From Tolypothrix carrinoi HA7290-LM1 (lineage in GTDB: Bacteria; Cyanobacteriota; Cyanobacteriia; Cyanobacteriales; Nostocaceae): a stretch of 58,880 bases of DNA. The position numbers and the translations under genes are program-made. The DNA is taken from the NCBI GenBank assembly GCA_019358935.1, contig JAHHIK010000049.1, positions 1 through 58,880 of the forward strand, written 5' to 3'. Shown piece after piece: positions 1 to 58,880 of the stretch (positions are counted from its first letter, which is position 1; every line of letters begins with the position of its first letter). Under the pieces are notes generated by a model. The model saw nothing but the letters and a program-made list of their open reading frames with translations. It did no database searches and was not told the origin of the DNA.

Positions 1-121
1 AGCATCTTTACGCTCAACTCTATAGCGTAATAATAGCACAAAAAGCACCACTGTGGGGTAAACCCCACGACGTGGTTTTCATCCCCGGCATGAATGCGCG
101 GGGCTTTCAACCTACCTTTTT
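1..121 (-). mobile_element. Probable left end of an IS200/IS605-family element; its ORF (possibly tnpB) would start at the ATG at 5..3 and run off the window
   Basis: Minus strand reads TTAC|AAAAAGGTAGGTTGAAAGCCCCGCGCATTCATGCCGGGGATGAAAACC, with subterminal hairpins (CCCCG..CGGGG; GTGGGG-TAAA-CCCCAC), then ATG CT at the edge. Resembles cyanobacterial IS605 left ends; the ORF itself is not visible. Confidence 0.4.
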
Positions 122-416
122 GTAAATGGGCGAAATTAAACGTAAAATACTCTCTTGATTCGTAGTCAGGGCTACCCTACGGGAAAGCTCCGCGCTTCAG
201 CCCTCAAAACTATCCGCTTACTACAAACGAACATTTATTTATGCCCATCTACTTACCATATCTCTATGAAGATAAAGCTCAAATTAGCCCACGCAGGTAA
301 GCTTTGTTTGTGTAGCTATAGGCTTCTAGCCTGTGGATTAATAAAACGCTGCATACACCAATACAGATAAAAATCTCTTCTTTTCTAATACCCAGTCCCT
401 AGCAATAGAATAACAG

Positions 417-539
417 CAGATTAACAGATATAAAAAAGTTAGAAATGAGCAATTATCAAATATAAATAACGCTAAAACTAAACACGTATCAGATTAATAG
501 ATATGAAAAAGTTACAAATGAGCATTTCTCAAATAAAAA
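417..539 (+). repeat. Two imperfect ~50-bp direct repeats, period 73 bp
   Basis: CAGATTAACAGATATAAAAAAGTTAGAAATGAGCAATT at 417 vs CAGATTAATAGATATGAAAAAGTTACAAATGAGCATTT at 490. Confidence 0.8.
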
Positions 540-543
540 CAAA

Positions 544-914
544 GATGCCATTTTGGCAACCAACCTCTAAATTAGTTAGCTAAATTGTATGGAGATAAAC
601 GACTTCAAGGGTGTTGTTATCAGGGAGCACAGGCTACTAACTTATCCTAAAAAATACTTTTACAAAAGTATTTTTTAGGCAAAAACTTAGGATATCTAGG
701 AGTGAAAAACTACTTAGATTAGCAAATAAATATCAATAACAAGGTTTGACATTTGCTGCATTAGGAAGTTTAATTCTCTACAGGCGTTGTCGTTAACGTA
801 CCATTAGCCCCCAAAAGAACAGACAACGTTAGCAAATATTCCTAAACGCTTCAGCGGCAAATGAAAGAGTGGGAGTTTGAAAGCGAATGATATGCTTCCT
901 CCCACTCTTTTTTT
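544..914 (+). ncRNA. Putative structured ncRNA, copy 1 (core rod 750-863 plus terminator; 5' end uncertain)
   Basis: CATTTGCTGC/GCGGCAAATG closing stem, inner CGTTGTC/GACAACG stem, loop CATTAGCCCCC, terminator; no conserved ORF. Confidence 0.6.
864..914 (+). terminator. Intrinsic terminator (repeated at 1451-1502 and 2042-2092)
   Basis: AAAGAGTGGGAG...CTCCCACTCTTTTTTT stem followed by a T run. Confidence 0.8.
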
Positions 915-1124
915 ATGGATATCAGGAATGAGCGCAAAACATATCTTCTGTAGCGATAATTCATGAATTATCGCACTTGTAAATTCAGGAACTGGCAAGG
1001 TTTTTTGCGTAAGTCCTAGATATGAGCGCAAAACTATCCAAACAGTTAAATGGCTGGATATCGAGATAGAGCAAAAATGAATTTCATTTTGCTACTTTTG
1101 ATACGAATTAAACTATTTGAAAAA

Positions 1125-1502
1125 GTTGCCATTTTGGCAACCATGCTTCAACCAAATCAGTTAAATTGTTAAACATAAGGAACTTCAAGGGTGTGGTTAT
1201 CGGGGTGAGTTACAAGATTGAATAATTTTGATGATGCATCTTCTATCAAACAAATTTTCGAGGCAAATAATGTATATCGAAAAAAGATATACTAACATTG
1301 CAACTCTGACAAATTAAAATAAATAATCAAGTTTCCATTTGCTGCATCAGGAATATTAAGCGCATACGGGCGTTGTTTTTGTTCGACACATTAGCCCCCC
1401 AAATAAAGCGCATCGTCCGTAAATATTCCTAAACGCTTCAGCGGCAAATGAAAGAGTGGGAGTTTGAAAGCGAATGATATGCTTCCTCCCACTCTTTTTT
1501 TT
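1125..1502 (+). ncRNA. Putative structured ncRNA, copy 2 (rod 1336-1450)
   Basis: Same closing stem, AGGAATATT/AATATTCCT, TACGGGCG/CGTCCGTA (G-U pair on + strand), same loop motif, terminator. Confidence 0.65.
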
Positions 1503-1713
1503 ATTGGGTATCAGGAATAAGCGCAAAACATATCTTCTGTAGCGATAATTCATGAATTATCGCACTTGTAAATTCAGGAACTGGCAAGGTTTTTTGCGTA
1601 AGTCCTAGATATGAGCGCAAAACTATCCAAACACTTAAATGGCTGGATGTTGATATAGAGCAAAAATGAATTTCATTTTGCTACTTTTGATACGAATTAA
1701 ACTATTTGAAAAA

Positions 1714-2092
1714 GTTGCCATTTTGGCAACCATGCTTCAACCAAATCAGTTAAATTGTTAAACATAAGGAACTTCAAGGGTGTGGTTATCGGGGTGAGTT
1801 ACAAGATTGAATAATTTTGATGATGCATCTTCTACCAAACAAATTTTCGAGGCAAATAATCTATATCTAATTTAGATATATTAATATTGTGAATGAGCGC
1901 AAATAAAAATCAATAATCAAGTTTCCATTTGCTGCACCAAGGAATATTAAGCGCATACGGACGTTGTATTTGTTCGACACATTAGCCCCCCAAATAAAGC
2001 GCATCGTCCGTAAATATTCCTAAACGCTTCAGCGGCAAATGAAAGAGTGGGAGTTTGAAAGCGAATGATATGCTTCCTCCCACTCTTTATTT
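1714..2092 (+). ncRNA. Putative structured ncRNA, copy 3 (rod 1926-2041)
   Basis: As copy 2 but with TACGGACG/CGTCCGTA (G-U to A-U compatible change). Confidence 0.65.
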
Positions 2093-2224
2093 ATGGCTAG
2101 CAATGCAAAACTATGTGAAAATTCGCAGTGGAACTGATTACCGGCTTGTTTAAGAAGTCGGGAATCTAACTTTTCACGCTCTTCTAAACGGACTGGTATA
2201 TCTATTTTTAGGAGGGGTGATTAT

Positions 2225-3160
2225 TTAAATAAAATTTGTATCCCGCATAAACTGAATAATCGCGGCATTTACCGCTTGTGCAGCACCAGAAGAAGCATCA
2301 TGATGACAATTAGGTAGAATTTGCAATTTAGCATTCTTCAGACCTTGACGCAATTTCTCGCCATCGCTAGCAGGAAACCAACTATCTTGTTCACCCCACA
2401 AAATTAGTGTGGGAGACTGAATAGCACCGAGATTATTTTGAATTTCACTAAGCATGTTCGGCTTATTAGTTTGCAAATGCTCAATTTCTCGCGCTGCTAT
2501 TTGTAACTCTTCGGCAACTTTTACCAAAGTACCAGGAAACTCAATAAACGGGTAAGTTATCCAGTAAACATCTTCTTGGGTAAGTATTGATGGATCGAAT
2601 AGCACACCACGCCTTTCTATTGCCATAATTTCTCTTACTAAAGGTGCAAACAAATATGCTAAACGTAAGTTATCAATTGTTTGCAATATTTCTAACGGCG
2701 TTTGTGCAAGCACCGACATTCCCCAATGCGGCAGACGTTGCGGAAAAATAGGTACATTTAGTACCACCAACCGCGCTATTAACTGAGGATTTTTTTCAGC
2801 AATAGCAAGGGCAATTACTGCCCCCAAAGATTCGGCGACAATTACAGCGGGTTCATCACATAAAGCACTAATAATTCTCTCTAGCTCAATAATTTGATGA
2901 CCGCTTTTTTCTCGACGAGATACAGGTTTTTCGGAAAAACCGTAACCTTTAGCATCAAAAGAAATTACCCGAAAATATTCAGATAACGGTGCGATGCTGT
3001 GACGCCAATTATAGCTCCAACTACCCACGCCATGTAAGAAAATTAGCGGTTTACCTGTACCTTTTTCGCCATAAGCGATTTGTACGGGATATCCATTAGC
3101 ATCAGTAATGATTAAATTTTGTCGCCCTTTAGGAAAAGTAGTTTGCCACCAATTTTTCAT
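2225..3160 (-). CDS. Alpha/beta-fold hydrolase
   Basis: LIFLHGVG, FDAKGYGFS, nucleophile elbow AESLG, LILWGEQD, C-terminal His; start taken at MKNWW. Confidence 0.9.
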   Translation of the reverse strand: MKNWWQTTFPKGRQNLIITDANGYPVQIAYGEKGTGKPLIFLHGVGSWSYNWRHSIAPLSEYFRVISFDAKGYGFSEKPVSRREKSGHQIIELERIISALCDEPAVIVAESLGAVIALAIAEKNPQLIARLVVLNVPIFPQRLPHWGMSVLAQTPLEILQTIDNLRLAYLFAPLVREIMAIERRGVLFDPSILTQEDVYWITYPFIEFPGTLVKVAEELQIAAREIEHLQTNKPNMLSEIQNNLGAIQSPTLILWGEQDSWFPASDGEKLRQGLKNAKLQILPNCHHDASSGAAQAVNAAIIQFMRDTNFI

Positions 3161-3180
3161 CCCTTTTATCAACAAATAAT

Positions 3181-3684
3181 TTAAACACCAAATAAGGCTT
3201 GCCACAGCAGTCTAATTAGTATCACAGGCAATGCTACTAATACACTGGCAACAAGCAATAACAAGAGCAAAAGTGCCGCGATAAACCATACATCTGCGCT
3301 CTTATTCTGTCCAGGAAATCTTAAGTATTCTTCTAATAACTTAATATTATGCTCGTTTGCTGTCCAAGCAAAATCAAAAAAGTCTCCCAGCACTGGTATA
3401 GCGCCCAACAAGCCATCAATAATAATATTTAAGACCATTCTGCCCAAAGTTGCTTTAGGTGCGCCTAATCGCGCCGCTTCTAGGACAATGTAAGCAGAAA
3501 GCATGACTCCCAAAAAATCACCACCAAGAGGTATAAATCCTATAAGTGGATCTAGTCCAATACCAACCCGCGTTCCGGGAATGGTTATGGCATTATCCAG
3601 CAGACGGCTAAGTTGACGCAAACGCTTTAAGGTAGGCGCTTTAGCATCGGGTTCAATCGTGAACTTTATAGGAGATTTAGACAT
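3181..3684 (-). CDS. DUF4112-like membrane protein
   Basis: LLDNAITIPGTRVGIGLDPLIGFIP..GD, IP..GDFFD..W.AN motifs. Confidence 0.85.
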   Translation of the reverse strand: MSKSPIKFTIEPDAKAPTLKRLRQLSRLLDNAITIPGTRVGIGLDPLIGFIPLGGDFLGVMLSAYIVLEAARLGAPKATLGRMVLNIIIDGLLGAIPVLGDFFDFAWTANEHNIKLLEEYLRFPGQNKSADVWFIAALLLLLLLVASVLVALPVILIRLLWQALFGV

Positions 3685-3751
3685 GGACGCGATCGCTTTT
3701 TTCTGTTCTAACCGCTAAATATTCTACTCTGATGTGTGCCTTTTTACAGGA

Positions 3752-4660
3752 TTAATTGTTACGATTATGCTCCGAAGCGTTAGAATGCTGGCGCGATCGC
3801 ATATCTTCACCGACAACTACATTTAATTGATCCCCAATTAAAAGAACCGCAGCACTCATCCAAAGCCACAGCATTAAAACAATCACCGCTCCCACTGCAC
3901 CATAGGCGATGTTATAGTTACCGAAATTCGCCACATAAGCGCGAAATAGACTCGACACCATCGCCCACGAAATAGCCGCTATAATTGCCCCAGGCATCAT
4001 CGGCGTACCTGAATTCCACTTTGAAGGACCGTAGCGATAGATAAAAGCAAAGGCAGCAGCAACAATACCTAAAGCTAAAGCCCAGCGTAACAGCAGCCAA
4101 AAATGCAATAATAATCCGAAAAAATCATTTTCACGCGCCAAAAGTTGCAACACGAAGTCACTAATAAACACCAAAAAAGAAGCCATCACAAAAAGCATGA
4201 TCGTGCCAATTGTTAATCCCAAAGAGATGAGTTTAGCTTTCCAAAAAGGTCGTATCTTATCTGAGGGAATTTGATGAATTTGATCGAGGGCTGTCATCGC
4301 TGTACTGACTGCACCAGAAGCAGTCCAAATGGCGATCGCAAAACTCAGAGAAAACAAACCGCTATTTTTTGAGTTGGTAATTTCTTTCGTAGCAAAATCA
4401 CGAATCAAAGTTAGTGCTTCTTCTGGTGCAATTTGACTCAGTTGCACCGCCATCTGTTTAAAAGTCTCTTGCAAAGATTCTTCAAATAAGCCAATGGCTG
4501 TCAGGGCGGCAAGAATTGCGGGAAACAACGATAACATTGCATTGAAGGCAATTTCCGAAGCTAGTCCCAAAAGTCGCCGTTTGATGGTAATCGCAAAGGT
4601 TTTCTTGAAGGTGCCAGCATTGAGGTAGCGAAAAAAGCGGACAAAACGAGGCTTTGCCAT
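3752..4660 (-). CDS. YihY/BrkB family membrane protein
   Basis: LASEIAFNAMLSLFP, YNIAYGAVGAVIVLMLWLW; multiple TM segments. Confidence 0.9.
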   Translation of the reverse strand: MAKPRFVRFFRYLNAGTFKKTFAITIKRRLLGLASEIAFNAMLSLFPAILAALTAIGLFEESLQETFKQMAVQLSQIAPEEALTLIRDFATKEITNSKNSGLFSLSFAIAIWTASGAVSTAMTALDQIHQIPSDKIRPFWKAKLISLGLTIGTIMLFVMASFLVFISDFVLQLLARENDFFGLLLHFWLLLRWALALGIVAAAFAFIYRYGPSKWNSGTPMMPGAIIAAISWAMVSSLFRAYVANFGNYNIAYGAVGAVIVLMLWLWMSAAVLLIGDQLNVVVGEDMRSRQHSNASEHNRNN

Positions 4661-4710
4661 GATTTTAGTGGCGGCAGGTTGGGTTTCTCAACTAGTCTGC
4701 CAAATAGTTA

Positions 4711-4860
4711 TGGGGGAGTGGGGAATGGGGAATGGATAATGGGTAATGGGTAATGGGTAATGGGGAATGGGGGAAAGAATTATTACCAATGCCCACTTGG
4801 ACAATTACCAATTACCAATTACCAATTACCAATTACCAATTACCAATTATCAATGCCCAA
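4711..4860. repeat. Heptameric STRR repeats (GGGAATG/GGGTAAT and CAATTAC)
   Basis: Direct tandem 7-mers typical of Nostocales. Confidence 0.9.
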
Positions 4861-4881
4861 TGTCAAAAATTCAAAATATTT

Positions 4882-5349
4882 ATGAGTCAAGAATTAACAC
4901 AACAATGGTTGGCGGAAATTCAAACGCTGAGACAGCAACTAGCGCAACTGGAAAGCGATCGCGATTCTGGTTGGGAAAGTGCTGAAAAATGGCGTCAACT
5001 TTACAACACCGAAGCCGAACAACGCCGCACAGATGCTCAGATGTCGCAGGTGGCGATCGCCGAATTAAAGGCAGAAATTCAAAAACTTAAGGGTATTGAA
5101 GATGCCACATTACCCGACTCGACAACAGCGACAGCTATCCAACAAGAAATAGCACAACTAAAATCTCCAGAGGAATTGCAACCCAAATTAATTGCAGTCA
5201 TGAAAGAACGCGATCGCCTGCTGCAAGCCTTAAAAACGGAGCAAGACAACCACGCCCAAACCCGCAACAACCTCACCACCGCTTTAGGTGATGCGATTGA
5301 TAGCTTGACACGAGAGCGAGCAGCAGGAGAGGGGGAGAGTGGGAGATGA
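4882..5349 (+). CDS. Coiled-coil hypothetical protein
   Basis: ORF from MSQELTQQW with heptad pattern; the upstream extension is translated STRR. Confidence 0.75.
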   Translation: MSQELTQQWLAEIQTLRQQLAQLESDRDSGWESAEKWRQLYNTEAEQRRTDAQMSQVAIAELKAEIQKLKGIEDATLPDSTTATAIQQEIAQLKSPEELQPKLIAVMKERDRLLQALKTEQDNHAQTRNNLTTALGDAIDSLTRERAAGEGESGR

Positions 5350-5597
5350 GGGAGAGGGGGGGAGGGGGGGAGGGGGGACAAGGGAGAGGGGGAGGACAAG
5401 GGAGAGGGGGAGAGGGGGGACAAGGGAGAGGGGGAGGACAAGGGAGAGGGGGAGGACAAGGGAGATATAGAAATTTCTTCCTTATCTTCTTATCCCCCTT
5501 GTCCCCCTTGTCCCCCTTGTCCCCCTTTCCCCCTGCCCCCTTGTCCCCCTTGTCCTCCTTGTCCCCCTTGTCCCCCTTGTCCCCCTTGTCCCCCACT
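5345..5597. repeat. Opposed purine/pyrimidine tandem repeats (GGACAAGGG / CCCCTTGTC) between convergent genes
   Basis: 9- and 18-bp units arranged as inverted blocks. Confidence 0.9.
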
Positions 5598-5600
5598 CTT

Positions 5601-6692
5601 CTAAAACCCCATCGCTTCGGCTACTGCTTTGAGTTCTGGTGCGATGCCGACTTGAAATTTGCTGTGATTGTGTTTAATGGCTGTATCTGGGTCTTTTAAA
5701 CCATTGCCGGTGAGGACGCAAACGACGGTTGCACCTGTGGGTATTTGGTCTTTTACTTGCAACATGCCGGCGACGGAAGCAGCGCTGGCTGGTTCGCAGA
5801 AAATGCCTTCTTCTGACGCTAAAAGTCGATAAGCGTCAAGGATTTCTTCGTCGGTGACGGCGTGGAAGTTGCCCATACTTGCTGATTTGACAGCGATCGC
5901 TTTTTCCCAACTTGCGGGATTGCCAATTCTAATTGCTGTGGCTAGAGTTTCTGGATGCGCTATCGGCTGACCGCTGATTAAAGGTGCAGCACCTGCGGCT
6001 TGAAATCCCATCATCCGAGGTAAGCGATCGCATTTTCCCGCTTGATGATATTGACAAAAGCCCATCCAATATGCTGTGATATTTCCCGCATTGCCCACCG
6101 GGATACACAGCCAATCGGGAGCATTACCCAGGACATCGACAATTTCAAACGCCCCTGTTTTCTGTCCTTCCAAACGGTAGGGATTGACTGAATTGACCAA
6201 AGTTACCGGATAACTGATAGCCATTTCCCGGACAATTTCCAGCGCTTGGTCAAAATTACCTTTAATTGCCAGTACTTCTGCCCCATAAAGCAACGCTTGT
6301 GCTAACTTGCCCAATGCTACATAGCCATCGGGAATTAAAACAAAAGCACTCATTCCCCCACGCCTAGCATAAGCTGCCGCTGCTGCTGAGGTGTTGCCCG
6401 TGCTAGCACAAATTACCGCCTTTGCCCCAGCTTCCTTAGCCTTGGAAATTGCCATTGTCATTCCTCGGTCTTTAAAGCTACCAGTAGGATTAAGACCATC
6501 GTATTTGACAAAGACACGTACTTGTCTACCAATGCGTTCTGCCAGCGCGGGAACTGGTATCAGCGGAGTGTTACCCTCTTGGAGGGTGACAACCGGAGTT
6601 TTTTCGCTGACAGGCAAGTATTCGCGGTATTCTTCTATCAGTCCTAGCCAGGGTTGGCGATGAGATTTAGCAGCAGACAGGCTCAAAGTCAC
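5601..6692 (-). CDS. thrC: Threonine synthase
   Basis: [16 protein letters not shown] (PLP Lys), [30 protein letters not shown]. Confidence 0.97.
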
Positions 6693-7016
6693 AGGATTTA
6701 AAAGTTTTTTACAAGAGAAGGACGGGAGATTGAAAGCCCCCGAGCATCACAGAACGTAGTTCAACAGATGCGTGCAACAGATGCCAGTTTATCGTTTAAC
6801 TGATATTGCTGGAAAGATTTAGACACGTTTTGTCAAATATCTTGGGGAAGGTATAATTTTTTTGGAACAAAGCGCGTTTGTTCGTAGTCTCTTATGACAA
6901 AGGCTTTGATTCATTAGCTTAAGTAATTGAAAGTTTATAATGATTTAACAAAGCTTAAAATTGACTTATTATAATATCTCTGAATGTGTGAGTTGAGTTT
7001 AGGATCTCGTTTAACT

Positions 7017-7208
7017 ATGACAACTTGTTCATCCAATGTTGGCGATCGCATGTCCCAAAGCGCTTGGGCAACCAGACTAACTAAGGCTTTTTACCAAGAC
7101 GATCAACAAGCCAAATTTATGCATTTGCAAGCAGAGGTAGATTCTTTGTTGCAGCAACTCCAAAGCCTGAAGCAGCAACGGCTTGCAGCCACTGAAGTAG
7201 AGGAATAA
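7017..7208 (+). CDS. Small hypothetical protein (coiled-coil C-terminus); start uncertain
   Basis: Short ORF ...YQDDQQAKFMHLQAEVDSLLQQLQSLKQQR. Confidence 0.55.
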   Translation: MTTCSSNVGDRMSQSAWATRLTKAFYQDDQQAKFMHLQAEVDSLLQQLQSLKQQRLAATEVEE

Positions 7209-7354
7209 TTCCATCAATTTTGGATTAAACCTGAGGTCAATAAATAAACTGACCTTATCAAAGGAATAAACCAAAATAATTTAACAAGCTGAATTTTTTT
7301 CAACTTGGCACATTGCCAGCATTTTTCTAGCCAGAATGGACTGCAAAGTAATTG

Positions 7355-9730
7355 CTATTCAAAGCGCTGATGATTTTCTTTCCAGCGCTTGAGGCTATAG
7401 CGATCGCCATTTTCAACGAGTAAAGCTAAAGATGCACCGTCTGAAAGTTTGGCGATCGCTGTCAAAAATTGTTGAGAGTTTTTGCTGAAGTCAGTATAAA
7501 TTAGTTTACCATCATCTGACAAGATGAGGGTACGCGGACGAGATAAATTTTTGTCTTGTTCCTTAATTTTAGGTGCTGACTGATTCAAAGCTGCGATTGC
7601 GTCTGCCGAAATAGTCAGTACAGTTTCCGGTTTATTATTACCTGTTAAATCAATTTCTTGAATGGGCCAATAGCCTAACTTTTGTCGCATTTGTTGCAAG
7701 TTAGGAATAGTACCAGCCGGCAGATTACCCGATTGTTGAAGCGATCGCCAAATAGTCGGTAATATTGTCTTTACTCTGAGGGGATCTTGTTGTTCCAATT
7801 GTTCGAGAGTTATCGGTGATGGTTGCACCCATTCCAAAGCTGCGTTTGTCAAAGCTAAAGAATGCGGTTGCACAGCATTGCTGCTTTGGGGAATTATCTG
7901 TCCAGCAGCCAACAGCCGCAAAACCCCATCTCGCAGTTGCACTCCTTTGATAGTAGCGGTAGTTGTTTGCTGTTCTCCATTTGCTAGCCAGACAACTATC
8001 TGAATTTCCGCATCGGAATTTATCCCCAAAGTTGACCAAATAAACTTCTCTGGGGAAGTTTTCGGTAAATTCAAAGTTCCAAAAGGCGAATTTAACCAGC
8101 GTTTACCGTCATGAAATGCACTCACCTCCACCTGATACCATTGATTATTTACAGTCAAATCTGTTTTTGACAGTTGCAGCCACTCCGCAGAGTTAATAGA
8201 AGAAATTGGCTGTACCGAACCAATAATTCGGCTGGGGTGAGTAGACGCAATCGGTGTCACCTCACCATTAAGTTGTCTCAACAAACTTTGAATGTGCGTC
8301 AAAGTATCTGGTGTGATTTTGGCTTCTTTCAACCAGGAATTCGCCCGATTTTGCCCTTGCCCAGCTGCTAAAATCAAAGCTGCCCAAGCTTGCACCTCTG
8401 GTCTATTAGGATTAACTTGCAAAGCTGATGAAGTGCGATTCCACAACCGTCCTTCATCAGCTTTCAATAAAGTAGCAATTTCTTGGGCATTTTGTGGGGA
8501 TGCCTGAAACACTTGTAAAGCTTTTTCCCAGCGACCATCAATCAAATCTGCTAACACTTGTTGACTGGGAGAAGCCCAACTTTTATCAGCTTGAATTTTG
8601 GTAAGTTGAGAATGCAAGCGAATCAAATCAATTTGCGCTTGCGCTGCCGGCGGTATTTTTTCTTTTTGCTGTTTCTTAATGAATTGCAACCATTCAAAAG
8701 CTGGTGTCCAAAGACCGCTGCGGGCAATTGACACAGCATCTTGGTAAGCTGAATTGTTGAGTTCCGGTGGTTTGAGAGAAATTTCTTCTAATTGAATTGG
8801 GTCGAGAAAAGAGTTTGCGGGTTGAACTTGGTAAACTCGTAATTGCGGTTCTAAACCGACTGTTTGATCGACAATTAACTCTTTTGTACCATTATTAGTA
8901 ACCTGCTGCCATTTGGGTAATTGTCCGTTAGGACTTGTCCAAGACAACATCAGTTGTAAGTTGCTACGTTCTGGATTGTAATGTAGAATGTGACCGTAAG
9001 CGATCGCATTCGTTCCTTCAACGCGCTGTCCTTTGCAATAAAACCAAATCCCTGATGATGTATTGTCAAAGCGTTTCACTTCACTTAAAGGTAAAGAAAT
9101 ACTAGAACCTTGATTTTCCGATGTTGCATCAACCAAAGGGGCAATTACAAAAGATTCTTCAGGTCCAGTTATAGGTAATTGAGTTGCTAAATGATAGGAT
9201 TTTTCTGTCGAAGATGGTGTTTCTGTATCTTGTGAAAGTTGATAAACTCTGAGTTCAACAATGTATTTACAATCTGACTGACAATTTGCCCGTTGCTTGT
9301 AAACTGGCAATAAAAAAGAATTTTCTACATCACCATCCAAAGGTAAAATTTCCCCGGCTATTTGTCCCTGCTTTTTCAGATTTAGTTTAATTTGTGAAAG
9401 AGTTTGCGGGTGTTCTTGTTGGCTAGAGATTTTTGCCCATTCTGGTAAAACATTATTTAACCAGCTTAATTTTTCGGGATTGAGTATGAAAATAAGGCTA
9501 ATCCAAACAAAAAGCGCAATTAAAGCAGCACTACCCGACAAAATCCCAACAGCTAACATTGACGATAGCCAACTTTCCTTTTTTACAGAAGTTTCCAGCG
9601 ACTTCGCTTCCCGTCGCACAGACTTAACCGGCTTTTTCTGCGTTTTTTTGATAATGCGTTTCATCGCACCTGCACCTTGCACGTTAGGTTTAGAAGGTTT
9701 TGGTGTCAGCTTTTGCGTGCGGTTTGCCAT
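7355..9730 (-). CDS. Membrane-anchored hypothetical protein with a central helical-repeat-like region
   Basis: 791-aa ORF, basic N-terminus, one TM segment at about aa 57-83. Confidence 0.8.
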   Translation of the reverse strand: MANRTQKLTPKPSKPNVQGAGAMKRIIKKTQKKPVKSVRREAKSLETSVKKESWLSSMLAVGILSGSAALIALFVWISLIFILNPEKLSWLNNVLPEWAKISSQQEHPQTLSQIKLNLKKQGQIAGEILPLDGDVENSFLLPVYKQRANCQSDCKYIVELRVYQLSQDTETPSSTEKSYHLATQLPITGPEESFVIAPLVDATSENQGSSISLPLSEVKRFDNTSSGIWFYCKGQRVEGTNAIAYGHILHYNPERSNLQLMLSWTSPNGQLPKWQQVTNNGTKELIVDQTVGLEPQLRVYQVQPANSFLDPIQLEEISLKPPELNNSAYQDAVSIARSGLWTPAFEWLQFIKKQQKEKIPPAAQAQIDLIRLHSQLTKIQADKSWASPSQQVLADLIDGRWEKALQVFQASPQNAQEIATLLKADEGRLWNRTSSALQVNPNRPEVQAWAALILAAGQGQNRANSWLKEAKITPDTLTHIQSLLRQLNGEVTPIASTHPSRIIGSVQPISSINSAEWLQLSKTDLTVNNQWYQVEVSAFHDGKRWLNSPFGTLNLPKTSPEKFIWSTLGINSDAEIQIVVWLANGEQQTTTATIKGVQLRDGVLRLLAAGQIIPQSSNAVQPHSLALTNAALEWVQPSPITLEQLEQQDPLRVKTILPTIWRSLQQSGNLPAGTIPNLQQMRQKLGYWPIQEIDLTGNNKPETVLTISADAIAALNQSAPKIKEQDKNLSRPRTLILSDDGKLIYTDFSKNSQQFLTAIAKLSDGASLALLVENGDRYSLKRWKENHQRFE

Positions 9731-9894
9731 GTTCGTTCAGTAAATCCAATCGGTATTTCTGCCAAGTATTTTTACTTTTATACTCGTCTTTATTTGAATT
9801 TGCCCATAAATTTATTAGTCTGATTTTGGAGAAGTTCAGTAAATTTCCTCATGTCAAAACCAGAAAATTTTGAATACACTCACCCGTTGAGTGT

Positions 9895-11748
9895 GTGTGT
9901 GTAGAGTGTAAAAAGTTGAAAGATAAACTGCTTCGCAATCAAAGTAAAGCCTTAATTTTCGCATTGTTATTACTTGCGGGAATTTACGGATTTACAGAAA
10001 AAGCGATGTCTCAAGTGGATAGGAGAGGGGGAGAGGGGGAGACAAGGGCGACGGGCGTGGAGACAAGGGGACAAGGAGACAAGGGAGACAAGGGAGACAA
10101 GGGAGACAAGGAGGACAAGGAAGATTCTTTCCTTTCTCCCCATTCCCCCCAACCCCACTTCGTGGGGACCCCAAAGCCCCCCATCTCCCCATCTCCCCAT
10201 CCCCCCCTCTCCCCATTCCCCACTCCCCAATCAAACGACGATCCGATGGCGCAAGTCACATCGGTTTCCCAACTTAAAGACGTACAACCTACAGATTGGG
10301 CGTTTCAAGCGTTACAGTCTTTAGTTGAACGCTATGGTTGCATAGCAGGGTATCCAGACGCAACTTATCGAGGTAGCCGCGCTTTAACTCGATATGAATT
10401 TGCTGCCGGTTTGAATGCTTGTTTAGATAAAGTCAATGAATTAATTGCTACCGCCACCAGTGATTTAGTCAGCCGCGAAGATTTAGCAACTTTGCAAAAG
10501 TTACAGTCACAATTTGCCCCGGAATTAGCAACCTTACGCAATCGAGTTGATAATTTAGAAGCCCGCGCAACTCAAATAGAAACCAACCAATTTTCTCCAA
10601 CAACAAAACTCAGCGGTATCACGATAGTTGGTATTCAAGGAAGAAGCCGCAATCGTGCTGATATTGCTCCCAGAGATGGCAAAAAAGACACAGAAGATGC
10701 GGGTACAAATATTAATGTTATTTCCTTATCACAGTTATATTTAACTACTCAATTCGACCCCCGCAGTTACTTGGTAACAGGTCTTTTAGCAGCTGACGGT
10801 TCCACTGCACCCAGATTTAGCAACGATGTTGTACTTGGCTACGAATATTCTACAAATAACAGCGTCATACTAAGTGACCTTCATTATCATCATTTGATTA
10901 CTGACAACTTTGCAGTGATGATAGGAACAGCATATGTAAATATGACCACTGCATTTAGAGGTCCAAACCGAGTAGAAAACGCTGCCACCGGACCCCTATC
11001 TTATTTTGCTCAACGCAACCCAATTTTAAATATGGGTTTCGGTCAAGCTGGTATAGCTTTTGATTGGCAATTTGCCAAACGCGCTAGTTTGCAAGCATTG
11101 TATTCTAGTTATAATCCGCAAAATCCTGGTAAACGCAACGGTTTATTTGATGGAAACACGACTACTGGCGTACAATTGTTAGTCACACCAACTGATGCTT
11201 TTGATGTCAGTTTATATTACGTTAATAATTATTCTTCAAATGGTTGTTTGCTGACTTTCGTCGGGGATGAGTGTTTAACTGCGGTTAATAGCACAGGTAA
11301 ATCAGAACCATTACAAACAAACGCTGTTGGTGCTACTGTCAATTGGCAAATTTCTTCCCGTCTTACATTAGGTGCTTGGGGCGGTTATACTAATTCTTAT
11401 ATTCCTGGGCGATCGGGCAATGTCGAAACCACAAATTACATGGTGTATTTGAATTTTCCTGATTTATTTCACAAAGGCAATTTAGGCGGAATTTATATCG
11501 GACAACCTCCAAAAATTACCAGTAGCGACTTACCTGTAGGAAACAATGTCCCAGACTTTATCAATACAGGTTTAGGACGCAGAGGTGGACAACCAGGAAC
11601 CACCACTCAAATCGAAGCTTTTTATCGCTTCCAGCTAACAGATAACATCACCATCACACCAGGTATTATTCATATCCTAGAACCTGGTCATACACCAAAT
11701 AGCGACCCAATTACCATCGGAATTTTGCGTAGTAGCTTCACATTTTAG
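9895..11748 (+). CDS. SLH-domain outer-membrane porin (OprB/iron-uptake porin family)
   Basis: QVTSVSQLKDVQPTDWAFQALQSLVERYGCIAGYPD SLH motif, coiled coil, C-terminal Phe; low-complexity repeat insert at about 10021-10230. Confidence 0.93.
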   Translation: MCVECKKLKDKLLRNQSKALIFALLLLAGIYGFTEKAMSQVDRRGGEGETRATGVETRGQGDKGDKGDKGDKEDKEDSFLSPHSPQPHFVGTPKPPISPSPHPPLSPFPTPQSNDDPMAQVTSVSQLKDVQPTDWAFQALQSLVERYGCIAGYPDATYRGSRALTRYEFAAGLNACLDKVNELIATATSDLVSREDLATLQKLQSQFAPELATLRNRVDNLEARATQIETNQFSPTTKLSGITIVGIQGRSRNRADIAPRDGKKDTEDAGTNINVISLSQLYLTTQFDPRSYLVTGLLAADGSTAPRFSNDVVLGYEYSTNNSVILSDLHYHHLITDNFAVMIGTAYVNMTTAFRGPNRVENAATGPLSYFAQRNPILNMGFGQAGIAFDWQFAKRASLQALYSSYNPQNPGKRNGLFDGNTTTGVQLLVTPTDAFDVSLYYVNNYSSNGCLLTFVGDECLTAVNSTGKSEPLQTNAVGATVNWQISSRLTLGAWGGYTNSYIPGRSGNVETTNYMVYLNFPDLFHKGNLGGIYIGQPPKITSSDLPVGNNVPDFINTGLGRRGGQPGTTTQIEAFYRFQLTDNITITPGIIHILEPGHTPNSDPITIGILRSSFTF

Positions 11749-12144
11749 TAGTAAGCACTTCAGTGCTTAAAAGAGACGTTTAAACACCTACTAAAAATTT
11801 ATAAAGAGCAATTTATTTCTACCCCTACACTTTATAAATAGTTTATATAAATTATTATATATTTGATGAAGTCTGCGAATTAATACCTGACTATCTAAAA
11901 ATCTCCTAAAAAATAAAATTCAGTACAATCTCTCTATTCTAAAACATACAGTTGAAAGTAAATTATTGATAGTTGCGCTGGAACATTCTGTTGCAAAACG
12001 TATCTTTTCAGACTGCATCTATTAGCTTAACAGGCTAAGACTTTGCAATTCAATTATTGCTTGACAACGCAATGATTCATTTGAAAAACAAGAAAAAGCA
12101 ATCTTATCCATCTTAAATAAGTTTAAAAAATCTTAGCAATTAGC

Positions 12145-12444
12145 ATGAATCAATATATCCGTAATCTGCTAGCGCTTGCTTTAGTAGCCAATTCCGCTTG
12201 GCTTGTTATTCCATGCAAAGCGCAAACTCCAGTAAAATCAAAGAGTGAAAATCCTAATAATATTCCTGTATCTTCCCAGTCACCTACCGGAAATACAAAT
12301 ACATCAACTACATCTAATAATTCGGCTAATTCTACTAATAATAAACCAATTGCTTCTTCTAGCAACGCCATACCTGCAACTAAATCTAATCCGCGTATTC
12401 CAATATCCAGCAGAGTTTTTACCGCACCTTCAATGGAACAGTAA
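12145..12444 (+). CDS. Small secreted Ser/Thr/Asn-rich protein
   Basis: Signal-peptide-like N-terminus and low-complexity body. Confidence 0.6.
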   Translation: MNQYIRNLLALALVANSAWLVIPCKAQTPVKSKSENPNNIPVSSQSPTGNTNTSTTSNNSANSTNNKPIASSSNAIPATKSNPRIPISSRVFTAPSMEQ

Positions 12445-12584
12445 TACGATTTGGGATTGGTAATGGGTAATTGGTGAGCCAGTGCGTTGGGCGGCTCTGC
12501 CGACTTGAAGCACCTGGCGAACCCCGAAGGGGTAATTGGAAATACGTTTTTTCCGATTACCCATTACCTATTACCTATTACCCA

Positions 12585-13811
12585 TTACCCATTACTCCCA
12601 AGACAAACTTGTTCATAAAGTTTACCGGCAGTTTCCCAAGTAAACTCCGTTTCTACTAGTTGTCTTGCGTTGCGAGATAATTCCTCTCGCAGTTGTGGAC
12701 TATCAAATAGTTGACTAATAGCGGTGACGTATTCTGCTGGGTTATTTGCCCGTAATGCACGTAATGGTACACTGGAAGTATCTACGGATAGCCCTTCTAA
12801 ACCGCGATCGCTTGCGACTATCGGCACACCTGCTGCCATTGCTTCTAAAGTTTTATTTTTAATGCCAAACCCCGTCCGCATCGACACAACGCAGACTGTA
12901 GCTTTATGTAAGTATTCTACCATCGAAGGCACGCGCCCAGTAACAGTAATTCCTGGTTTATCCTTAAGTGCTAAAACTTCCGGTGCAGGACGAGAACCGA
13001 CAATATCAAAAGTTGTATTTGGGTAACGTTTTTGAATTTCTGGCAAAACTTCGTTACTAAAAAAGCAAACAGCATCAATGTTTGCTAAATTATCCATTGC
13101 ACCAATAAAAATTAAGCGCTGTCCCCCCGGATCGTTGCTGCGGTTGGGGAAAGAAACTAAATCTACACCGTTAGGAATAACTGTAATTTTAGTCTTCGGC
13201 GCAAATTCTTGTAATTGAATTTTATCTTCTTCGGTTGTTACTACAATTACCGAAAATTTTGAGCAGTAATTTTGTTCATAACGACGCAAAAGCGGTAAAT
13301 TAATTTTGTCTCTGAGTTTCTTTTCAGAAATGCCATTTTCTAGTTGGTTAAGACAAGTGCCGTAAACAGAACTATGAACATCAACTAAAGTCCGCACCTG
13401 TTTCTGAAATTGAGGACGAATATAAATTTCATTAACGCTATGTTCGCAGGTAATTACATCACATTTCCCTGCTTGTACAAAGTTATCAATCCAGTTTTGC
13501 ATTTCAACTGAGTAGCGGTTTAAGACGCTTGGTGGTGTACCTTGATTTAGAAATGTGCTGAAACGCTGGATTTTTTTTAGTATACCTGTGGCGGTGCCAG
13601 AATCGGCAGGGCGGTCAAAAACGACGAGATTATCGACACAATCCCGCAATCCGGCTATTTCTGCATCTGTTACCGAGAAGCGATCGCGTTGCGTCACTAA
13701 AGTAATAGCATGACGTTGACTGAGATACTTGAGTAAATTAAACGTCCTTACCTGGGTTCCCCCCTTTGTTGGTGGATAGGGAAATGTCGAAGATAGCATT
13801 AAGATGTTCAT
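12585..13811 (-). CDS. Glycosyltransferase family 4
   Basis: PYPPTKGG, IPNGVD, KNKTLEAMAAGVPIV. Confidence 0.92.
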   Translation of the reverse strand: MNILMLSSTFPYPPTKGGTQVRTFNLLKYLSQRHAITLVTQRDRFSVTDAEIAGLRDCVDNLVVFDRPADSGTATGILKKIQRFSTFLNQGTPPSVLNRYSVEMQNWIDNFVQAGKCDVITCEHSVNEIYIRPQFQKQVRTLVDVHSSVYGTCLNQLENGISEKKLRDKINLPLLRRYEQNYCSKFSVIVVTTEEDKIQLQEFAPKTKITVIPNGVDLVSFPNRSNDPGGQRLIFIGAMDNLANIDAVCFFSNEVLPEIQKRYPNTTFDIVGSRPAPEVLALKDKPGITVTGRVPSMVEYLHKATVCVVSMRTGFGIKNKTLEAMAAGVPIVASDRGLEGLSVDTSSVPLRALRANNPAEYVTAISQLFDSPQLREELSRNARQLVETEFTWETAGKLYEQVCLGSNG

Positions 13812-14000
13812 ACAGTTAATTATCTGGGAATAATACCAAGTACAGGGATGATATATATACAATGACCTTAGTCAATAGTTTATGTCATCAGAATTATACC
13901 GATATAATTGTTGTCAGCTATTTCTAATCTAAAGAAAATACTGAGTCAAGCAAATTAAAAATCAGTATTTCTACTGTAGTCAATATGGATTTTAGAAAAT

Positions 14001-14948
14001 ATGCCTAAAGTTACTGTTTCCATTCCCACTTTTAATCGAGTTAATTTACTGCCTTTCGCAATTGAAAGTGTACTTAAGCAGTCTTATCAAGACTTTGAAT
14101 TAATTATCTGTGATGACGGTTCTGCTGATAACACACCTGAGTTGATGTCACAGTATACAGATAGCCGGATTAAATACATTCGTCATCCGCAAAATATTGG
14201 TAAAAGCAATAATATGCGCTCTGGCTTTGAGGCTGCAACAGGCGAATATTTTATGAAATTTGATGATGATGATAGGTTAACCTCAGACTTTCTAGCGCGT
14301 ACTGTGGCAATTATTGATAAAGATTTGAGTATTACTTTTGTTGGTACTGACCACTGGATAATTGATATTAATAATGTCAGGGATGAAGCGAAAACTCAAG
14401 AAAATTCTCGTTTCTGGGGAAGAAAAAGTTTACCAGAGGGCGTTGTCGATAATTTGTTGGAAGTTGTGTTTGTTAAACAAAGCTTCCAAATAGGTGCAAC
14501 TTTATTTCGTCGCCAAACTTTGCAAGAATTGGGATATATGCTGCCCAATATGCAAAACTGTGAGGATAATGATTTATTTGTGCGGTTAGCTTTGGCTGAG
14601 AAAAAGGGTTATTATTTACCAGAATTATTGATGGAATATCGCGTACATGCCGAACAGCAAGGTATTAATCGAGGAATTCGTTATTTAACTGATAAAATAG
14701 AATATTTGGAAACTTATAAATTTGATTCCGAGAAGTTGGAAATAATTAGGCAAAATCGACTTGCTGAGACGCAGTTATTGTTAGGTTTGCGGTTAATTGA
14801 AACAGGTGAAACCCAAAAAGGAAGAAAGTTAGTTTTAGCAGGAAAGTCTTTTTCAACTGCTAAAGCTTGGACTGGGTTAGGGTTGTCTATGTTGCCGGTT
14901 GGGTTGCGGAGTAAGGCTTTTGAGTTGGTGCGGAGTGTGCGGGGATGA
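14001..14948 (+). CDS. Glycosyltransferase family 2
   Basis: IPTFNR, DDGSAD, FDDDD, ED motif. Confidence 0.93.
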   Translation: MPKVTVSIPTFNRVNLLPFAIESVLKQSYQDFELIICDDGSADNTPELMSQYTDSRIKYIRHPQNIGKSNNMRSGFEAATGEYFMKFDDDDRLTSDFLARTVAIIDKDLSITFVGTDHWIIDINNVRDEAKTQENSRFWGRKSLPEGVVDNLLEVVFVKQSFQIGATLFRRQTLQELGYMLPNMQNCEDNDLFVRLALAEKKGYYLPELLMEYRVHAEQQGINRGIRYLTDKIEYLETYKFDSEKLEIIRQNRLAETQLLLGLRLIETGETQKGRKLVLAGKSFSTAKAWTGLGLSMLPVGLRSKAFELVRSVRG

Positions 14949-15114
14949 TGCGATCGCGCACTCGTAGAAGCGTGAAGTAGGGTAGAAAAAACTACCTGAT
15001 TTCCGATGTTTCAATGCCCGTTCGCACTAATTCTAGCTAGGATAAAAAGGATGTGTAAATTGTTGCGCTTCGAGCTAGAGTAGTGCAAATTCAGATACAG
15101 GCAAGATTACCCGC

Positions 15115-15963
15115 ATGGAAACTAACAAGTTAAAGTTCTTACTCAAGTTGTTGGGATGTCCCGATTATCGGTCAACCCTAAGTGCCAACATCTTTAACAG
15201 TTTTAAAGGTAAAGACAAAATTTGTCGAGATTTAGGCGAACAGGAATTAGTAGATTATTCCCGCGAGATTGCCGCAGTCAAGATTTTACCACCAGGTAAA
15301 GCTTTACTGCAAGAGCCTACAAAAGTAGCGATCGCAGACAAAGAACTGAAGGTGCTGGAGAAGATAAGTAAAGCTTCAGCCAAAATCACCCCCAGCAAAA
15401 TCACCAAGATGAAAGCTGCTGAACGAGACGCAATATTGAAAACCCTTAGTGAGCGGGGATTAATTGAAGTTGAACTCAAAATCAAAAAGAGTAAAGCTGA
15501 GGTTTGGCTGACTGAACGCGGAATTGAATTTTTGCGGGATGATTACAGTCCTAACAAAGGCTCTAACCCAGTCATCAGCTTAGAGCTACTGAATAATTAT
15601 CTGCGGTTTTTGCGGAAAACTTTGCGCGATAAGCCAGAACCCGTATCTACTTCAGTACCTACCAAGCAAGAATCACCCGCTGTAACAATCATTAATCTTA
15701 CTGATGAAGAAATTTTACAAACTATCCGGAAATTAGATCGGGAATTTGGTACTGACAATTATTTGCCAATTTTTCATCTGCGGCAAAAGTTACAACCTCC
15801 GCTTTCACGGGAAGAGTTAGATAAGGCGCTTTATCGTTTGCAAGCGAACGACGAAATTGAATTGAGTTCGTTGCAAGAAGCTAACGCCTACACTCCAGAA
15901 CAAATTGATGCCGGAATTCCACAAAATGTCGGCGGTTCGTTGTTCTTTATCTCCGTTAATTAA
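15115..15963 (+). CDS. DNA-binding (winged-helix-like) protein, RcaD-like
   Basis: wHTH-like segments (LKTLSERGLIE..VWLTERG; LSREELDKALYRLQ..IEL). Size and downstream ATPase recall the RcaD-RcaG pair of Calothrix/Fremyella; this is from memory, not verified. Confidence 0.6.
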   Translation: METNKLKFLLKLLGCPDYRSTLSANIFNSFKGKDKICRDLGEQELVDYSREIAAVKILPPGKALLQEPTKVAIADKELKVLEKISKASAKITPSKITKMKAAERDAILKTLSERGLIEVELKIKKSKAEVWLTERGIEFLRDDYSPNKGSNPVISLELLNNYLRFLRKTLRDKPEPVSTSVPTKQESPAVTIINLTDEEILQTIRKLDREFGTDNYLPIFHLRQKLQPPLSREELDKALYRLQANDEIELSSLQEANAYTPEQIDAGIPQNVGGSLFFISVN

Positions 15964-16016
15964 CAATCTATCCAGTTTACTGATAAATAAGTTTGTCCTC
16001 TCACCAAAGTTTAAAC

Positions 16017-18167
16017 ATGACAGCCATTGACGAGATTATTAAACGTGAGGTTAACCCTTTTGACCTGATTAATTTGAAACCCGGTAATTTCTGGGGAGAA
16101 CACCAAGACTCAGAGTTGATGGTTGAGTCAATTCATCAGCAGGAGATTGCTGAGATTGAAGGACTTGTTGACTTAGTTGCTAAAGACCATCGTAGCCGCA
16201 GTATGTTGCTTTTAGGCGACTCCGGTTCTGGCAAAAGTTATTTACTAGGTCGTCTCAAAAGCACCCTGAACCCCAAAGCCTTTTTTGCCTATATTGGTCC
16301 TTGGGTTGATAGTGACTATATATGGCGTCATATCCTGCGCTACACCGTTGATAGCTTAATCCAAATTCCAGAGGGTCAACAAGAGTCCCAGTTGATACTG
16401 TGGCTCAAAAGTTTATCTGCCTTCACCAAACGCAGCCTAAAACAACGGATTTTTAATGATGGTATTTGGCAGTTATTGCAAAGCGATCGGCAAAAATTCA
16501 TCAAACACCTTAAAGATACTTACGACGAACAAGCAGGTATATACAATCCCGACATTTTTTTTGGAGTGCTGCATGACCTTACCGATCCAGAACTATATCC
16601 CTTAGCTTGCGAGTGGTTGCGAGGAGACGACTTAAGTGAAGAGTCTATGCAAGCCTTAAAAGTTAAACATTGCGTTGATACAGAAGATGCAGCTAAAAAT
16701 ATTCTGGCAAACTTTGGCAAAATTTCTACTGAAACCCAACCCATTATTTTGTGTTTTGACAATTTAGACAATATTCCTAACCTGCCAGATGGGTTTCAGG
16801 ATTTCCAAGCTTTGTTTAATGTTAATACAACAATTCACAATGATCATCTCAAAAATTTTATAATTATTATTAGTATTATTACTAACACTTGGAAGCGAAA
16901 TGCTGACCGAATTCAGCAAGCTGATAAAGCTCGGATTGATAGAGCAGTTAGGTTAAAACTGATTACGCTAGACCAAGCAGAAGCACTCTGGGCTTATCGC
17001 CTAAAACCACTACACCACGAAGCCAACTCCCAGCCTACTTCCCCGATTTACCCATTGAATCGGCAAGTATTAGAGCAAAACTTTCCTGGTGGAAAAACTC
17101 TACCCAGAAATGCATTTATTTTGGGTAGGCAGGAATATCACGAATACAAACTTTCACTATTAAATACTCAAAAGACTGATTCTATTGAATTTGTGATAAA
17201 TACTCCATCAAAACAGTCGCCAACAGCGAATAGCAAAAAAATTATTATACCTATAACAAAAAAAGCTGATTCTCCTCAACCTCGGATAATTCCTCGACCA
17301 CAACCAACTAGAAGCGAGAGAATTAAAGCGGAATTTGAATTGCTATGGCAGCAAGAATATCAAAAAGTTCAGGGAAAAAATACCAAAATTACTTTGTTAC
17401 CAGGATCAGACCTCATTCAGATGTTGCAAGAAGTTTTAGCTGCCTTAGAAGTACAAGAGATTAAGACCAAACTCATCAGTGGAAAATACGCCAATAATTC
17501 TTTGAGTTATCAACAGCCTGGTAAGCGAGAACGGATAGGGGTAGTCTGGACAGAAGAATCACACATGAATACCTTTTTCAATATCATGAATGCTTGCAAA
17601 ACAGCAATTCAGCAAAATCTCTGTCAAACTTTGTACTTAATTCGCGCTGGAAATTTAGGAAATCAACAGAATGTCGGCAATCAACTCTATAAACAGATTT
17701 TCACATTTACCAATCATCGTCATATCAAGCCGGATCTGTCTTCTGTTCACTACTTGGCGACATACCACAGCTTTGTAAATTCTGCACTTGCTTATGAATT
17801 AGTGCTTGCAGGCAAAACCATTACTTTGCAAGAACTACAAACTTTAACCCGCGATTGCAACATTTTGCAAAAGTGTACTTTATTGCAAGATTTCAAAATT
17901 GTTTCTCAAACAGGTGGAGGTAATGACAATGGTAACGGTAAACACGATTTACAACTAGTTAAAAATTTGATGTTTAATCTAGTAAAAACCCAAAGTTTCA
18001 TCGGATTACCAACTTTAATTAAAGAGACTAAGGCAAAATTTTCTTCAGTAAGCGAATCGGAAATTCAACATTTGATTCAAGAACTGTGTCAAGAGCAAAA
18101 GGTAGAATATTTTGACCCCAAAGCAAAGCCGCAAGACCAATTAGTTTGTTTAGTTCCTAATAAATAA
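16017..18167 (+). CDS. P-loop (AAA-like) ATPase, RcaG-like, with possible C-terminal wHTH
   Basis: Walker A GDSGSGKS, Walker B ILCFDNLD. Confidence 0.85.
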   Translation: MTAIDEIIKREVNPFDLINLKPGNFWGEHQDSELMVESIHQQEIAEIEGLVDLVAKDHRSRSMLLLGDSGSGKSYLLGRLKSTLNPKAFFAYIGPWVDSDYIWRHILRYTVDSLIQIPEGQQESQLILWLKSLSAFTKRSLKQRIFNDGIWQLLQSDRQKFIKHLKDTYDEQAGIYNPDIFFGVLHDLTDPELYPLACEWLRGDDLSEESMQALKVKHCVDTEDAAKNILANFGKISTETQPIILCFDNLDNIPNLPDGFQDFQALFNVNTTIHNDHLKNFIIIISIITNTWKRNADRIQQADKARIDRAVRLKLITLDQAEALWAYRLKPLHHEANSQPTSPIYPLNRQVLEQNFPGGKTLPRNAFILGRQEYHEYKLSLLNTQKTDSIEFVINTPSKQSPTANSKKIIIPITKKADSPQPRIIPRPQPTRSERIKAEFELLWQQEYQKVQGKNTKITLLPGSDLIQMLQEVLAALEVQEIKTKLISGKYANNSLSYQQPGKRERIGVVWTEESHMNTFFNIMNACKTAIQQNLCQTLYLIRAGNLGNQQNVGNQLYKQIFTFTNHRHIKPDLSSVHYLATYHSFVNSALAYELVLAGKTITLQELQTLTRDCNILQKCTLLQDFKIVSQTGGGNDNGNGKHDLQLVKNLMFNLVKTQSFIGLPTLIKETKAKFSSVSESEIQHLIQELCQEQKVEYFDPKAKPQDQLVCLVPNK

Positions 18168-18199
18168 CATTGAACACAAAACATCTGACATTTTAGCAA

Positions 18200-20785
18200 A
18201 TGCAATATTTGACAAAAGCTACTGAAATTCGAGCGCAAATTGCTAAATTTTCTTTGGCTAAAATCCTCTGGCTAGATACAGAAATCGCTGATTGGAATAC
18301 TTACTATCCCAGGTTGTCGCTAATTCAGGTTTTGGCTGATCCAACAAACTTGACAAGTGACTCAGCTTACATTCTCGATGTGTTAGATAAACCTGATTTG
18401 GCAGCATATTTTATTAACCAAATCATGGTTAATCCTCAAATAGAAAAACTATTTCACAACGCCAGCTTCGATTTAAAATATCTGGGGGGACAGCTAGCAC
18501 AAAATGTTACTTGTACTTTAAAGATAGCCAAAAAAATAACTCGTGAAGTATTACAAGTATCCAACTTACAACTTAAAACCTTAGCAGGAGAACTCTGCAA
18601 CTTTTCTCATGTAAATAAAGAAGAACAAGCAAGCGACTGGGGAAAGCGTCCTCTCACTCAAAAGCAGCTACAATATGCGGCGATGGATACAGTTTATTTG
18701 GCTGCTGTGCATCGTCGCTTATTAGAAATTTATAATCCCGATGCTATAAGTAATATTTTTAATATGATATCTAATGACTCAAAGCAATCAACAGAAAAAT
18801 CTGAAAATTCATCTTTAAATGTTACTAAAGTCCGAGTGGCGTTTGAATGCCCGCGCCTGTTTTATTTGATGCAGCACTTTGGGGGTAATACCTTATTTCT
18901 CCCACGAGATACCGCTATAGGTATTGGGAACGTGTTTCATCAATTAGCAGATGAATTTGTCAGATTAGCCACTCTGGAACCAAGATTTAAAGAGTTATTT
19001 AAACCACCCGCAACCCAGTTGCAGGTAGAGGAAATCGCCTCTAGTATGCAACAGCTTTTTTATGAAATAAAATTCTCCTCTTACCTGCAACAAGCTAAAA
19101 AAAATCCCAGCCAAGCACAAGCACTTTATAAACTTTGGCAGGGATTACAAGGACTAATCCGACGCTTTGCAGAATTGTTAGTAATTAATCGGCGTTATTG
19201 CAGTGCAGAAACAGTTATTGCTAACACCTTTGTCTCTGAAAAAGGCAAGCTTGAACATTACTTTAATTTACCTGACGGGACACAACAAAGGGTAGCGGGG
19301 GAATTTGATTGTTTAGTCTTCAACTTTGAACGCAAGCGCTTATGTGTGGTAGAGTTTAAAACCTATCAGCCAGCCGATCCATCAGCGCAATTAGCCCAAG
19401 TTGCTCTTTATAGTTATATGCTATGGCAAAAGAAAAAGGTGGCTGTTGATTCAGCGGTTTACTGTGTTTTGCCAGAATTTAAAGAGTATCACTATTCTTG
19501 GGAACAGTTAGAAAATACTGTACATCAGTTGATTCCCTATAAGTTACAACAAATGCAGCAATGGCTGACTTGGGAACCACCATTACCTAATTCACCACCA
19601 ACCACAACCCAGCCTCATTTGTGCGAAATTTGTCCGCAGCAGCAAAAGTGTCAAAGTTACTTTGTAGAAGAATCTAAAGAAGAGGAACCTGTCAATAAAC
19701 AGGAAGAACAGGTTTCTCATAGTACAAAAAAGCATGAGCAATCAGTTAACGCCGATGCTATAGGTGAAGAATTAGTTGCTACTTTGCAATCTTTTAATAT
19801 TGGTGTAGATTACTATGGGGCGGCTGTTGCTCCTAGTTTCATCAGAGTTAAACTGAAACCTCATCTTGGTGTTAAAGTTAGTTCTCTGCTGAAGTTATCT
19901 GCTGATTTGCAAGTGCAGTTAGGGTTGGCTAATCCGCCGTTGATTTCTGCTCAACCTGGATATGTTAGTGTTGATTTGCCTCGTCTAGATAGACAAGTTG
20001 CTAAGTTTGAGGAGTATGTTCAACATCGATTTTTGCCCTCAACTGCACCTGTAAAAATTGCTCTTGGGGTGAATTTAGAAGGGCAGTTGGTAGAAGCTGA
20101 TTTATCAGATCCGAATACTTGTCATTTTTTGGTTGGGGGTACAACTGGTAGCGGGAAGAGTGAATTTTTGCGATCGCTTCTCCTCAGTCTCCTTTTTCGT
20201 CATTCCCCGCAAAACCTCAAAATTGCCCTTGTCGATCCCAAACGTGTCACCTTTCCAGAATTTGAGCAGATACCGTGGTTGTATTCCCCAATCGTCAAAG
20301 AAAGCGATCGCGCTATTGAACTAATGGATCAACTAGTGGCAGAAATGGAATCACGTTATCAGCGATTTGAAAAAGCTGGGTGTGCTGATTTGAATGCTTA
20401 CAATCAACGTTCCCCTCAGCCTTTGCCTCGCATTGTTTGCATCTTTGATGAATATGCCGACTTTATGGCAGAAAAAGAAATTCGCACCGCACTAGAACAA
20501 AGTATCAAACGATTGGGTGCAAAAGCAAGAGCCGCAGGTATTCATCTGATTATTGCCACACAACGTCCCGAAGCCAAAGTTGTTACTCCCTTAATTCGCT
20601 CAAATCTTCCCGGAAGAGTTGCTTTGCGAACTGCTAGCGAAGCAGATTCAAAAATTGTCTTAGGTGGTACGCAAACAGCAGCTGCATCTCTATTGGGTAA
20701 AGGTGATTTACTTTACCCAATTGGTACTAATTTATCCCGTTTACAAAGCTTATTCGCAACAACTATTCAACTGCCGTCTGTATAA
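18200..20785 (+). CDS. Fusion of DEDDy 3'-5' exonuclease, PD-(D/E)XK nuclease (4 Cys) and FtsK/SpoIIIE ATPase
   Basis: ExoI LDTE, ExoII HNASFD, ExoIII YAAMD; ECP...GEFD...EFK...CEICPQQQKC; GGTTGSGKS, VDPK, IFDEYAD, RAAGIHLIIATQRP. Confidence 0.9.
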   Translation: MQYLTKATEIRAQIAKFSLAKILWLDTEIADWNTYYPRLSLIQVLADPTNLTSDSAYILDVLDKPDLAAYFINQIMVNPQIEKLFHNASFDLKYLGGQLAQNVTCTLKIAKKITREVLQVSNLQLKTLAGELCNFSHVNKEEQASDWGKRPLTQKQLQYAAMDTVYLAAVHRRLLEIYNPDAISNIFNMISNDSKQSTEKSENSSLNVTKVRVAFECPRLFYLMQHFGGNTLFLPRDTAIGIGNVFHQLADEFVRLATLEPRFKELFKPPATQLQVEEIASSMQQLFYEIKFSSYLQQAKKNPSQAQALYKLWQGLQGLIRRFAELLVINRRYCSAETVIANTFVSEKGKLEHYFNLPDGTQQRVAGEFDCLVFNFERKRLCVVEFKTYQPADPSAQLAQVALYSYMLWQKKKVAVDSAVYCVLPEFKEYHYSWEQLENTVHQLIPYKLQQMQQWLTWEPPLPNSPPTTTQPHLCEICPQQQKCQSYFVEESKEEEPVNKQEEQVSHSTKKHEQSVNADAIGEELVATLQSFNIGVDYYGAAVAPSFIRVKLKPHLGVKVSSLLKLSADLQVQLGLANPPLISAQPGYVSVDLPRLDRQVAKFEEYVQHRFLPSTAPVKIALGVNLEGQLVEADLSDPNTCHFLVGGTTGSGKSEFLRSLLLSLLFRHSPQNLKIALVDPKRVTFPEFEQIPWLYSPIVKESDRAIELMDQLVAEMESRYQRFEKAGCADLNAYNQRSPQPLPRIVCIFDEYADFMAEKEIRTALEQSIKRLGAKARAAGIHLIIATQRPEAKVVTPLIRSNLPGRVALRTASEADSKIVLGGTQTAAASLLGKGDLLYPIGTNLSRLQSLFATTIQLPSV

Positions 20786-21070
20786 ATTAAACTTGCCCTT
20801 ACCCGTTAGCAATTTTCCCCCACCCTGCTATAATCTGACGGAAATATTGATTTATATACTCTTTTGAGTATCGCCAAAATCTTAAATTAAGGAGCGCGAA
20901 TAGCCCTCACCCTGCAAGGGTGGGGCTAAACAAGCAAAGCCCACCTACGTGGGCTAAGACTCTTGTAGCCCACGCAGGTGGGCTTTGTTCGTATAGCGAT
21001 ACCCTTCGAGGGTATTGCTGCAAAATTGGGATGCTCTCGCATGAAAATGCCTTATCAGAGGACTTAACTT

Positions 21071-21955
21071 ATGGGATATATAATTGCAACCGCAAATATG
21101 AAAGGTGGTGTCGGCAAAACTACCCTCACGGTCAATTTAGCTACTTGTTTAGCTAAAAATCATGGCAAACGGGTACTTGTCCTTGATTTAGATGCCCAAA
21201 TTAGCGCCACACTCAGTCTGATGCCACCACTGGAGTTTGCCAAACGTCGCAAACTATCGCGGACATTTAGATATCTGATAGACCAAATTATCAATCCACA
21301 GCCAAACCCAAAACAGGGAATTCACGATATTATTCACTCCGACGTTTGCAATCTTTCAAATCTCGATATCTTACCCGGAGATATTGATTTGTATGATGAA
21401 TTTGTCATTTCTGAAATGCTGCATCAACAAGCAGTTACTTTGGGTGAACAAGACTTTGAAACTATTTGGAATCGCTTTGAAAGAGTCTTATTAAGTAAAA
21501 TTTTAGAACCAGTGCGGCAAGAATATGATTTTATTCTTTTGGATTGTGCCCCTGGTTATAATCTTTTGACTCGTAGCGCTTTAGCTTGCAGTGATTTCTA
21601 TATACTTCCTGCAAAACCAGAACCTTTATCTGTAGTAGGTATTCAACTACTAGAAAGACGCATTGCCCAATTAAAAGACAGTCACGAACATGAAGCCAAA
21701 ATTAATATAAAAATGCTGGGAATTGTATTCAGTATGTTAAGCAGCAACATTCTCAACGGAAGATATTACAAACAAGTAATGCATCGTGTAGTTGAAGATT
21801 TTGGCGTGGAAAAAATTTGTAAAGCGCAGATTCCCGTTGATATAAATGTTGCGAAGGCTGTTGATAGTTTTATGCCGGCTGTTTTAAGTAATCCCAACTC
21901 AGCGGGATCAAAAGCATTTATGCAATTAACTCAGGAGTTGTTGCAAAAGCTGTAA
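21071..21955 (+). CDS. ParA/Soj-family ATPase
   Basis: NMKGGVGKTT, LDLDAQ, LLDCAP. Confidence 0.92.
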   Translation: MGYIIATANMKGGVGKTTLTVNLATCLAKNHGKRVLVLDLDAQISATLSLMPPLEFAKRRKLSRTFRYLIDQIINPQPNPKQGIHDIIHSDVCNLSNLDILPGDIDLYDEFVISEMLHQQAVTLGEQDFETIWNRFERVLLSKILEPVRQEYDFILLDCAPGYNLLTRSALACSDFYILPAKPEPLSVVGIQLLERRIAQLKDSHEHEAKINIKMLGIVFSMLSSNILNGRYYKQVMHRVVEDFGVEKICKAQIPVDINVAKAVDSFMPAVLSNPNSAGSKAFMQLTQELLQKL

Positions 21956-22008
21956 ATTTTGGGTGAGTGGGGAAACCGGATATCGGCGGGGAAACCCCGC
22001 CCCTACCG

Positions 22009-24921
22009 TTAAAATTTGCCTGCTAGGGCTGCGACACACCGATCGCAAATTAAAGGATGTTTTGTTGATTCTCCTACATGAGTGGAGTAGTTCCAGCAGC
22101 GATCGCATTTTTCGCCCTCTGCATCTACTACCCCAATTCCCCATGCATCAGACTGCAAGTTGTATTTCAGCTTTTGCAATGCTTCCGGAGTATCCAACAC
22201 TTCCACCTGCGAGGTGATAAATAAATAGCGCAGTTCATCTACACCGTTACCAACATCTGGATTCAGTGCTTTTACTGAAGCACGCAATTGCTCATAAGCC
22301 ACATATAGCATAATTTTCGCCTCTAAAGGAGCGCCAATCATTTTTTCTCCCCTAGCAGTATCCAACACCTTATTAACATCAGTGCGGATTTGCCGAATCT
22401 GTTGCCATACCTGAGCCAATTCTGGATTATGCCATTTTTGCTCTACTTGCACCCAACCGGCTTCAAACACCGATTTGTAAGGCGTTTTATAAGGTATATA
22501 TTGCCAGATGTCTTCTGCCATGTGGGATAATACCGGTGCGATCGCTCGTGCTAAATTTTCCAAAGCTACCTGCAACACCGTTTGACAACTGCGACGGCGG
22601 AAAGCATCACTTGCACTGATGTACAATCTATCTTTGGCAGCATCTAAATAAAAGTTGGATAAATCCACCACGCAGAAATTCTGCACGGTTTGGAAAAAGC
22701 GGAAGAATTGGAAACTGTCAAACGCTTCCGTCACTTCCGCAAACACCTCCGTCATGCGATGCAGCATGTAACGGTCAAGTTCTGGCAATTCTTCAAAGGG
22801 TACTGCATCTTTCTCCGGGTCAAAGTCGTGCAAATTACCTAACAAAAACCGCGCCGTATTGCGAATTTTTTGCCGCACATCACCAAGTTGCTTGAGGATA
22901 TTTTTCCCAATCCGCTGGTCAGAGGTATAGTCTACTGACGACACCCACAAGCGCAAAACGTCAGCACCATACGGTGGTTCTTCTTTTTGATTTTTCCCAC
23001 CTTCAATGATGACTGCTGGATCAACCACATTGCCTAAAGATTTACTTTGCTTGCGTCCTTGTTCATCCAACGTAAAACCGTGAGTCAACACAGTTTTGTA
23101 AGGTGCAATGCCATTAACCGCTACACTAGTAAGCAAACTCGACTGAAACCAACCCCGATGTTGATCTGAACCTTCCAGATACATATCAGCAGGATAGCGC
23201 AATTCCGGACGCTGCTTGACAACAGCCGCCCAAGATGAGCCAGAATCAAACCATACATCCATCGTGTCAGTACCTTTACGGTAAGATTTACCGTTGTTGC
23301 GATACTGTTCTGGCAATAATTCCTCTACAGAAAGTTCCCACCAAGCATCAGAACCTTTTTCCGCGACGATCGCTTGAACATAAGCGATCGTTTCCGCATT
23401 TAGCAGCGGTTCGTTAGTTGCTTCATCGTAAAAAACCGGAATTGGTACACCCCAATTGCGCTGACGGGAAATACACCAATCAGAACGTTCCGCAACCATT
23501 GGGGTAATGCGATTTTCTCCTTGTGCGGGAATCCATTTTACCGAAGCGATCGCCCTCAACGCTTCTTCCCGAAATCCCTCCACCGAAGCAAACCATTGTT
23601 CAGTAGCGCGGAAAATCGTCGGCTTTTTCGTCCTCCAGTCATAAGGATATTTATGCTGGTACGGTTCCTCTTTCAACAAAGAACCCGCTTCCGTCAAAGC
23701 ATCAATCACCGCTTGATTTCCATCACCCAGCACATTCAACCCTGCAAACTGTCCCGCCTCAGAGGTAAAATTGCCATTATCATCAACCGGCGCGAGAATA
23801 GGCAAACCATAACGCTGCCCCACAATGTAGTCTTCTTGACCGTGACCGGGGGCAGTATGTACCAACCCAGTACCCGACTCAGTAGTTACATAATCACCGC
23901 CAATTACAATCGGACTTTGGCGATCGTATAGCGGGTGACGGTAAGTAGAATGTTCTAAATCTTTCCCTTTAATTGTGGCTTTTACGGTTAAGTCACTGTC
24001 CAAAGTTGCTGATAAGCGTTCTACTAAATCTTCAGCTACGATGAGGTATCTTTGTGCCTCACGCAAAGTCGCAAAGTCGCCAAGATTACTTTGCGTCTCT
24101 GCGGCTTTGCGTGAGACTTCCACCACAGCGTAGTTAAGTTCTGGATTTACCGCCACTCCCAAGTTTGCGGGAATTGTCCAAGGTGTCGTCGTCCAGATAG
24201 CTACACCCAACTCTGGGAAAAACTGCGAGAGTGCAGGTTTCGCCTTTTCCGATAAACTCACCATCGGGAAAGCAGCGTAGATACTTCGCGAAGTGTGTCC
24301 TTCTGGATATTCCAACTCAGCTTCAGCCAAAGCGGTATGAGAACTGGGACTCCAATGCACCGGCTTCAAACCGCGATAGATGTAGCCTTTTAACACCATC
24401 TCCCCGAAGACACCGATTTGTGCCGCTTCATATTCCGGCTTCAAAGTTAGGTAAGGATGATCCCAATCGCCCCAAACACCGTAACGTTTAAAACTATTAC
24501 GCTGGTCGTCTACCGCAGCGAGGGCAAATTCTTTCGCTTTTTGTCGCAGTTGTAAAGGTGTCAAATTTTGCCGTTCTGCCGATTTCATCTTCTGCAAAAC
24601 TTTCAATTCAATCGGCAATCCGTGACAGTCCCAACCGGGGACGTAGCGAACTTTACGCCCGCGCAATAGCTGGTAGCGATTAATAATGTCTTTGAGAATT
24701 TTATTTAAAGCATGACCAATATGCAGCGAACCATTAGCGTAGGGTGGTCCATCATGCAGTATAAATAAGTCGCCTGGGTTTTCTTGAGACAGGCGATCAT
24801 AAATTTTGTTTTCTGACCAAAATTTTTGGATTTCCGGTTCACGCTTGACAGCGTTTGCCCGCATATCAAAGTTAGTTTTGGGCAGGTTTACAGTATCTTT
24901 GTAGCTTCCAGTTTCTGTCAC
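22009..24921 (-). CDS. ileS: Isoleucyl-tRNA synthetase
   Basis: HDGPPYANG..HIGH, WTTTPWT, GTGLVH, KQSKS, C-terminal CDRCW...CDRC; start taken at GTG 24921. Confidence 0.98.
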   Translation of the reverse strand: MTETGSYKDTVNLPKTNFDMRANAVKREPEIQKFWSENKIYDRLSQENPGDLFILHDGPPYANGSLHIGHALNKILKDIINRYQLLRGRKVRYVPGWDCHGLPIELKVLQKMKSAERQNLTPLQLRQKAKEFALAAVDDQRNSFKRYGVWGDWDHPYLTLKPEYEAAQIGVFGEMVLKGYIYRGLKPVHWSPSSHTALAEAELEYPEGHTSRSIYAAFPMVSLSEKAKPALSQFFPELGVAIWTTTPWTIPANLGVAVNPELNYAVVEVSRKAAETQSNLGDFATLREAQRYLIVAEDLVERLSATLDSDLTVKATIKGKDLEHSTYRHPLYDRQSPIVIGGDYVTTESGTGLVHTAPGHGQEDYIVGQRYGLPILAPVDDNGNFTSEAGQFAGLNVLGDGNQAVIDALTEAGSLLKEEPYQHKYPYDWRTKKPTIFRATEQWFASVEGFREEALRAIASVKWIPAQGENRITPMVAERSDWCISRQRNWGVPIPVFYDEATNEPLLNAETIAYVQAIVAEKGSDAWWELSVEELLPEQYRNNGKSYRKGTDTMDVWFDSGSSWAAVVKQRPELRYPADMYLEGSDQHRGWFQSSLLTSVAVNGIAPYKTVLTHGFTLDEQGRKQSKSLGNVVDPAVIIEGGKNQKEEPPYGADVLRLWVSSVDYTSDQRIGKNILKQLGDVRQKIRNTARFLLGNLHDFDPEKDAVPFEELPELDRYMLHRMTEVFAEVTEAFDSFQFFRFFQTVQNFCVVDLSNFYLDAAKDRLYISASDAFRRRSCQTVLQVALENLARAIAPVLSHMAEDIWQYIPYKTPYKSVFEAGWVQVEQKWHNPELAQVWQQIRQIRTDVNKVLDTARGEKMIGAPLEAKIMLYVAYEQLRASVKALNPDVGNGVDELRYLFITSQVEVLDTPEALQKLKYNLQSDAWGIGVVDAEGEKCDRCWNYSTHVGESTKHPLICDRCVAALAGKF

Positions 24922-25294
24922 GGTGCTGATGTTCAAAGAATAATAAAGTTTGATTCTCACTATTATCCGTGAGAATTTCTCATGTCTTCAAGTTGGATGC
25001 TTTGCCAGCAAGCATCTCTATCGCAGGAAAGATTCCTAATCTTGAGTTTATGGTAATACATCCCACTTCTTTTTATTGTAGTATATTGTCACTCATTTTG
25101 TAGTAAGCGCTTTAGCGCTAAAGCGCTCACCCTTCGGGTTCGCCAGTCGCTCATGGGGAGCCAGTGCGTTGGGGAGGCACACCGTTGGGCGGCTCAGCCG
25201 ACTTGAAGGTAGTGCCGTCGGCTCTGCCGACAGTCACGCACCTGGCGTGGAAACCCCCAAGACCGCGCTGGCTCACTACGAATTATTTAATTCC

Positions 25295-26296
25295 TTAGTT
25301 TGGCTTATCCGTCGGTTCTTCTGCTGGGGGAGCAAGTACGGCATCGGGAGCCATTTCTTCCATCGGAATTTTTGCTAATTCAGCAACAGCAGCTTCTTCA
25401 GCAACAGCAGCTTCTTTGGCAGCTTCTACTAATTCGGGTGCTGGGGGGTGAGGGGGAATTGCTTCTGGTATTTCGCTTTTTGCTTCGGTGTCTGTAGTGA
25501 CTACAGCTTGTTCTGTAGCGATGTCAGAAGTTGTGGGAGTGGTTACAGCTTGTTGTGTAGCGATGTCAGAAGTTGTGGGAGTGGTTACAGCTTGTTGTGT
25601 AGCGATGTCAGAAGTTGTGGGAGTGGTTACTGCTTGTTGTGTAGCGATGTCAGAAGTTGTGGGAGTGGTTACTGCTTGTTGTGTAGCGATGTCAGAAGTT
25701 GTGGGAGTGGTTACAGCTTGTTCTGTAGCGATGTCAGAAGTTGTGGGAGTGGTTACAGCTTGTTGTGTAGCGATGTCAGAAGTTGTGGGAGTGGTTACAG
25801 CTTGTTCTGGTATGGGGGTTCGTTTGTCAACCACCTCAACACCAGTTTTACTTGTAGGTGTAGAAGTTTTTTGCGGAGTCTTTTTATTTAAAGTTTGTTG
25901 TGCTTTATCTTTCACTCCAGAGAAAATGTTGCCAAAGCCTTTTTGCATTTGGGCAAGCCGCTGTGGAAGTGAGATATTAGAAGCTTGATTTTCAATGGTA
26001 TTTGTCAACGCTTCAGTACTGGGGATCGGGGTTTGTTGCGTTTTTGGTGTCACTTGCCGACGTAGTGACAGAGTTTGCGTTATCGACCAACCCAAAAGCG
26101 CCACACTAGCCACATGACCAAGTAAAAGACCCCCAGTAATGCGTCGGGCAAACACCCATAATACTAATGCGTAGAAAAATCCTACACCACTCCAAATAAA
26201 GTCATTCTTGCGATGGATTTCCGGAAAAAAGAAAGCCGCTAAATAAATGGCTAAACTACCAAGACCGACCGCCAAAGCTAGGACATATGCCAGCAT
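25295..26296 (-). CDS. ycf66: Ycf66-family protein with repetitive C-terminal linker
   Basis: FFPEIHRKNDFIWSGVG..YALVLW N-terminal TM domain. Confidence 0.8.
   Translation of the reverse strand: MLAYVLALAVGLGSLAIYLAAFFFPEIHRKNDFIWSGVGFFYALVLWVFARRITGGLLLGHVASVALLGWSITQTLSLRRQVTPKTQQTPIPSTEALTNTIENQASNISLPQRLAQMQKGFGNIFSGVKDKAQQTLNKKTPQKTSTPTSKTGVEVVDKRTPIPEQAVTTPTTSDIATQQAVTTPTTSDIATEQAVTTPTTSDIATQQAVTTPTTSDIATQQAVTTPTTSDIATQQAVTTPTTSDIATQQAVTTPTTSDIATEQAVVTTDTEAKSEIPEAIPPHPPAPELVEAAKEAAVAEEAAVAELAKIPMEEMAPDAVLAPPAEEPTDKPN
25503..25808 (-). repeat. 7 x 42-bp coding tandem repeat (AVTTPTTSDIATQQ)
   Basis: Near-identical 42-bp units. Confidence 0.95.
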
Positions 26297-26321
26297 TTTG
26301 TGGTTACTCCTTACAAAAAAT

Positions 26322-26512
26322 TAGGGTGTCGGGGGTAGGGTGTAGGGTGTAGGGAAAGAAAAAGATCCGTGACTGGGTGGGTAACAGCCGCTCCAAAAAA
26401 AAGATGTCCGATCTCGACACGCAGTGCGATGAAATACGAGCGTCCTTATTTCAATCCTACGTTTTTAAGCGTGGGTCTCTACACCCCACACCCTGCACCC
26501 TACACCCTTTTG
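26322..26512. mobile_element. MITE-like element with GGGTGTA/TACACCC terminal repeats
   Basis: Inverted heptamer-repeat ends; similar element at 54523-54830. Confidence 0.6.
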
Positions 26513-26917
26513 AATGTGTCATTTGACTTGTGAATTCAGAAGTCAGGAGCCAGAAGCCAGAATACTTTCTATGAGACTAGCGTATGACTCTAATGAAAGC
26601 GAATTTACTTTGAACAAGGGAAAAGAAATTCAAAACCTCTTTAATACTGTATCTGTTTATGGTTCAGATTCTCCTGACTTCTGTATAGGCGGGGAAACCC
26701 CACCTTTACTGTACGGGCGGGGGAACCCCACTCCTACTTATTTTGCAAATTTTGCGAGAGAATTGTTGATTAAGATACAAATTAAAATTAATTATCTATT
26801 GTTAGTGTGAATTTTTGCAGTCCTAAGGAACTCTTAATCTCTTCTTTAGGAGAGAAGGGAAAATCTCGGACTACCCTTAAAGATAAAAGGATCTGCAAAA
26901 GTTAGCCAAAAGAATTT

Positions 26918-28345
26918 ATGACACTACAAAGCTTTGGTGTGATTGGATTAGCCGTTATGGGTGAAAATATCGCTCTAAATGTCGAGCGTAATGGCTTTCC
27001 AATTGCAGTTTACAACCGCTCACGCGAGAAAACCGACGCCTTCATGGCACAGCGTGCCCCAGGAAGAAACGTAAAAGCAGCCTTTACCCTGGAAGAGTTT
27101 GTTGCCTCTTTAGAACGTCCCCGCAGAATTTTAGTGATGGTGCAAGCTGGTAAGCCAGTGGATGCAGTAATTGCCCAGCTAAAACCTCTGCTGGCTGAAG
27201 GCGATATTATTATTGACGGTGGCAACTCTTGGTTTGAAGATACTGAAAGACGCACTAAAGAATTAGAACCAGCCGGATTTCGGTTTATTGGGATGGGTGT
27301 CAGTGGTGGTGAAGAAGGAGCGCTAAACGGTCCTTCACTCATGCCAGGAGGTACAGAAAGTTCCTATCAGTATCTTTCGCCAATTTTTACGAAAATCGCG
27401 GCACAAGTCGATGATGGTCCTTGCGTAACTTACATTGGTCCTGGTGGTGCCGGTCACTATGTAAAAATGGTACACAACGGCATTGAGTACGGCGATATGC
27501 AACTTATCGCTGAAGCTTACGATTTGCTGAAAAATGCCGCCGGTCTTGACCATAATCAGCTACACGAAGTTTTTGCTGAGTGGAACACCACTGACGAACT
27601 GAATTCGTTTTTGATTGAAATTACGGCAAATATTTTCCCCTACATTGACCCTGATACAAATTTACCTTTGGTGGATTTGATTGTGGATGCAGCAGGGCAA
27701 AAGGGTACAGGACGCTGGACTGTGCAAACTGCGTTAGAATTGGGGGTTGCGATTCCGACAATCACTGCGGCAGTAAATGCGCGGATCATGTCTTCGATTA
27801 AAGATGAGCGGGTTGCAGCATCGAAGATTCTGACTGGTCCTACTGGCAAGTATGACGGACAGACTCAGGGCTTTATCAATATGGTGCGCGATGCTCTATA
27901 TTGCTCGAAAATCTGCTCATACGCTCAAGGAATGGCACTTTTAAGTACAGCTTCCAAAGCGTATAATTTTAACTTGAATTTAGGCGAAATGGCGCGGATT
28001 TGGAAAGGTGGCTGTATTATTCGCGCTGGATTCTTGAATAAAATTAAGAAAGCTTTTGACGAAAATCGAGAATTGCCTAACCTGTTGTTGGCTCCGGAAT
28101 TCAAGCAGACGATTCTCGACAGACAAGGAGCTTGGCGCGAAGTGTTGGCAACAGCAGCAAAACTGGGTATTCCCGTGCCGGCATTTAGTGCGTCACTAGA
28201 TTATTTTGACAGCTATCGACGCGATCGCCTACCCCAAAACCTCACTCAAGCACAACGCGATTACTTTGGGGCGCATACTTACTTGCGGACTGATAAGCCT
28301 GGTACTTTCCACACTGAATGGGTTCCTATTGCTGAAACTAAGTAA
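26918..28345 (+). CDS. gnd: 6-phosphogluconate dehydrogenase (decarboxylating)
   Basis: GLAVMG, SGGEEGA, VKMVHNGIEY, QAQRDYFGAHTY. Confidence 0.98.
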   Translation: MTLQSFGVIGLAVMGENIALNVERNGFPIAVYNRSREKTDAFMAQRAPGRNVKAAFTLEEFVASLERPRRILVMVQAGKPVDAVIAQLKPLLAEGDIIIDGGNSWFEDTERRTKELEPAGFRFIGMGVSGGEEGALNGPSLMPGGTESSYQYLSPIFTKIAAQVDDGPCVTYIGPGGAGHYVKMVHNGIEYGDMQLIAEAYDLLKNAAGLDHNQLHEVFAEWNTTDELNSFLIEITANIFPYIDPDTNLPLVDLIVDAAGQKGTGRWTVQTALELGVAIPTITAAVNARIMSSIKDERVAASKILTGPTGKYDGQTQGFINMVRDALYCSKICSYAQGMALLSTASKAYNFNLNLGEMARIWKGGCIIRAGFLNKIKKAFDENRELPNLLLAPEFKQTILDRQGAWREVLATAAKLGIPVPAFSASLDYFDSYRRDRLPQNLTQAQRDYFGAHTYLRTDKPGTFHTEWVPIAETK

Positions 28346-28509
28346 GCTTTCACGTCTCTACATTTTGTGAAAGTTTAAAACGTTCAGGTTCTTTTATTTG
28401 AGGTGACTCTGAGTTTCAGGGTCACTTTCTTTTTGGGAATTGGGCATTGGTAATTGGGAACGCGGTAATTGGGAATTGTGTTCTACACCCGTAGCCTTTT
28501 TTGGGAATT

Positions 28510-29682
28510 TTAGGGATTGTTATTTCCCAGAAATTTGGCTTTTAATTCTTCTAATTCTTGATCTATTTGGCTTTTGCTAGAAGGCTGAGATGTTGGCTGT
28601 GGTGATGGTTGTTTTATGTTTTTTTCAGGTTTGCTACCGCCAAGAAATTGTGTTTTCATTTCTTCTAATTCCAGATCGATTTGGCTGTTAGTTTTTATGA
28701 CAACCGCAGGTGTAGAAGCTGGTGGTGGTTGAATTAGAGGTTTTGCTGATTTCGGCGGTGTGGGGGCTATATGCGGCTGTTGATTCAAATCTCTAAGAAC
28801 TTCTTCTACTGTTTGGTAGCGACGTACAGGAATGCTTTCTAGCATTTTATCTAGGACTTTACCCAACTGCTGGTTTACAGGAGTTTTTAGGTATTGCCGC
28901 CAAATCCAAGTATCGTTGTTGATATCATATGAGTCAAAAGGCGATCGCGCTGTTAATAAGCAAACACAAGTTGCACCCAAACTATAAATATCGCTGGCGA
29001 AAATCGCTTTTCCTCTAATTTGTTCTGGTGCTACATATTCGGGGCTTCCTATACTTGTACCAGTTTGATTTAAGGTGGTATTGCTAGCAATTTTAGCTGC
29101 ACCAAAATCTACTAAAACTAGATCCCCCCCTGTCCCCCCCTTAGAAAGGGGGGCAAGGGGGGATCGACGAATAATATTTTCTGGCTTAATGTCGCGATGA
29201 ATAACTTGTCTTTGATGACAAAATTGCAACACTGCTAATAAATCATTCAGTAATTGCCGTATTTGCGTTTCGTTGAAAGCGCCGTTTTGTGCTAGTTCTT
29301 GTGCGAGGTTTTGCCCGTCGATAAATTCTTGGACGAGAAACTGGCGATCGTCTTGGGTAAAATATGCTAGAAGTTCGGGAATTTGCGGATGTTTGCCCAA
29401 TTCATCTAAGCGCACCGCTTCTTGAACAAATAACTCAACGGCTTTTTGGACGGTGTTAGTGCCTTGCGCTTGGGGGTAAAATTGTTTAATTACACAACGC
29501 GGTTTTGAAGGTTTATCCTCATCCACTGCCAAAAAAGTAATGCCAAAACCACCTTGTCCTATCGGTTTGATAGCACGGTAGCGTTCTTTGAGGAGTAATT
29601 TGGAACCGCAAGCTTGGCAAAACTTGATATTATTATCAGGATTCTGGGGTTTTGGACAACGGGGATTGAGACAGTAGCTCAT
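28510..29682 (-). CDS. Ser/Thr protein kinase with N-terminal 4-Cys domain
   Basis: YCLNPRC..CQACG, GQGGFG, HRDIKPEN, DFG, APE. Confidence 0.95.
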   Translation of the reverse strand: MSYCLNPRCPKPQNPDNNIKFCQACGSKLLLKERYRAIKPIGQGGFGITFLAVDEDKPSKPRCVIKQFYPQAQGTNTVQKAVELFVQEAVRLDELGKHPQIPELLAYFTQDDRQFLVQEFIDGQNLAQELAQNGAFNETQIRQLLNDLLAVLQFCHQRQVIHRDIKPENIIRRSPLAPLSKGGTGGDLVLVDFGAAKIASNTTLNQTGTSIGSPEYVAPEQIRGKAIFASDIYSLGATCVCLLTARSPFDSYDINNDTWIWRQYLKTPVNQQLGKVLDKMLESIPVRRYQTVEEVLRDLNQQPHIAPTPPKSAKPLIQPPPASTPAVVIKTNSQIDLELEEMKTQFLGGSKPEKNIKQPSPQPTSQPSSKSQIDQELEELKAKFLGNNNP

Positions 29683-29744
29683 GTTGAGGATTTCGGGATA
29701 CCTGTCTTTATTGTGCCGCAGCGATCGCGCTGATGGGATCTATT

Positions 29745-30164
29745 CTATATTCGCCAATTATCCAGCTTCAGGCTGTAACCAAATGATTGAATTCTCTGGT
29801 AATGTGGTAAGTTACCTGTAACTAAAGTTAAGTTATTTTGGGAGGCGATCGCAGCGATCATAGAATCGGCAAGTCCTATAGGTTGTCCTGTCCGTTCTAA
29901 ATCTGCGTAAATGCGTCCAGCCAACTCCGCATCAGTAAGTTGCAATGTTAACACCTCAGCAGCGGCGATTTGGGCAAAAAACTGCTGAATTCTGTCTTCG
30001 CGTTGGCGCTTATGCCAGCCTTTGACAATTTCCAAGACTGTGATAGTGGAGATGGTATAGTGACCGAAAACGCCTAGATAAGCAGTAGCCCTAGATACTA
30101 CGCGCCGATCTATACGTTTAAGGCTTTCAGAAAGAATGTCTGTGTCAAGTAGTACTTTGTCCAA
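29745..30164 (-). CDS. PIN-domain (VapC-like) toxin
   Basis: LLDTDIL..E..DSMIAAIA..LVTGN. Confidence 0.88.
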   Translation of the reverse strand: MDKVLLDTDILSESLKRIDRRVVSRATAYLGVFGHYTISTITVLEIVKGWHKRQREDRIQQFFAQIAAAEVLTLQLTDAELAGRIYADLERTGQPIGLADSMIAAIASQNNLTLVTGNLPHYQRIQSFGYSLKLDNWRI

Positions 30165-30399
30165 AGCGTTGATTTAGTGGGTGTGCTGCTCGATCTCTCA
30201 TGATTTCTTCAAGTATCTCATCTATTAGCTCAGGTTCGTCGGCATAAAGTCCCAGTAAGGGGTAATTGTCAGCTTCTGTCACCGCTAGTTTATCAATGGC
30301 GTATGTTATTAGTTGCGACAAGTCACAATGGCGCGATTTTGCCAACCAACGTGCTTTTTCAAGGGTTTTTTCGTCGAGTTGCAATTCTATTTTTTCCAC
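30145..30399 (-). CDS. Putative antitoxin of the PIN toxin
   Basis: 84 aa, RHH-like N-terminus, acidic tail, overlaps the toxin start. Confidence 0.7.
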   Translation of the reverse strand: MEKIELQLDEKTLEKARWLAKSRHCDLSQLITYAIDKLAVTEADNYPLLGLYADEPELIDEILEEIMRDRAAHPLNQRFGQSTT

Positions 30400-30499
30400 G
30401 GGGTAAGATTTGAGAGCATCTGTGATGCAGCGATTTTAGCATTTGGATTTACTGTATCCTGCTCATTCATTGAGTTGGCTTTAATTTATTTTTGGTATC

Positions 30500-30829
30500 C
30501 TAGAATTGAGGTTTAATATACATATCCCATACTCTTTTCAACTGCTCTGCATCTGTTTGAGAAATTCGCCCGATTTTTGCCAGTAACAAAGACTGTTCTA
30601 AGCAGTCCAATCGAGATAAACGCACAGTTGAAGCCACTCGCAGACCACTGGCTAACCAATCAGTAAGTAACACGTCAGTTTGTGTGCGAGGTTTTGCAGA
30701 TGTGACTATTGCAGCAACAACGTCGTCTCCATCCAACCAGAGTACAAGTATTGGGCGCTTTTTAGAACCAGTACCGCTTGTATAAGGAATATCTGCTACC
30801 CAAAATTCACCCGGTTGGATAGTCGTCAT
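30500..30829 (-). CDS. PemK/MazF-family toxin
   Basis: GEFWVADIPY..KKRPILVL..VTS. Confidence 0.85.
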   Translation of the reverse strand: MTTIQPGEFWVADIPYTSGTGSKKRPILVLWLDGDDVVAAIVTSAKPRTQTDVLLTDWLASGLRVASTVRLSRLDCLEQSLLLAKIGRISQTDAEQLKRVWDMYIKPQF

Positions 30830-31028
30830 AGAGTCCTTCGTCTTCTGGTGCGTAGCCTTTTAAAAATGCATCATGAGTGCGAGTAATAACAGGGGAATTC
30901 GACTTTGGTTGAATGGTAATTATCCAACTTCCTGCACCCAAGCTTTCCACCAAAGATTCAGGTAGAGTCAACTTTTCTCCAGGTTTAAGTTCAATTTCGT
31001 AAGTGAGATTAACTACTTGACTTTTCAT
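30807..31028 (-). CDS. Putative antitoxin of the MazF-like toxin
   Basis: Small ORF overlapping the toxin start, acidic tail EDEGLYDDY. Confidence 0.7.
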   Translation of the reverse strand: MKSQVVNLTYEIELKPGEKLTLPESLVESLGAGSWIITIQPKSNSPVITRTHDAFLKGYAPEDEGLYDDYPTG

Positions 31029-31033
31029 ATTTT

Positions 31034-31456
31034 TCAAGATACTTGGCTATACTGCAAGTCAGTTTCAGATGCTTTTATTTTGTAGATTTGCTCGAAGCGG
31101 AATGCTTTAATAACTGAACCCTCTGCAACAAAAGCTATGCTCGGACGTAGATACTCAAATGCAAAAATTACCTGATCTCGATAACCGTGGTCGTTTTCAC
31201 ATACCCATATTGTCATAAGTTTTTTACCAATAAAAGACTCACACCAATATAAAGTATTTACTACAGAAGGAGTATTAGTGCTTTCCTGTATTATCTCTAT
31301 TTCATCAGTATCAGCTATTGCTAATAGTGTAATTGTTGTATTTTGTAAAAATAGTTTAACTTGGTCGAAGCAGAGTTGATTGCTAGCAAATTCTTTGTCT
31401 TCGATAATTGAGACTGCTGTTAAAGTCTCTCCGATTGGGAATTCATCTGTTGCCAT
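31034..31456 (-). CDS. Hypothetical protein
   Basis: 140-aa ORF from MATDEF, co-directional with the TA genes. Confidence 0.65.
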   Translation of the reverse strand: MATDEFPIGETLTAVSIIEDKEFASNQLCFDQVKLFLQNTTITLLAIADTDEIEIIQESTNTPSVVNTLYWCESFIGKKLMTIWVCENDHGYRDQVIFAFEYLRPSIAFVAEGSVIKAFRFEQIYKIKASETDLQYSQVS

Positions 31457-31570
31457 ATTTTTCACGTTTATTTCTTGCTTATACAAGAGTGTATAAATAT
31501 TATTTTGTCTCACGCAGAGGCGCAAAGACGCAAAGAATAATGTATTTTATTTCTTTTGTGTTAATGCCTT

Positions 31571-33460
31571 TTAATGACACCGCCAAATATTGATAGTTTT
31601 GTCATGACTACCACTGGTAAGGGTCATACCATCGGGGCTGAAAGCGACGGAATAAACCGACTTGGAATGTCCCTTAAGGGTGCAGATTTCCTGTCCATTT
31701 GCCAGATTCCACAGTTTGATCGTTGTGTCACCACTGCCACTGGCAAGGGTTGCACCATCGGGACTGAAAGCAACGCAACGAACTGAGTCTGAATGCCCCT
31801 TCAGGGTGTGGATCTCCCGTCCGGTTGTTATACGCCACAGTTTGATAGTGTTGTCAACACAGCCACTGGCAAGGGTTACACCATCGGGACTGAAAGCAAC
31901 GGAATAAACCCAGGCGGAATGCCCCCTGAAGGTGCGGATTTCCTTTCCAGTTGCTAAATTCCACAGTTTAATAGTCCTATCAACACTGCCACTGGCGACA
32001 ATATTACTATCGGGACTTATGGCGACAGAATTAACCGGGTAGGAATGCCCCTGTAATGTGCGGATTTGCTGTCCGGTTGCCAAATTCCACAGTTTGATGG
32101 TGTTGTCACCACTCCCACTGGCAAGGATTACACCATCGGGACTTATAGCAACGGAACGAACCGAGTCTGAATGCCTGTCCAAATTCCACATTTCCCATCC
32201 GGTTGCCAGATTCCACAGTTTAATGTTCTTGTCAGCACTGCCACTGGCAAGGGTTATACCATCGGGGCTTATAGCAAGGGAACAAACCCAGTCGGAATGC
32301 CACTGTAGGGTGCGGATTATTTGTCCAGTTGCCAAATTCCACAGTTTAATGCTGTTGTCATTACTCCCACTAGCAAGGGTTTCACCATCGGGGCTGATAG
32401 CGACGGCACGAACCAAGTCGGAATGACCCTGAAGTGTGTGGACAAGTTGCCAATTCTGCGGTTTAGGTTTAGGTTTTGGTTTAGGTTTTGGTGGTGGTGT
32501 GGGAGAAACAATTTTCGGCGCTGGTTTTGGAGTAGAATTGCTTTTCGCTGTCGGGGTGGTTACTTGTTTCAGTGCTGTAAGCACTTCATTAACTGACTGA
32601 TATCGATCTTTCACATAGTCTTTCAGCAACTTATTCAAAACTTCAGCCAACTGGGTGCTGACATCTTTGCCTTTTTGCCGCAGATGTTCTTTCCAAAGCC
32701 ACTTACCCTCTAACGGATCGTAAAGTTCATCCACTTCGACTTGAGTTAGTAGATGTATGCAAGTCACGCCTAAACTATACAAATCACTGGCAGGATAAGC
32801 TTTACCACCGCGCAGTTGTTCAATTGGTGCATATCCTTGTGTGCCAGCTTTTGTCCCAGTTTTGGTTAAACCAGTACCCACAGTCAACTGTTTAGCAACG
32901 CCAAAGTCGATTAAGACTAATTTGCCATCTATCTGACGGCGTAAAATGTTTGTTGGCTTGATATCGCGGTGAATTACTTGCTGCTGATGCACAAATTGCA
33001 GCACAGGTAACAAATCATGCAACAATTCCCGAATTTGTGACTCGCTAAAAGCGCCGCGCTGTGCCAATTCCTGTGATAAATCTTGCCCATCGATAAATTG
33101 CTGCACCAGATACAAGCGTTTATCTTGCTCAAAGTAGGCAAACAGCGTGGGAATCTGCGGATGCTGTTCTCCCAATTGTAATAATTGCCTTGCTTCTTGT
33201 TCAAACAACTCCGTAGCTTTTGCCATTGTTTGGGAATTGGCTTGAGTTTCCGGTAAAGGGAAAAATTGCTTGATGACACAACGAGCATTTAGCCTATTTG
33301 CGTCCACAGCTAAGAAAGTTCTGCCAAATCCCCCTTGACTAATTGGCTGAATCGCTTGATATTGATTTTTTAAGAGCAACTGTGAGCCACAAGTCAAGCA
33401 AAATTTTGTTACATCTGAGTTTTGGGGTTTTTGGCAATTGGGAGCGAGGCAATAAATCAT
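31571..33460 (-). CDS. Ser/Thr kinase with 7 WD40 repeats
   Basis: 4-Cys prefix, HRDIKPTN, DFG; seven GHS..V..VA.SPDG..LASGS.D.TIKLW-type repeats. Confidence 0.96.
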   Translation of the reverse strand: MIYCLAPNCQKPQNSDVTKFCLTCGSQLLLKNQYQAIQPISQGGFGRTFLAVDANRLNARCVIKQFFPLPETQANSQTMAKATELFEQEARQLLQLGEQHPQIPTLFAYFEQDKRLYLVQQFIDGQDLSQELAQRGAFSESQIRELLHDLLPVLQFVHQQQVIHRDIKPTNILRRQIDGKLVLIDFGVAKQLTVGTGLTKTGTKAGTQGYAPIEQLRGGKAYPASDLYSLGVTCIHLLTQVEVDELYDPLEGKWLWKEHLRQKGKDVSTQLAEVLNKLLKDYVKDRYQSVNEVLTALKQVTTPTAKSNSTPKPAPKIVSPTPPPKPKPKPKPKPQNWQLVHTLQGHSDLVRAVAISPDGETLASGSNDNSIKLWNLATGQIIRTLQWHSDWVCSLAISPDGITLASGSADKNIKLWNLATGWEMWNLDRHSDSVRSVAISPDGVILASGSGDNTIKLWNLATGQQIRTLQGHSYPVNSVAISPDSNIVASGSVDRTIKLWNLATGKEIRTFRGHSAWVYSVAFSPDGVTLASGCVDNTIKLWRITTGREIHTLKGHSDSVRCVAFSPDGATLASGSGDTTIKLWNLANGQEICTLKGHSKSVYSVAFSPDGMTLTSGSHDKTINIWRCH

Positions 33461-33698
33461 ACTGGGGATGGTTGGCAAATTTTTTCTATAGTAAGTGTTC
33501 CCAAAATTACTCTTGAACACTCCAGCCCTGGCGAATAAAAGTCTGACGGAATTAAGGTATAGTTAAAACGCCATTTGTCTTAAATCGCTGGCAAGACTTA
33601 TAACCAAGCTATTACCTAAGGAGGCTAAAACTAACCTTGTCTACAAGCTATAAAGTATGTCTAGATGAAACCATAAAGTTATTGAGGCGAAAATTGAT

Positions 33699-34166
33699 AT
33701 GACAAGCTACCAAAGTAATCCTGAAGCGATCGCTACCGACGAAGAAACCACCGGCATCAACCATGTGGAAATAATCGAAAATGTCATCGATACTCTAGAA
33801 CAAGATGACAGTGCAATGGTTAACCACACCGCAGAAGGCGGTACTTTGTGGAAGTTTAAATACGGTAGTGTGGAAGTGTTTGTCCAAATTGGCGGCAAAA
33901 CCGATGAAGACACCTTAACCGTTTGGTCTGTGGTGTTAAAGTTACCCGCTAAAGATGAACCGAAGTTGATGCGGCAACTATTGGAAATGAACTGCTCTAG
34001 CACTTTTGAAGCTCGTTTTGGTATTATTGAAAATCAAGTGGTTGTCATAGCTATACGCACTTTAGGGGAATTGTCTCCTAGCGAAGTTTCCCGCATAATC
34101 ACTGTTGTAGCAAGTATCGCTGATAATAACGACGATGCCTTACAATCTGAGTTTGGTGCAGCTTAA
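33699..34166 (+). CDS. YbjN-domain (T3SS-chaperone-like) protein
   Basis: WKFKYGSVEVFV, LLEMN..TFEARF; acidic 155 aa. Confidence 0.75.
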   Translation: MTSYQSNPEAIATDEETTGINHVEIIENVIDTLEQDDSAMVNHTAEGGTLWKFKYGSVEVFVQIGGKTDEDTLTVWSVVLKLPAKDEPKLMRQLLEMNCSSTFEARFGIIENQVVVIAIRTLGELSPSEVSRIITVVASIADNNDDALQSEFGAA

Positions 34167-34254
34167 ACGATTTTAGATTTTAGATTTTAGATTTTAGATT
34201 GGAGGTCAGCAAATAATCCAAAATCCAAAATCCAAAATCCAAAATACTTATCCG

Positions 34255-34959
34255 GTTTGGCGACTAATTCCGCTACTAGAAGCACCGGGACAAGTGCAGA
34301 TGGCTATTGACTGCTGGTTGCTAGAACAGCATATGTTGGGACATCCGTCAAGTTTGCGGTTTTACACTTGGTCGCCACCCGCTATTTCTTTAGGCTATCA
34401 TCAACGTCAATATCCCGCATATTGGCAGGATATTGTTTGGCAAGGTGAGAAACTAGAATTGGTGCGGCGTCCTACAGGTGGACGCGCTGTGTTGCATCAA
34501 GGTGATTTAACTTATGCTGTAGTCACATCTGGACTTGCTGGGAGTCGTATTCAGATGTATGAAAAAATTTGCGAGTTTTTAATTCAAGGATGGCGATCGC
34601 TTAACGTAGAATTGCACTACGGTACAGCAGGACGCGGCTACATTCACAATCCTAACTGTTTTGGCACTGCAACAAGTGCAGATTTAGTTACAGTTGATAA
34701 TTGCAAACTCATCGGTAGCGCTCAACTGCGACGCGGTAACGCAATTTTACAACATGGTTCGATACGCTTGCAACCGAATGCAGAATTGTTTGCGGCTGTA
34801 TTTGGTGCAGAATCTTTTACTTCTGTGCAACTTCCCCAAAACCTAACTAGAGAAACAATTATTGCCGCTTTGGTTGCAGCAGCTAGCGATTGTTTTAATA
34901 TTCAATTAATTTTGCAACCCTTATCAGAGGATGAGTGGAAACAAATTTTGGCTAAATAG
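34255..34959 (+). CDS. Lipoate-protein ligase/octanoyltransferase (BPL-LplA family); start uncertain
   Basis: MAID, LRFYTWSP..SLGYHQ, RRPTGGRAVLH, KLIGSAQ, LQHGS. Confidence 0.9.
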   Translation, partial: VWRLIPLLEAPGQVQMAIDCWLLEQHMLGHPSSLRFYTWSPPAISLGYHQRQYPAYWQDIVWQGEKLELVRRPTGGRAVLHQGDLTYAVVTSGLAGSRIQMYEKICEFLIQGWRSLNVELHYGTAGRGYIHNPNCFGTATSADLVTVDNCKLIGSAQLRRGNAILQHGSIRLQPNAELFAAVFGAESFTSVQLPQNLTRETIIAALVAAASDCFNIQLILQPLSEDEWKQILAK

Positions 34960-35120
34960 ATGATTTTATTAACGTTGCTAAATTTAAATATGAAATTATT
35001 TTATACTTAAAAAACGAGACTTATTCTTTGCGCCTTTGCGCCTTGGCGTGAGGCTTATTAATACTTTAATTCAGCAACGCTATTTTATTTGATTAACATA
35101 TCACATAACAGGCTTTCTAA

Positions 35121-35840
35121 ATGACTACAACAAATATATACAAACAAATCGTTGCAATGGGTGGTGGAGGCTTTTCAATGGAACCGGAAAACCCTCTACT
35201 GGATAGATACATCTTAGGACTATCGAAAAAGGAAATACCAAAGATTTGCTTTGTTCCTACAGCTAGCGGTGATTCTGACAAATATATAGTTCGATTTTAC
35301 TCAGCTTTTGTCCAACAGCTTTGTAAACCATCTCATTTGTCTTTGTTTAACCCACCTACAAATGACCTGAGGTCTTTCGTGCTTGAGCAGGACATAATTT
35401 ATGTAGGAGGGGGAAACACTAAAAATCTAATTGCTTTATGGAAGGAGTGGGGACTTGACCATATCTTGAGAGAAGCTTGGGAAAGTGGAATTATTCTCTG
35501 TGGTTTGAGTGCGGGTTCTATTTGTTGGTTTGAACAAGCAGTGACGGACTCTATCCCCAAACAAATGACTGTCTTGCAATGCTTAGGCTTTCTCAAAGGT
35601 AGTAATTGTCCGCATTATGATGGAGAACAAGAACGAAGACCTTCCTACCATCGACTTTTATCACAAGGGTTAATTAGCGAAGGATACGCAGCTGATGATG
35701 GAGTTGGTTTGCACTTTATCCAAGATAAATTAGAGAAAATCGTCAGTTCTCGTCTTCATGCAAAAGCTTATCGGTTGGAAAAGATAGGTGAGACAGTCAA
35801 AGAAACACTTTTAGAGCCAACTTATTTAGGAAAGATTTGA
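35121..35840 (+). CDS. Peptidase E (S51 family)
   Basis: FVPTASGD, YVGGGNT, GLSAG, PHY. Confidence 0.9.
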   Translation: MTTTNIYKQIVAMGGGGFSMEPENPLLDRYILGLSKKEIPKICFVPTASGDSDKYIVRFYSAFVQQLCKPSHLSLFNPPTNDLRSFVLEQDIIYVGGGNTKNLIALWKEWGLDHILREAWESGIILCGLSAGSICWFEQAVTDSIPKQMTVLQCLGFLKGSNCPHYDGEQERRPSYHRLLSQGLISEGYAADDGVGLHFIQDKLEKIVSSRLHAKAYRLEKIGETVKETLLEPTYLGKI

Positions 35841-35948
35841 TATTTACAGTTCGTTTTTCCGTTACTTGTGCGTCAGTCTCGTAAAAAAATAAGTCCTGGT
35901 TGCGAAAACCAGAACTTTCATTGCATATTAAAAGCTGGACGAAAATCG

Positions 35949-36188
35949 TTATACGATGTGGATGAAAACACCTGCCAAAAGAGAACCTGTTGCGCCAATA
36001 GCAATTAATAAATAGGTGAAAAATCTGCCAAATTCCGGGTTTTGTCCTAATACTTTATCTTCTTTACCCGCAGTGAAAAACAATGACCAAGCTTGGTTGA
36101 CATTGATTGTCTTAAAGCTGTTGAAATCAGGTCTAAATACAACGGGTCCAAGTAGGTCTTTTTTGGAAAAGTCAAAATCAGTTCTCAT
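35949..36188 (-). CDS. Small membrane hypothetical protein
   Basis: 79 aa with C-terminal TM segment, downstream of hliP. Confidence 0.65.
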   Translation of the reverse strand: MRTDFDFSKKDLLGPVVFRPDFNSFKTINVNQAWSLFFTAGKEDKVLGQNPEFGRFFTYLLIAIGATGSLLAGVFIHIV

Positions 36189-36241
36189 TGTATTTCTCCA
36201 AATTTAATTTAAATTTATTTGTTGATGTCTGCGTAGCTAGA

Positions 36242-36454
36242 TTACAAAATTGTCAACCAGGCGATCGCACCATGTCCGCTGAAAACTTCGATGGCTATGA
36301 GTGCAACAAAGCCAATCATTGCTAAACGACCATTCAGCTTTTCTGCATACTCGGTGAAACCAAAGCCTGGGTTTTCGTCTACGTACATTTTTGGCTCAAT
36401 TGCGTAGTTATTCAGTCGGTTTTGTTCTTCTACTACATAGCTGCGTGATGTCAT
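36242..36454 (-). CDS. hli: High-light-inducible protein (HLIP/SCP)
   Basis: [13 protein letters not shown] chlorophyll-binding motif. Confidence 0.92.
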
Positions 36455-36488
36455 GGTCTTTTTCCTTAAGTTTGTTTTCTTGTTAAAT

Positions 36489-36506
36489 AATGTAACACTA
36501 TGTAAA
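36489..36506 (-). promoter_or_regulatory. HLR1 (RpaB-binding) element
   Basis: Minus strand TTTACATA-GT-GTTACATT fits the (G/T)TTACA(T/A)(T/A)-N2 direct repeat, upstream of hliP. Confidence 0.8.
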
Positions 36507-36792
36507 GAAGTTTTGCAAGTACTTGACAAAATAAAATATTTTTATCAACGGTATAAGGTGTGTTTGAGAGTGGCAAAATTAAGATAAAGCTTAAACAAGG
36601 TTATGGAACGAACCGCAGAGGCGCAGAGAAGCCAGCGCGTTGCGGAGCCAGCGCCGTGGGCGGGTTTCCCGACTTGAGGCGACTGGCGTGGGGTTACCCC
36701 CGTTGTAGCGACTGGCGCGACACAGAGAAATAAGAGTTTGGAAGAGTTTTTGGGTAAGTACTATAAGAATATTTCTCGGTTTTCAGCATAGA

Positions 36793-37869
36793 ATGGCGCG
36801 TAAAGGTTACACTCTCCCGGTTTTCGCTGTTGCTGCGGCAAAGGCAGCTTTGGTGCATTTGCAAAACAGTGCTGATGTGATATTGTCGGTGAGGCTTGAT
36901 TTGCTTGGTGATGATGCAGAGATTTTAGTTGAGCAAGTCGCTAGTTTAGAATTAACTAGTGCGTTGGCGATCGCTCTGTCTGACCCAGGTGATAATTTGG
37001 ATTTGACGAGGAATACTCCTGTTTGGGCATGGGTGAAGCTATTGCCGCGAGAAGACCAGGCTTTGGTTTTAGAAGCGGGTGAGGGATTGGGGAAAACGGC
37101 AGCGGGAGAAGCTGCTATTTATAGTTATGCGCTACGACTTTTTGAAGCGAATTTGTTACCGCTAATTCCTGAAGATAAAACTGCGATCGTGCGGATTATT
37201 CTTCCTGAAGGTCGTCAATTGGCTGAACGCACATCTAATGCAGCTTTTGGTATTTTAGAGGGTTTGGCGTTGTTGGGAACTAGTGGGATTTCTCAACCGA
37301 TGAGTGCTGCTGACCATTTAGAAGAATTTCGCGCCATTTTACAAGACAAAGTGCAGCGTTTTCCCAACTTGGTATTTTGTATTGGTAGCAATGGTTACTC
37401 TGTGGCGCAGCGTTTAGGGATTCCAGAAGAAGTTATTGTTTCAACGGGTAACTGGCTGGGTGCAATGCTGGTAGAAGCGGGACTTTATCAAGCTGAATCA
37501 GTGCTGTTGCTGGGATACCAAGGAAAGTTAATTAAGCTAGCAGGGGGAATTTTTAATACATCAAGTCACCTGGCGGATGCTAAATTAGAAATTATTGCAG
37601 CTGCTGTTGCTGTTATAGGGGATATTTCAGCAGTTCAGGCAATTTTGCAACTGAAGACGGCTGATGAAGCGTATAAAAAGTTGGTGGAACTCAAGTTGGC
37701 AGATGCGGTGTTTACTGCTTTGGCTGAAAAGATTAGCCAGAAAGCAGAGAATTACGTGAAAAAGTATGCAGATTACTCTTTGAAGGTGGGGGTAATTTTG
37801 TTTGACCGTCAAGGTAAAATCATTAGTCAAGATGCAAAGGCTGGAGAATTGCTCGATTTTTCTTCGTAG
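36793..37869 (+). CDS. cbiD: Cobalt-precorrin-5B C1-methyltransferase
   Basis: RKGYTLP..AAAKAA, DPGDNLDLT, LLGTSG, GKLIKLAGGIFNT. Confidence 0.93.
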   Translation: MARKGYTLPVFAVAAAKAALVHLQNSADVILSVRLDLLGDDAEILVEQVASLELTSALAIALSDPGDNLDLTRNTPVWAWVKLLPREDQALVLEAGEGLGKTAAGEAAIYSYALRLFEANLLPLIPEDKTAIVRIILPEGRQLAERTSNAAFGILEGLALLGTSGISQPMSAADHLEEFRAILQDKVQRFPNLVFCIGSNGYSVAQRLGIPEEVIVSTGNWLGAMLVEAGLYQAESVLLLGYQGKLIKLAGGIFNTSSHLADAKLEIIAAAVAVIGDISAVQAILQLKTADEAYKKLVELKLADAVFTALAEKISQKAENYVKKYADYSLKVGVILFDRQGKIISQDAKAGELLDFSS

Positions 37870-37925
37870 TAAGGAATGCGCGTCCTCATATATAAGATGA
37901 GGACGCGCATTCCTTACTACGAAGA
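37861..37925. repeat. Palindrome with perfect 29-bp arms; related copy at 38449-38506
   Basis: TCTTCGTAGTAAGGAATGCGCGTCCTCAT-N7-ATGAGGACGCGCATTCCTTACTACGAAGA. Confidence 0.9.
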
Positions 37926-37930
37926 CAAAT

Positions 37931-38455
37931 ATGCTTATCCGAGAAGCGAAGTTAGCTGATGCCAACGCGATCGCCAAAATACATGTAGACACTTGGCGGA
38001 CAACTTACCGTCATATAATGCCAGAAGATTTTCTGGCAAATTTATCTTACGAAAAGCGAGAGACAGGATGGACTGAAATTTTGAGCAATACGACTCAGGA
38101 TAACTTTACCTACGTTGTTGAGGATGTCGGGGAAATTGTTGGTTTTGTCAATGGTGGTTTAGAACGAACTAACGACCCAATATATAAAGGTGAATTGAAT
38201 GCGATTTACATTGTGGAAAAATACCAAGGTCAAGGTATAGGACATAACCTTGTATCTACTATCGCCGCCAGACTTGTGCAATTAAATGTTAGTTCAATGT
38301 TAGTCTGGGTTTTGGCGGATAACTCAGCATGTAAGTTTTATGAAAGCCTTGGTGGTCAACTAGTGAAAGAAAAGCTAATCGAAAGAGGCAAAGTAGAGTT
38401 TGTTGAAGTCGCTTATGGTTGGACAAACACGCGATCGCTCTTAATAAATTCGTAG
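37931..38455 (+). CDS. GNAT acetyltransferase
   Basis: YQGQGIG, N..ACKFYESLG. Confidence 0.9.
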   Translation: MLIREAKLADANAIAKIHVDTWRTTYRHIMPEDFLANLSYEKRETGWTEILSNTTQDNFTYVVEDVGEIVGFVNGGLERTNDPIYKGELNAIYIVEKYQGQGIGHNLVSTIAARLVQLNVSSMLVWVLADNSACKFYESLGGQLVKEKLIERGKVEFVEVAYGWTNTRSLLINS

Positions 38456-38529
38456 TGAGGACTTCAGTCCTCATATATAAGATGAGGACGCGCATTCCTC
38501 ACTACGGTTAGCGTTTCTTTCAGTCTTAC

Positions 38530-39345
38530 TTATAATTCTTCTCCTGCTGGTAGCGGGAAGGTTTCACCCGCTAGATAAGCTTCAAAATTGTGTTGAAAAT
38601 ACAACCATGAGGTCATATCTTCTCCTTCAATAAAGGATTTTGGTGCCTTCCTATATAGAGGAACGCGGGTATTAATTTCATCTTGAAGCTGTTGCGGTAA
38701 TTCGCTTAAGCCATCGACTTTACTACCGTAAGCACTGTATATCAAATGACCCTCACGCGCTCCCATTTTCATCCAGGGAAGCCATTGACCGATTCTATCC
38801 CAACTCAACCTCAGTTGAGAAACTGAGGGTAATTCTGAGTTTAATAAATCTGCGGTGGGGACGGTGATTTTAAATAACTCTGCTGCCTGATAAGTTGGAT
38901 TTGGACAGTATTCAGCAAACTTTGGATCGTCTGCCAGAGGATTGGGGTAAGTGGGAAATATGTCAAATACGAAGGTTGTAATGTCACCATCTACTTGCGC
39001 GGGAAACTTACCTTTAAACTGACCTTGTACAGGACTATTTGCAACATGCATCACCGGCACTTTCTCACCCGTCCAAGGATTTTCCCATTTTTGCACAATT
39101 TCATTTGTCTTTGGGTCGAGGTAGTAAGTTAGTTCTCTAGAGGTAAAATCCCAGCTACCCTCTTCTGTGGGAATACACCTACTCACACTCACACCCAGCA
39201 TCTGAAACAGAAGTTTTTTCTTCTCACCTGGTATAAAAGCGTAAATTGCACCTTTCCAAACCAAAAAGGTTGATTGGGTGGGATCGAGGGAAGCACGAGT
39301 CTTTATCCATGCTTGAGCATCAAATTCTTGAGTTTCGGCAACCAT
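38530..39345 (-). CDS. DUF1838-like protein
   Basis: SRELTYYLDP..WENPWTGE..V.HVAN, WLPWMKM. Confidence 0.75.
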   Translation of the reverse strand: MVAETQEFDAQAWIKTRASLDPTQSTFLVWKGAIYAFIPGEKKKLLFQMLGVSVSRCIPTEEGSWDFTSRELTYYLDPKTNEIVQKWENPWTGEKVPVMHVANSPVQGQFKGKFPAQVDGDITTFVFDIFPTYPNPLADDPKFAEYCPNPTYQAAELFKITVPTADLLNSELPSVSQLRLSWDRIGQWLPWMKMGAREGHLIYSAYGSKVDGLSELPQQLQDEINTRVPLYRKAPKSFIEGEDMTSWLYFQHNFEAYLAGETFPLPAGEEL

Positions 39346-39667
39346 TTTTGGCTCCTTGCTATCTGAGGTTGAAGGGGGGAAAGGGTAGTATCAACTACCA
39401 ACTTACTGAGTGTACACTCTATGCCGATCGCAACTGACACATTATATAGTAGAGACGTTCCATCGAAACATCTCTACCGTAGTGAGCGATTCATCGCTCA
39501 TTAATAATTTCATAAATAAGCTACAAGAGTGTATGCGATCGCCATCATTATTCCAAAACTCCCCCTTCGGGGTTCGCCAGTCGCTCATGGGGGTAACGAA
39601 CATGACCGCGCTGGCTCACCAATTCCCTAAGTGCTAGGCTACAGTTAGCATTCTTCAAAAAGCAACT

Positions 39668-40243
39668 ATGACTGCCCTAATCGTTAACTTACATCCTGTC
39701 ATTGAGCTAACAGATGAGCAATTCTTCCAACTATGCCAGAATAATCGAGATTTGCGCTTTGAGCGCACCGCTCTTGGAGAATTAATTATTATGCCGCCAA
39801 CAGGCTGGGAAAGTGGGAATCGAAATATTAAACTATCAGCTCGCCTAGAGCTATGGGCAGATGCTGATGGTACAGGATTGGCTTTTGACTCGTCAACAGG
39901 TTTCAAACTTCCCAATGGTGCAAACCGTTCTCCGGATGCATCCTGGGTTAAACGATCGCGAATCGAAACTCTAAACCCAAATCCGGCACGGTTTATGCCA
40001 CTTGCGCCTGATTTTGCCGTAGAATTACGCTCTGCAAGTGACACTTTACAGACATTACGACAAAAAATGCAGGAGTATATTAACTGCGGAGTGCGTTTGG
40101 GTTGGCTTATCGATCCTCAAAACCAACGGGTAGAAATTTACCGTCCAGGACAAGATGTGGAAATTTTGCAATCTCCTGCTAGCTTATCAGGTGAAGATGT
40201 TCTGCCGGGATTTGTATTGGATTTGACACAAATTTTAAGTTAG
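39668..40243 (+). CDS. Uma2-family endonuclease
   Basis: FDSSTGF.LP..RSPDASW, PDFAVELRS, GWLIDP. Confidence 0.92.
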   Translation: MTALIVNLHPVIELTDEQFFQLCQNNRDLRFERTALGELIIMPPTGWESGNRNIKLSARLELWADADGTGLAFDSSTGFKLPNGANRSPDASWVKRSRIETLNPNPARFMPLAPDFAVELRSASDTLQTLRQKMQEYINCGVRLGWLIDPQNQRVEIYRPGQDVEILQSPASLSGEDVLPGFVLDLTQILS

Positions 40244-40388
40244 GCGATGTTTAACAAACACGCTCCGTGCCTTTACGATTATCGCAGCTGAAGTTAGGTA
40301 TTCACGTTCTACAATAAATATTTCCCCCGTTTGCCAAAATCAGCGTGAGTGAGTGATGTTGTTGTTGCATAAAATCGAAAAGCTGAAG

Positions 40389-42192
<1,804 letters not shown>

Positions 42193-42238
42193 CTAGTTAT
42201 ATTTTTGGATATTTGTAAAGAATCGGGGAGTTGAATTG

Positions 42239-43426
42239 ATGAAGATATTGGTACTAAGTTGGGAGTTTCCACCTCGCATCGTCGGAGGAATTGCGCGTCA
42301 TGTGGGGGAATTGTACCCGGAAATAGTCAAGTTAGGGCATGAAGTCCACCTGATTACGGCGGAATTTGGTCATGCACCGATGTATGAGATAGTGGATGGA
42401 GTGCATGTGCATCGCGTGCCGGTGGCTGGTAGTAATGACTTTTTCCACTGGGTAGTAAACTTAAATGACAGCATGGGGCATCACGGCGGTAAGTTGATGC
42501 TGGAAGATGGTCCGTTTGATATTATCCATGCTCATGATTGGTTAGTCGGCGATGCAGCGATCGCTCTCAAGAATACCTTTAAAGTGCCGTTAATTGCTAC
42601 AGTCCACGCGACCGAATTCGGACGTTACAACGGTATTCACACTGATACGCAACATTATATCAGTGGCAAAGAAAACCTACTTGCTTTCAACGCTTGGCGG
42701 ATTATCGTTTGTACCGACTACATGCGAGGAGAAGTTGAACGAGCGCTTCACAGTCCTTGGGATAAAATCGATGTCATCTATAACGGTATTAGACCAGAAA
42801 AGAAACAACACCATCAAGATTTTCATGCCCACGATTTTCGCCGTCAATTTGCCGAAGATGGTGAAAAAATTGTTTATTACGTCGGTCGCATGACCTATGA
42901 AAAAAACGTTTCCGGATTGCTAAATGCCGCACCGAAGATACTTTCAGAAATGGGTGGTTACGTCAAGTTTGTGATTATTGGTGGTGGCAATACCGACCAT
43001 CTTAAACGTCAAGCTTGGGATTTGGGAATTGCCCACAAGTGCTATTTTACCGGCTTTATGTCCGATGAATACTTAGATAAATTTCAAACCATCGCTGACT
43101 GCGCCGTTTTTCCCAGTCTTTACGAACCCTTTGGTATTGTTGCGTTAGAAAGCTTTGCCTCTCGCGTTCCCGTAGTAGTTTCCGATACTGGCGGTTTTCC
43201 CGAAGTAGTGCAACACACGAAAACAGGTATTGTTACCTGGGTTAACAATCCAGATTCTCTAGCTTGGGGAATATTAGAAGTGTTGAAAAATCCAGGTTAT
43301 CGGCAATGGTTAGTTGATAACGCTTATGAGGATTTAGAAAGACGCTTTAGCTGGTCTAAAATAGGCAAGCAAACAGAAGATGTATATCAGCGGACAGTTA
43401 AAGAGCGATCGCACGTTGTATGGTAA
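42239..43426 (+). CDS. Glycosyltransferase family 4
   Basis: WEFPPRIVGG, HAHDW, PSLYEPFGIVALE. Confidence 0.93.
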   Translation: MKILVLSWEFPPRIVGGIARHVGELYPEIVKLGHEVHLITAEFGHAPMYEIVDGVHVHRVPVAGSNDFFHWVVNLNDSMGHHGGKLMLEDGPFDIIHAHDWLVGDAAIALKNTFKVPLIATVHATEFGRYNGIHTDTQHYISGKENLLAFNAWRIIVCTDYMRGEVERALHSPWDKIDVIYNGIRPEKKQHHQDFHAHDFRRQFAEDGEKIVYYVGRMTYEKNVSGLLNAAPKILSEMGGYVKFVIIGGGNTDHLKRQAWDLGIAHKCYFTGFMSDEYLDKFQTIADCAVFPSLYEPFGIVALESFASRVPVVVSDTGGFPEVVQHTKTGIVTWVNNPDSLAWGILEVLKNPGYRQWLVDNAYEDLERRFSWSKIGKQTEDVYQRTVKERSHVVW

Positions 43427-43831
43427 TGGGGAATGGGTAATGGGGCATGGGGAATGGGTAATGGGTAATGGGGCATGGGGCATGGGGCATGGAAAGAATT
43501 TCTCTCCTTACCAATTTGCAATGCCCAATTGGCAATGCCCAATTCGCAATGCCCATTGCCCATTGCCCAATTCCCAATTACCCATTCCCAATTACCAATT
43601 CCCAATTCCTATACATTGTTTAAAATTGCGCTCAAGCTGGTCTGGATAATAGCGATCGCCTTAATATTGCCTGTTGAAGCGAAGGTAACACCAATTGAAA
43701 AAATGATTGCGACAAATGGATTGTTGAAACGCTTGCATAGCAACAACTTTACAATCCGTCTTTAAAAGCTTTGATCGGAGGAAACCTCCGCTCAAACTTT
43801 TCGCAAAATCTAAAATCCAAAATCCAAAATG

Positions 43832-44745
43832 GTATAACGCCCAATTTAAAGGGCAACGCTGCCAATGTCAATCCTCCTTTGCACGGTCCTGTTTTTGATT
43901 TGGGTGGAGGTGGTTCCGATGTCGATGAAGCTATCCAGTGGATGATTAACCGAGTTAGGGGATGTACTAACTGTACCACCAAGGTTGATGTAGTTGTCCT
44001 CCGCGCTTCTGGAGATGACAGCTACAATCAGCCAATTTACGATATGAAAGGCGTAGATTCAGTGCAGACTTTCGTCATTACCAACCGCAAAGACGCAAAC
44101 AACGCTGATATTGTCAACAAAGTTAAAAATGCCGAGGTGATTTTCTTTGCAGGTGGCGACCAGTGCAAATACATTCGCAACTGGAAAAACACCAAGCTGG
44201 AAACTGCAGTAGAGTCTGTTTACGCAAGGAAAGGCGGTATCGGGGGAACTAGTGCGGGAGCGATGATTCAAAGTGATTTTGTTTACAACGCTTGTGCAAA
44301 CAGAGTTGAAACTGAAGACGCACTCGCAGATCCTTATCGAGATGTAAACTTTACCTATAACTTTTTTTCCTGGGCAAATCTGAGGGGAACCATTGTAGAC
44401 ACGCACTTTGACAGACGGGAACGAATGGGTAGGATAATGGCTTTCATAGCCCGTCAAATCAAAGATGGTGTAGCTAAAAGTGCTTTGGGGATAGCAGTTA
44501 GCGAAGATACATCGGTAGTTGTCGAGAAAAACGGCAAAGCCAAAGTGATGGGTAGAGGTCCAGCATACTTTATATTAGGCGATCGCACTCCTGAAGTCTG
44601 CGAAAAGCAAACTCCTCTAACCTACTCCAACTACAAAATCTGGAAAGTCAACAGCGGTGACACATTCAACTTGAAAAACAGACCAACAACAGGCTATTAT
44701 TTGAGGAGCGTCAAAAGAGGGCGGATAGATTCAGATCCATACTGA
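43832..44745 (+). CDS. Cyanophycinase-like S51 peptidase; N-terminus disrupted or uncertain
   Basis: LGGG, IFFAGGDQ, GGTSAGA, VDTHF..RERMGR. Confidence 0.85.
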
Positions 44746-44978
44746 TAATAGTAAGTGCTGAATTTTGAGTTTTGAGTTGAGAAATTTTAATTCATAACTT
44801 TTTGGCTAAAAGTAGCGAAAAGACTGTTGGCGAAGTGCCATCTATTTTTTATAACACATGCTGTATAAGACTTTCTTTGAAAGAATCCCCCGTTGCTTGA
44901 ATGCAGGGAAAAGAAGCGACCTGTTGCTAGCAAATAGACAAGAATAAATTGTATATAAGCAACAAAAGGTTTAGCTTC

Positions 44979-45674
44979 ATGCGTAGAACAGCACTATTTA
45001 TCTCCAGGTTATCGCTCTTATTTCTTGTTCTGTCTGGTTGCTGGTTTGGTTTGTTTGTGGTTCCAGAGGCACCCGGCTTGATAGAAGCTGATATTCTTGG
45101 TGTCAGGTTGCTTCAGCCAGGTGAAACATCGGTTGCTATCTCTGGACATAAATTTTCTTGTGTAAGCGGAAAAAAAGACCTCTTGCAATGCAACGTAATG
45201 ATTTCGGGTCGTTTTTTGGAAATGACTGTTACCATAAGCGATCGCACACTGACAGGATGTCGAGCTACCTATACAAGTAAAGTTTTGAATTGCACCGCTG
45301 GTTATGAGTACGGTGGTAAGACAGGATCAACCCCGTATGTCTACATTAAGGACGACCTGGGTCTAAGCAATCAGCAGGTGCAAAAATTAAGGCAAGCCAA
45401 TCTAGTAGTAAACACCCGTGAAGACTACTGGCTAGAACTGGCGATTGCTATATCATTCGCTGCTGCGGTATTCACTACAAGCTGGTTGTGGTCACAAGGA
45501 GAAAAGCAAATAAATAGCAGTGTCTATCCCATAGACAATGCAGCAAGACGATTCAATCACCAAATAATAAGAGTCGTTTCCCCATTTATTCCTCTTGGCA
45601 TGGGTGTCTTAGCGTTTTGTTTGTCGTATTACTTCTTCCTGTTGACCTTGTTGGGTCTAGTGTTGATTGATTGA
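44979..45674 (+). CDS. Membrane hypothetical protein
   Basis: N-terminal TM/signal segment, Cys-containing domain, two C-terminal TM segments. Confidence 0.65.
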   Translation: MRRTALFISRLSLLFLVLSGCWFGLFVVPEAPGLIEADILGVRLLQPGETSVAISGHKFSCVSGKKDLLQCNVMISGRFLEMTVTISDRTLTGCRATYTSKVLNCTAGYEYGGKTGSTPYVYIKDDLGLSNQQVQKLRQANLVVNTREDYWLELAIAISFAAAVFTTSWLWSQGEKQINSSVYPIDNAARRFNHQIIRVVSPFIPLGMGVLAFCLSYYFFLLTLLGLVLID

Positions 45675-45828
45675 CAGTTTGGCACAAGCAACTTGATTGG
45701 ATATCAACGAATAGTTGCGTTTGTTGACCCAACTTGAGGTTTATAAATCCCCAAATTTTTGAGAAAAATCCCTCTGGGTAATAATTTCAGCCGTCACATG
45801 GCACATTGCAGCGTCGTTTTACTCCTTT

Positions 45829-46995
45829 TTAAACCAACGTCGCTTGCTTCCGCAAACTTTGCACTGTAGAAATAAAGTGTTCTGCTACCCTGTCAATCTC
45901 CTCTTGCGTATTAAACCTGCCAATTCCAAACCGCACCGATGCATAAGCTAACTGTTCCGAATGTCCCAGCGCTGTGAGAACATGAGAAGGTGCAGTTGTC
46001 GCACTAGAACAAGCAGATCCAGAAGAAACCGCCATTACAGGCTGCAATCCTAACAGCAATGCAGATCCATCAACTTTTTCAACACTGATATTTAAATTTC
46101 CCGCTAGTCGTTGGGTAGGATGTCCGTTGAGATGAATTCCTGGCAGTTGCGAAAGTTGTTTCCACAATCTTTCTCTTAATTGTATTAGGCGATCGCATTC
46201 TCTTTTTTGTTCTTCCAAAGCGATTTCTACAGCTTTGCCAAAGCCGACAATTTGCGGTGTATATAATGTACCAGAACGCATTCCTCGTTCATGTCCGCCA
46301 CCATGTTGTTGCGCTGCAAGTTGTACTCTGGGGTTGCGACGACGCACATATATAGCACCGATGCCTTTAGGACCGTATACTTTGTGTGCAGTTAGCGACA
46401 TCAAGTCAATTTTCATCGCTTGCACATCAAGGGGAATTTTGGCGATCGCTTGTGCAGCATCGGTGTGAAAAATAATTTCCTGACTGCGACATAATTCGCC
46501 AATTTCTGCTAACGGTTGCAACACCCCAATTTCATTATTAGCAGCCATTACCGAAACTAAAATTGTATCCGGACGCAAAGCTTTTTCTAACTGATTTAAA
46601 TTAATAATCCCGTCTTTTTCAACTGGGAGAATTGTCACTTCAAAACCAAGAGTTTTTAGATAATTGCAAGGGTCAATAACTGCGCTATGTTCGGTTGCAA
46701 CAGTAATAATATGTTGCCCTTTTTGATAATAAGCTTCAGCAACACCTTTAATCGCTAAATTATTCGCTTCTGTCGCACCGCTGGTGAAGACAATTTCTTC
46801 GGGAGTAGCGTTAATTGCTTCTGCTAAAATTGACCGCGTTTGTTTAACAGCCGCTTCTGCTTCCCAACCGTAAACGTGACTAATACTAGAGGGATTTCCA
46901 AAGTGTTGAGTGAAGTAAGGTAGCATTGCTGCTAGTACCCTTTCATCTACAGGAGTAGTAGCGTGACAATCGAGATATATAGGGCGATCGTACAT
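45829..46995 (-). CDS. iscS: Cysteine desulfurase (IscS/NifS group I)
   Basis: FTSGATE, NNEIG, TAHKVYGPKG, SSGSACSS. Confidence 0.93.
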   Translation of the reverse strand: MYDRPIYLDCHATTPVDERVLAAMLPYFTQHFGNPSSISHVYGWEAEAAVKQTRSILAEAINATPEEIVFTSGATEANNLAIKGVAEAYYQKGQHIITVATEHSAVIDPCNYLKTLGFEVTILPVEKDGIINLNQLEKALRPDTILVSVMAANNEIGVLQPLAEIGELCRSQEIIFHTDAAQAIAKIPLDVQAMKIDLMSLTAHKVYGPKGIGAIYVRRRNPRVQLAAQQHGGGHERGMRSGTLYTPQIVGFGKAVEIALEEQKRECDRLIQLRERLWKQLSQLPGIHLNGHPTQRLAGNLNISVEKVDGSALLLGLQPVMAVSSGSACSSATTAPSHVLTALGHSEQLAYASVRFGIGRFNTQEEIDRVAEHFISTVQSLRKQATLV

Positions 46996-47000
46996 AATTA

Positions 47001-47627
47001 TTAAATCAAAATTGAACCAATATTTTTTAAGATACTCAGAACTTTATACAGTTCATTTTCTCGCTTCAACAGCGTCAATTCATCAGACAAAGCATACTTT
47101 GGTGCATCTTGTTTAGTCAGTTTAATAAAAATAAAATTACTACCATTCATTACTAGCCCAAAAGCAGGTCTTTCTGGGTTAGGATTAGCCAACATATAAG
47201 CTAGAACTTGGGGTATACCCATGATTAGAGAAAATCCAGCCCTTTTAGATTCAATAGTTAATAACCATAATTGTTGTTTTAGAACCAGCACATCAATGCG
47301 ACCTCGTATAATTTCTTCCTCATCTTCCAAAGCAATTTGTATAGATTCTTCGGTTTCAATATCAAAAGGAAGGTGATAAAATCCTGCTAAATCTAACAAG
47401 GGAGCTAGCACAACCAGTTTTACCAATTCTTCTAATATACGGCGGCGCTTCACCAAGCTAAGATAATTAGTTTTAACTCTATCTAAAGCCTGCTTTTCTG
47501 ACTCAGTAATTTCTGGCAGATTATCAAACCACTCTGTAAAAAATTGGTCGCTATCAGCTAACTGTAAACCAAATTTTTCTTCTAAGTCAATGATGTTAAG
47601 GGTTTGGGCTTGGATGACTGTAACCAT
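47001..47627 (-). CDS. PD-(D/E)XK restriction-endonuclease-like protein (HsdR-N-like)
   Basis: GRIDVLV..IESK..Q..AY..NG motif pattern. Confidence 0.8.
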   Translation of the reverse strand: MVTVIQAQTLNIIDLEEKFGLQLADSDQFFTEWFDNLPEITESEKQALDRVKTNYLSLVKRRRILEELVKLVVLAPLLDLAGFYHLPFDIETEESIQIALEDEEEIIRGRIDVLVLKQQLWLLTIESKRAGFSLIMGIPQVLAYMLANPNPERPAFGLVMNGSNFIFIKLTKQDAPKYALSDELTLLKRENELYKVLSILKNIGSILI

Positions 47628-47733
47628 AGTTAATATAAGAGCTTTATTATCATTATATAATATATATTACCAGTTATTTAACACCCCAATTGCAACGACG
47701 CTAAAATAGGCACAGAACAATCTTAAGGTTTGC

Positions 47734-48288
47734 ATGACTCTCACCATCCACGACTTAGAAAGACTGCAAGAAAAGCTCAAAGAAGACCATTGCGACTATC
47801 AACTAGAACTACAATCGGGAAACATTGTCGTTATGGGTCCATCGGATATTGAATCGAGCGAAATTGGGGCTGAGTTTATCAGACTGCTGGGTAACTGGGT
47901 TAAGCCGCGTAAACTAGGACGTATATTTGATTCTAGTGGTGGGTTTATTATGCCTAACACCGAATTACGCGCACCAGATGTTTCCTTTGTGTCAGCCCAA
48001 AGATTGAAACGCACAATACGGGACTTTGCCCAACTTGTTCCAGATTTAGTAGTAGAAATTAAATCGAAAACAGACCGCATCCGTCCTTTGGAAGAAAAAA
48101 TAAAATTATTTTTGCAATTAGGTGCGCGAGTTGGGATATTAATTAATCCAGATGAATTGACTTTAACAATTTATCGCTTAAATAGTGAGGGTGAAGTGTT
48201 AGCGGGTGAAGATAAGTTAACAATTCCAGAGTTATTTCCTGGCTGGGAAATTTCGATTTCTCAAATATGGCCCCCAGTATTTGAATAA
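47734..48288 (+). CDS. Uma2-family endonuclease
   Basis: [22 protein letters not shown]. Confidence 0.9.
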   Translation: MTLTIHDLERLQEKLKEDHCDYQLELQSGNIVVMGPSDIESSEIGAEFIRLLGNWVKPRKLGRIFDSSGGFIMPNTELRAPDVSFVSAQRLKRTIRDFAQLVPDLVVEIKSKTDRIRPLEEKIKLFLQLGARVGILINPDELTLTIYRLNSEGEVLAGEDKLTIPELFPGWEISISQIWPPVFE

Positions 48289-48384
48289 AAAAATTATCTC
48301 ATATGGTTGAGGGCGCGAGCCTGCTTTTATCCGCCATAATTATAATGAGTGTAATTACGACTTAAGTCGTCAAATACTTTACAA

Positions 48385-49236
48385 ATGACCAATAACATGC
48401 AGCGCGACTTTACTAACCGCGAAGAGTTGGTAGCTTACCTCCGCGAACAATTCCCAGACGCAGCACAACGAGATAATCATATCAGCGAAATTGTGGGCGG
48501 ACGCAAAGCCGCCGAGAAAGTGTTGCAAAAAGTAGATGCTGCACGCTACGCAAAAACACGTAATTTTTTCACAGGTGCAGTAACGCGACTTTCGCCTTAT
48601 ATTCGTTATGGTGTTCTCAGTTTGCGAGAAATTCGAGATTATGTGCGCGATCGCGTACAAAACCCAGACGAAACAACTAAACTAATTAACGAGCTAGGCT
48701 GGCGCGACTACTGGCAGCGTTTATACGCCAAACTAGGCGATAACATCTGGCAAGACCAAGAAGAATATAAAACAGGCTATACCCCCTCATCTTACGCACC
48801 TGAATTACCAGAAGACATCGCACAAGGCACCACAGACAGAGTTTGCATCGACAGCTTCAGCCGTGACTTACGAGAAACAGGCTACTTGCACAACCATGCA
48901 CGCATGTGGATGGCAGCTTACATTGTCCACTGGCGGCGTATTCGTTGGCAAACCGGCGCAAAGTGGTTTTTAGAGCATTTATTAGATGGCGATCCTGCTA
49001 GCAATAATATGTCATGGCAATGGGTAGCCAGCACCTTTAGTCATAAAGCTTATTTTTTCAACCGCGAAAATTTAGAACGTTACACCGAAAGCGTTTATTG
49101 CAAACAGTGTCCCCTTTACGGTCATTGTGACTTTGAAGGTAGTTATGAAGAAATAGAACAGAAGCTTTTTCCCAAAGCCGAATTTAACAAACAAGCTAAC
49201 AGCCAAAGTTGGCAAAAAGGCAAAAAACGCCGTTAA
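48385..49236 (+). CDS. Photolyase-like FAD-binding catalytic domain
   Basis: TRLSPYIRYG, ELGWRDY, GYLHNHARM, LLDGDPASN..WQW; Cys cluster CKQC....C. Confidence 0.88.
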   Translation: MTNNMQRDFTNREELVAYLREQFPDAAQRDNHISEIVGGRKAAEKVLQKVDAARYAKTRNFFTGAVTRLSPYIRYGVLSLREIRDYVRDRVQNPDETTKLINELGWRDYWQRLYAKLGDNIWQDQEEYKTGYTPSSYAPELPEDIAQGTTDRVCIDSFSRDLRETGYLHNHARMWMAAYIVHWRRIRWQTGAKWFLEHLLDGDPASNNMSWQWVASTFSHKAYFFNRENLERYTESVYCKQCPLYGHCDFEGSYEEIEQKLFPKAEFNKQANSQSWQKGKKRR

Positions 49237-49294
49237 ATTTCATCTTCGTGTTCTTTGTGTCCTTTGCGGTTCGTTATCCAAAATCTAAAAACCA

Positions 49295-49711
49295 ATGACT
49301 AAACCAATTATTTGGGTGCATGGAGACTGCCTCAGTCCCGAAAACCCTGCACTACAAGAATACCCCGACGCACCCGCAATTTGGGTTTGGGATGATGCTT
49401 TAATTAAAGAATGGCAACTAAGCCTAAAACGCCTCACCTTTATCTACGAATGCTTATTAGAATTACCCGTTGTCATTCGTCGTGGTGATGTAGCGCAAGA
49501 AGTTTTAGCTTTTGCGAAAGAGAATAATACTAACTTAGTTGTCACAGCAGAAAGTGTTAGTCCGCGTTTTGATATGATATGTGATGAAATTGAGAAAACT
49601 TTGGACTTGGAAATTTTTGAAGTAGAACCGTTTTTTGAATACGACGGCTATATCGACTTGAAGCGCTTCTCCCGCTACTGGAAAGTAGCGGAAAAATATG
49701 TGTTTGAATAA
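49295..49711 (+). CDS. Photolyase antenna (Rossmann-like) domain as a separate gene
   Basis: IIWVHGDCL...NPAL, KRLTFIYECLLEL, KRFSRYW. Confidence 0.75.
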   Translation: MTKPIIWVHGDCLSPENPALQEYPDAPAIWVWDDALIKEWQLSLKRLTFIYECLLELPVVIRRGDVAQEVLAFAKENNTNLVVTAESVSPRFDMICDEIEKTLDLEIFEVEPFFEYDGYIDLKRFSRYWKVAEKYVFE

Positions 49712-49715
49712 AGTT

Positions 49716-50864
49716 TTAATCAAACACGGGAGGCCAAAGTTGAGAAACTGCAAGTTCCCACCCAGGAAATAACTCTGGGATAGTCAGATTCTCGCCATCT
49801 CCTAACATTCTCACCCCGCTGTTAAGATAATGAACAGCCACAGTCTGAGCATCTGGGTCAATCAGTAATGCTACTTTAACTCCCAAGTCTAAAAATCGCT
49901 GGATTTTTTGTTGCACAGATGCCAGCCTGTCAAAAGCAGATTTAATCTCCACTACCAAATCAGGTACTAATTCTGGATAAGTTCGAGGAACTCGCTTCAG
50001 CCGTTCCCGTGAAAAGAAAGAGATACGCGGCGCAACTACATCGCCATTGGGTAACTGAAATCCACCTTTGGAGCCAATAATATGCCCTAGCTTACGTGGT
50101 TCTACCCAGGAAAACAACAGCGCACAAAATCGAGCGTTAATTTCGCCAGAGGTAAAATCTGCTGGGGACTCACTCAAATCATCGTCACTGCTAGAGGTTC
50201 CACTAGGATTAATATTTGTTACAGGTATACCCATAGAGACGATTTCTTGCAGCACTTCTTGCCTGAGATTTTGCAGATTTATACCCAAGTTTTCCAGCAC
50301 CCTCACGGCTACTCCATCTGTTACCAGTAGCACCCCCAGCAAAAGATGTTCTGTACCAACATAGTGATGACCTAGTCGGCGAGATTCTTCTACGGCTAAT
50401 TCCAGGACTTGTTTACCTTTAGCAGTGAAAGGAAACTCTACTCCCTTAATTCCATTACCACGACCAATAATTTTTTCTACCTCTGTTTGAGCAGCTTCAA
50501 GGGTAACACCAGCAGACTTGAGAACCTTGCCACCAATGCCAGTACCTTCTGCAATCAGTCCAATTAAAATCTGTTCTGTACCCACAAATTGATATCCCAA
50601 ACGACTACCTTCGTTTTGAGCAAGCACAATCACCCGCGTTGCTTTCGCAGTAAATCTTTCAAACATAGACTTTTCCTCCGTAAAGAAAATAAATTGAATC
50701 GGAAAGCTTAATAATTGGGCAATCTTGAAGGCTAAGGGCAAACTTGGGTCATATTTGCCAACTTCAATTGAGTTAATGGTTTGACGGCTAACACCTAAAC
50801 GTTGCGCTAATTCAGCCTGTGACCAATTGCGCTGAGTTCTCAGAAGACGTAAACGGTTTTCCAT
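49716..50864 (-). CDS. XRE-HTH + ClpC N-terminal (double Clp_N) + Uma2 fusion protein
   Basis: [65 protein letters not shown]. Confidence 0.9.
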
Positions 50865-50876
50865 TGCATAGTTTTT

Positions 50877-50972
50877 GTCTGTCTAGCTTGACATTTTTAG
50901 TCAAGTTAACTTGACTAAAATTGACAATTTTATCGTCAAGCAAACTTTACTTTTATGTCAAGCTTGCTTGAC
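50877..50972. promoter_or_regulatory. Four GTCAAG-N4-CTTGAC operator-like palindromes
   Basis: Sites at 50877 (imperfect), 50900, 50935 (one mismatch) and 50957. Confidence 0.7.
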
Positions 50973-51103
50973 GATAAAATGACAAAACCATAGCTGATGC
51001 CGTTTTTAGGAAGGGATAGGCTACAATGTTGATGGTTCTAAGTAAACGCTAAAGCGCTTATTTATAAACTGATATAGTGGGTAGATAGGCATTTGTGTAA
51101 CCT

Positions 51104-52000
51104 ATGCCAAGAGAAAAGCCCTTAGTCTTAACCGAAGAAAATGAGGTATTGCAGCTTTACCCACGTCCGCCAATTTTAACTAGCTTAGATGTTAATTGGC
51201 ATGGGGTATCTTTTGGTTATATGTGTCAACCTGCTTATGAAGTCCCGGAAGTTTCTACTCCTCGTTGGCATTCTATCGCGATTTTCACACACGGAAACCG
51301 TATAATTCATGCCGATCGCAAACTAGATGGACGCTTTCACCGTGACGCTGTAGCTGGAGGTGATATAGTTATTACTCCAGTCAACATCGGTCAAGGTGCT
51401 GCTTGGGAAGATGAAGGCGATTTTATCATTCTCGGTATAGAAGCTGATGTTTTCGCTCGTGCTATTGATGAAGCAGCAGATGCAAAAAATTTGGAATTAT
51501 TACCGCACTTTGCCACACCCGATCCTCTAATTTACCAAATTGGATTAGCGCTTAAAGGTGTGTTAGAAAATAATCCGACAAATAGTCGTCTTTATGCAGA
51601 GACGATGATAAATGCTTTGTCAGTTCACTTGATGCAACATTATTCAACACGCAAACCGATTTTACAACAATATAAAGACGGTTTGTCAAAGTATAAATTT
51701 CGGCAAATTATTGAGTACATAAACGCACATTTAGATGAGGATTTGAGTTTAACAGAGTTGGCGGCTTTAGTCCAGATGAGTCCGCATTACTTTTCTCACT
51801 TATTCAAACAATCAATCGGAATCTCCGCGCATCAATATGTGATTCGCTGTCGGGTGGAACAAGCAAAAAATTTACTTTTGCAAGGTAATGCGAGTATTGC
51901 AGAAGTTGCTTACAAAGTCGGTTTCGCTAACCAAAGTCATCTTAATAGACATTTTAAAAGGTTGCTGGGAGTAACACCCAAGATGATTCTGCAAAAATAG
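51104..52000 (+). CDS. AraC-family regulator
   Basis: LSLTELA..MSPHYFSHLFK; IAEVAYKVGFANQSH..FK..GVTP. Confidence 0.93.
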   Translation: MPREKPLVLTEENEVLQLYPRPPILTSLDVNWHGVSFGYMCQPAYEVPEVSTPRWHSIAIFTHGNRIIHADRKLDGRFHRDAVAGGDIVITPVNIGQGAAWEDEGDFIILGIEADVFARAIDEAADAKNLELLPHFATPDPLIYQIGLALKGVLENNPTNSRLYAETMINALSVHLMQHYSTRKPILQQYKDGLSKYKFRQIIEYINAHLDEDLSLTELAALVQMSPHYFSHLFKQSIGISAHQYVIRCRVEQAKNLLLQGNASIAEVAYKVGFANQSHLNRHFKRLLGVTPKMILQK

Positions 52001-52091
52001 CAATATTGCTAAAACAGAAGTAGACAAAGCAATTGTAGACTTGGGGATTAGTTCCCTTAATATATAGTAAAAGCTGTAATGAGGTAATGCT

Positions 52092-52373
52092 ATGACCGCA
52101 AAAGAACAATTAATTAGAGAAATTGATCGAGCACCAGAATTTTTGGTTGAAGAAGTATTAAATTTTTTACTTTTCATCAAAATTAGACTGAAGCAAAGAG
52201 TTGATGACAGTCAAATTGTCGAATCAACCCAAAATGTATCCTCTCAATCTTTTTTAGATTTGATTGATGAGATTAGTCTACAAATTCCTCAAGAAGAATG
52301 GGCAAAACTGCCAAGCGATATGTCAAAAAACTTGGATTACTATCTATACGGTTCACCGAAAAGTGAAGAATGA
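52092..52373 (+). CDS. Putative antitoxin
   Basis: LPSDMSKNLDYYLYG tail; overlaps the toxin start (ATGA). Confidence 0.7.
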   Translation: MTAKEQLIREIDRAPEFLVEEVLNFLLFIKIRLKQRVDDSQIVESTQNVSSQSFLDLIDEISLQIPQEEWAKLPSDMSKNLDYYLYGSPKSEE

Positions 52374-52790
52374 AAAAAGTATTTGCTGACACAGGATACT
52401 GGATTGCTTTACTTAATCCCAGTGATGAACTGCATCAAAAAGCTAGAATAATTACTGCATTTCTCATGCCTTCTTTAGAGATAATAACTAGTGAGATGAT
52501 ATAAACTTACGCTACTAAATGCCTTTTCTAAGCAAGGTGCATTATTCAGACGAACAGCAGTTAATTTGATTAATCAATCCTTCGGTAATCCTAATATTGA
52601 AATTGTTCCTCAAACCAGTGATTTGTTTATCAGCGCACTTGAATTGTACAATCAACGTTTAGATCAAGCTTGGAGCCATACAGATTGTGCCTCATTCCAA
52701 ATCATGCACAAGCTTGGTATTCAAGAAGCACTTGCTTATGACAAACATTTTGAACAAGCTGGTTTCGTAGCTTTGCTGCGTCAAGATTAA
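52370..52790 (+). pseudogene. PIN-domain toxin, stop plus frameshift near 52502
   Basis: MKKVFADTGYWIALL...SEMI* then WSHTDCASF..YDKHFEQAGF in a different frame. Confidence 0.8.
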
Positions 52791-52881
52791 GTTTCGTTGG
52801 CGTGACACCCAAACAAATATTAAGTTAATAATAGTTTAGTGAGATTAAGTAATAATTTGTTGCCTTGGGGGTTGAAATTTC

Positions 52882-53460
52882 ATGATTATTGCAGAACGCT
52901 ACTACTCACCGGAAGAATACCTAGAAATAGAGGTAAAATCTGAAGAACGGCACGAATATATTGATGGTCAAATTATCCCGATGACAGGTGGAACACCGAA
53001 TCATAACCAAATTGCTCTCAACCTAAGCGGTACGCTCAATTTTGCTCTGAAACGTCAACCTTACCACGTTTTTGTTACAGACCAAAGATTATGGATTCCT
53101 CAAAAGCGAATTAATACTTATCCTGATGTGATGGTTGTTGCAGGTGAATTGCAATTTAAAGAAGGAAGAAAAGACACTTTGACAAATCCGATAATGATTG
53201 CTGAGGTACTTTCAAAATCTACCAAAAGCTATGACCGTGATGAAAAATTTGCGGCTTATCGAACAATTCCCAGCTTTCAAGAATATCTGCTAATTGACCA
53301 GTATACAATGCACGTTGAACAATATAGCAAAACAGATAATAACCGCTGGATATTTACTGAATATGAAGATGCTGATGTAACTATATCTTTAGCTTCTATT
53401 TCTTTTGAAATTTCCCTGGCAGATATTTACGATAAAGTTGACTTCGACGCTCAAGATTAA
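52882..53460 (+). CDS. Uma2-family endonuclease
   Basis: EYIDG..M.G..HN, YPDVMV, EVLS.ST..YDR..KF..Y. Confidence 0.92.
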   Translation: MIIAERYYSPEEYLEIEVKSEERHEYIDGQIIPMTGGTPNHNQIALNLSGTLNFALKRQPYHVFVTDQRLWIPQKRINTYPDVMVVAGELQFKEGRKDTLTNPIMIAEVLSKSTKSYDRDEKFAAYRTIPSFQEYLLIDQYTMHVEQYSKTDNNRWIFTEYEDADVTISLASISFEISLADIYDKVDFDAQD

Positions 53461-53475
53461 AAAATCTTGCTTTAT

Positions 53476-53620
53476 TAGGACTTACGCACGATTCACGGAA
53501 AAACGAACCACGTTCGCCCTTGGCGTCTGGTGAAGGAGAAGACACGAAGAACACGTTCGCCCTTGGCGTCTGGTGAAGGAGAAGGAATAAGAGTTTGAAA
53601 GGTATTTTGCGTAAGTCCTA
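53476..53620. mobile_element. MITE with 13-bp terminal inverted repeat TAGGACTTACGCA
   Basis: TAGGACTTACGCA...TGCGTAAGTCCTA with an internal 33-bp duplication; the same end motif occurs at about 1006-1019 and 1595-1608. Confidence 0.75.
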
Positions 53621-53652
53621 TTCATATAGCAAGATTGCGAAAACATAAGTGT

Positions 53653-54519
53653 CTAGCTACGATTATCATCAGAGCTTATCAGGTAAGCTTTTGGTGTCAC
53701 TCCAGTTTGCTGTTTGAAATGTTTGGTGAAGTGGCTTTGGTTGGCAAAACCGCAGGCAAGGGCAATGTCAACCAGCGACAGTTCCTGCCTTTGAAGCAAC
53801 TGTTTTGCACGCTCTACTCGCTGTTGTAAAAGGTATTGATAAGGTGTTATCCCAACTGACTGCTTGAAGAGACGACAAAAATAATAGCGGCTCATGTGTA
53901 ACACGTTAGCGAGGTCTTCGAGTTGAATTGGATCGCACAGATGAGCATCAATATAGGAGAGTGCATAACTCAGTTTTTGAGAAGATAGTTTGCTGTTGCG
54001 CGTTTGCAGAGGTTGCTTATACGTGGTGTATCGCTTTAAGAGATGGACTGAAAGAGCGCTCAATAAAGACTCGGTATAGAAGCGATCGCACTGGGCAAAC
54101 TCAATCTCTGTCTTCAACGTCGTACCAATCGACTGAATCAGCGGATCGGACTGGATGAGGAGTGGTTTGAGAGCGCTTTGATGCTGCTGCAAAAAACCAT
54201 AAACGCTTTTGGTAACAAACTCAGGATTCAAATAGAGAATGATGAATTCACTACCCTCATCTACGATCGCCGAATGCATGACTTTAGCCGGCGTAATCGC
54301 GATACCACCTACAGGCAGCTTCTGAAGCTGACGATAGCCGTTAGACGGCATGTTGAGCCAAATTGTCCCGCTGAGGGAAATCAATAACGCATGATTTGAA
54401 TGGTCGTGTTCGGGAATCGTTAAAGCAGGAGCATTGCGGCAGTAATGAAAGTTTCCCAAATCTTTCCATACCTGCTTTTGTCTAAACAGGTGTGCTGGGT
54501 TAGAAGGAAATCTTTGCAT
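53653..54519 (-). CDS. AraC-family regulator, divergent from the nmrA-like gene
   Basis: LEDLA..MSRYYFCRLFK; DIALACGFANQSHFTKHFK; the longer predicted start is translated repeat DNA. Confidence 0.9.
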   Translation of the reverse strand: MQRFPSNPAHLFRQKQVWKDLGNFHYCRNAPALTIPEHDHSNHALLISLSGTIWLNMPSNGYRQLQKLPVGGIAITPAKVMHSAIVDEGSEFIILYLNPEFVTKSVYGFLQQHQSALKPLLIQSDPLIQSIGTTLKTEIEFAQCDRFYTESLLSALSVHLLKRYTTYKQPLQTRNSKLSSQKLSYALSYIDAHLCDPIQLEDLANVLHMSRYYFCRLFKQSVGITPYQYLLQQRVERAKQLLQRQELSLVDIALACGFANQSHFTKHFKQQTGVTPKAYLISSDDNRS

Positions 54520-54522
54520 TTC

Positions 54523-54830
54523 TGACCAAAAAGGGTGTGGGGTGTGGGGGAGCCAGTGCCGTGCGTATTTTCCCCCCGTTGAGGCATCTGGCGTTGTGGG
54601 GTGTGGGGTTGCAGGTTTAGAACGTTCTCCCACACCCAACAGCGTCCTTGCCCCTATTTTTAAATATGGAAAATATTAAAGAAGATTTTACCAGACACGT
54701 AGTGGGATAAAATCAGCGCGGAGCCGGAGCCGCGGAGCCTCCGGTCCATGTTTGAAACCCCTGATTTTAATTATGGGGTTCCTACACCCTACCCCCTACC
54801 CCCTACACCCTATACCCTCTTCATGGTGAT
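54523..54830. mobile_element. MITE-like element (GGGTGTG/TACACCC ends) with nested small repeats
   Basis: Inverted heptamer ends; the internal GGAGCCAGTGCCGTGCG..TTGAGGCATCTGGCGT unit recurs near 58820. Confidence 0.6.
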
Positions 54831-55212
54831 TTTTGTAGCGACATTGTTTTTATGTCATCAACTGAAAAAATGCCCAAACTAATTTTTGCATACAAGTTAA
54901 CAGATTTAACGACTATCTAGAATCGCAATATTAGACCAAACCACCGCAAGAATAGATAAGACAGGCGCGATCGCTTTCGTTGTAACCTCATCTAAACTGT
55001 TGATGCCAAAGCGCGATCGCGAATCATGCTAAGAAACAACCCAAACTCATTGCTTGATCGTCCGAGTTTTGATCTTGACTATTAGACATCTCCGAAAATG
55101 AACTATGCGTTGTCCACAACCCTTGTAGAGACGCGACCGATCGCGTCTCTACATTGTTTTCCGGAGATGTCTATTAAAGTTTTAAGCTTCATCTTTCACG
55201 CAAGGAAAAACT

Positions 55213-55550
55213 ATGACTGCAAAACCTACTGTATTAGTTGTTGGTTCTACCGGGATGCTCGGTGCTAAAATTATTTCTGCCCTGCTCGACAAAAAAACTA
55301 CCAACGTCAAAGCAATGGTGCGCCCTAACAGCGACAGCGATACAGAGAATCGCGAAAAAATTGAACAGATGAAAGCGAAGGGTGCAACAATTGTAGAAGG
55401 CGACTTGATGAAACCGGAAACACTCCTTCAAGTTTGTGAAGGTGTAGACGTGGTTGTTTCTGCCGTGGGCAACAATCAAGTAACTGTACCAGGGCAGAAA
55501 AATTTAATTGATGCAGCTAAACAGCAAGGTGTCAAGCGGTTTATTCCTTC
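55213..55550 (+). pseudogene. 5' part of an NmrA/isoflavone-reductase-like oxidoreductase, interrupted after ...KRFIPS
   Basis: VLVVGSTGMLG Rossmann motif, GVDVVVSAVG, NLIDAAK..GVKRFIPS then an abrupt stop; the family normally continues (D/E)(Y/F) to about 300 aa. Confidence 0.88.
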
Positions 55551-56758
55551 ACTCTAGATAAATCATTTTGACTAACTCTTTAAATAGTAGCTTTGCAGAA
55601 GAAGGCGGATATGCGCGATCGCACTAATCGCACTCCTCGACCGGCAGCTTTTTCAGCGTCCAACTGAGCTTTAAGCGTTGCACCGATCTCATTATCAAGG
55701 CGGCAGCGCTTAATCTCAATGCGAGTGAAAACCCACTTGCCTCTGGCGATACGGCACAAATCAGAACCACCGACAATTTTAATTTTACTTTTATCACCAG
55801 ACGCTTCCAGGGACGGTGCAAGCTAAGCGAGACTTCTGAAACCGGCGTAACGAAAGGTAGCGTTTAGTTGGCTTTCCAGACTTTCGACTAAGAGCGAATC
55901 CTGACTTCTGGCTTACCGTCAGCGCCAAAGTAATTTTCCACCGGGTAAATTTGGGAGAGGATGATTGACTCAAGCCGTATGCCGAAACCAAAAGCCTTAA
56001 AAACCTGGCGGTAAGCGGTGAACTTTAAGTCAGTCAAAAGTTGCTGTAATTCCACTTCAATGCTGTATTCCTCTCGCTGCAAGTCACACAACCGTTTTGC
56101 GATCTGGTCGAACCGTGCTAGTGATGCCCAATCCGACAGAGCGATCGCGCAAACCGTCATATCGCTTGGATGAGCGTTCGCCACACAACCATCCCCACAG
56201 CAGCGGTACATCACCATCAATTGTCCGGCGGGATTTTATATGCGCTACCTCTCTTAACTGCCACGCCAAGTCAGTAGCGCAACCGATTGATGATTGGCGA
56301 CTGTACCCGGTTGAGGTGAGCAAGCCGCAGCACCAGTTCCCGGATGCGGGTTGTGGTGAAGTCCCGAATCTGGACAAAGCGCTTGGGGGAATCGCAGTAA
56401 TCAAAGTAGTAGCACGCCAGGGCTAGAGCATCGGCATCATCATCTTTATCCGGTAAACTTAACTGGTGTTCCCGGTAATTTCTCAACTCTTTGTGTCCCA
56501 CGAGCCTGATTTCGATTTCGGCACGGGCTAAATGTGTACCCCTTCATACGCGAGTAATTTACACCAGTCGGTTCCATAATTGCAATATCCGGTTTTAGCG
56601 CCAACAGTGCTTTTATGCCCTCACTGTTGGCGCTAAACAACATAAACGGACATTCGGGCGGAAAATTGACGTGGTTCCGAGGGCTTATTTTCAAGCAAGC
56701 AGGCGGAAACTGAGGACTTGCTGACATCAAGTCCCAAAATTCTTTTATTTTGTTGCAT
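55549..56758 (-). pseudogene. IS110-family (DEDD/Piv-like) recombinase with several frameshifts and stops
   Basis: Reconstructed across frames: MQQNKRILGLDVSK, IMEPTG, KDDDADA (DEDD tetrad), APSLEASGD (catalytic Ser motif), C-terminus AKLLFKELVKMIYLE* ending at TGA 55551-55549. Confidence 0.9.
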
Positions 56759-56796
56759 TGGGTGTGGTTGTTGGTTATTAATTAGTCCCGTATAAA

Positions 56797-56965
56797 AGCC
56801 TATGAATCACCCAAAGGCGCAAATAGCCTAGTTCACTCTCAAGGCTGTGTCGGAGTTGGCGCTCTGACACTACGAGGGGAAACTGTAGAAAGTGCAGTAA
56901 CCGAGCTTATGAAGGAATAAAAGCGATTATGCTTGATTCTGACTAAAAACCCTAAGTTACTGCAC
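56797..56965 (-). ncRNA. Putative bridge RNA: target-binding loop 56892-56965, donor-binding loop 56797-56846 (5' end may extend to about 57050)
   Basis: Two parallel internal loops, [guide-GAA]-N2-hairpin-[guide-UUC]-AU; exact 12-nt and 8-nt matches to the junction at 55540-55555; upstream of and co-directional with the recombinase. Confidence 0.82.
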
Positions 56966-57043
56966 GTTATCACAGGCGCTCTTATTTGGACGATTAGCCG
57001 CGACTCCCCAACGTGGGGGAGCAAGAATCTAAAGAATCTGAAT

Positions 57044-57081
57044 AAAGCCGTCCCCGCCTTTTGCGGTAGGGACGGCTTTTT
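57044..57081. terminator. Strong hairpin, possibly a bidirectional terminator
   Basis: AAAGCCGTCCC...GGGACGGCTTTTT. Confidence 0.65.
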
Positions 57082-57142
57082 AATGGGTGCGGTCACTGTG
57101 AGGAGTGCGATCGCACTCCAAAGCAATATATCAACCAAAATT

Positions 57143-57394
57143 ATGGAACCAAGCCAGGAGATAGCATTTATTGAAGCTGCCAAGGTCAGCAAACTAGCCC
57201 AAGCAACCGAACAAGCGGCAGTTGAGCTAACTGAATTTATCGATTTCGTCCAGTATCACAACCCGGAAGTCGATAGAGCCACCGCTACAATGACGACTGC
57301 GTTTTGCTTGCACAATCTGCGTACTGCTTTTCTAGAGGAACCAGAGATGATGCAGGAGTTGAGCGCGATCGCACGCTCGTTTTCTCAAGGATAA
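57143..57394 (+). CDS. Small hypothetical cargo protein
   Basis: 83-aa helical ORF from MEPSQEIA, followed by a hairpin at 57401-57440. Confidence 0.6.
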   Translation: MEPSQEIAFIEAAKVSKLAQATEQAAVELTEFIDFVQYHNPEVDRATATMTTAFCLHNLRTAFLEEPEMMQELSAIARSFSQG

Positions 57395-57539
57395 AAAATT
57401 AAAAAGCCTCCCAGAACTTTAGCAAAGACGGGCGGCTTTTATCAAGTTGATTGAACTACAGGTACTTACGTATCTGCTTAATCGGTTCACAAACTTCCAA
57501 TCATTTCAATCAAACTTTTGTAATTATGCTTTTGTAATT

Positions 57540-58542
57540 ATGCCACAAAATCAATTAATCTCTTTCCCCAATCGTGAAAATAAAGTTTCAGTAAAGTACA
57601 ACAAACCTCATTGCATTATCCCTATATCAGACATTACATGGGTAACGCAACAAGTAAAAGCAGTTCAAACATTGTGGAATGAATGTTGGGTATCAGACCC
57701 ATTTGGCAGTCGATGGGAAAAGCTGTCAACTAACCTCACAGAAACAGCATTTAGGTTAGCTAGAAAGATTTTATACACAGCTGGACTATTTGAATTTAAG
57801 CGCGATACCTGCATACATGACAGTCGAAAAACAGCAGGCTGGTTAGTAATTAATCTTCATGGCGCTAGAAGAATTAAAGACTTTTGGCATCGCGAAGAAG
57901 CTGAAATTATATCCGACACAAACACGGCGATATCCGACATAAACACGGCGATATCCGACACAAACACGGCGATATCCGACACAAACACGGCGATATCCGA
58001 CACAAACACGGCGATATCCGACACAAAATCAACGGTGTTTCTGTCCGAAACCCCTGAATTATCAAGGCATAAAGAGCCTCTCAGTAGTATTTCAATATCT
58101 TCTTCCGGAACTTCTTTGAGAAGTTCCTGAAGAAGAAGTACCCACTCGGCACGAGCTTTTAGAGAAAGCTCGTGCTCGTGGGGGAAAGATAGGTGAGAAG
58201 TTAGCCAAAATTCTAGAAACTTGCTTTAAACACGCAGACGGGTGGACTCCAACTATGAAACAGACCATTTCTGACATCTTTCATCACAGATACAGATGGA
58301 AAATTGACGACAGGCGGCTTGAATTAGTCTCTAACCTTGACGAATTCTCTCTACAAACATTTCTCTCCAGATTTAAATTTGTCTGGTCAGACCAGGGTAT
58401 GAGCGCCCCTAGGACTTTTGATCGGGCAATGCGTGACTTAACAGAAAACCGCTTTATTGGAGGAGATATCAAACTGCAAATACAAAGTTTTCTGCTTGAC
58501 TTATCGCAACCTCAAGAAAAGCAAGTGGCTTTTAATAGCTGA
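57540..58542 (+). pseudogene. Possible replication-initiator-like protein, frameshifted near 58090-58130
   Basis: wHTH-like N-terminus (LTETAFRLARKILYTAGLFEF), repeat linker, open frame continuing into the 58255-58542 ORF; function inferred from architecture only. Confidence 0.45.
57909..58027 (+). repeat. About 5.6 x 21-bp tandem repeat ATATCCGACACAAACACGGCG
   Basis: Units at 57909, 57930, 57951, 57972, 57993 and 58014 (partial). Confidence 0.95.
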
Positions 58543-58610
58543 TTCTGCCTCGTAAAGAAAAAACCGCCACTCGCAATGGCGGCTGATTAAAAAACCTCGA
58601 ATTATAAATT

Positions 58611-58880
58611 ATGCATCAACCAAAGCAATTGCAGCTGTTTGACTTTCCTACTCAGCCTCAAATTAAGGTAATTCACGATCCTTACTGGGATGAACTGGAG
58701 GCACAAGCCGATGATATTGTTGAACAGGCATTTTTAAGCATCAATGCCGAGGATGAAATTTTCGACGTTGACCAAGCCCCGAGTCTCGCGGGGTGTGGAA
58801 GAAGGGTGTGGGGTGTGGGGGAGCCAGTGCCGTGCGGGGGTGGAGTCCTGTTGAGGCATCTGGCGTTGTCGGGTGTGGAA
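58611..58880 (+). CDS. Hypothetical cargo protein, hit by a repeat element near 58790 and cut by the window edge
   Basis: MHQPKQLQLFDF...HDPYWDELE, then GGGTGTGG repeats. Confidence 0.5.
   Translation, partial: MHQPKQLQLFDFPTQPQIKVIHDPYWDELEAQADDIVEQAFLSINAEDEIFDVDQAPSLAGCGRRVWGVGEPVPCGGGVLLRHLALSGVE

Follow-up and report, generated by a model that had tools for sequence, protein, structure and literature searches.

Three tandem units at the start of contig JAHHIK010000049.1 of Tolypothrix carrinoi HA7290-LM1 are, with high probability, real genes for a non-coding RNA. They lie as direct, RNA-gene-like repeats on the + strand of the window (the whole stretch of 58,880 nt that was analysed, whose start is the contig end), and their RNA family, though of a broadly known kind, is apparently undescribed; a new promoter signature connects it with HetC/HetP-type export clusters. 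Each unit has its own predicted promoter and terminator, and would likely be turned on by the activator serving these export clusters.

The units recur with a period of 581-591 bp, as measured from the starts of the promoter palindromes and from the 5' arms of the terminators (Table 1). Each contains a rod of about 115 nt and an intrinsic terminator, formed by a hairpin and a T-run, and folding against dinucleotide shuffles gave z = -4.0 for unit 1 and z = -3.65 for unit 2; the initial annotation, which had described this region as three tandem structured RNA units ending in such rods and terminators, was thus borne out. In their RNA part, units 2 and 3 are 93% identical, while unit 1 shows 72-73% identity with either of them. 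The dispersed repeat of the spacers has matches on many other contigs of the T. carrinoi genome, and spacer 2 marks the recent duplication that gave rise to units 2 and 3. The array is the sole locus in this genome, with no further copy retrieved by BLAST or by the covariance model. The next gene downstream, coding for an alpha/beta hydrolase, is convergent with the array; as the initial annotation had stated, the units are therefore not leaders.

Table 1. Coordinates of the predicted features of the array (positions in the window) and examples of loci for the second RNA.
Feature	Position	Strand	Remarks
Unit 1, predicted activator site TGCCA-N3-TGGCA	546..558	+	perfect in 160/162 homologous units
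Unit 1, predicted -10 box TAAATT	581..586	+	22 nt past the palindrome
Unit 1, predicted RNA, ~320 nt	593..915	+	start inferred from the -10 position
Unit 1, RNA parts	5' motif 594-625; AU-rich linker; rod 750-863; terminator 864-915	+	
Unit 1, C-rich loop AGCCCCC	806	+	within the rod
Unit 1, terminator 5' arm GAGTGGGAG	867	+	
Spacer 1, outside the RNA	916..1120		contains a repeat of ~90 bp dispersed through the genome; palindrome at 953-974
Unit 2, predicted activator site	1127..1139	+	
Unit 2, predicted -10 box	1162..1167	+	
Unit 2, predicted RNA, ~327 nt	1174..1502	+	rod 1336-1450; terminator 1451-1502 with inner helix
Unit 2, conserved internal-loop strand	1431-1440	+	
Unit 2, C-rich loop	1393	+	
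Unit 2, terminator 5' arm GAGTGGGAG	1454	+	
Spacer 2	1503..1710		shares 97% identity with spacer 1; palindrome at 1542-1563
Unit 3, predicted activator site	1716..1728	+	
Unit 3, predicted -10 box	1751..1756	+	
Unit 3, predicted RNA, ~328 nt	1763..2092	+	rod 1926-2041; terminator 2042-2092
Unit 3, terminator 5' arm GAGTGGGAG	2045	+	
Alpha/beta hydrolase gene	2225-3205	-	convergent
Second RNA behind hetP	L369:1518-2037		+	among others
Second RNA behind hetP	L323:1497-2041		+	among others
Second RNA behind hetP	L376:1257-1826		-	among others

Other repeats were seen in the window. An insertion-sequence-like end at 1-126, recurring at about ten contig ends, breaks the usual upstream neighbourhood of the RNA gene; two 53-nt direct repeats (417-469 and 490-542, 87% alike, spacing 73) lie just 5' of the first promoter; and short tandem repeats at 4753-4800, 5273-5600 and 9895-10260 give rise to low-complexity shadow ORFs and inflated N-termini of predicted proteins.

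From 5' to 3', the predicted RNA consists of a 32-nt 5' motif, an AU-rich linker of variable length, the rod, in which three helices are separated by two internal loops and capped by an apical loop (about 25 nt), and the terminator hairpin with its inner helix. In an alignment of 34 sequences, 94.8% of the cells were paired and 22 of the 32 pairs varied on both sides; none of 500 shuffles matched these values and structures slid along the alignment paired in only 39-55%, the tested structure having been taken from the same 34-sequence alignment, which is a bias in its favour. Covariation had been anticipated from the three copies alone, where stems such as CGTTGTC/GACAACG are indeed in the sequence, and the homologues thus supply strong support for it. 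Likewise, predicted pairs 1343-1443 and 1469-1483 were among the top three signals of a mutual-information scan with 101 sequences, in which many of the lower-ranked signals are phylogenetic noise. The compensatory changes of the rod extend across about 30 genomes and include many G-U pairs. The unpaired bases of the internal and apical loops are near invariant: the rod holds a conserved asymmetric internal loop, the terminator hairpin a conserved inner helix and loop, and the C-rich loop AGCCCCCUAAAU was found in 99 of 101 RNAs. The C-run in the apical loop has five residues in 71 RNAs and six in 21 (that is, 92 of the 99), and is then followed by TAAAT in 68.

The 5' half of the RNA behaves differently. 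At least eight of nine pairs of a possible hairpin in the 5' motif can form in 60 of 75 RNAs, while RNAalifold predicted no consensus hairpin there; the motif is kept at the sequence level and not by covariation, and it is degenerate in some lineages. The linker shows little structure (z -1.2). A pairing between the 5' region and the apical loop was rejected, because its energy (-11.6, versus -8.0 when shuffled) was hardly distinct from that of cross-species combinations (-11.45), with the own partner better in only 31 of 74 cases. The long-range helix TTGTTAT/ATAACAA that the initial annotation considered possible fared no better (own-species -2.74 versus cross-species -2.86 kcal/mol; own better in 32/75), and no pseudoknot with covariation was seen.

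The coding potential of the units is low, in line with the initial reading: no ORF is common to the three of them and none is conserved in the homologues, where the longest ATG-initiated ORF has a median of 22 aa (101 RNAs), and indels inside the 5' motif destroy any reading frame. The + strand, formerly favoured on account of G-U pairs, was retained on other grounds, because the promoter and the T-run fix the strand; the preference given by folding is modest (z -5.5 for the + strand versus -4.2 for the minus strand, 26 sequences).

The 3' domain retrieved 241 matches, nine of them lacking an upstream palindrome and each of these with 238 nt or less of upstream sequence; the other 232 comprised 162 distinct units and a single empty record, and redundancy filtering left 101 units. 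A perfect TGCCA-N3-TGGCA palindrome is present in 160 of the 162 distinct units, and TAnnnT lies exactly 22 nt downstream of it in 160 of 162. The three central nucleotides of the palindrome take 17 different values among the 162 units, no covariation was detected in the palindrome, and when the 5' blocks are aligned, two islands are invariant, whereas the stretch between them varies freely in sequence and is constant in length. We thus regard the first 50 nt of the conserved block as a predicted promoter, which a generic promoter/terminator scan of the window did not flag, nor did it flag the terminators of the units. Transcription would begin 6-7 nt past the -10 box (at 593, 1174 and 1763), giving RNAs of 320-330 nt. 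Of the earlier claims on this block, its conservation stood and the proposed transcript lengths of 165 or 370 nt did not: since the block is mostly promoter, the RNA would have about 325 nt.

Activation would come from a site centred near -41, a geometry like that of NtcA with a different sequence. NtcA-activated class II promoters contain GTA-N8-TAC centred near -41.5 (PMC3898017) and share with the RNA genes the layout of palindrome, 22 nt and TAnnnT, but the site of the RNA genes is a 13-bp TGCCA-N3-TGGCA. This site also matches none of the motifs DIF1/sigma-HetZ, J-box and XssQ AAGTTNNAC. Transcription of the units is weakly indicated by one RNA-seq run of a related organism, among ten listed runs that all consist of assembled contigs and of which the RNA runs have small word shares; four short contigs of this run fall inside predicted RNAs; contigs cover 737-922 and 1191-1450, there are two repeat matches near 160-290, and 2225-6800 is uncovered. 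The blank elsewhere is no evidence, because the run was found using this very stretch of the window.

As the initial annotation had suspected, the RNA corresponds to no known family. A search of window positions 1-3000 against Rfam 15 produced four matches at chance level (E 0.36-3.7), all far below the gathering score, and eight homologous loci, five of them carrying the RNA, likewise gave four chance matches; 6S, SRP, tmRNA, RNase P, riboswitches, Yfr, CRISPR/tracr RNAs and ribozymes were rejected as candidates, with no covariance-model match near the gathering score. Twelve motif strings searched in the 327 predicted sRNAs of PCC 7120 (PMC4734099, Table S3) returned seven rows, all unrelated, and exact sequence strings of the RNA or the motif led only to unrelated papers in the full-text literature. 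Neither the RNA nor its promoter motif is described in the full text searched, which mostly excludes subscription papers; the supplement of a cyanobacterial RNA-structure screen of 202 genomes (PMC12873609) may list part of it.

Among precedents, NsiR1 from Nostoc sp. PCC 7120 comes nearest in layout: it is an sRNA of about 60 nt located upstream of hetF, with 12 tandem copies under their own DIF1 (TCCGGA) promoters, and represses the hetP-like gene alr3234 (PMC9045159). Both are sRNAs of heterocyst-formers, with tandem copies that have their own promoters and a tie to the HetP family. Unlike NsiR1, the array RNA has about 325 nt and a TGCCA-N3-TGGCA site, is usually single-copy, and has a ddl-linked membrane ORF on one side and an alpha/beta hydrolase gene on the other instead of lying upstream of hetF.

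BLAST comparisons retrieved the unit from 34 of 36 relatives of the same family, the Nostocaceae, and from none of 24 genomes of other families. In a larger sample, homologues were present in 237 of 250 family genomes of at least 90% completeness, some of the matches being confined to the 5' block. The 3' domain, searched as a covariance model, did not match any of 147 other genomes of the class, nor any of 143 other genomes of the order, although the family members included alongside were all matched (3/3 and 7/7, respectively). In the 80 named records among the matches listed by a pattern scan, those titled with a genus are almost all heterocyst-formers, including Nostoc, Anabaena, Scytonema, Calothrix, Fischerella, Dolichospermum, Richelia and others, and there are also one record labelled Chroococcales and several unclassified ones. 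The covariance model has no match in 13 of 80 genomes, a sample enriched for non-carriers; some near-complete genomes are devoid of it and, in four, the usual site retains nothing, whereas members of one genus often retain the promoter and the 5' motif alone. The RNA is thus dispensable, with a few real losses in several lineages.

Genomes contain mostly one copy and up to nine, with two to nine in several genera, most homologues are found at one chromosomal locus, and in multi-copy genomes every tandem copy retains the promoter. The array is a lineage-level amplification of a gene that is usually single-copy. Clustering of the flanking ORFs at 32 loci showed a convergent alpha/beta hydrolase downstream in 17, a family-less ORF of about 215 aa upstream in 17 and a D-Ala-D-Ala ligase in 10; none is a consistently adjacent partner, so the linked protein gene that the initial annotation thought worth seeking beside the array did not emerge. 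The plasmid collection contains no match to the unit, and a 14-mer scan of the viral collection gave chance matches only, which is uninformative. From the distribution and the neighbours, we conclude that the gene is chromosomal, mostly vertically inherited, tolerant of a change of neighbours and amplified in some lineages. A diverged paralogous RNA subfamily exists at a second locus in several genera (L162, L164 and L166), with the promoter and the rod kept and a degenerate 5' motif.

The promoter signature extends beyond the RNA. All nine perfect palindromes of the T. carrinoi genome fall outside ORFs of at least 90 aa; the palindrome alone is not enriched, since other spacer lengths give 0-24 occurrences. 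Combined with the -10 pattern, it gave 37 matches in ten family genomes versus none for the reversed control, some of the 37 sitting in ORFs, probably by chance. Within the order, the combined pattern occurs in 91 of 201 genomes, and the control in about 22. It is present in 68 of the 70 genomes with a HetP-family gene versus 23 of the 131 without one, and at least two sites occur in 59 HetP-positive versus 5 HetP-negative genomes; this association is partly circular, because some sites fall in or beside hetP, and the genomes counted are related and not independent.

The sites precede clusters of exporter, HlyD, HetP and PPIase genes, small ORFs with leaders resembling the double-glycine type, and further proteins that are likely secreted. 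The same was apparent in 20 regions from outside the family, chosen for their clustered sites and with protein labels assigned partly by similarity to proteins typed by family: sites were located before peptidase-domain ABC exporters, hetP and PPIase-like genes, as well as before short ORFs whose leaders look like the double-glycine type and before repetitive proteins that are probably secreted. Beyond the promoter, these 20 regions showed no trace of the RNA. In T. carrinoi, sites occur in a hetC-hetP-like cluster on contig C32 and upstream of an operon with an LxmK-like kinase gene. Further sites are upstream of a presumably DUF1815-like gene, of a small ORF before a presumably YbeY-like gene and of a presumably Wzc-like gene, these three labels coming from the look of the sequences.

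In two Fischerella species, a mapped start site is listed beside a sequence close to the motif, some 630 nt upstream of a DUF1815 gene (PMC5580265, Table S4 rows 590-591); this start is higher in sucrose-grown branchless filaments (log2 2.4-2.7; same source). As listed, it is 24 nt past the palindrome and precedes the predicted +1 by about 11 nt, in a data set where start sites are clustered within 35 bp (PMC5580265). T. carrinoi carries the motif at the corresponding place upstream of its DUF1815-like gene, and a leader of about 600 nt separates the near-perfect motif from the gene (L399; G000:C5:24300-25400); it has no Rfam match and may hold another RNA element. Also in T. carrinoi, an LxmK-like kinase gene and a HopA1-family gene are divergent from a perfect palindrome (G000:C4:49740-52110; L360:9744-12111), and look like a modification pair of the class V lanthipeptide type.

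In some loci (L440:5316, L441:6216 and similar), the palindrome is inside the hetP coding sequence, just past the conserved domain. The second half of HetP proteins ends in a motif resembling the double-glycine leaders of the adjacent small ORFs and, because of this motif, HetP itself may be an export substrate. The substrate exported by the hetC-hetP locus and the mode of action of HetP are described as open questions (PMC10986499). By co-occurrence only, HetP is also a candidate for the activator. Its structural model contains a confident helical domain (residues 20-67), for which Foldseek returned no PDB structure at E <= 0.001, and all its Atlas neighbours are HetP-family proteins.

Export clusters also contain a conserved non-coding leader, upstream of an HTH gene and of the exporter (G000:C32:33790-33965 and 50303-50475; L363, L365, L372 and L413); this leader includes a small hairpin, and one of its motifs resembles the 5' end of the RNA. 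The common motif, TG(T/C)TGTT(T)ATCAGGG, was noticed post hoc; its ATCAGGG half varies, with no clear co-change with the RNA, and two of its eight near-matches elsewhere in T. carrinoi are both paralogous leaders. In only 39 of 72 RNAs does a hairpin presenting it have at least four pairs, and it is lacking in 29 of 101. We consider it a weak lead toward protein binding.

Behind hetP, many members of the family carry the same promoter followed by a conserved non-coding stretch of about 520 nt, which includes a long helix, a hairpin with a C-rich loop and a terminator of its own. It has no Rfam match at the gathering score, and 40 of its 116 predicted pairs show compensatory change among 20 sequences, in an uncontrolled count. 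This second RNA is an undescribed structured non-coding RNA, present in 57 of 80 family genomes and absent from the genus of T. carrinoi. Homology between the two RNAs was rejected, for profile comparison shows no similarity; so was a pairing of GCUUCAGC in the first with GCUGAAGC in the second, the partner being unchanged, by eye, where the first RNA reads CUACAG. Twelve of the 13 genomes without the first RNA have the second, and both are missing in one of 80 genomes versus 3.7 expected, so that redundancy of the two RNAs is not significant (Fisher p = 0.059), in a sample enriched for non-carriers and whose kin are not independent. The multi-copy status of the two RNAs by genus gave p = 0.22.

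As to function, we tentatively favour the RNA being a dose-dependent decoy that binds a protein via its rod and loops and is switched on by the activator of the HetC/HetP export clusters. It would likely act in trans, given that the RNA is retained next to differing neighbours. Our guess for the partner is an RNA-binding protein whose free level would fall when the regulon is on; extra tandem copies, with one promoter apiece, would raise the dose, and the outcome would tune the output of the secretion regulon or another developmental programme. We infer this from the conserved loop bases on a covarying scaffold and from the amplification of whole promoter-RNA units; near-invariant loops on such a scaffold would suit a shaped binding surface more than a seed plus terminator. 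A long mRNA complement of the RNA was found neither with a 12-mer scan nor among 5832 start regions of the genome. CsrB/CsrC and RsmX/Y/Z, large RNAs that are the principal output of a single activator and act in trans through their dose, serve us as a working analogy. Unlike them, the array RNA has no multiple GGA hairpin loops in its consensus, nor any Rfam match to these families. CsrA is reported absent from cyanobacteria (PMC11797042). In an extended version that we consider rather unlikely, one activator, possibly of the HetP family, would act on TGCCA-N3-TGGCA and drive both RNAs, which would titrate an RNA-binding regulator, so that gene dosage would set secretion or the commitment to differentiation.

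A possible, if doubtful, alternative is a base-pairing sRNA whose rod is a scaffold exposing the C-rich loop, which would cover G-rich ribosome-binding sites of target mRNAs. C-rich loops act in this manner on ribosome-binding sites in RNAIII and RsaE. With these and with the cyanobacterial Yfr1, the array RNA has in common an exposed, conserved, C-rich single-stranded motif; it differs from them in the loop sequence, in its long covarying rod, and in having no conserved target found and no Rfam match. In carriers, two small export-cluster genes with double-glycine-leader-like products give pairing energies with the loop of -13.0 and -14.6 kcal/mol, which would place them around the top 1-5% of the start regions of T. 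carrinoi, and two related genes from non-carrier families do so at only -6.3 and -3.4. However, a search with one protein query found the candidate target gene in 0 of 20 further carriers and in 2 of 24 non-carriers; because no further carrier matched, conservation of the target cannot be demonstrated. Besides, most export-cluster genes pair poorly with the loop, no target stands out among the 5832 start regions, and a covarying 115-nt rod would exceed the structural need of a seed. The multi-copy NsiR1, with one promoter per copy, also acts on a hetP-like gene, as indicated above (PMC9045159).

Less likely still than base pairing, an RNA with its own biochemical activity or ligand, be it a scaffold, a ribozyme or a sensor of an undescribed class, might be expressed with the secretion regulon. 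The conserved asymmetric internal loop and the conserved elements of the terminator hairpin would fit such an activity, as would the want of an Rfam match and the second large structured RNA behind the same promoter. However, the fold is a simple rod, neither a pseudoknot nor the 5'-to-loop pairing covaries, and the RNA was lost in several lineages.

We find it very unlikely that the units are mainly a DNA element or remnant, such as a promoter/operator island, or what is left of a precursor-peptide gene of the export regulon that decayed while its mRNA structure persisted; the tandem copies would then be neutral duplications. Outside the family the same promoter drives short ORFs for secreted peptides, the 5' motif is conserved in sequence with no RNAalifold consensus hairpin, one genus often keeps just this motif and the promoter, and dispersed repeats in the spacers can seed duplication; against this are the compensatory changes of the rod with their G-U pairs, the terminator, the lack of a conserved ORF and the retention in 237 of 250 genomes. 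Finally, a type I toxin-antitoxin repeat (the ~590-bp period recalls LDR-type repeats, whose period is similar, by analogy, but there is no conserved small ORF), a MITE or other mobile element (there is an IS-like end at 1-126, but the three copies are at one locus in the genome, the neighbours are conserved across the family and the plasmid collection has no match), a TnpB/Cas12k guide RNA, tracrRNA, omega RNA or reverse-transcriptase ncRNA (no recurring nuclease, CRISPR array or reverse transcriptase among the neighbours at 32 loci) and a telomerase-like template (which the loop resembles, but its sequence forms no tandem repeats in the genome) are highly improbable.

In all, multicellular nitrogen-fixing cyanobacteria have a family-wide structured RNA, which is in no Rfam family and has a precise promoter signature. 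Through this signature the RNA is connected with loci of the hetC-hetP type, and the motif is a probe for its activator. Natural strains with none, one or up to nine copies constitute a dosage series. If the RNA were merely one more regulatory sRNA, it would still be a sound, Rfam-grade family, with a second one beside it.

Follow-up and report, generated by a model that had tools for sequence, protein, structure and literature searches.

IS621 is a compact element of about 1.3 kb whose RNA is produced from a junction promoter (Durrant et al. 2024, PMC11208160). IS110-family genes have already been published as phage integrases in Neisseria Nf and Thermus inoviruses, which are thought to integrate and excise through this gene (PMC11437467). 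Large cargo-bearing IS110 loci have also been published, with whole-unit mobility described for expanded loci under 20 kb (Hu et al., 10.64898/2026.08.14.744561), and in Anabaena variabilis tRNA-integrated excision elements form a circle at low frequency (10.64898/2025.12.09.693284).

Here, a window of 58,880 nucleotides from Tolypothrix carrinoi HA7290-LM1 (contig JAHHIK010000049.1, designated C49) was analysed. Its right-hand end very likely represents the recombinase end of a decayed copy, at least 11.2 kb long, of a conserved cyanobacterial family of integrative elements, probably proviruses, that would integrate by means of a bridge RNA. Both junctions, the empty site, the matching of guides to sites, the large size with its gene set and the interchange of modules can be read from the genomes compared. 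As in IS621, the elements have a DEDD and Tnp recombinase with a two-loop RNA 5' of its gene, and guides for target and donor that surround a common core, without target duplication. They differ from IS621 in size (8-19 kb versus about 1.3 kb), in the cargo that separates the right-donor end from the RNA and leaves the junction promoter far away, in a hammerhead fold 5' of the RNA, in the core (GAA or AA instead of CT), and in possessing a separate guide set for each copy, whereas one host repeat serves all IS621 (PMC11208160). The compact IS110 format of about 1.3-2.5 kb, with the recombinase as the sole gene, does not describe the window element of at least 11.2 kb.

The elements resemble Neisseria Nf and Thermus Zuza8, Zuza27 and phiOH16 in being virus-sized and in carrying a gene of the IS110 family at one of their ends. 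Those inoviruses carry an endonuclease gene at the opposite end, and the accessible part of the report describes neither guide RNA nor retargeting for them (PMC11437467). The present elements gave no Zot/pI match among the families listed and no rolling-circle Rep match among the cargo cluster representatives; unlike the inoviruses, they include some members with primase-helicases and have tyrosine-integrase and plasmid sister forms. The expanded loci of Hu et al. likewise have IS110 boundaries around many kilobases and guides matching the flanks, but their cargo is described as heterogeneous, resistance- or plasmid-derived and accreted, in contrast to the single conserved element family seen here; the main text of that report contains no match to "cyanobacter", "Nostoc" or "ribozyme" (10.64898/2026.08.14.744561). 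The A. variabilis elements are also cyanobacterial, integrative and of unknown function, but, unlike the IS110 type, they enter a tRNA site by way of a tyrosine integrase (10.64898/2025.12.09.693284).

The interrupted nmrA gene and the decayed window copy

The following features were assigned in the window.

55213..55550, + strand: nmrA-family gene, 5' part (Pfam PF05368), breaking off at the junction
55548..55550, + strand: shared core TTC, present in both junctions and the empty site (GAA on the element strand)
55549..56758, - strand: IS110-family bridge recombinase pseudogene with 7 frame-breaking changes
55551..55556, - strand: left-donor half site, TAGAGT on the element strand
56798..56977, - strand: two-loop bridge RNA of about 180 nt, 5' of the recombinase gene, with guides matching target and donor
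56803-56812, - strand: right-donor guide within the bridge RNA
56832-56839, - strand: left-donor guide within the bridge RNA
56911-56921, - strand: right-target guide within the bridge RNA
56937-56945, - strand: left-target guide within the bridge RNA
56998..57021, - strand: hammerhead remnant (stem III, GUC cleavage triplet, stem I 3' strand), catalytic 5' half lost
57021..57040, no strand: deletion junction, about 3.8-4.1 kb of the sister copies C127 and C98 missing
57143..57394, + strand: 83-aa ORF between two GC-rich hairpins, common to the copies on C127, C98 and C86
57540..58542, + strand: putative replication gene, assigned by position only, with in-frame 21-bp repeats at 57909-58030
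58611..58780, + strand: conserved cargo gene, 5' part (cluster 3, DPYWD motif), the 3' part beginning C120
58781..58880, no strand: dispersed repeat with 21 matches in the genome, the assembly break point

The element junction lies at 55548-55550 (TTC), where nmrA is interrupted. The original prediction had noted that the window holds one junction only; the far end and the rest of nmrA are indeed absent there, and both were located on contig C120 at position 7864. The far junction sought by that prediction gave an element of at least 11.2 kb (C49 and C120), and its gene content could be read. The two contigs are linked by two split genes, nmrA and the cluster 3 cargo gene, with the join running across an unassembled repeat. 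In C120:1-7863, the remainder of the element comprises a small tyrosine recombinase and a nested IS, both broken, together with structural-like genes and the far end. In the genome G005, the uninterrupted nmrA forms an empty site running on as TTC-TGACTAC. When the window and C120 parts of nmrA were rejoined, an open frame of 301 aa was obtained, identical to the uninterrupted gene at 293 of 301 positions. Comparison of the empty site with both junctions revealed a short shared core and no target duplication; the invariant part of the core GAA may be only AA. The target guides of the window bridge RNA matched the empty nmrA site over 17 bp. That excision might restore nmrA in a regulated manner was considered as well; the open rejoined frame fits this idea, yet it is not separable from a recent insertion, and the codon differences (10 synonymous, 8 non-synonymous) do not distinguish the two.

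The bridge RNA stretch at 56770-57020 folded with a z of -3.1. The actual far end was GTGGGGA-TTC, not TTGGGTGA-TTC, and its pairing with the donor guide leaves one bulged U. The predicted donor end and circle junction were thus incorrect, the expected joint being AGAGT-GAA-TCCCCACA. The candidate TTGGGTGATTC was rejected as the far junction, as its matches near these elements were the guide of the RNA itself. In a circular form, the two ends would meet as the donor AGAGT-GAA-TCCCCA, which the recombinase and its RNA would then recombine with whichever site the target loop specifies. No circle joint was readable in the contigs of public sequencing runs; head-to-tail donor junctions were present in the chromosome of G075.

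The recombinase pseudogene, whose stop codon overlaps the core, shared 81% nucleotide identity with an intact copy on contig C12. The C12 recombinase scored 31.5 bits against PF01548 (cut-off 29) and 570 bits against NF051857 (cut-off 180), and the motifs of the DEDD RuvC-like domain and of the Tnp domain with its catalytic serine were located in it; PF02371 passed in the locus L073 and not in C12. An independent public contig carried the same letters over 54600-57390, with one difference and no gaps. Compared with C127 and C98, the window deletion had removed small regulators, an ATPase or membrane-protein block and the 5' half of the hammerhead. The seven frameshifts in the recombinase and the loss of about 4 kb mark the window copy as dead, and it could move only if an intact recombinase, such as that of C12, acted on it in trans. 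The proposal of an IS110 bridge recombinase acting as integrase is supported for the element family but overstated for the window copy, of which the gene is a pseudogene.

Several further details of the element in the window could also be checked. The HIP1 sites reported at 55615, 56141, 57107 and 57365 were all present, and the 21-bp repeats occurred as five full copies starting at 57909-57993. The "rep-like" gene agreed with that description in its position and internal repeats, but had no Pfam or NCBIfam support and was split into two ORFs when compared with a 337-aa relative. The 83-aa ORF gave no family match. A cluster-5 remnant in the element's own 526-aa protein was dismissed as too weak (probability 1.3%).

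Guide-site matching and element size among relatives

The 40 relatives' loci were long contigs chosen among the 150 matches listed, each covered for up to 20 kb. Of these, 19 gave both ends, at distances of 7.8-17.1 kb, with no compact element among them. Around the 31 recombinases whose RNA could be read, no compact ends were detected. Among the loci of other families, a guide-matched far end was read by eye 7.0-17.8 kb upstream in 11 of 20. A cargo marker was found within 15 kb of the recombinase in 16 genomes of nine families. The elements apparently constitute a widespread, virus-like family of 8-19 kb in cyanobacteria, undescribed so far and conserved in many families of these bacteria, in which integration would be the task of a dedicated bridge recombinase. 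Short derivatives of 0.5-1.8 kb bearing both ends exist in the genome G000.

The right-target guide matched its own flank at 5/5 positions in 21 of 27 loci (0.87 when shuffled), and the left-target guide in 20 of 24 (1.06 when shuffled), the flanks being imperfect in 6/27 (near) and 4/24 (far). The guide pairs were all distinct, 31 in 31 loci; C98 and C127 had identical guides, but the near flank of C98 did not match. The element ends had no att repeat longer than 3 nt and covaried with the RNA guides. No preferred target gene was apparent, only 6 of the 19 reconstructed sites lying in ORFs of at least 100 aa, with several right flanks being short. The sister elements support the proposal that a few RNA bases suffice for retargeting: it is rather likely that point changes in the target loop would send lineages to new sites, resulting in the coexistence of many related elements in one genome. 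If the elements are indeed temperate viruses, a tentative reading, this would be a natural and evolving RNA-programmed lysogeny, with a chromosomal site of its own for every lineage. The loci also form a natural library of guide-site pairs for deriving targeting rules, mismatch tolerance and the course of guide change in nature, and the recombinase clade, evolved with 10-17 kb of cargo, offers orthologues that are immediately available for testing.

The original prediction of a large element using an RNA-programmed recombinase as its integrase was supported by junctions specified by the RNA at both ends, and by the spacing of the ends in relatives. Two arrangements had been named as contrary to it. 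Ends about 1.7 kb apart did not occur among the 31 recombinases with readable RNA, and the cargo did not look like a separate element, having its own integrase and ends, nested in a compact IS, the other recombinase lying mid-cargo and the ends being RNA-specified. The hammerhead and the conserved family form no part of the original prediction.

The cargo and its exchangeable integration modules

The cargo is a conserved set of uncharacterised, virus-like genes, composed of the same clusters across relatives. The gene order runs from the far end through structural-like genes, a small tyrosine recombinase, replication and regulator genes, the hammerhead, the bridge RNA and the IS110 recombinase to the donor end. 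The small tyrosine recombinase was found in none of the eight tyrosine-integrase loci, and there is roughly an even chance that it would resolve dimers formed when the circle replicates. The cargo was bounded by tRNA 3' repeats in four loci, lay beside tyrosine integrases in 8 of 20 IS110-free loci, and was also found on the ParAB plasmids CP019637.1 and CP019638.1, both typed as non-mobilizable. The IS110-type cargo did not form one clade (p-AU 5e-5). As the same cargo occurs at tRNA genes with tyrosine integrases and on two ParAB plasmids, the IS110 unit appears to be a swappable integration module. In other genomes, the same cargo relies on a tyrosine integrase at a tRNA site, which supports the phrase "instead of a tyrosine integrase" in the original prediction.

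Searches with Pfam, PHROGs or NCBIfam detected no capsid, terminase, portal, packaging ATPase, relaxase or rolling-circle Rep. Scans of IMG/VR with recombinase or cargo proteins and searches of phage collections, both of which detect close relatives only, gave no match. ESM Atlas returned no usable match for two cargo proteins, and PDB sequence searches nothing significant. The model of cluster 5 (pLDDT 87.5) had a best Z of 5.9 to a 2H-phosphoesterase fold, under the trust level of the tool, and that of cluster 4 (pLDDT 93) a best Z of 2.9; fold searches with these two models gave no viral match at E <= 0.001. A P-loop ATPase in 8 of 21 elements had no Zot match among the families listed, no Rep match was found among the cargo cluster representatives, and no relaxase or type IV secretion gene among 43 proteins scanned. 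Variable fibre-like genes gave PHROG tail and virion matches, with collagen, GDSL and F5/8 domains nearby. Some members encoded P4/satellite-like primase-helicases (DUF3854 with VapE or D5; AAA_25). Whether the cargo would build a particle is about evenly balanced. It marks out a common element, so far uncharacterised, that may represent a new group of temperate viruses in cyanobacteria.

Three other accounts of the elements were weighed. A compact IS110 element might have grown in place, with unrelated mobile DNA accreting between the right-donor end and the bridge RNA; stepwise in-situ growth with one-sided donor matches is documented (10.64898/2026.08.14.744561), and a nested IS is present in the window element, as is a tandem pair of GGGGATTC ends separated by 66 bp. 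Nevertheless, the same ordered cargo module was present at 31 unrelated sites and in nine families, and was found as a coherent unit without IS110, and no compact intact member occurred among the sampled loci, so that conserved synteny disfavours this account and we regard it as highly unlikely. Even less credible is that integration or excision is really the work of the small tyrosine recombinase (about 193 aa), the sole other recombinase in the elements, with the IS110 unit as a passenger. This protein occurs mid-cargo in 20 of 21 IS110-type elements with catalytic-type motifs and a match to Pfam PF00589; however, it lies kilobases from both ends, lacks N-terminal binding domains, and is also encoded on the free plasmid pHT582-1, and the ends themselves follow the RNA guides without a longer att repeat. 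A cryptic integrative plasmid or satellite, whose conserved module forms no particle and spreads via a helper or along the filament, is a possibility placed somewhat short of even. The lack of virion hallmarks in profile and fold searches, the free forms deposited as plasmids and the P4/satellite-like primase-helicases all favour it, while a constant block of co-oriented genes, with variable fibre-like genes and with small membrane proteins at its end, around which integrase, ParAB and replication modules are exchanged, follows the organisation of temperate viruses. A plasmid or satellite would be compatible with the proposed integration mechanism. Tentatively, the elements may be undescribed small temperate cyanobacterial viruses with novel virion folds, in which the lysogeny module has repeatedly been swapped among ParAB plasmid maintenance, a tRNA tyrosine integrase and a ribozyme-released bridge-RNA recombinase, and point changes in the guides retarget integration.

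The hammerhead fold 5' of the bridge RNA

In intact relatives, a hammerhead-ribozyme fold was located immediately 5' of the bridge RNA. Under a relaxed criterion its core was detected in 36 of 40 loci compared with 12 of 2000 controls, and under a strict criterion in 23 of 45 compared with 3 of 2000. The relatives, but not the window copy, had the type I core (CUGANGA, GAAA, UH) with stems II and III closed. The stems were compensatory across 50 distinct sequences, 46-50 of the 50 being paired at each position with several pair types, and stem I was short and mispaired in some copies. Rfam hammerhead models gave no match at E <= 0.5 in 12 loci, and an Rfam poplar-1 match was attributed to chance. 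Among distant-family loci, the motif was present in 9 of 20. The fold shares the core motifs and three stems of prophage type I hammerheads (Perreault et al. 2011, PMC3088659) and, like them, resides in a mobile element near a recombinase; unlike them, it adjoins the guide RNA of the recombinase and is not scored by the Rfam models. The accessible text of that report contains no match to "IS110", "transposase" or "cyanobacter" (PMC3088659).

The cargo places the bridge RNA 6-17 kb from the circle junction, and an IS621-type junction promoter would then not make the RNA. Because of this separation, the hammerhead fold probably takes the place of the junction promoter of compact IS110s, and there is a good chance that it would cut the bridge RNA out of a read-through transcript. 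It is a possible answer to how guide RNA is produced once cargo parts the RNA from the circle-junction promoter, and it points to a bridge-editing design in which one transcript processes itself. That the hammerhead merely trims the upstream cargo mRNA, as has been proposed for prophage hammerheads beside genes, without a role in bridge RNA production seems improbable. Hammerheads do flank genes in prophage transcripts, near integrases (PMC3088659), and the motif was missing in about half of the distant-family loci; however, the predicted cut falls at a short, conserved distance before the basal stem of the RNA, whichever gene lies upstream.

An nmrA-family gene interrupted across two contigs

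In C49, the window and a complete contig of the 7.96-Mb cyanobacterial assembly, an nmrA-family gene starting at 55213 was interrupted at 55550 by the element. The uninterrupted gene was found in a genome of the same genus (G005, 98% identity), where the empty site reads TTTATTCC-TTC-TGACTAC, and the remaining half of the gene lay on contig C120 of the same assembly, behind the junction CATGTGGGGA-TTC-TGACTAC. The core TTC was common to both junctions and the empty site, without duplication, and the rejoined halves gave an open 301-aa frame. The original prediction that one junction lay in the window and the far one elsewhere was borne out, and the observation as a whole was confirmed; its predicted donor end was incorrect past GAATC.

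One conserved cargo gene was split between the end of C49 and the start of C120, and no further contig carried an unpaired half of it. The break itself falls inside a dispersed repeat. As the far junction and the split gene place the rest of the element on C120, we infer from the sequence a join of the two contigs, not read through, and an element of at least 11,193 bp. The density of HIP1 sites was 0.80 per kb in the element and 0.99 in the genome. At the far end, a tandem pair of GAATCCCCA donor-like ends was found 66 bp apart (C120, locus L017, 7799 and 7865), as also on C45; the doubling suggests that the end was extended by a second recombination event. The element on C120 also contained a nested broken IS (L017:1678-3582), whose inverted repeats were 88 bp long and which carried a fragment of a DUF772 transposase. 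Elsewhere in the window, 52370-52790 held a candidate antitoxin-toxin pair, with a 93-aa ORF at 52092 and a gene frameshifted near 52504, which we take to be a probable pair with a PIN-like toxin.

Recombinase gene at the window end of the element
56758-55549, minus strand: IS110-family recombinase pseudogene, 81% identity to the intact C12 copy, seven frame-breaking changes

The intact copy on contig C12 encodes 399 aa and passes Pfam DEDD_Tnp_IS110 and NCBIfam NF051857, under which NCBI models the protein as a plain IS110 transposase. The damage in the window copy is real, because an independent public run yielded a contig that matched 54600-57390 with one difference and no gap; this copy of the element is dead. 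The frameshifts in dead recombinases (window 55603-56661; C30, C98, C127, C145, C147 and C178) mostly replaced a 4-6-nt block by a block one base longer. Identical replacements recurred between copies: three were common to the window and C30, one of them also to C147. Either gene conversion between the dead copies or some targeted mutagenic process may account for this.

Guides, flanks and element size

A folded RNA (z = -3.1) was found upstream of the window recombinase. Its target loop spelled 17 bp of the target in total, with the left target contributing 9 nt and the right 11 nt, and its donor loop spelled AGAGTGAA and the reverse complement of GAATCCCCA, the latter with one bulged U. In this genome, two further RNAs had target loops that predicted far junctions on C47 and C59. 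The guides of C98 were the same as those of C127, yet its near flank did not match. Three short internally deleted derivatives (525, 1,407 and 1,765 bp) kept both ends.

The recombinase had matches in 133 of 301 genomes of the same family, and 40 of the 150 matches listed were sampled, favouring long contigs, at up to 20 kb each. Element ends were called from donor motifs alone. The target loop was parsed in 31 loci and gave 31 different guide pairs. Of 27 loci, 21 had a right-target guide matching at 5/5 positions; 10,000 shuffles gave a mean of 0.87 such loci and a maximum of 6. Left-target guides matched in 20 of 24 loci, against a shuffled mean of 1.06. A survey of whether the target loop predicts the interrupted gene had been proposed; these matches between guides and flanks lay far above the shuffles. 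Each lineage of the element family has a target site of its own.

Both ends were found in 19 loci, at distances of 7.8-17.1 kb (median 14.3). In the 31 parsed loci, the 3 kb around the recombinase never included a matching far end, in agreement with the predicted larger cargo-carrying element rather than a compact IS. In loci of other families, judged by eye, a guide-matched far end lay 7.0-17.8 kb upstream in 11 of 20; in the other nine, two of them on short contigs, the far end was not callable. One of these nine, L144, had a donor-like motif 1.3 kb upstream, and its element might be short.

Sister elements L066 and L068 of one genome were 97.6-98.9% identical across their two longest blocks, and their RNAs differed by two bases in the right-target guide, each nearer its own flank. 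L135 and L136 had one guide at two sites, with a mismatch at one. Six of the 19 rebuilt sites lay inside long ORFs, including an ABC permease gene, a RecQ-domain gene and a gene that is presumably cas1, as judged from its translation. At L060:1-500 (genome G083), about 22 codons separated the element from the 3' end of a cas1-like gene. Complete donor junctions TAGAGT-GAA-TCCCC inside the G075 chromosome (L088:1425, L089:16290 and L085:11792) are what head-to-tail or nested insertions would produce. Over 7.3 kb, L063 and L088 were 99.3% identical. A second recombinase subclade (L093-L104; about 460 aa, 41-47% identity) differed in its target-loop scaffold and had the same hammerhead, donor ends and cargo. 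In L048, L057, L058, L077, L079, L080 and L084, variable small ORFs followed the recombinase stop and preceded the donor end; some of these loci also had repeated copies of the recombinase 3' end, resembling a short cassette array.

Cargo and exchange of the integration module

An ordered gene set was common to 21 delimited elements.

Cargo genes of the delimited elements
about 193-aa tyrosine recombinase, middle of the element: 20 of 21
large coiled-coil or proline-rich protein: at least 500 aa in 19 of 21
about 105-aa protein: 19 of 21
about 280-aa protein: 12 of 21
fibre-like genes: weak matches to PHROG tail or virion families
small single-membrane proteins: far end
interchangeable replication genes: including a DnaB-N/AAA_25 helicase

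The window copy lacked about 4 kb adjoining the RNA and most of the large protein. Profile searches recognised no capsid, terminase, relaxase or rolling-circle Rep in the cargo, and two confident structure models of cargo proteins gave no clear fold match. The chance that the family is a virus is about even. At the 50% cluster level, the protein of about 280 aa had 630 relatives, some of them from Gloeothece, Limnothrix and Symploca.

Of 401 genomes across the class, 65 had the cargo marker and 53 the recombinase family, and in 16 genomes, from nine families, the two lay within 15 kb. Ten well-assembled genomes were picked because they had the recombinase; it was near 20 of their 26 cargo loci, and three of the five loci without it still had IS110-type ends. 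Twenty recombinase-free cargo loci were also examined. A tyrosine integrase or fragment adjoined the cargo in eight (one of them only by a profile made in this analysis), four had a tRNA on one side and, 9.9-16.3 kb away, a 32-45-bp repeat of its 3' end on the other, and only one of the 20 had the small central recombinase. Two circular plasmids of Nostocales HT-58-2 carried the same cargo block with par genes, one of them also the small recombinase. In a tree of the protein of about 280 aa, eight label changes were needed for 17 IS110-type rows, at least five of them forced by well-supported branches, and a single IS110-type clade was rejected (p-AU 5e-5), long branches and mosaic exchange of this one gene limiting any reading of the order of events.

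The integrase is a swappable module. The window element belongs, as a dead copy, to a real and widespread family in which a bridge recombinase serves instead of a tyrosine integrase; the occurrence of the same cargo beside tyrosine integrases and tRNAs supported this part of the original prediction, and the family survey its wider reading of an RNA-programmed recombinase as integrase of a larger element. The idea is not categorically new, because the available text of the sources describes IS110 recombinases as virus integrases (Neisseria Nf and Thermus inoviruses; PMC11437467) and, in a 2026 preprint, cargo-bearing IS110 loci of up to 100 kb. The literature searched, with few subscription journals, gave no account of this cyanobacterial family.

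A hammerhead fold 5' of the bridge RNA

Intact relatives carried, immediately 5' of this RNA, CUGANGA, stem II, GAAA, stem III, UH and a short stem I. A strict hammerhead scan hit 23 of 45 regions versus 3 of 2000 random windows, and a core-only scan 36 of 40 versus 12 of 2000. Positions 1-5 of stems II and III were paired in 46-50 of 50 distinct sequences with several pair types, the stem III base and two stem I pairs being fixed by the search pattern and of no evidential value for pairing. The fold also lay 5' of nine of 20 distant-family recombinases; an Rfam search did not score it.

In IS621, according to the part of PMC11208160 available, the RNA is transcribed from a promoter that arises across the joined ends of the circle. 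Because cargo here separates that junction from the RNA, the ribozyme would cut the bridge RNA from a read-through transcript, and the conserved fold probably matures the guide RNA. The literature searched contained no natural hammerhead joined to a bridge RNA. The accessible text of the COMPASS preprint (10.64898/2026.10.21.760802) deals with long-guide bridge RNAs, including one with a 395-aa recombinase, and with a divergent hammerhead as separate subjects, and has no match for "cyanobacter"; its supplements, like those of the other preprint, could cover the clade. The window copy retained only stem III and GUC. Upstream of the recombinase in L141 (genome G599), the bridge RNA region appeared to have two tandem target-loop-like repeats before the donor loop.

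Follow-up and report, generated by a model that had tools for sequence, protein, structure and literature searches.

Introduction

The bridge RNA and recombinase of IS621, which belongs to the IS110 group within the IS110 family, were reportedly the subject of Hiraizumi et al. 2024. Type I hammerhead ribozymes have a core comprising CUGANGA and GAAA (C3-A9, G12-A14), the A15.1-U16.1 pair and H17, arranged around a three-way junction. According to the available part of Durrant et al. 2024 (PMC11208160), the right donor guide of IS621 pairs discontiguously. The accessible portion of a survey (10.64898/2026.10.21.760802) lists 32,190 bridge RNAs and 86 covariance models, and documents how widely IS110 bridge RNAs differ in the scaffold and in the lengths of guide and core. 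Its boundary search reaches no further than 1,000 nt to either side of the recombinase gene, so large elements of the kind described here would probably have been discarded; searches of ~1 kb around this gene miss a lineage in which the left end lies 6-12 kb away. In the same portion, hammerheads and bridge RNAs are handled separately, and a “divergent hammerhead” cluster of 152 loci is left unplaced, no genomic context being given for it.

We analysed a stretch of 58,880 nucleotides from contig JAHHIK010000049.1 of Tolypothrix carrinoi HA7290-LM1 (hereafter referred to as the window). It is very probable that the locus as a whole is a decayed member of a cyanobacterial IS110 lineage, with its bridge RNA gene at 57001-56797 on the minus strand. 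Taken alone, this RNA is one more, dead, bridge RNA, when tens of thousands have already been catalogued. In many cyanobacterial families, the bridge RNA has a hammerhead motif fixed at its 5' end.

Results

Layout of the bridge RNA gene

The two-loop RNA, encoded upstream of an IS110-family recombinase gene, is the bridge RNA of an IS110-family element (Table 1), as had been proposed in a first-pass annotation made from the sequence alone; this identity was borne out by the ortholog site, the covariation of the scaffold and the tracking of junctions by guides. All the strings quoted in that annotation were found where it had placed them, including an exact 12-nt inverted match (56910-56921 is the reverse complement of 55540-55551) and an 8-nt copy of the core and element end (56832-56839 is identical to 55548-55555). 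GAA or UUC is present in all four guide segments, and the donor loop contains the string UUUGGGUGAUUC at 56815-56804 (minus strand). Loop order and guide polarity were also as the annotation had described, matching those given for IS621 in the available part of PMC11208160. Window position 57001 aligns with the first base past the predicted hammerhead cleavage site of related loci. The small stem-loop of the leader has the loop sequence GUCCAAA in these relatives.

Table 1. Positions of the bridge RNA, its guides and the neighbouring features in the window.
Feature	Position	Strand	Basis
NmrA-like gene, 5' fragment of ~112 codons, cut by the insertion	55213..55547	+	ORF; orthologs
Core GAA (TTC on +), right-end junction, recombination crossover site	55548..55550	-	homology stop; both junctions
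Right end and IS110-family recombinase pseudogene	55551..56758	-	tblastn of intact paralog P0001
Donor-binding loop, stem AGCCU 56846-56842 / AGGCU 56801-56797	56797..56846	-	stems supported by covariation
Right donor guide UGGG(U)GAUUC	56813-56804	-	pairs with GAA-TCCCCA if one U is bulged
Inner hairpin of donor loop	~56829-56815	-	sequence/structure
Left donor guide AGAGU-GAA	56839-56832	-	matches right-end terminus and core
Linker, one covariation-supported hairpin (~56870-56847) and 3' strand of a long-range helix to the 5' leader	56847..56891	-	helices 4 and 1
Target-binding loop, outer stem 56965-56947 / 56908-56892	56892..56965	-	guides equal nmrA site; hypervariable in homologs
Outer stem strings of target loop, GUGCAGUAAC / GUUACUGCAC	56965-56956 / 56901-56892	-	sequence read
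Right target guide AUUCC-UUC	56918-56911	-	specifies GAA-GGAAT of nmrA site
Hairpin of target loop, AAGC/GCUU	56934-56921	-	sequence read
Left target guide UAGUCA-GAA	56945-56937	-	equals nmrA site TAGTCA-GAA
5' leader of bridge RNA, starting GCGG, with small 5' stem-loop	56966..57001	-	alignment A1
Hammerhead stump, stem III (UCCCCCACGUUGGGGA) and GUC	57002..57020	-	alignments
Cargo-like DNA, small ORFs of unassigned function, to contig end	57021..58880		between nmrA halves by synteny with L023
Repeated gene and bidirectional terminator	57040-57250		within cargo-like DNA

Insertion site in the nmrA-like gene

The NmrA-like orthologs have open frames of 310-321 aa. An uninterrupted ortholog (L023; 97.9% identical) continues ...TTC|TGACTACTCAG, and its empty site reads TTTATTCC-TTC-TGACTAC, in which the predicted 14-bp site occurs once, with a single TTC; the left guide of the window matches it over 9 nt and the right guide over 8 nt. 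This allele thus carries exactly the site specified by the guides, and the missing part of the target that the first-pass annotation had rebuilt from the third guide is read in it as TGACTA after TTC, as predicted. The 3' half of nmrA was found on another contig (C120, 7864-8491), preceded by ...TGTGGGGA|TTC|, and the far junction is TGTGGGGA-TTC-TGACTAC (C120, 7856-7872). The proposed 3-nt core is upheld: the empty ortholog site has a single TTC, and the insertion has one at each of its junctions (window 55548-55550; C120 7864-7866). Homology among the right-end-bearing copies of the genome ends at 55548 (55546 in one place). The window contig (C49) and C120 are syntenic neighbours in L023, suggesting that they are probably contiguous; the end of C49 and the start of C120 have no overlap, and both break off in a short dispersed repeat.

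The far junction differs from the one predicted, TTGGGTGA-TTC-TGACTA, because the right donor guide probably pairs with GAA-TCCCCA through one bulged U; neither the window nor the genome contains the predicted sequence. The left end accordingly begins with TCCCCA and not, as a literal reading of this guide would have it, with TCACCCAA, and the junction expected just downstream lies at least 11 kb away in element terms. The literal forms of the far junction, TTGGGTGATTC(TGAC) and GAATCACCCAA, were also sought, but the matches in the window and the genome were the RNA genes themselves only. The sequence TCACCCAAAG beside the right end of L002 is a 10-mer present 42 times in the genome, and was set aside as evidence.

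A hammerhead motif directly 5' of the RNA

In 31 of 31 relatives, a type I hammerhead core was identified directly 5' of the RNA (covariance model R1), in the order CUGA(U/C)GA, GAAA, stem III and GUC, flanked by a stem I of CCGC/GCGG. The motif in these relatives is likely to be a self-cutting hammerhead ribozyme. Its 17 pairs were formed in 94.1% of cells, and six of the eight pairs of stem III had changed on both sides; stem I changes from CCGC/GCGG to UCGC/GCGA in L074, and stem II is wholly replaced in L050 and L175. Folding gave a three-way junction for five of five sequences, with identical minimum-free-energy and centroid structures. The core is canonical and contained within 80 nt at 20 loci, whereas eight loci with a full core have 46-76 nt (two extra hairpins) between CUGAUGA and stem II, inserts that could impair catalysis, and four have a point change or insertion in the core. 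Eight loci at first seemed to lack the hammerhead core; this was corrected by the covariance model, which places CCGCCUGAUGA at a more upstream position in them. The window retains the last 19 nt of the motif, the CUGAUGA strand, stem II and GAAAC having been deleted; R1 found no match at this stump, where the core is missing. Both the stump in the 5' flank and the pseudogenised state of the element had escaped the first-pass annotation.

The association of the motif with recombinase genes extends beyond these loci. All four R1 matches in the genome of the window precede IS110 recombinase genes and, of the 13 further matches obtained from 151 genomes spread over the class, 12 were followed by an IS110-like recombinase gene on the same strand (25-57% identity). 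In many loci, an upstream ORF on the same strand ends 0-5 nt before the motif. A search of the available literature found no report linking a hammerhead to IS110 or bridge RNA. A search of RNA runs turned up two metatranscriptomes with small shares; their matches were mostly to low-complexity poly-Asp codons and came from other organisms.

The motif might nevertheless have no part in making the 5' end of the bridge RNA: it could act as a non-cleaving handle, end or destabilise the upstream mRNA, or uncouple translation, with the RNA transcribed from a promoter of its own. We consider this unlikely, but it is the strongest of the alternatives. Stem I is only 4 bp long, with no evident tertiary contact between stems I and II, and the Rfam hammerhead models gave no match at E≤0.01 in 10 loci; in a search of 341 nt, the best was Hammerhead_II, at 15.4 bits against a cut-off of 37 and in a permuted alignment. 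Variants with large inserts, or with U4 changed to C, persist, several with perfect right junctions, which suggests activity without a canonical core, and a single metatranscriptome contig with a depth of 2, covering 1225-1327 of L032, runs across the predicted cleavage site, a very weak point in the same direction. Against this, all the core nucleotides and the topology are kept across recombinases that share just 25-57% identity, conservation of the motif exceeds that of the bridge RNA scaffold, stems I and III carry compensatory changes, the predicted cleavage site always falls at the very start of the conserved bridge RNA, and a promoter-like site between the motif and the RNA is absent in the window.

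Decay, size and cargo of the element

The element is a dead, cargo-carrying IS110-family insertion in the nmrA-like gene. From the right-end terminus, ...CTAGAGT (55557-55551), the recombinase pseudogene extends to a start ATG at 56758, and its TGA stop overlaps the core. With the intact paralog (P0001) as the query, tblastn recovered the gene in at least five frame segments with internal stops, and the window copy, with at least five frame changes in this gene, therefore reads as dead. The recombinase has ~400 aa; P0001 matched Pfam DEDD_Tnp_IS110 (PF01548) at 31.5 bits (cut-off 29) and PF02371 at 17.1 bits, under the cut-off of 21.3. Recombinases of the hammerhead-bearing IS110 lineage have diverged to ~25% identity.

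Homology to other copies starts at ~57021, and at least 11 kb of cargo separates the bridge RNA from the left terminus on C120. The flank family of 57021..58880 recurs at C86, C98, C127 and C145; Pfam gave no matches for this segment, which also contains a 21-nt tandem repeat. The cargo consists mostly of ORFs of unassigned function with a small tyrosine recombinase, and no resistance genes. Two complete elements, each on a single contig, have the RNA inside: one of 7,831 bp (match of 6/6 on the left and 4/5 on the right) and one of 12,950 bp (6/6 and 5/5). Their outer junctions match the guides of the inner RNA, from which we conclude that these insertions happened at full size.

An improbable alternative is that the insertion was first compact and that the kilobases were added later by homologous or half-match recombination, in which case the “cargo” would not be mobilised as a unit. 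This would accommodate the unrelated genes found directly upstream of the hammerhead from locus to locus, the sharp homology boundary at its first base and the internal deletion in the window copy, and expanded IS110 loci are described, in the available part of 10.64898/2026.08.14.744561, as growing by progressive additions and half-matches. Many junctions also mismatch the resident guides (10 of 29 on the right and several on the left), from which it follows that copies were shuffled after insertion. The matching outer junctions of the 7.8- and 13.0-kb elements nonetheless argue against later growth, as does the fate of a left terminus placed directly upstream of the hammerhead, a candidate that was rejected: the flanks there mismatch the guides, and no left-target-plus-GAA junction was found upstream of the RNA in 32 of 32 loci (0.15-1.9 kb covered; >1 kb in 27).

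Guide rules and length of the target

The guides specify TAGTCA-GAA-GGAAT in the nmrA-like gene, a 14-bp target (6+3+5). In the 32 RNA-bearing loci, the target guides are hypervariable, over 6 nt ahead of GAA and 5 nt ahead of UUC; both donor guides are essentially invariant in these loci, and every locus with a right end has a terminus identical to the left donor guide, AGAGUGAA. Matches between the right target guide and the flanks were found in 22-25 of 29 loci at positions 1-5 past the core, but at positions 6-10 the count fell to 5-13 of 29. This gives a right target guide of 3+5 nt, and the 10-11 nt assigned to the right guides by the first-pass annotation cannot be maintained; the extra matching bases in the window reflect scaffold plus coincidence. 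Nor does the longer recognition site that it expected materialise, as the whole target is not longer than the IS621 target with an extended guide.

The right flank was as predicted by the guide at five of five positions in 19 of the 29 testable loci, against a mean of 0.74 perfect flanks, with a maximum of 5, in 2000 shuffled pairings. The left flank equalled the left target guide in eight cases: the window (on C120) and seven others, five of these for six guides in the genomes of two relatives and two in the three Nostoc genomes tried. The covariation of guides and junctions in homologs, a check named beforehand, was thus observed on both sides. The left junction of L039 was not found among the matches listed (12 of 23 pattern matches). 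A U-to-C change in the right donor guide of Nostoc copies was considered as possible covariation with the left terminus and rejected, because the real Nostoc termini are TCCCCA, with no compensatory change. The pattern used for Nostoc left termini, GAATCCCCGNNNG, caught an unrelated palindromic dispersed repeat. These loci constitute a natural data set for the guide rules of a 3-nt core, with a target of 6+3+5 and donor guides of 5+3 and 3+6 with a bulge.

It is very improbable, given these rules, that the window contains a compact and possibly active IS110 element with right guides of 10-11 nt, a more specific site and a nearby far junction. The region of the right target guide does match the nmrA flank over 11-12 nt, and the donor segment, read literally, has a clean 11-mer as its complement. 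However, the agreement between guides and flanks is at background past 5 nt, the predicted far junction is missing, the real left terminus, TCCCCA, is on a different contig, the recombinase gene is broken by its frame changes, and the complete relatives are 7.8 and 13.0 kb long.

Conservation of the scaffold

For the structure of the RNA, we used 32 RNA-bearing loci of the 51 related loci retrieved. The RNAalifold consensus and pair counts gave 39 pairs, formed in 97.4% of cells, with two stem-loops, each containing an internal loop, and the target loop first. Changes on both sides were observed for 19 of the 39 pairs, and none of 500 shuffles did as well. Of the two extra hairpins between the loops in the first-pass annotation, one is retained (helix 4, the linker hairpin; both-side changes in seven of seven pairs), whereas a long-range helix with the 5' leader accounts better for the other (helix 1; two of three pairs). 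Searches with Rfam on the right 3.9 kb of the window, 10 loci and the 341-nt stretch gave no bridge RNA or hammerhead family at threshold.

There is next to no probability that the complementarity arose by chance, with the region being no more than a structured 5' UTR for the recombinase gene: we estimate that a window of 58.9 kb should contain ~7 exact inverted matches of 12 nt spaced within 2 kb, but those observed rise above chance because they sit in the correct register of a structure covarying in 32 homologs, because the third guide foretold the missing target half, with six unseen ortholog bases correctly predicted, and because the relatives obey the same guide rule on the right (19 of 29 perfect 5-nt matches) and on the left (eight matches).

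Discussion

Proposed mechanism

In the target loop, UAGUCA-GAA is the same as the top strand to the left of, and including, the core, and would therefore pair with the bottom strand; together, the target guides would specify the site in the nmrA-like gene. The donor loop, with AGAGU-GAA (right-end terminus plus core) and UGGG(U)GAUUC (core plus TCCCCA), would recognise the excised element through its joined ends. Strand exchange by the recombinase would then take place at GAA, leaving GAA at both junctions. A large element probably entered nmrA, its right end, recombinase gene and bridge RNA now lying in the window and its left terminus on C120, and a deletion has taken the 5' two-thirds of the hammerhead motif from the window copy. 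In living copies, the bridge RNA would be co-transcribed with the upstream cargo gene, and the type I hammerhead, cutting after GUC, would make the 5' end of the RNA, GCGG....

We tentatively propose, at somewhat less than an even chance, that a cyanobacterial IS110 lineage may have exchanged the end-joined promoter of classical IS110 elements for a bridge RNA freed by a minimal hammerhead at the 3' end of a cargo transcript, the recombinase and RNA module thereby serving to integrate plasmid- or virus-like elements of 8-13 kb. If the motif cleaves, this would explain how a guide RNA is made inside a long element without an end-joining promoter, and would provide a natural precedent for the ribozyme-flanked guide cassettes of engineers. 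If true, the proposal would provide the first natural case of a DNA recombinase whose guide RNA is matured by a ribozyme of its own.

Comparison with known systems

With IS621, as far as it is described in the available part of PMC11208160, the locus shares the position of the RNA gene, in the left end and upstream of the gene for a DEDD/Tnp recombinase, and the order of a 5' stem-loop, a target-binding loop and a donor-binding loop. In both systems, the top-strand pairing of the 3' side is the shorter one, the core lies within all four pairings, the right donor guide is discontiguous and the left target guide is 9 nt long. By comparison with the same part of that description, the core here is GAA (3 nt) rather than CT, the right target guide is 3+5 nt rather than 4 nt, extendable to 7, and there is an extra hairpin between the loops. 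The hammerhead motif directly 5' of the RNA is a further difference, as is a left terminus kilobases upstream of the RNA, so a promoter formed by joined ends cannot directly drive it. The recombinase also differs, having ~400 aa and matching Pfam weakly (PF01548, 31.5 bits; PF02371, below cut-off).

The expanded IS110 elements of Hu et al. 2026 (10.64898/2026.08.14.744561), according to the accessible portion of that text, are likewise far above 1.5 kb with multi-gene cargo, and have outer boundaries matching the guides of the bridge RNA, half-matches and partial derivatives. That portion mentions neither cyanobacteria, ribozymes nor promoters, and the cargo here consists mostly of unassigned ORFs with a small tyrosine recombinase rather than resistance genes. 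The “divergent hammerhead” cluster of 152 loci in the available part of 10.64898/2026.10.21.760802 may correspond to the present motif.

The motif falls below every threshold of the Rfam hammerheads (RF00163 and relatives), with a stem I of 4 bp and no visible loop-loop contact. It nevertheless resembles type I hammerheads in CUGANGA, GAAA, the A-U closing pair of stem III and the C at the cleavage site, and in its three helices, with stem I open, stems II and III capped, and compensatory changes. It differs from them in the two extra hairpins that one subgroup carries between A9 and stem II, and in its position, which is fixed directly 5' of a guide RNA.

Bridge RNA and conservation of its structure

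A two-loop RNA lies 5' of the IS110-type recombinase reading frame of the window. The first-pass annotation had described the layout of both loops and the identities between the RNA and the junction at 55540-55555; all the elements were present as described, on the minus strand upstream of the recombinase frame, and the identities were exact. A 12-nt inverted match alone is unremarkable in 59 kb, and it is the tests reported below that make the case. Both loop stems were recovered by single-sequence folding (z = -2.85 versus shuffled sequences). The initial observation as a whole is confirmed; its interpretation held for the kind of RNA, but not for guide length, far junction or element size.

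Features of the bridge RNA, its element and related loci
Feature	Location	Strand	Sequence or remark
Two-loop RNA	window 57001-56797	minus	
Target loop, outer stem		minus	GUGCAGUAAC/GUUACUGCAC
Target loop, left guide	window 56945-56937	minus	UAGUCA-GAA
Target loop, small hairpin		minus	AAGC/GCUU
Target loop, right guide	window 56918-56911	minus	AUUCC-UUC
Donor loop, stem		minus	AGCCU/AGGCU
Donor loop, left guide	window 56839-56832	minus	AGAGU-GAA
Donor loop, segment after hairpin	window 56815-56804	minus	UUUGGGUGAUUC
Stem III and GUC of candidate hammerhead	window 57020-57002		
Small-gene region	window 57040-57250		ATG at 57143; GC-rich bidirectional terminator-like hairpin 57046-57083
ORF with tandem units	window 57447-58130		six 21-nt units, GACACAAACACGGCGATATCC-like, 57886-58020
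G-rich dispersed repeat	window 58790-58880, 54528-54606; start of C120; many other sites		GGGGTGTGGGGGAGCC...
3' half of nmrA	C120 7864-8491		
Doubled left terminus	C120 7797-7866 (L082); also C40, C145, C21, C45 (L083-L087)		
Complete element L104	one contig		7,831 bp; left 6/6, right 4/5
Complete element L176	one contig		12,950 bp; left 6/6, right 5/5
Short derivatives	C33 4520-about 4830; C45 23147-23661; C21 45805-47560; C145 5033-6433		
Cargo ORFs	L176 5751-6332; L082 880-1278 and 4419-5999		

The genome of the window contains three further near-full copies, about 80% identical, and many fragments. Of these three copies, L003 has an intact gene (about 399 aa), which matches Pfam DEDD_Tnp_IS110. 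The species-representative genomes of Tolypothrix, Scytonema, Nostoc, Pelatocladus, Plectonema and others yielded 51 related loci. In an alignment of the 32 loci carrying the bridge RNA, the scaffold was conserved. Hypervariability was confined to exactly two segments, the 6 nt preceding GAA and the 5 nt preceding UUC, and the two segments of the donor loop were essentially invariant. The consensus structure comprised 39 pairs in six helices, with 97.4% of cells paired and changes on both sides in 19 of the 39 pairs, and none of 500 shuffles reached any of these measures. Of the two extra hairpins initially proposed between the loops, one was strongly supported (7/7 pairs); for the other, long-range pairing with the 5' leader is the better description.

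The nmrA target site

The nmrA-like ORF of the window ends at the junction. An uninterrupted ortholog (97.9% identical, 310-aa open frame) is present in a genome of the same genus and reads ...CGGTTTATTCC-TTC-TGACTACTCAG at this position. TGACTA, which had been predicted from the third guide and is missing from the window, was found in this ortholog, and the site is as the left target guide predicted. The 3' half of nmrA lies on another contig of the same genome (C120), preceded by ...CATTCATGTGGGGA-TTC. TTC/GAA thus occurs once in the empty site and is present at both junctions, indicating a 3-nt core, as the first-pass annotation had proposed. In the relative with this ortholog, the locus is collinear with the window's contig (C49) on one side and with C120 on the other. 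The insertion takes in window 55551-58880 and, at the least, C120 1-7863, some 11 kb or more in all. As each contig terminates in a short dispersed repeat, the contiguity of C49 and C120 can only be inferred, from synteny with this relative. The assembly probably broke because of the G-rich repeat present at both contig ends.

Target guides and insertion junctions

Every copy having a right end terminates in (C/T)TAGAGTGAA. Guides and junctions covaried among homologues: of the 29 loci that could be tested, 19 carried, in the 5 nt after GAA, the exact complement of their own right target guide, versus a mean of 0.74 perfect matches (maximum 5) in 2000 shuffled guide/flank pairings. Agreement per position after the core (n=29) was 25, 24, 25, 22 and 23 for positions 1-5, and 8, 13, 5, 6 and 7 for positions 6-10; the right target guide therefore consists of the core plus 5 nt, rather than the 10-11 nt originally suggested, and the 11-12 nt match in the window includes three to four coincidental bases with the A-rich scaffold.

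The left target guide plus GAA was absent upstream of the RNA in 32/32 loci, within the 0.15-1.9 kb examined. The left terminus, GAA-TCCCCA..., was identified at six places in the window's genome and, in the genomes of two relatives, at ten aligned junctions, the flanks of which match five of the six left target guides known there; the same kind of left junction was found in two of the three Nostoc genomes tried. The left target guide is 6+3 nt long, a seventh base matching once. In both complete elements (L104 and L176), the two outer flanks match the guides of the RNA inside. Apart from one absent G, the right flank of L104 after GAA (TAAAAAAAGC) is complementary to the right target guide and adjoining scaffold; slippage by one base could explain this, as could chance, the site being A-rich. 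Ten right junctions and some left junctions mismatch their guides, showing that copies are reshuffled after insertion. Loci L003 and L004 lie within a duplicated larger unit, and L004 and L002 have guides and a frameshift in common.

Donor guides and element ends

The left donor guide, AGAGUGAA, is the right-end terminus plus the core; in many copies the last base is G, and a G·T wobble would result. Taken literally, the right donor guide calls for TCACCCAA, as the first-pass annotation had expected at the far junction, and this proved wrong, the true left terminus being TCCCCA. With one U bulged, UGGG(U)GAUUC would pair with GAA-TCCCCA over nine bases. The corresponding right donor guide of IS621 pairs discontiguously, according to the available text of Durrant et al. 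(PMC11208160). At the right junction of L002 (contig C127), TCACCCAAAG, the literal 10-nt complement of the right donor guide, starts five bases after the core; this may be due to chance, the 10-mer having 42 copies in the genome. The left terminus is doubled in the window's genome (GAA-TCCCCACATGAATGATAAGGCGATCGC...TATAAT...CTTAT-GAA-TCCCCA...), the second GAA-TCCCCA, 67 nt inside, corresponding to the terminus of relatives. This arrangement may be a half-match recombination product or a small promoter-bearing insert.

A candidate hammerhead motif

Every relative has a conserved block starting some 55-60 nt ahead of the RNA, of the form (A)CCGC-CUGA(U/C)GA-hairpin-GAAAC-hairpin-GUC; directly after it the RNA starts, with GCGG.... 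The block has the standard core consensus of a type I hammerhead. Stem III displayed heavy covariation (6/8 pairs) and an invariant A-U closing pair (23/23), stem I had one double change and stem II was wholly replaced in some loci. All five examples folded as a three-way junction, and their minimum-free-energy and centroid structures coincided. Against a hammerhead, stem I is only 4 bp long and four loci have core changes; no Rfam model reached threshold for the motif. CUGAUGA, apparently absent from eight loci, is present further upstream, before two small hairpins inserted ahead of stem II. In Nostoc loci L037-L043, L048 and L073, 46-76 extra bases separate the CUGAUGA strand from stem II, the core being intact; they form two small hairpins, one built on a GCGATCGC palindrome.

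A covariance model built on 23 sequences detected the motif in 31/31 non-window loci with the RNA. It gave exactly four matches in the window's genome, all upstream of IS110 recombinase genes, a divergent subfamily on contig C102 included. Even sampling of the class gave 151 genomes, 10 of them with matches, and 12 of the 13 matches outside the window's genome were followed by a same-strand recombinase gene 25-57% identical to P0001, the intact paralog of the window's recombinase. Many loci have a same-strand cargo ORF that stops 0-5 nt short of the motif, and three or more unrelated families are represented among these ORFs. The window retains stem III and GUC alone. The divergent subfamily (L175, C102 5000-5400), which has its own candidate hammerhead, carries a differently built bridge RNA with donor guides AGGAGUGAA / UUAGGGUGAUUC.

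State of the window's copy, derivatives and cargo

The recombinase gene of the window has internal stops and is broken into five or more frame segments. Homology to other copies starts at about 57021, upstream of which there is a small gene of a repeated family, with a bidirectional terminator; in two other contigs its distance to the recombinase gene is some 4 kb greater, and the window's copy has thus undergone an internal deletion. No promoter-like site was found before the window's RNA. The copy is dead, a relic keeping a record of its own insertion. The small-gene family is repeated at C86, C98, C127 and C145, and its region weakly resembles Rfam ar14 (28.5 bits versus 58.8). The tandem 21-nt units of the window encode DTNTAIS repeats, within an ORF with no Pfam match.

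Short derivatives in the window's genome, of about 0.3 to 1.8 kb, keep both termini (TCCCCACATGA... and ...CTAGAGTGAA or GAGAGTGAA) but no intact recombinase gene; probably they are non-autonomous and depend on mobilisation in trans. Among the cargo ORFs of related elements, one encodes a small tyrosine recombinase (70.5 bits to Phage_integrase), of which C120 has just a fragment; another product, of 526 aa, weakly resembles phrog_10356, a family of phage virion structural proteins (E 7.5e-9). The remaining cargo ORFs have no assigned function. The units of 8-13 kb may resemble viruses or plasmids.

Comparison with known systems

The window's RNA belongs to the already known class of bridge RNAs, described since 2024 and surveyed in the tens of thousands in a preprint that, in its available text, acknowledges variable guide and core lengths (10.64898/2026.10.21.760802). 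IS110 elements with cargo, of up to about 100 kb, are described in the accessible part of another preprint (10.64898/2026.08.14.744561). No natural hammerhead linked to a bridge RNA or IS110 was found in the literature searched; an unplaced hammerhead cluster, as outlined in the available portion of one preprint, could be the same motif. The family-level coupling of hammerhead and bridge RNA is the part worth testing at the bench.

Complementarity between guides and junctions, duplication of the 3-nt core, covariation of the RNA structure and the large size of the element are shown directly. The arrangement of the loci suggests that the bridge RNA would be transcribed together with the upstream cargo, and that the predicted hammerhead would then free it with a defined 5' end. 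In IS621, the two loops guide the recombinase, which carries out strand exchange at the core, the partners being the target and the joined ends of the circular element, as described in the available text (PMC11208160). The IS621 RNA is driven by a promoter rebuilt across these joined ends. With the left terminus 6-12 kb from the RNA, a joined-end promoter should not be able to drive the RNA of the present family, unlike that of IS621.
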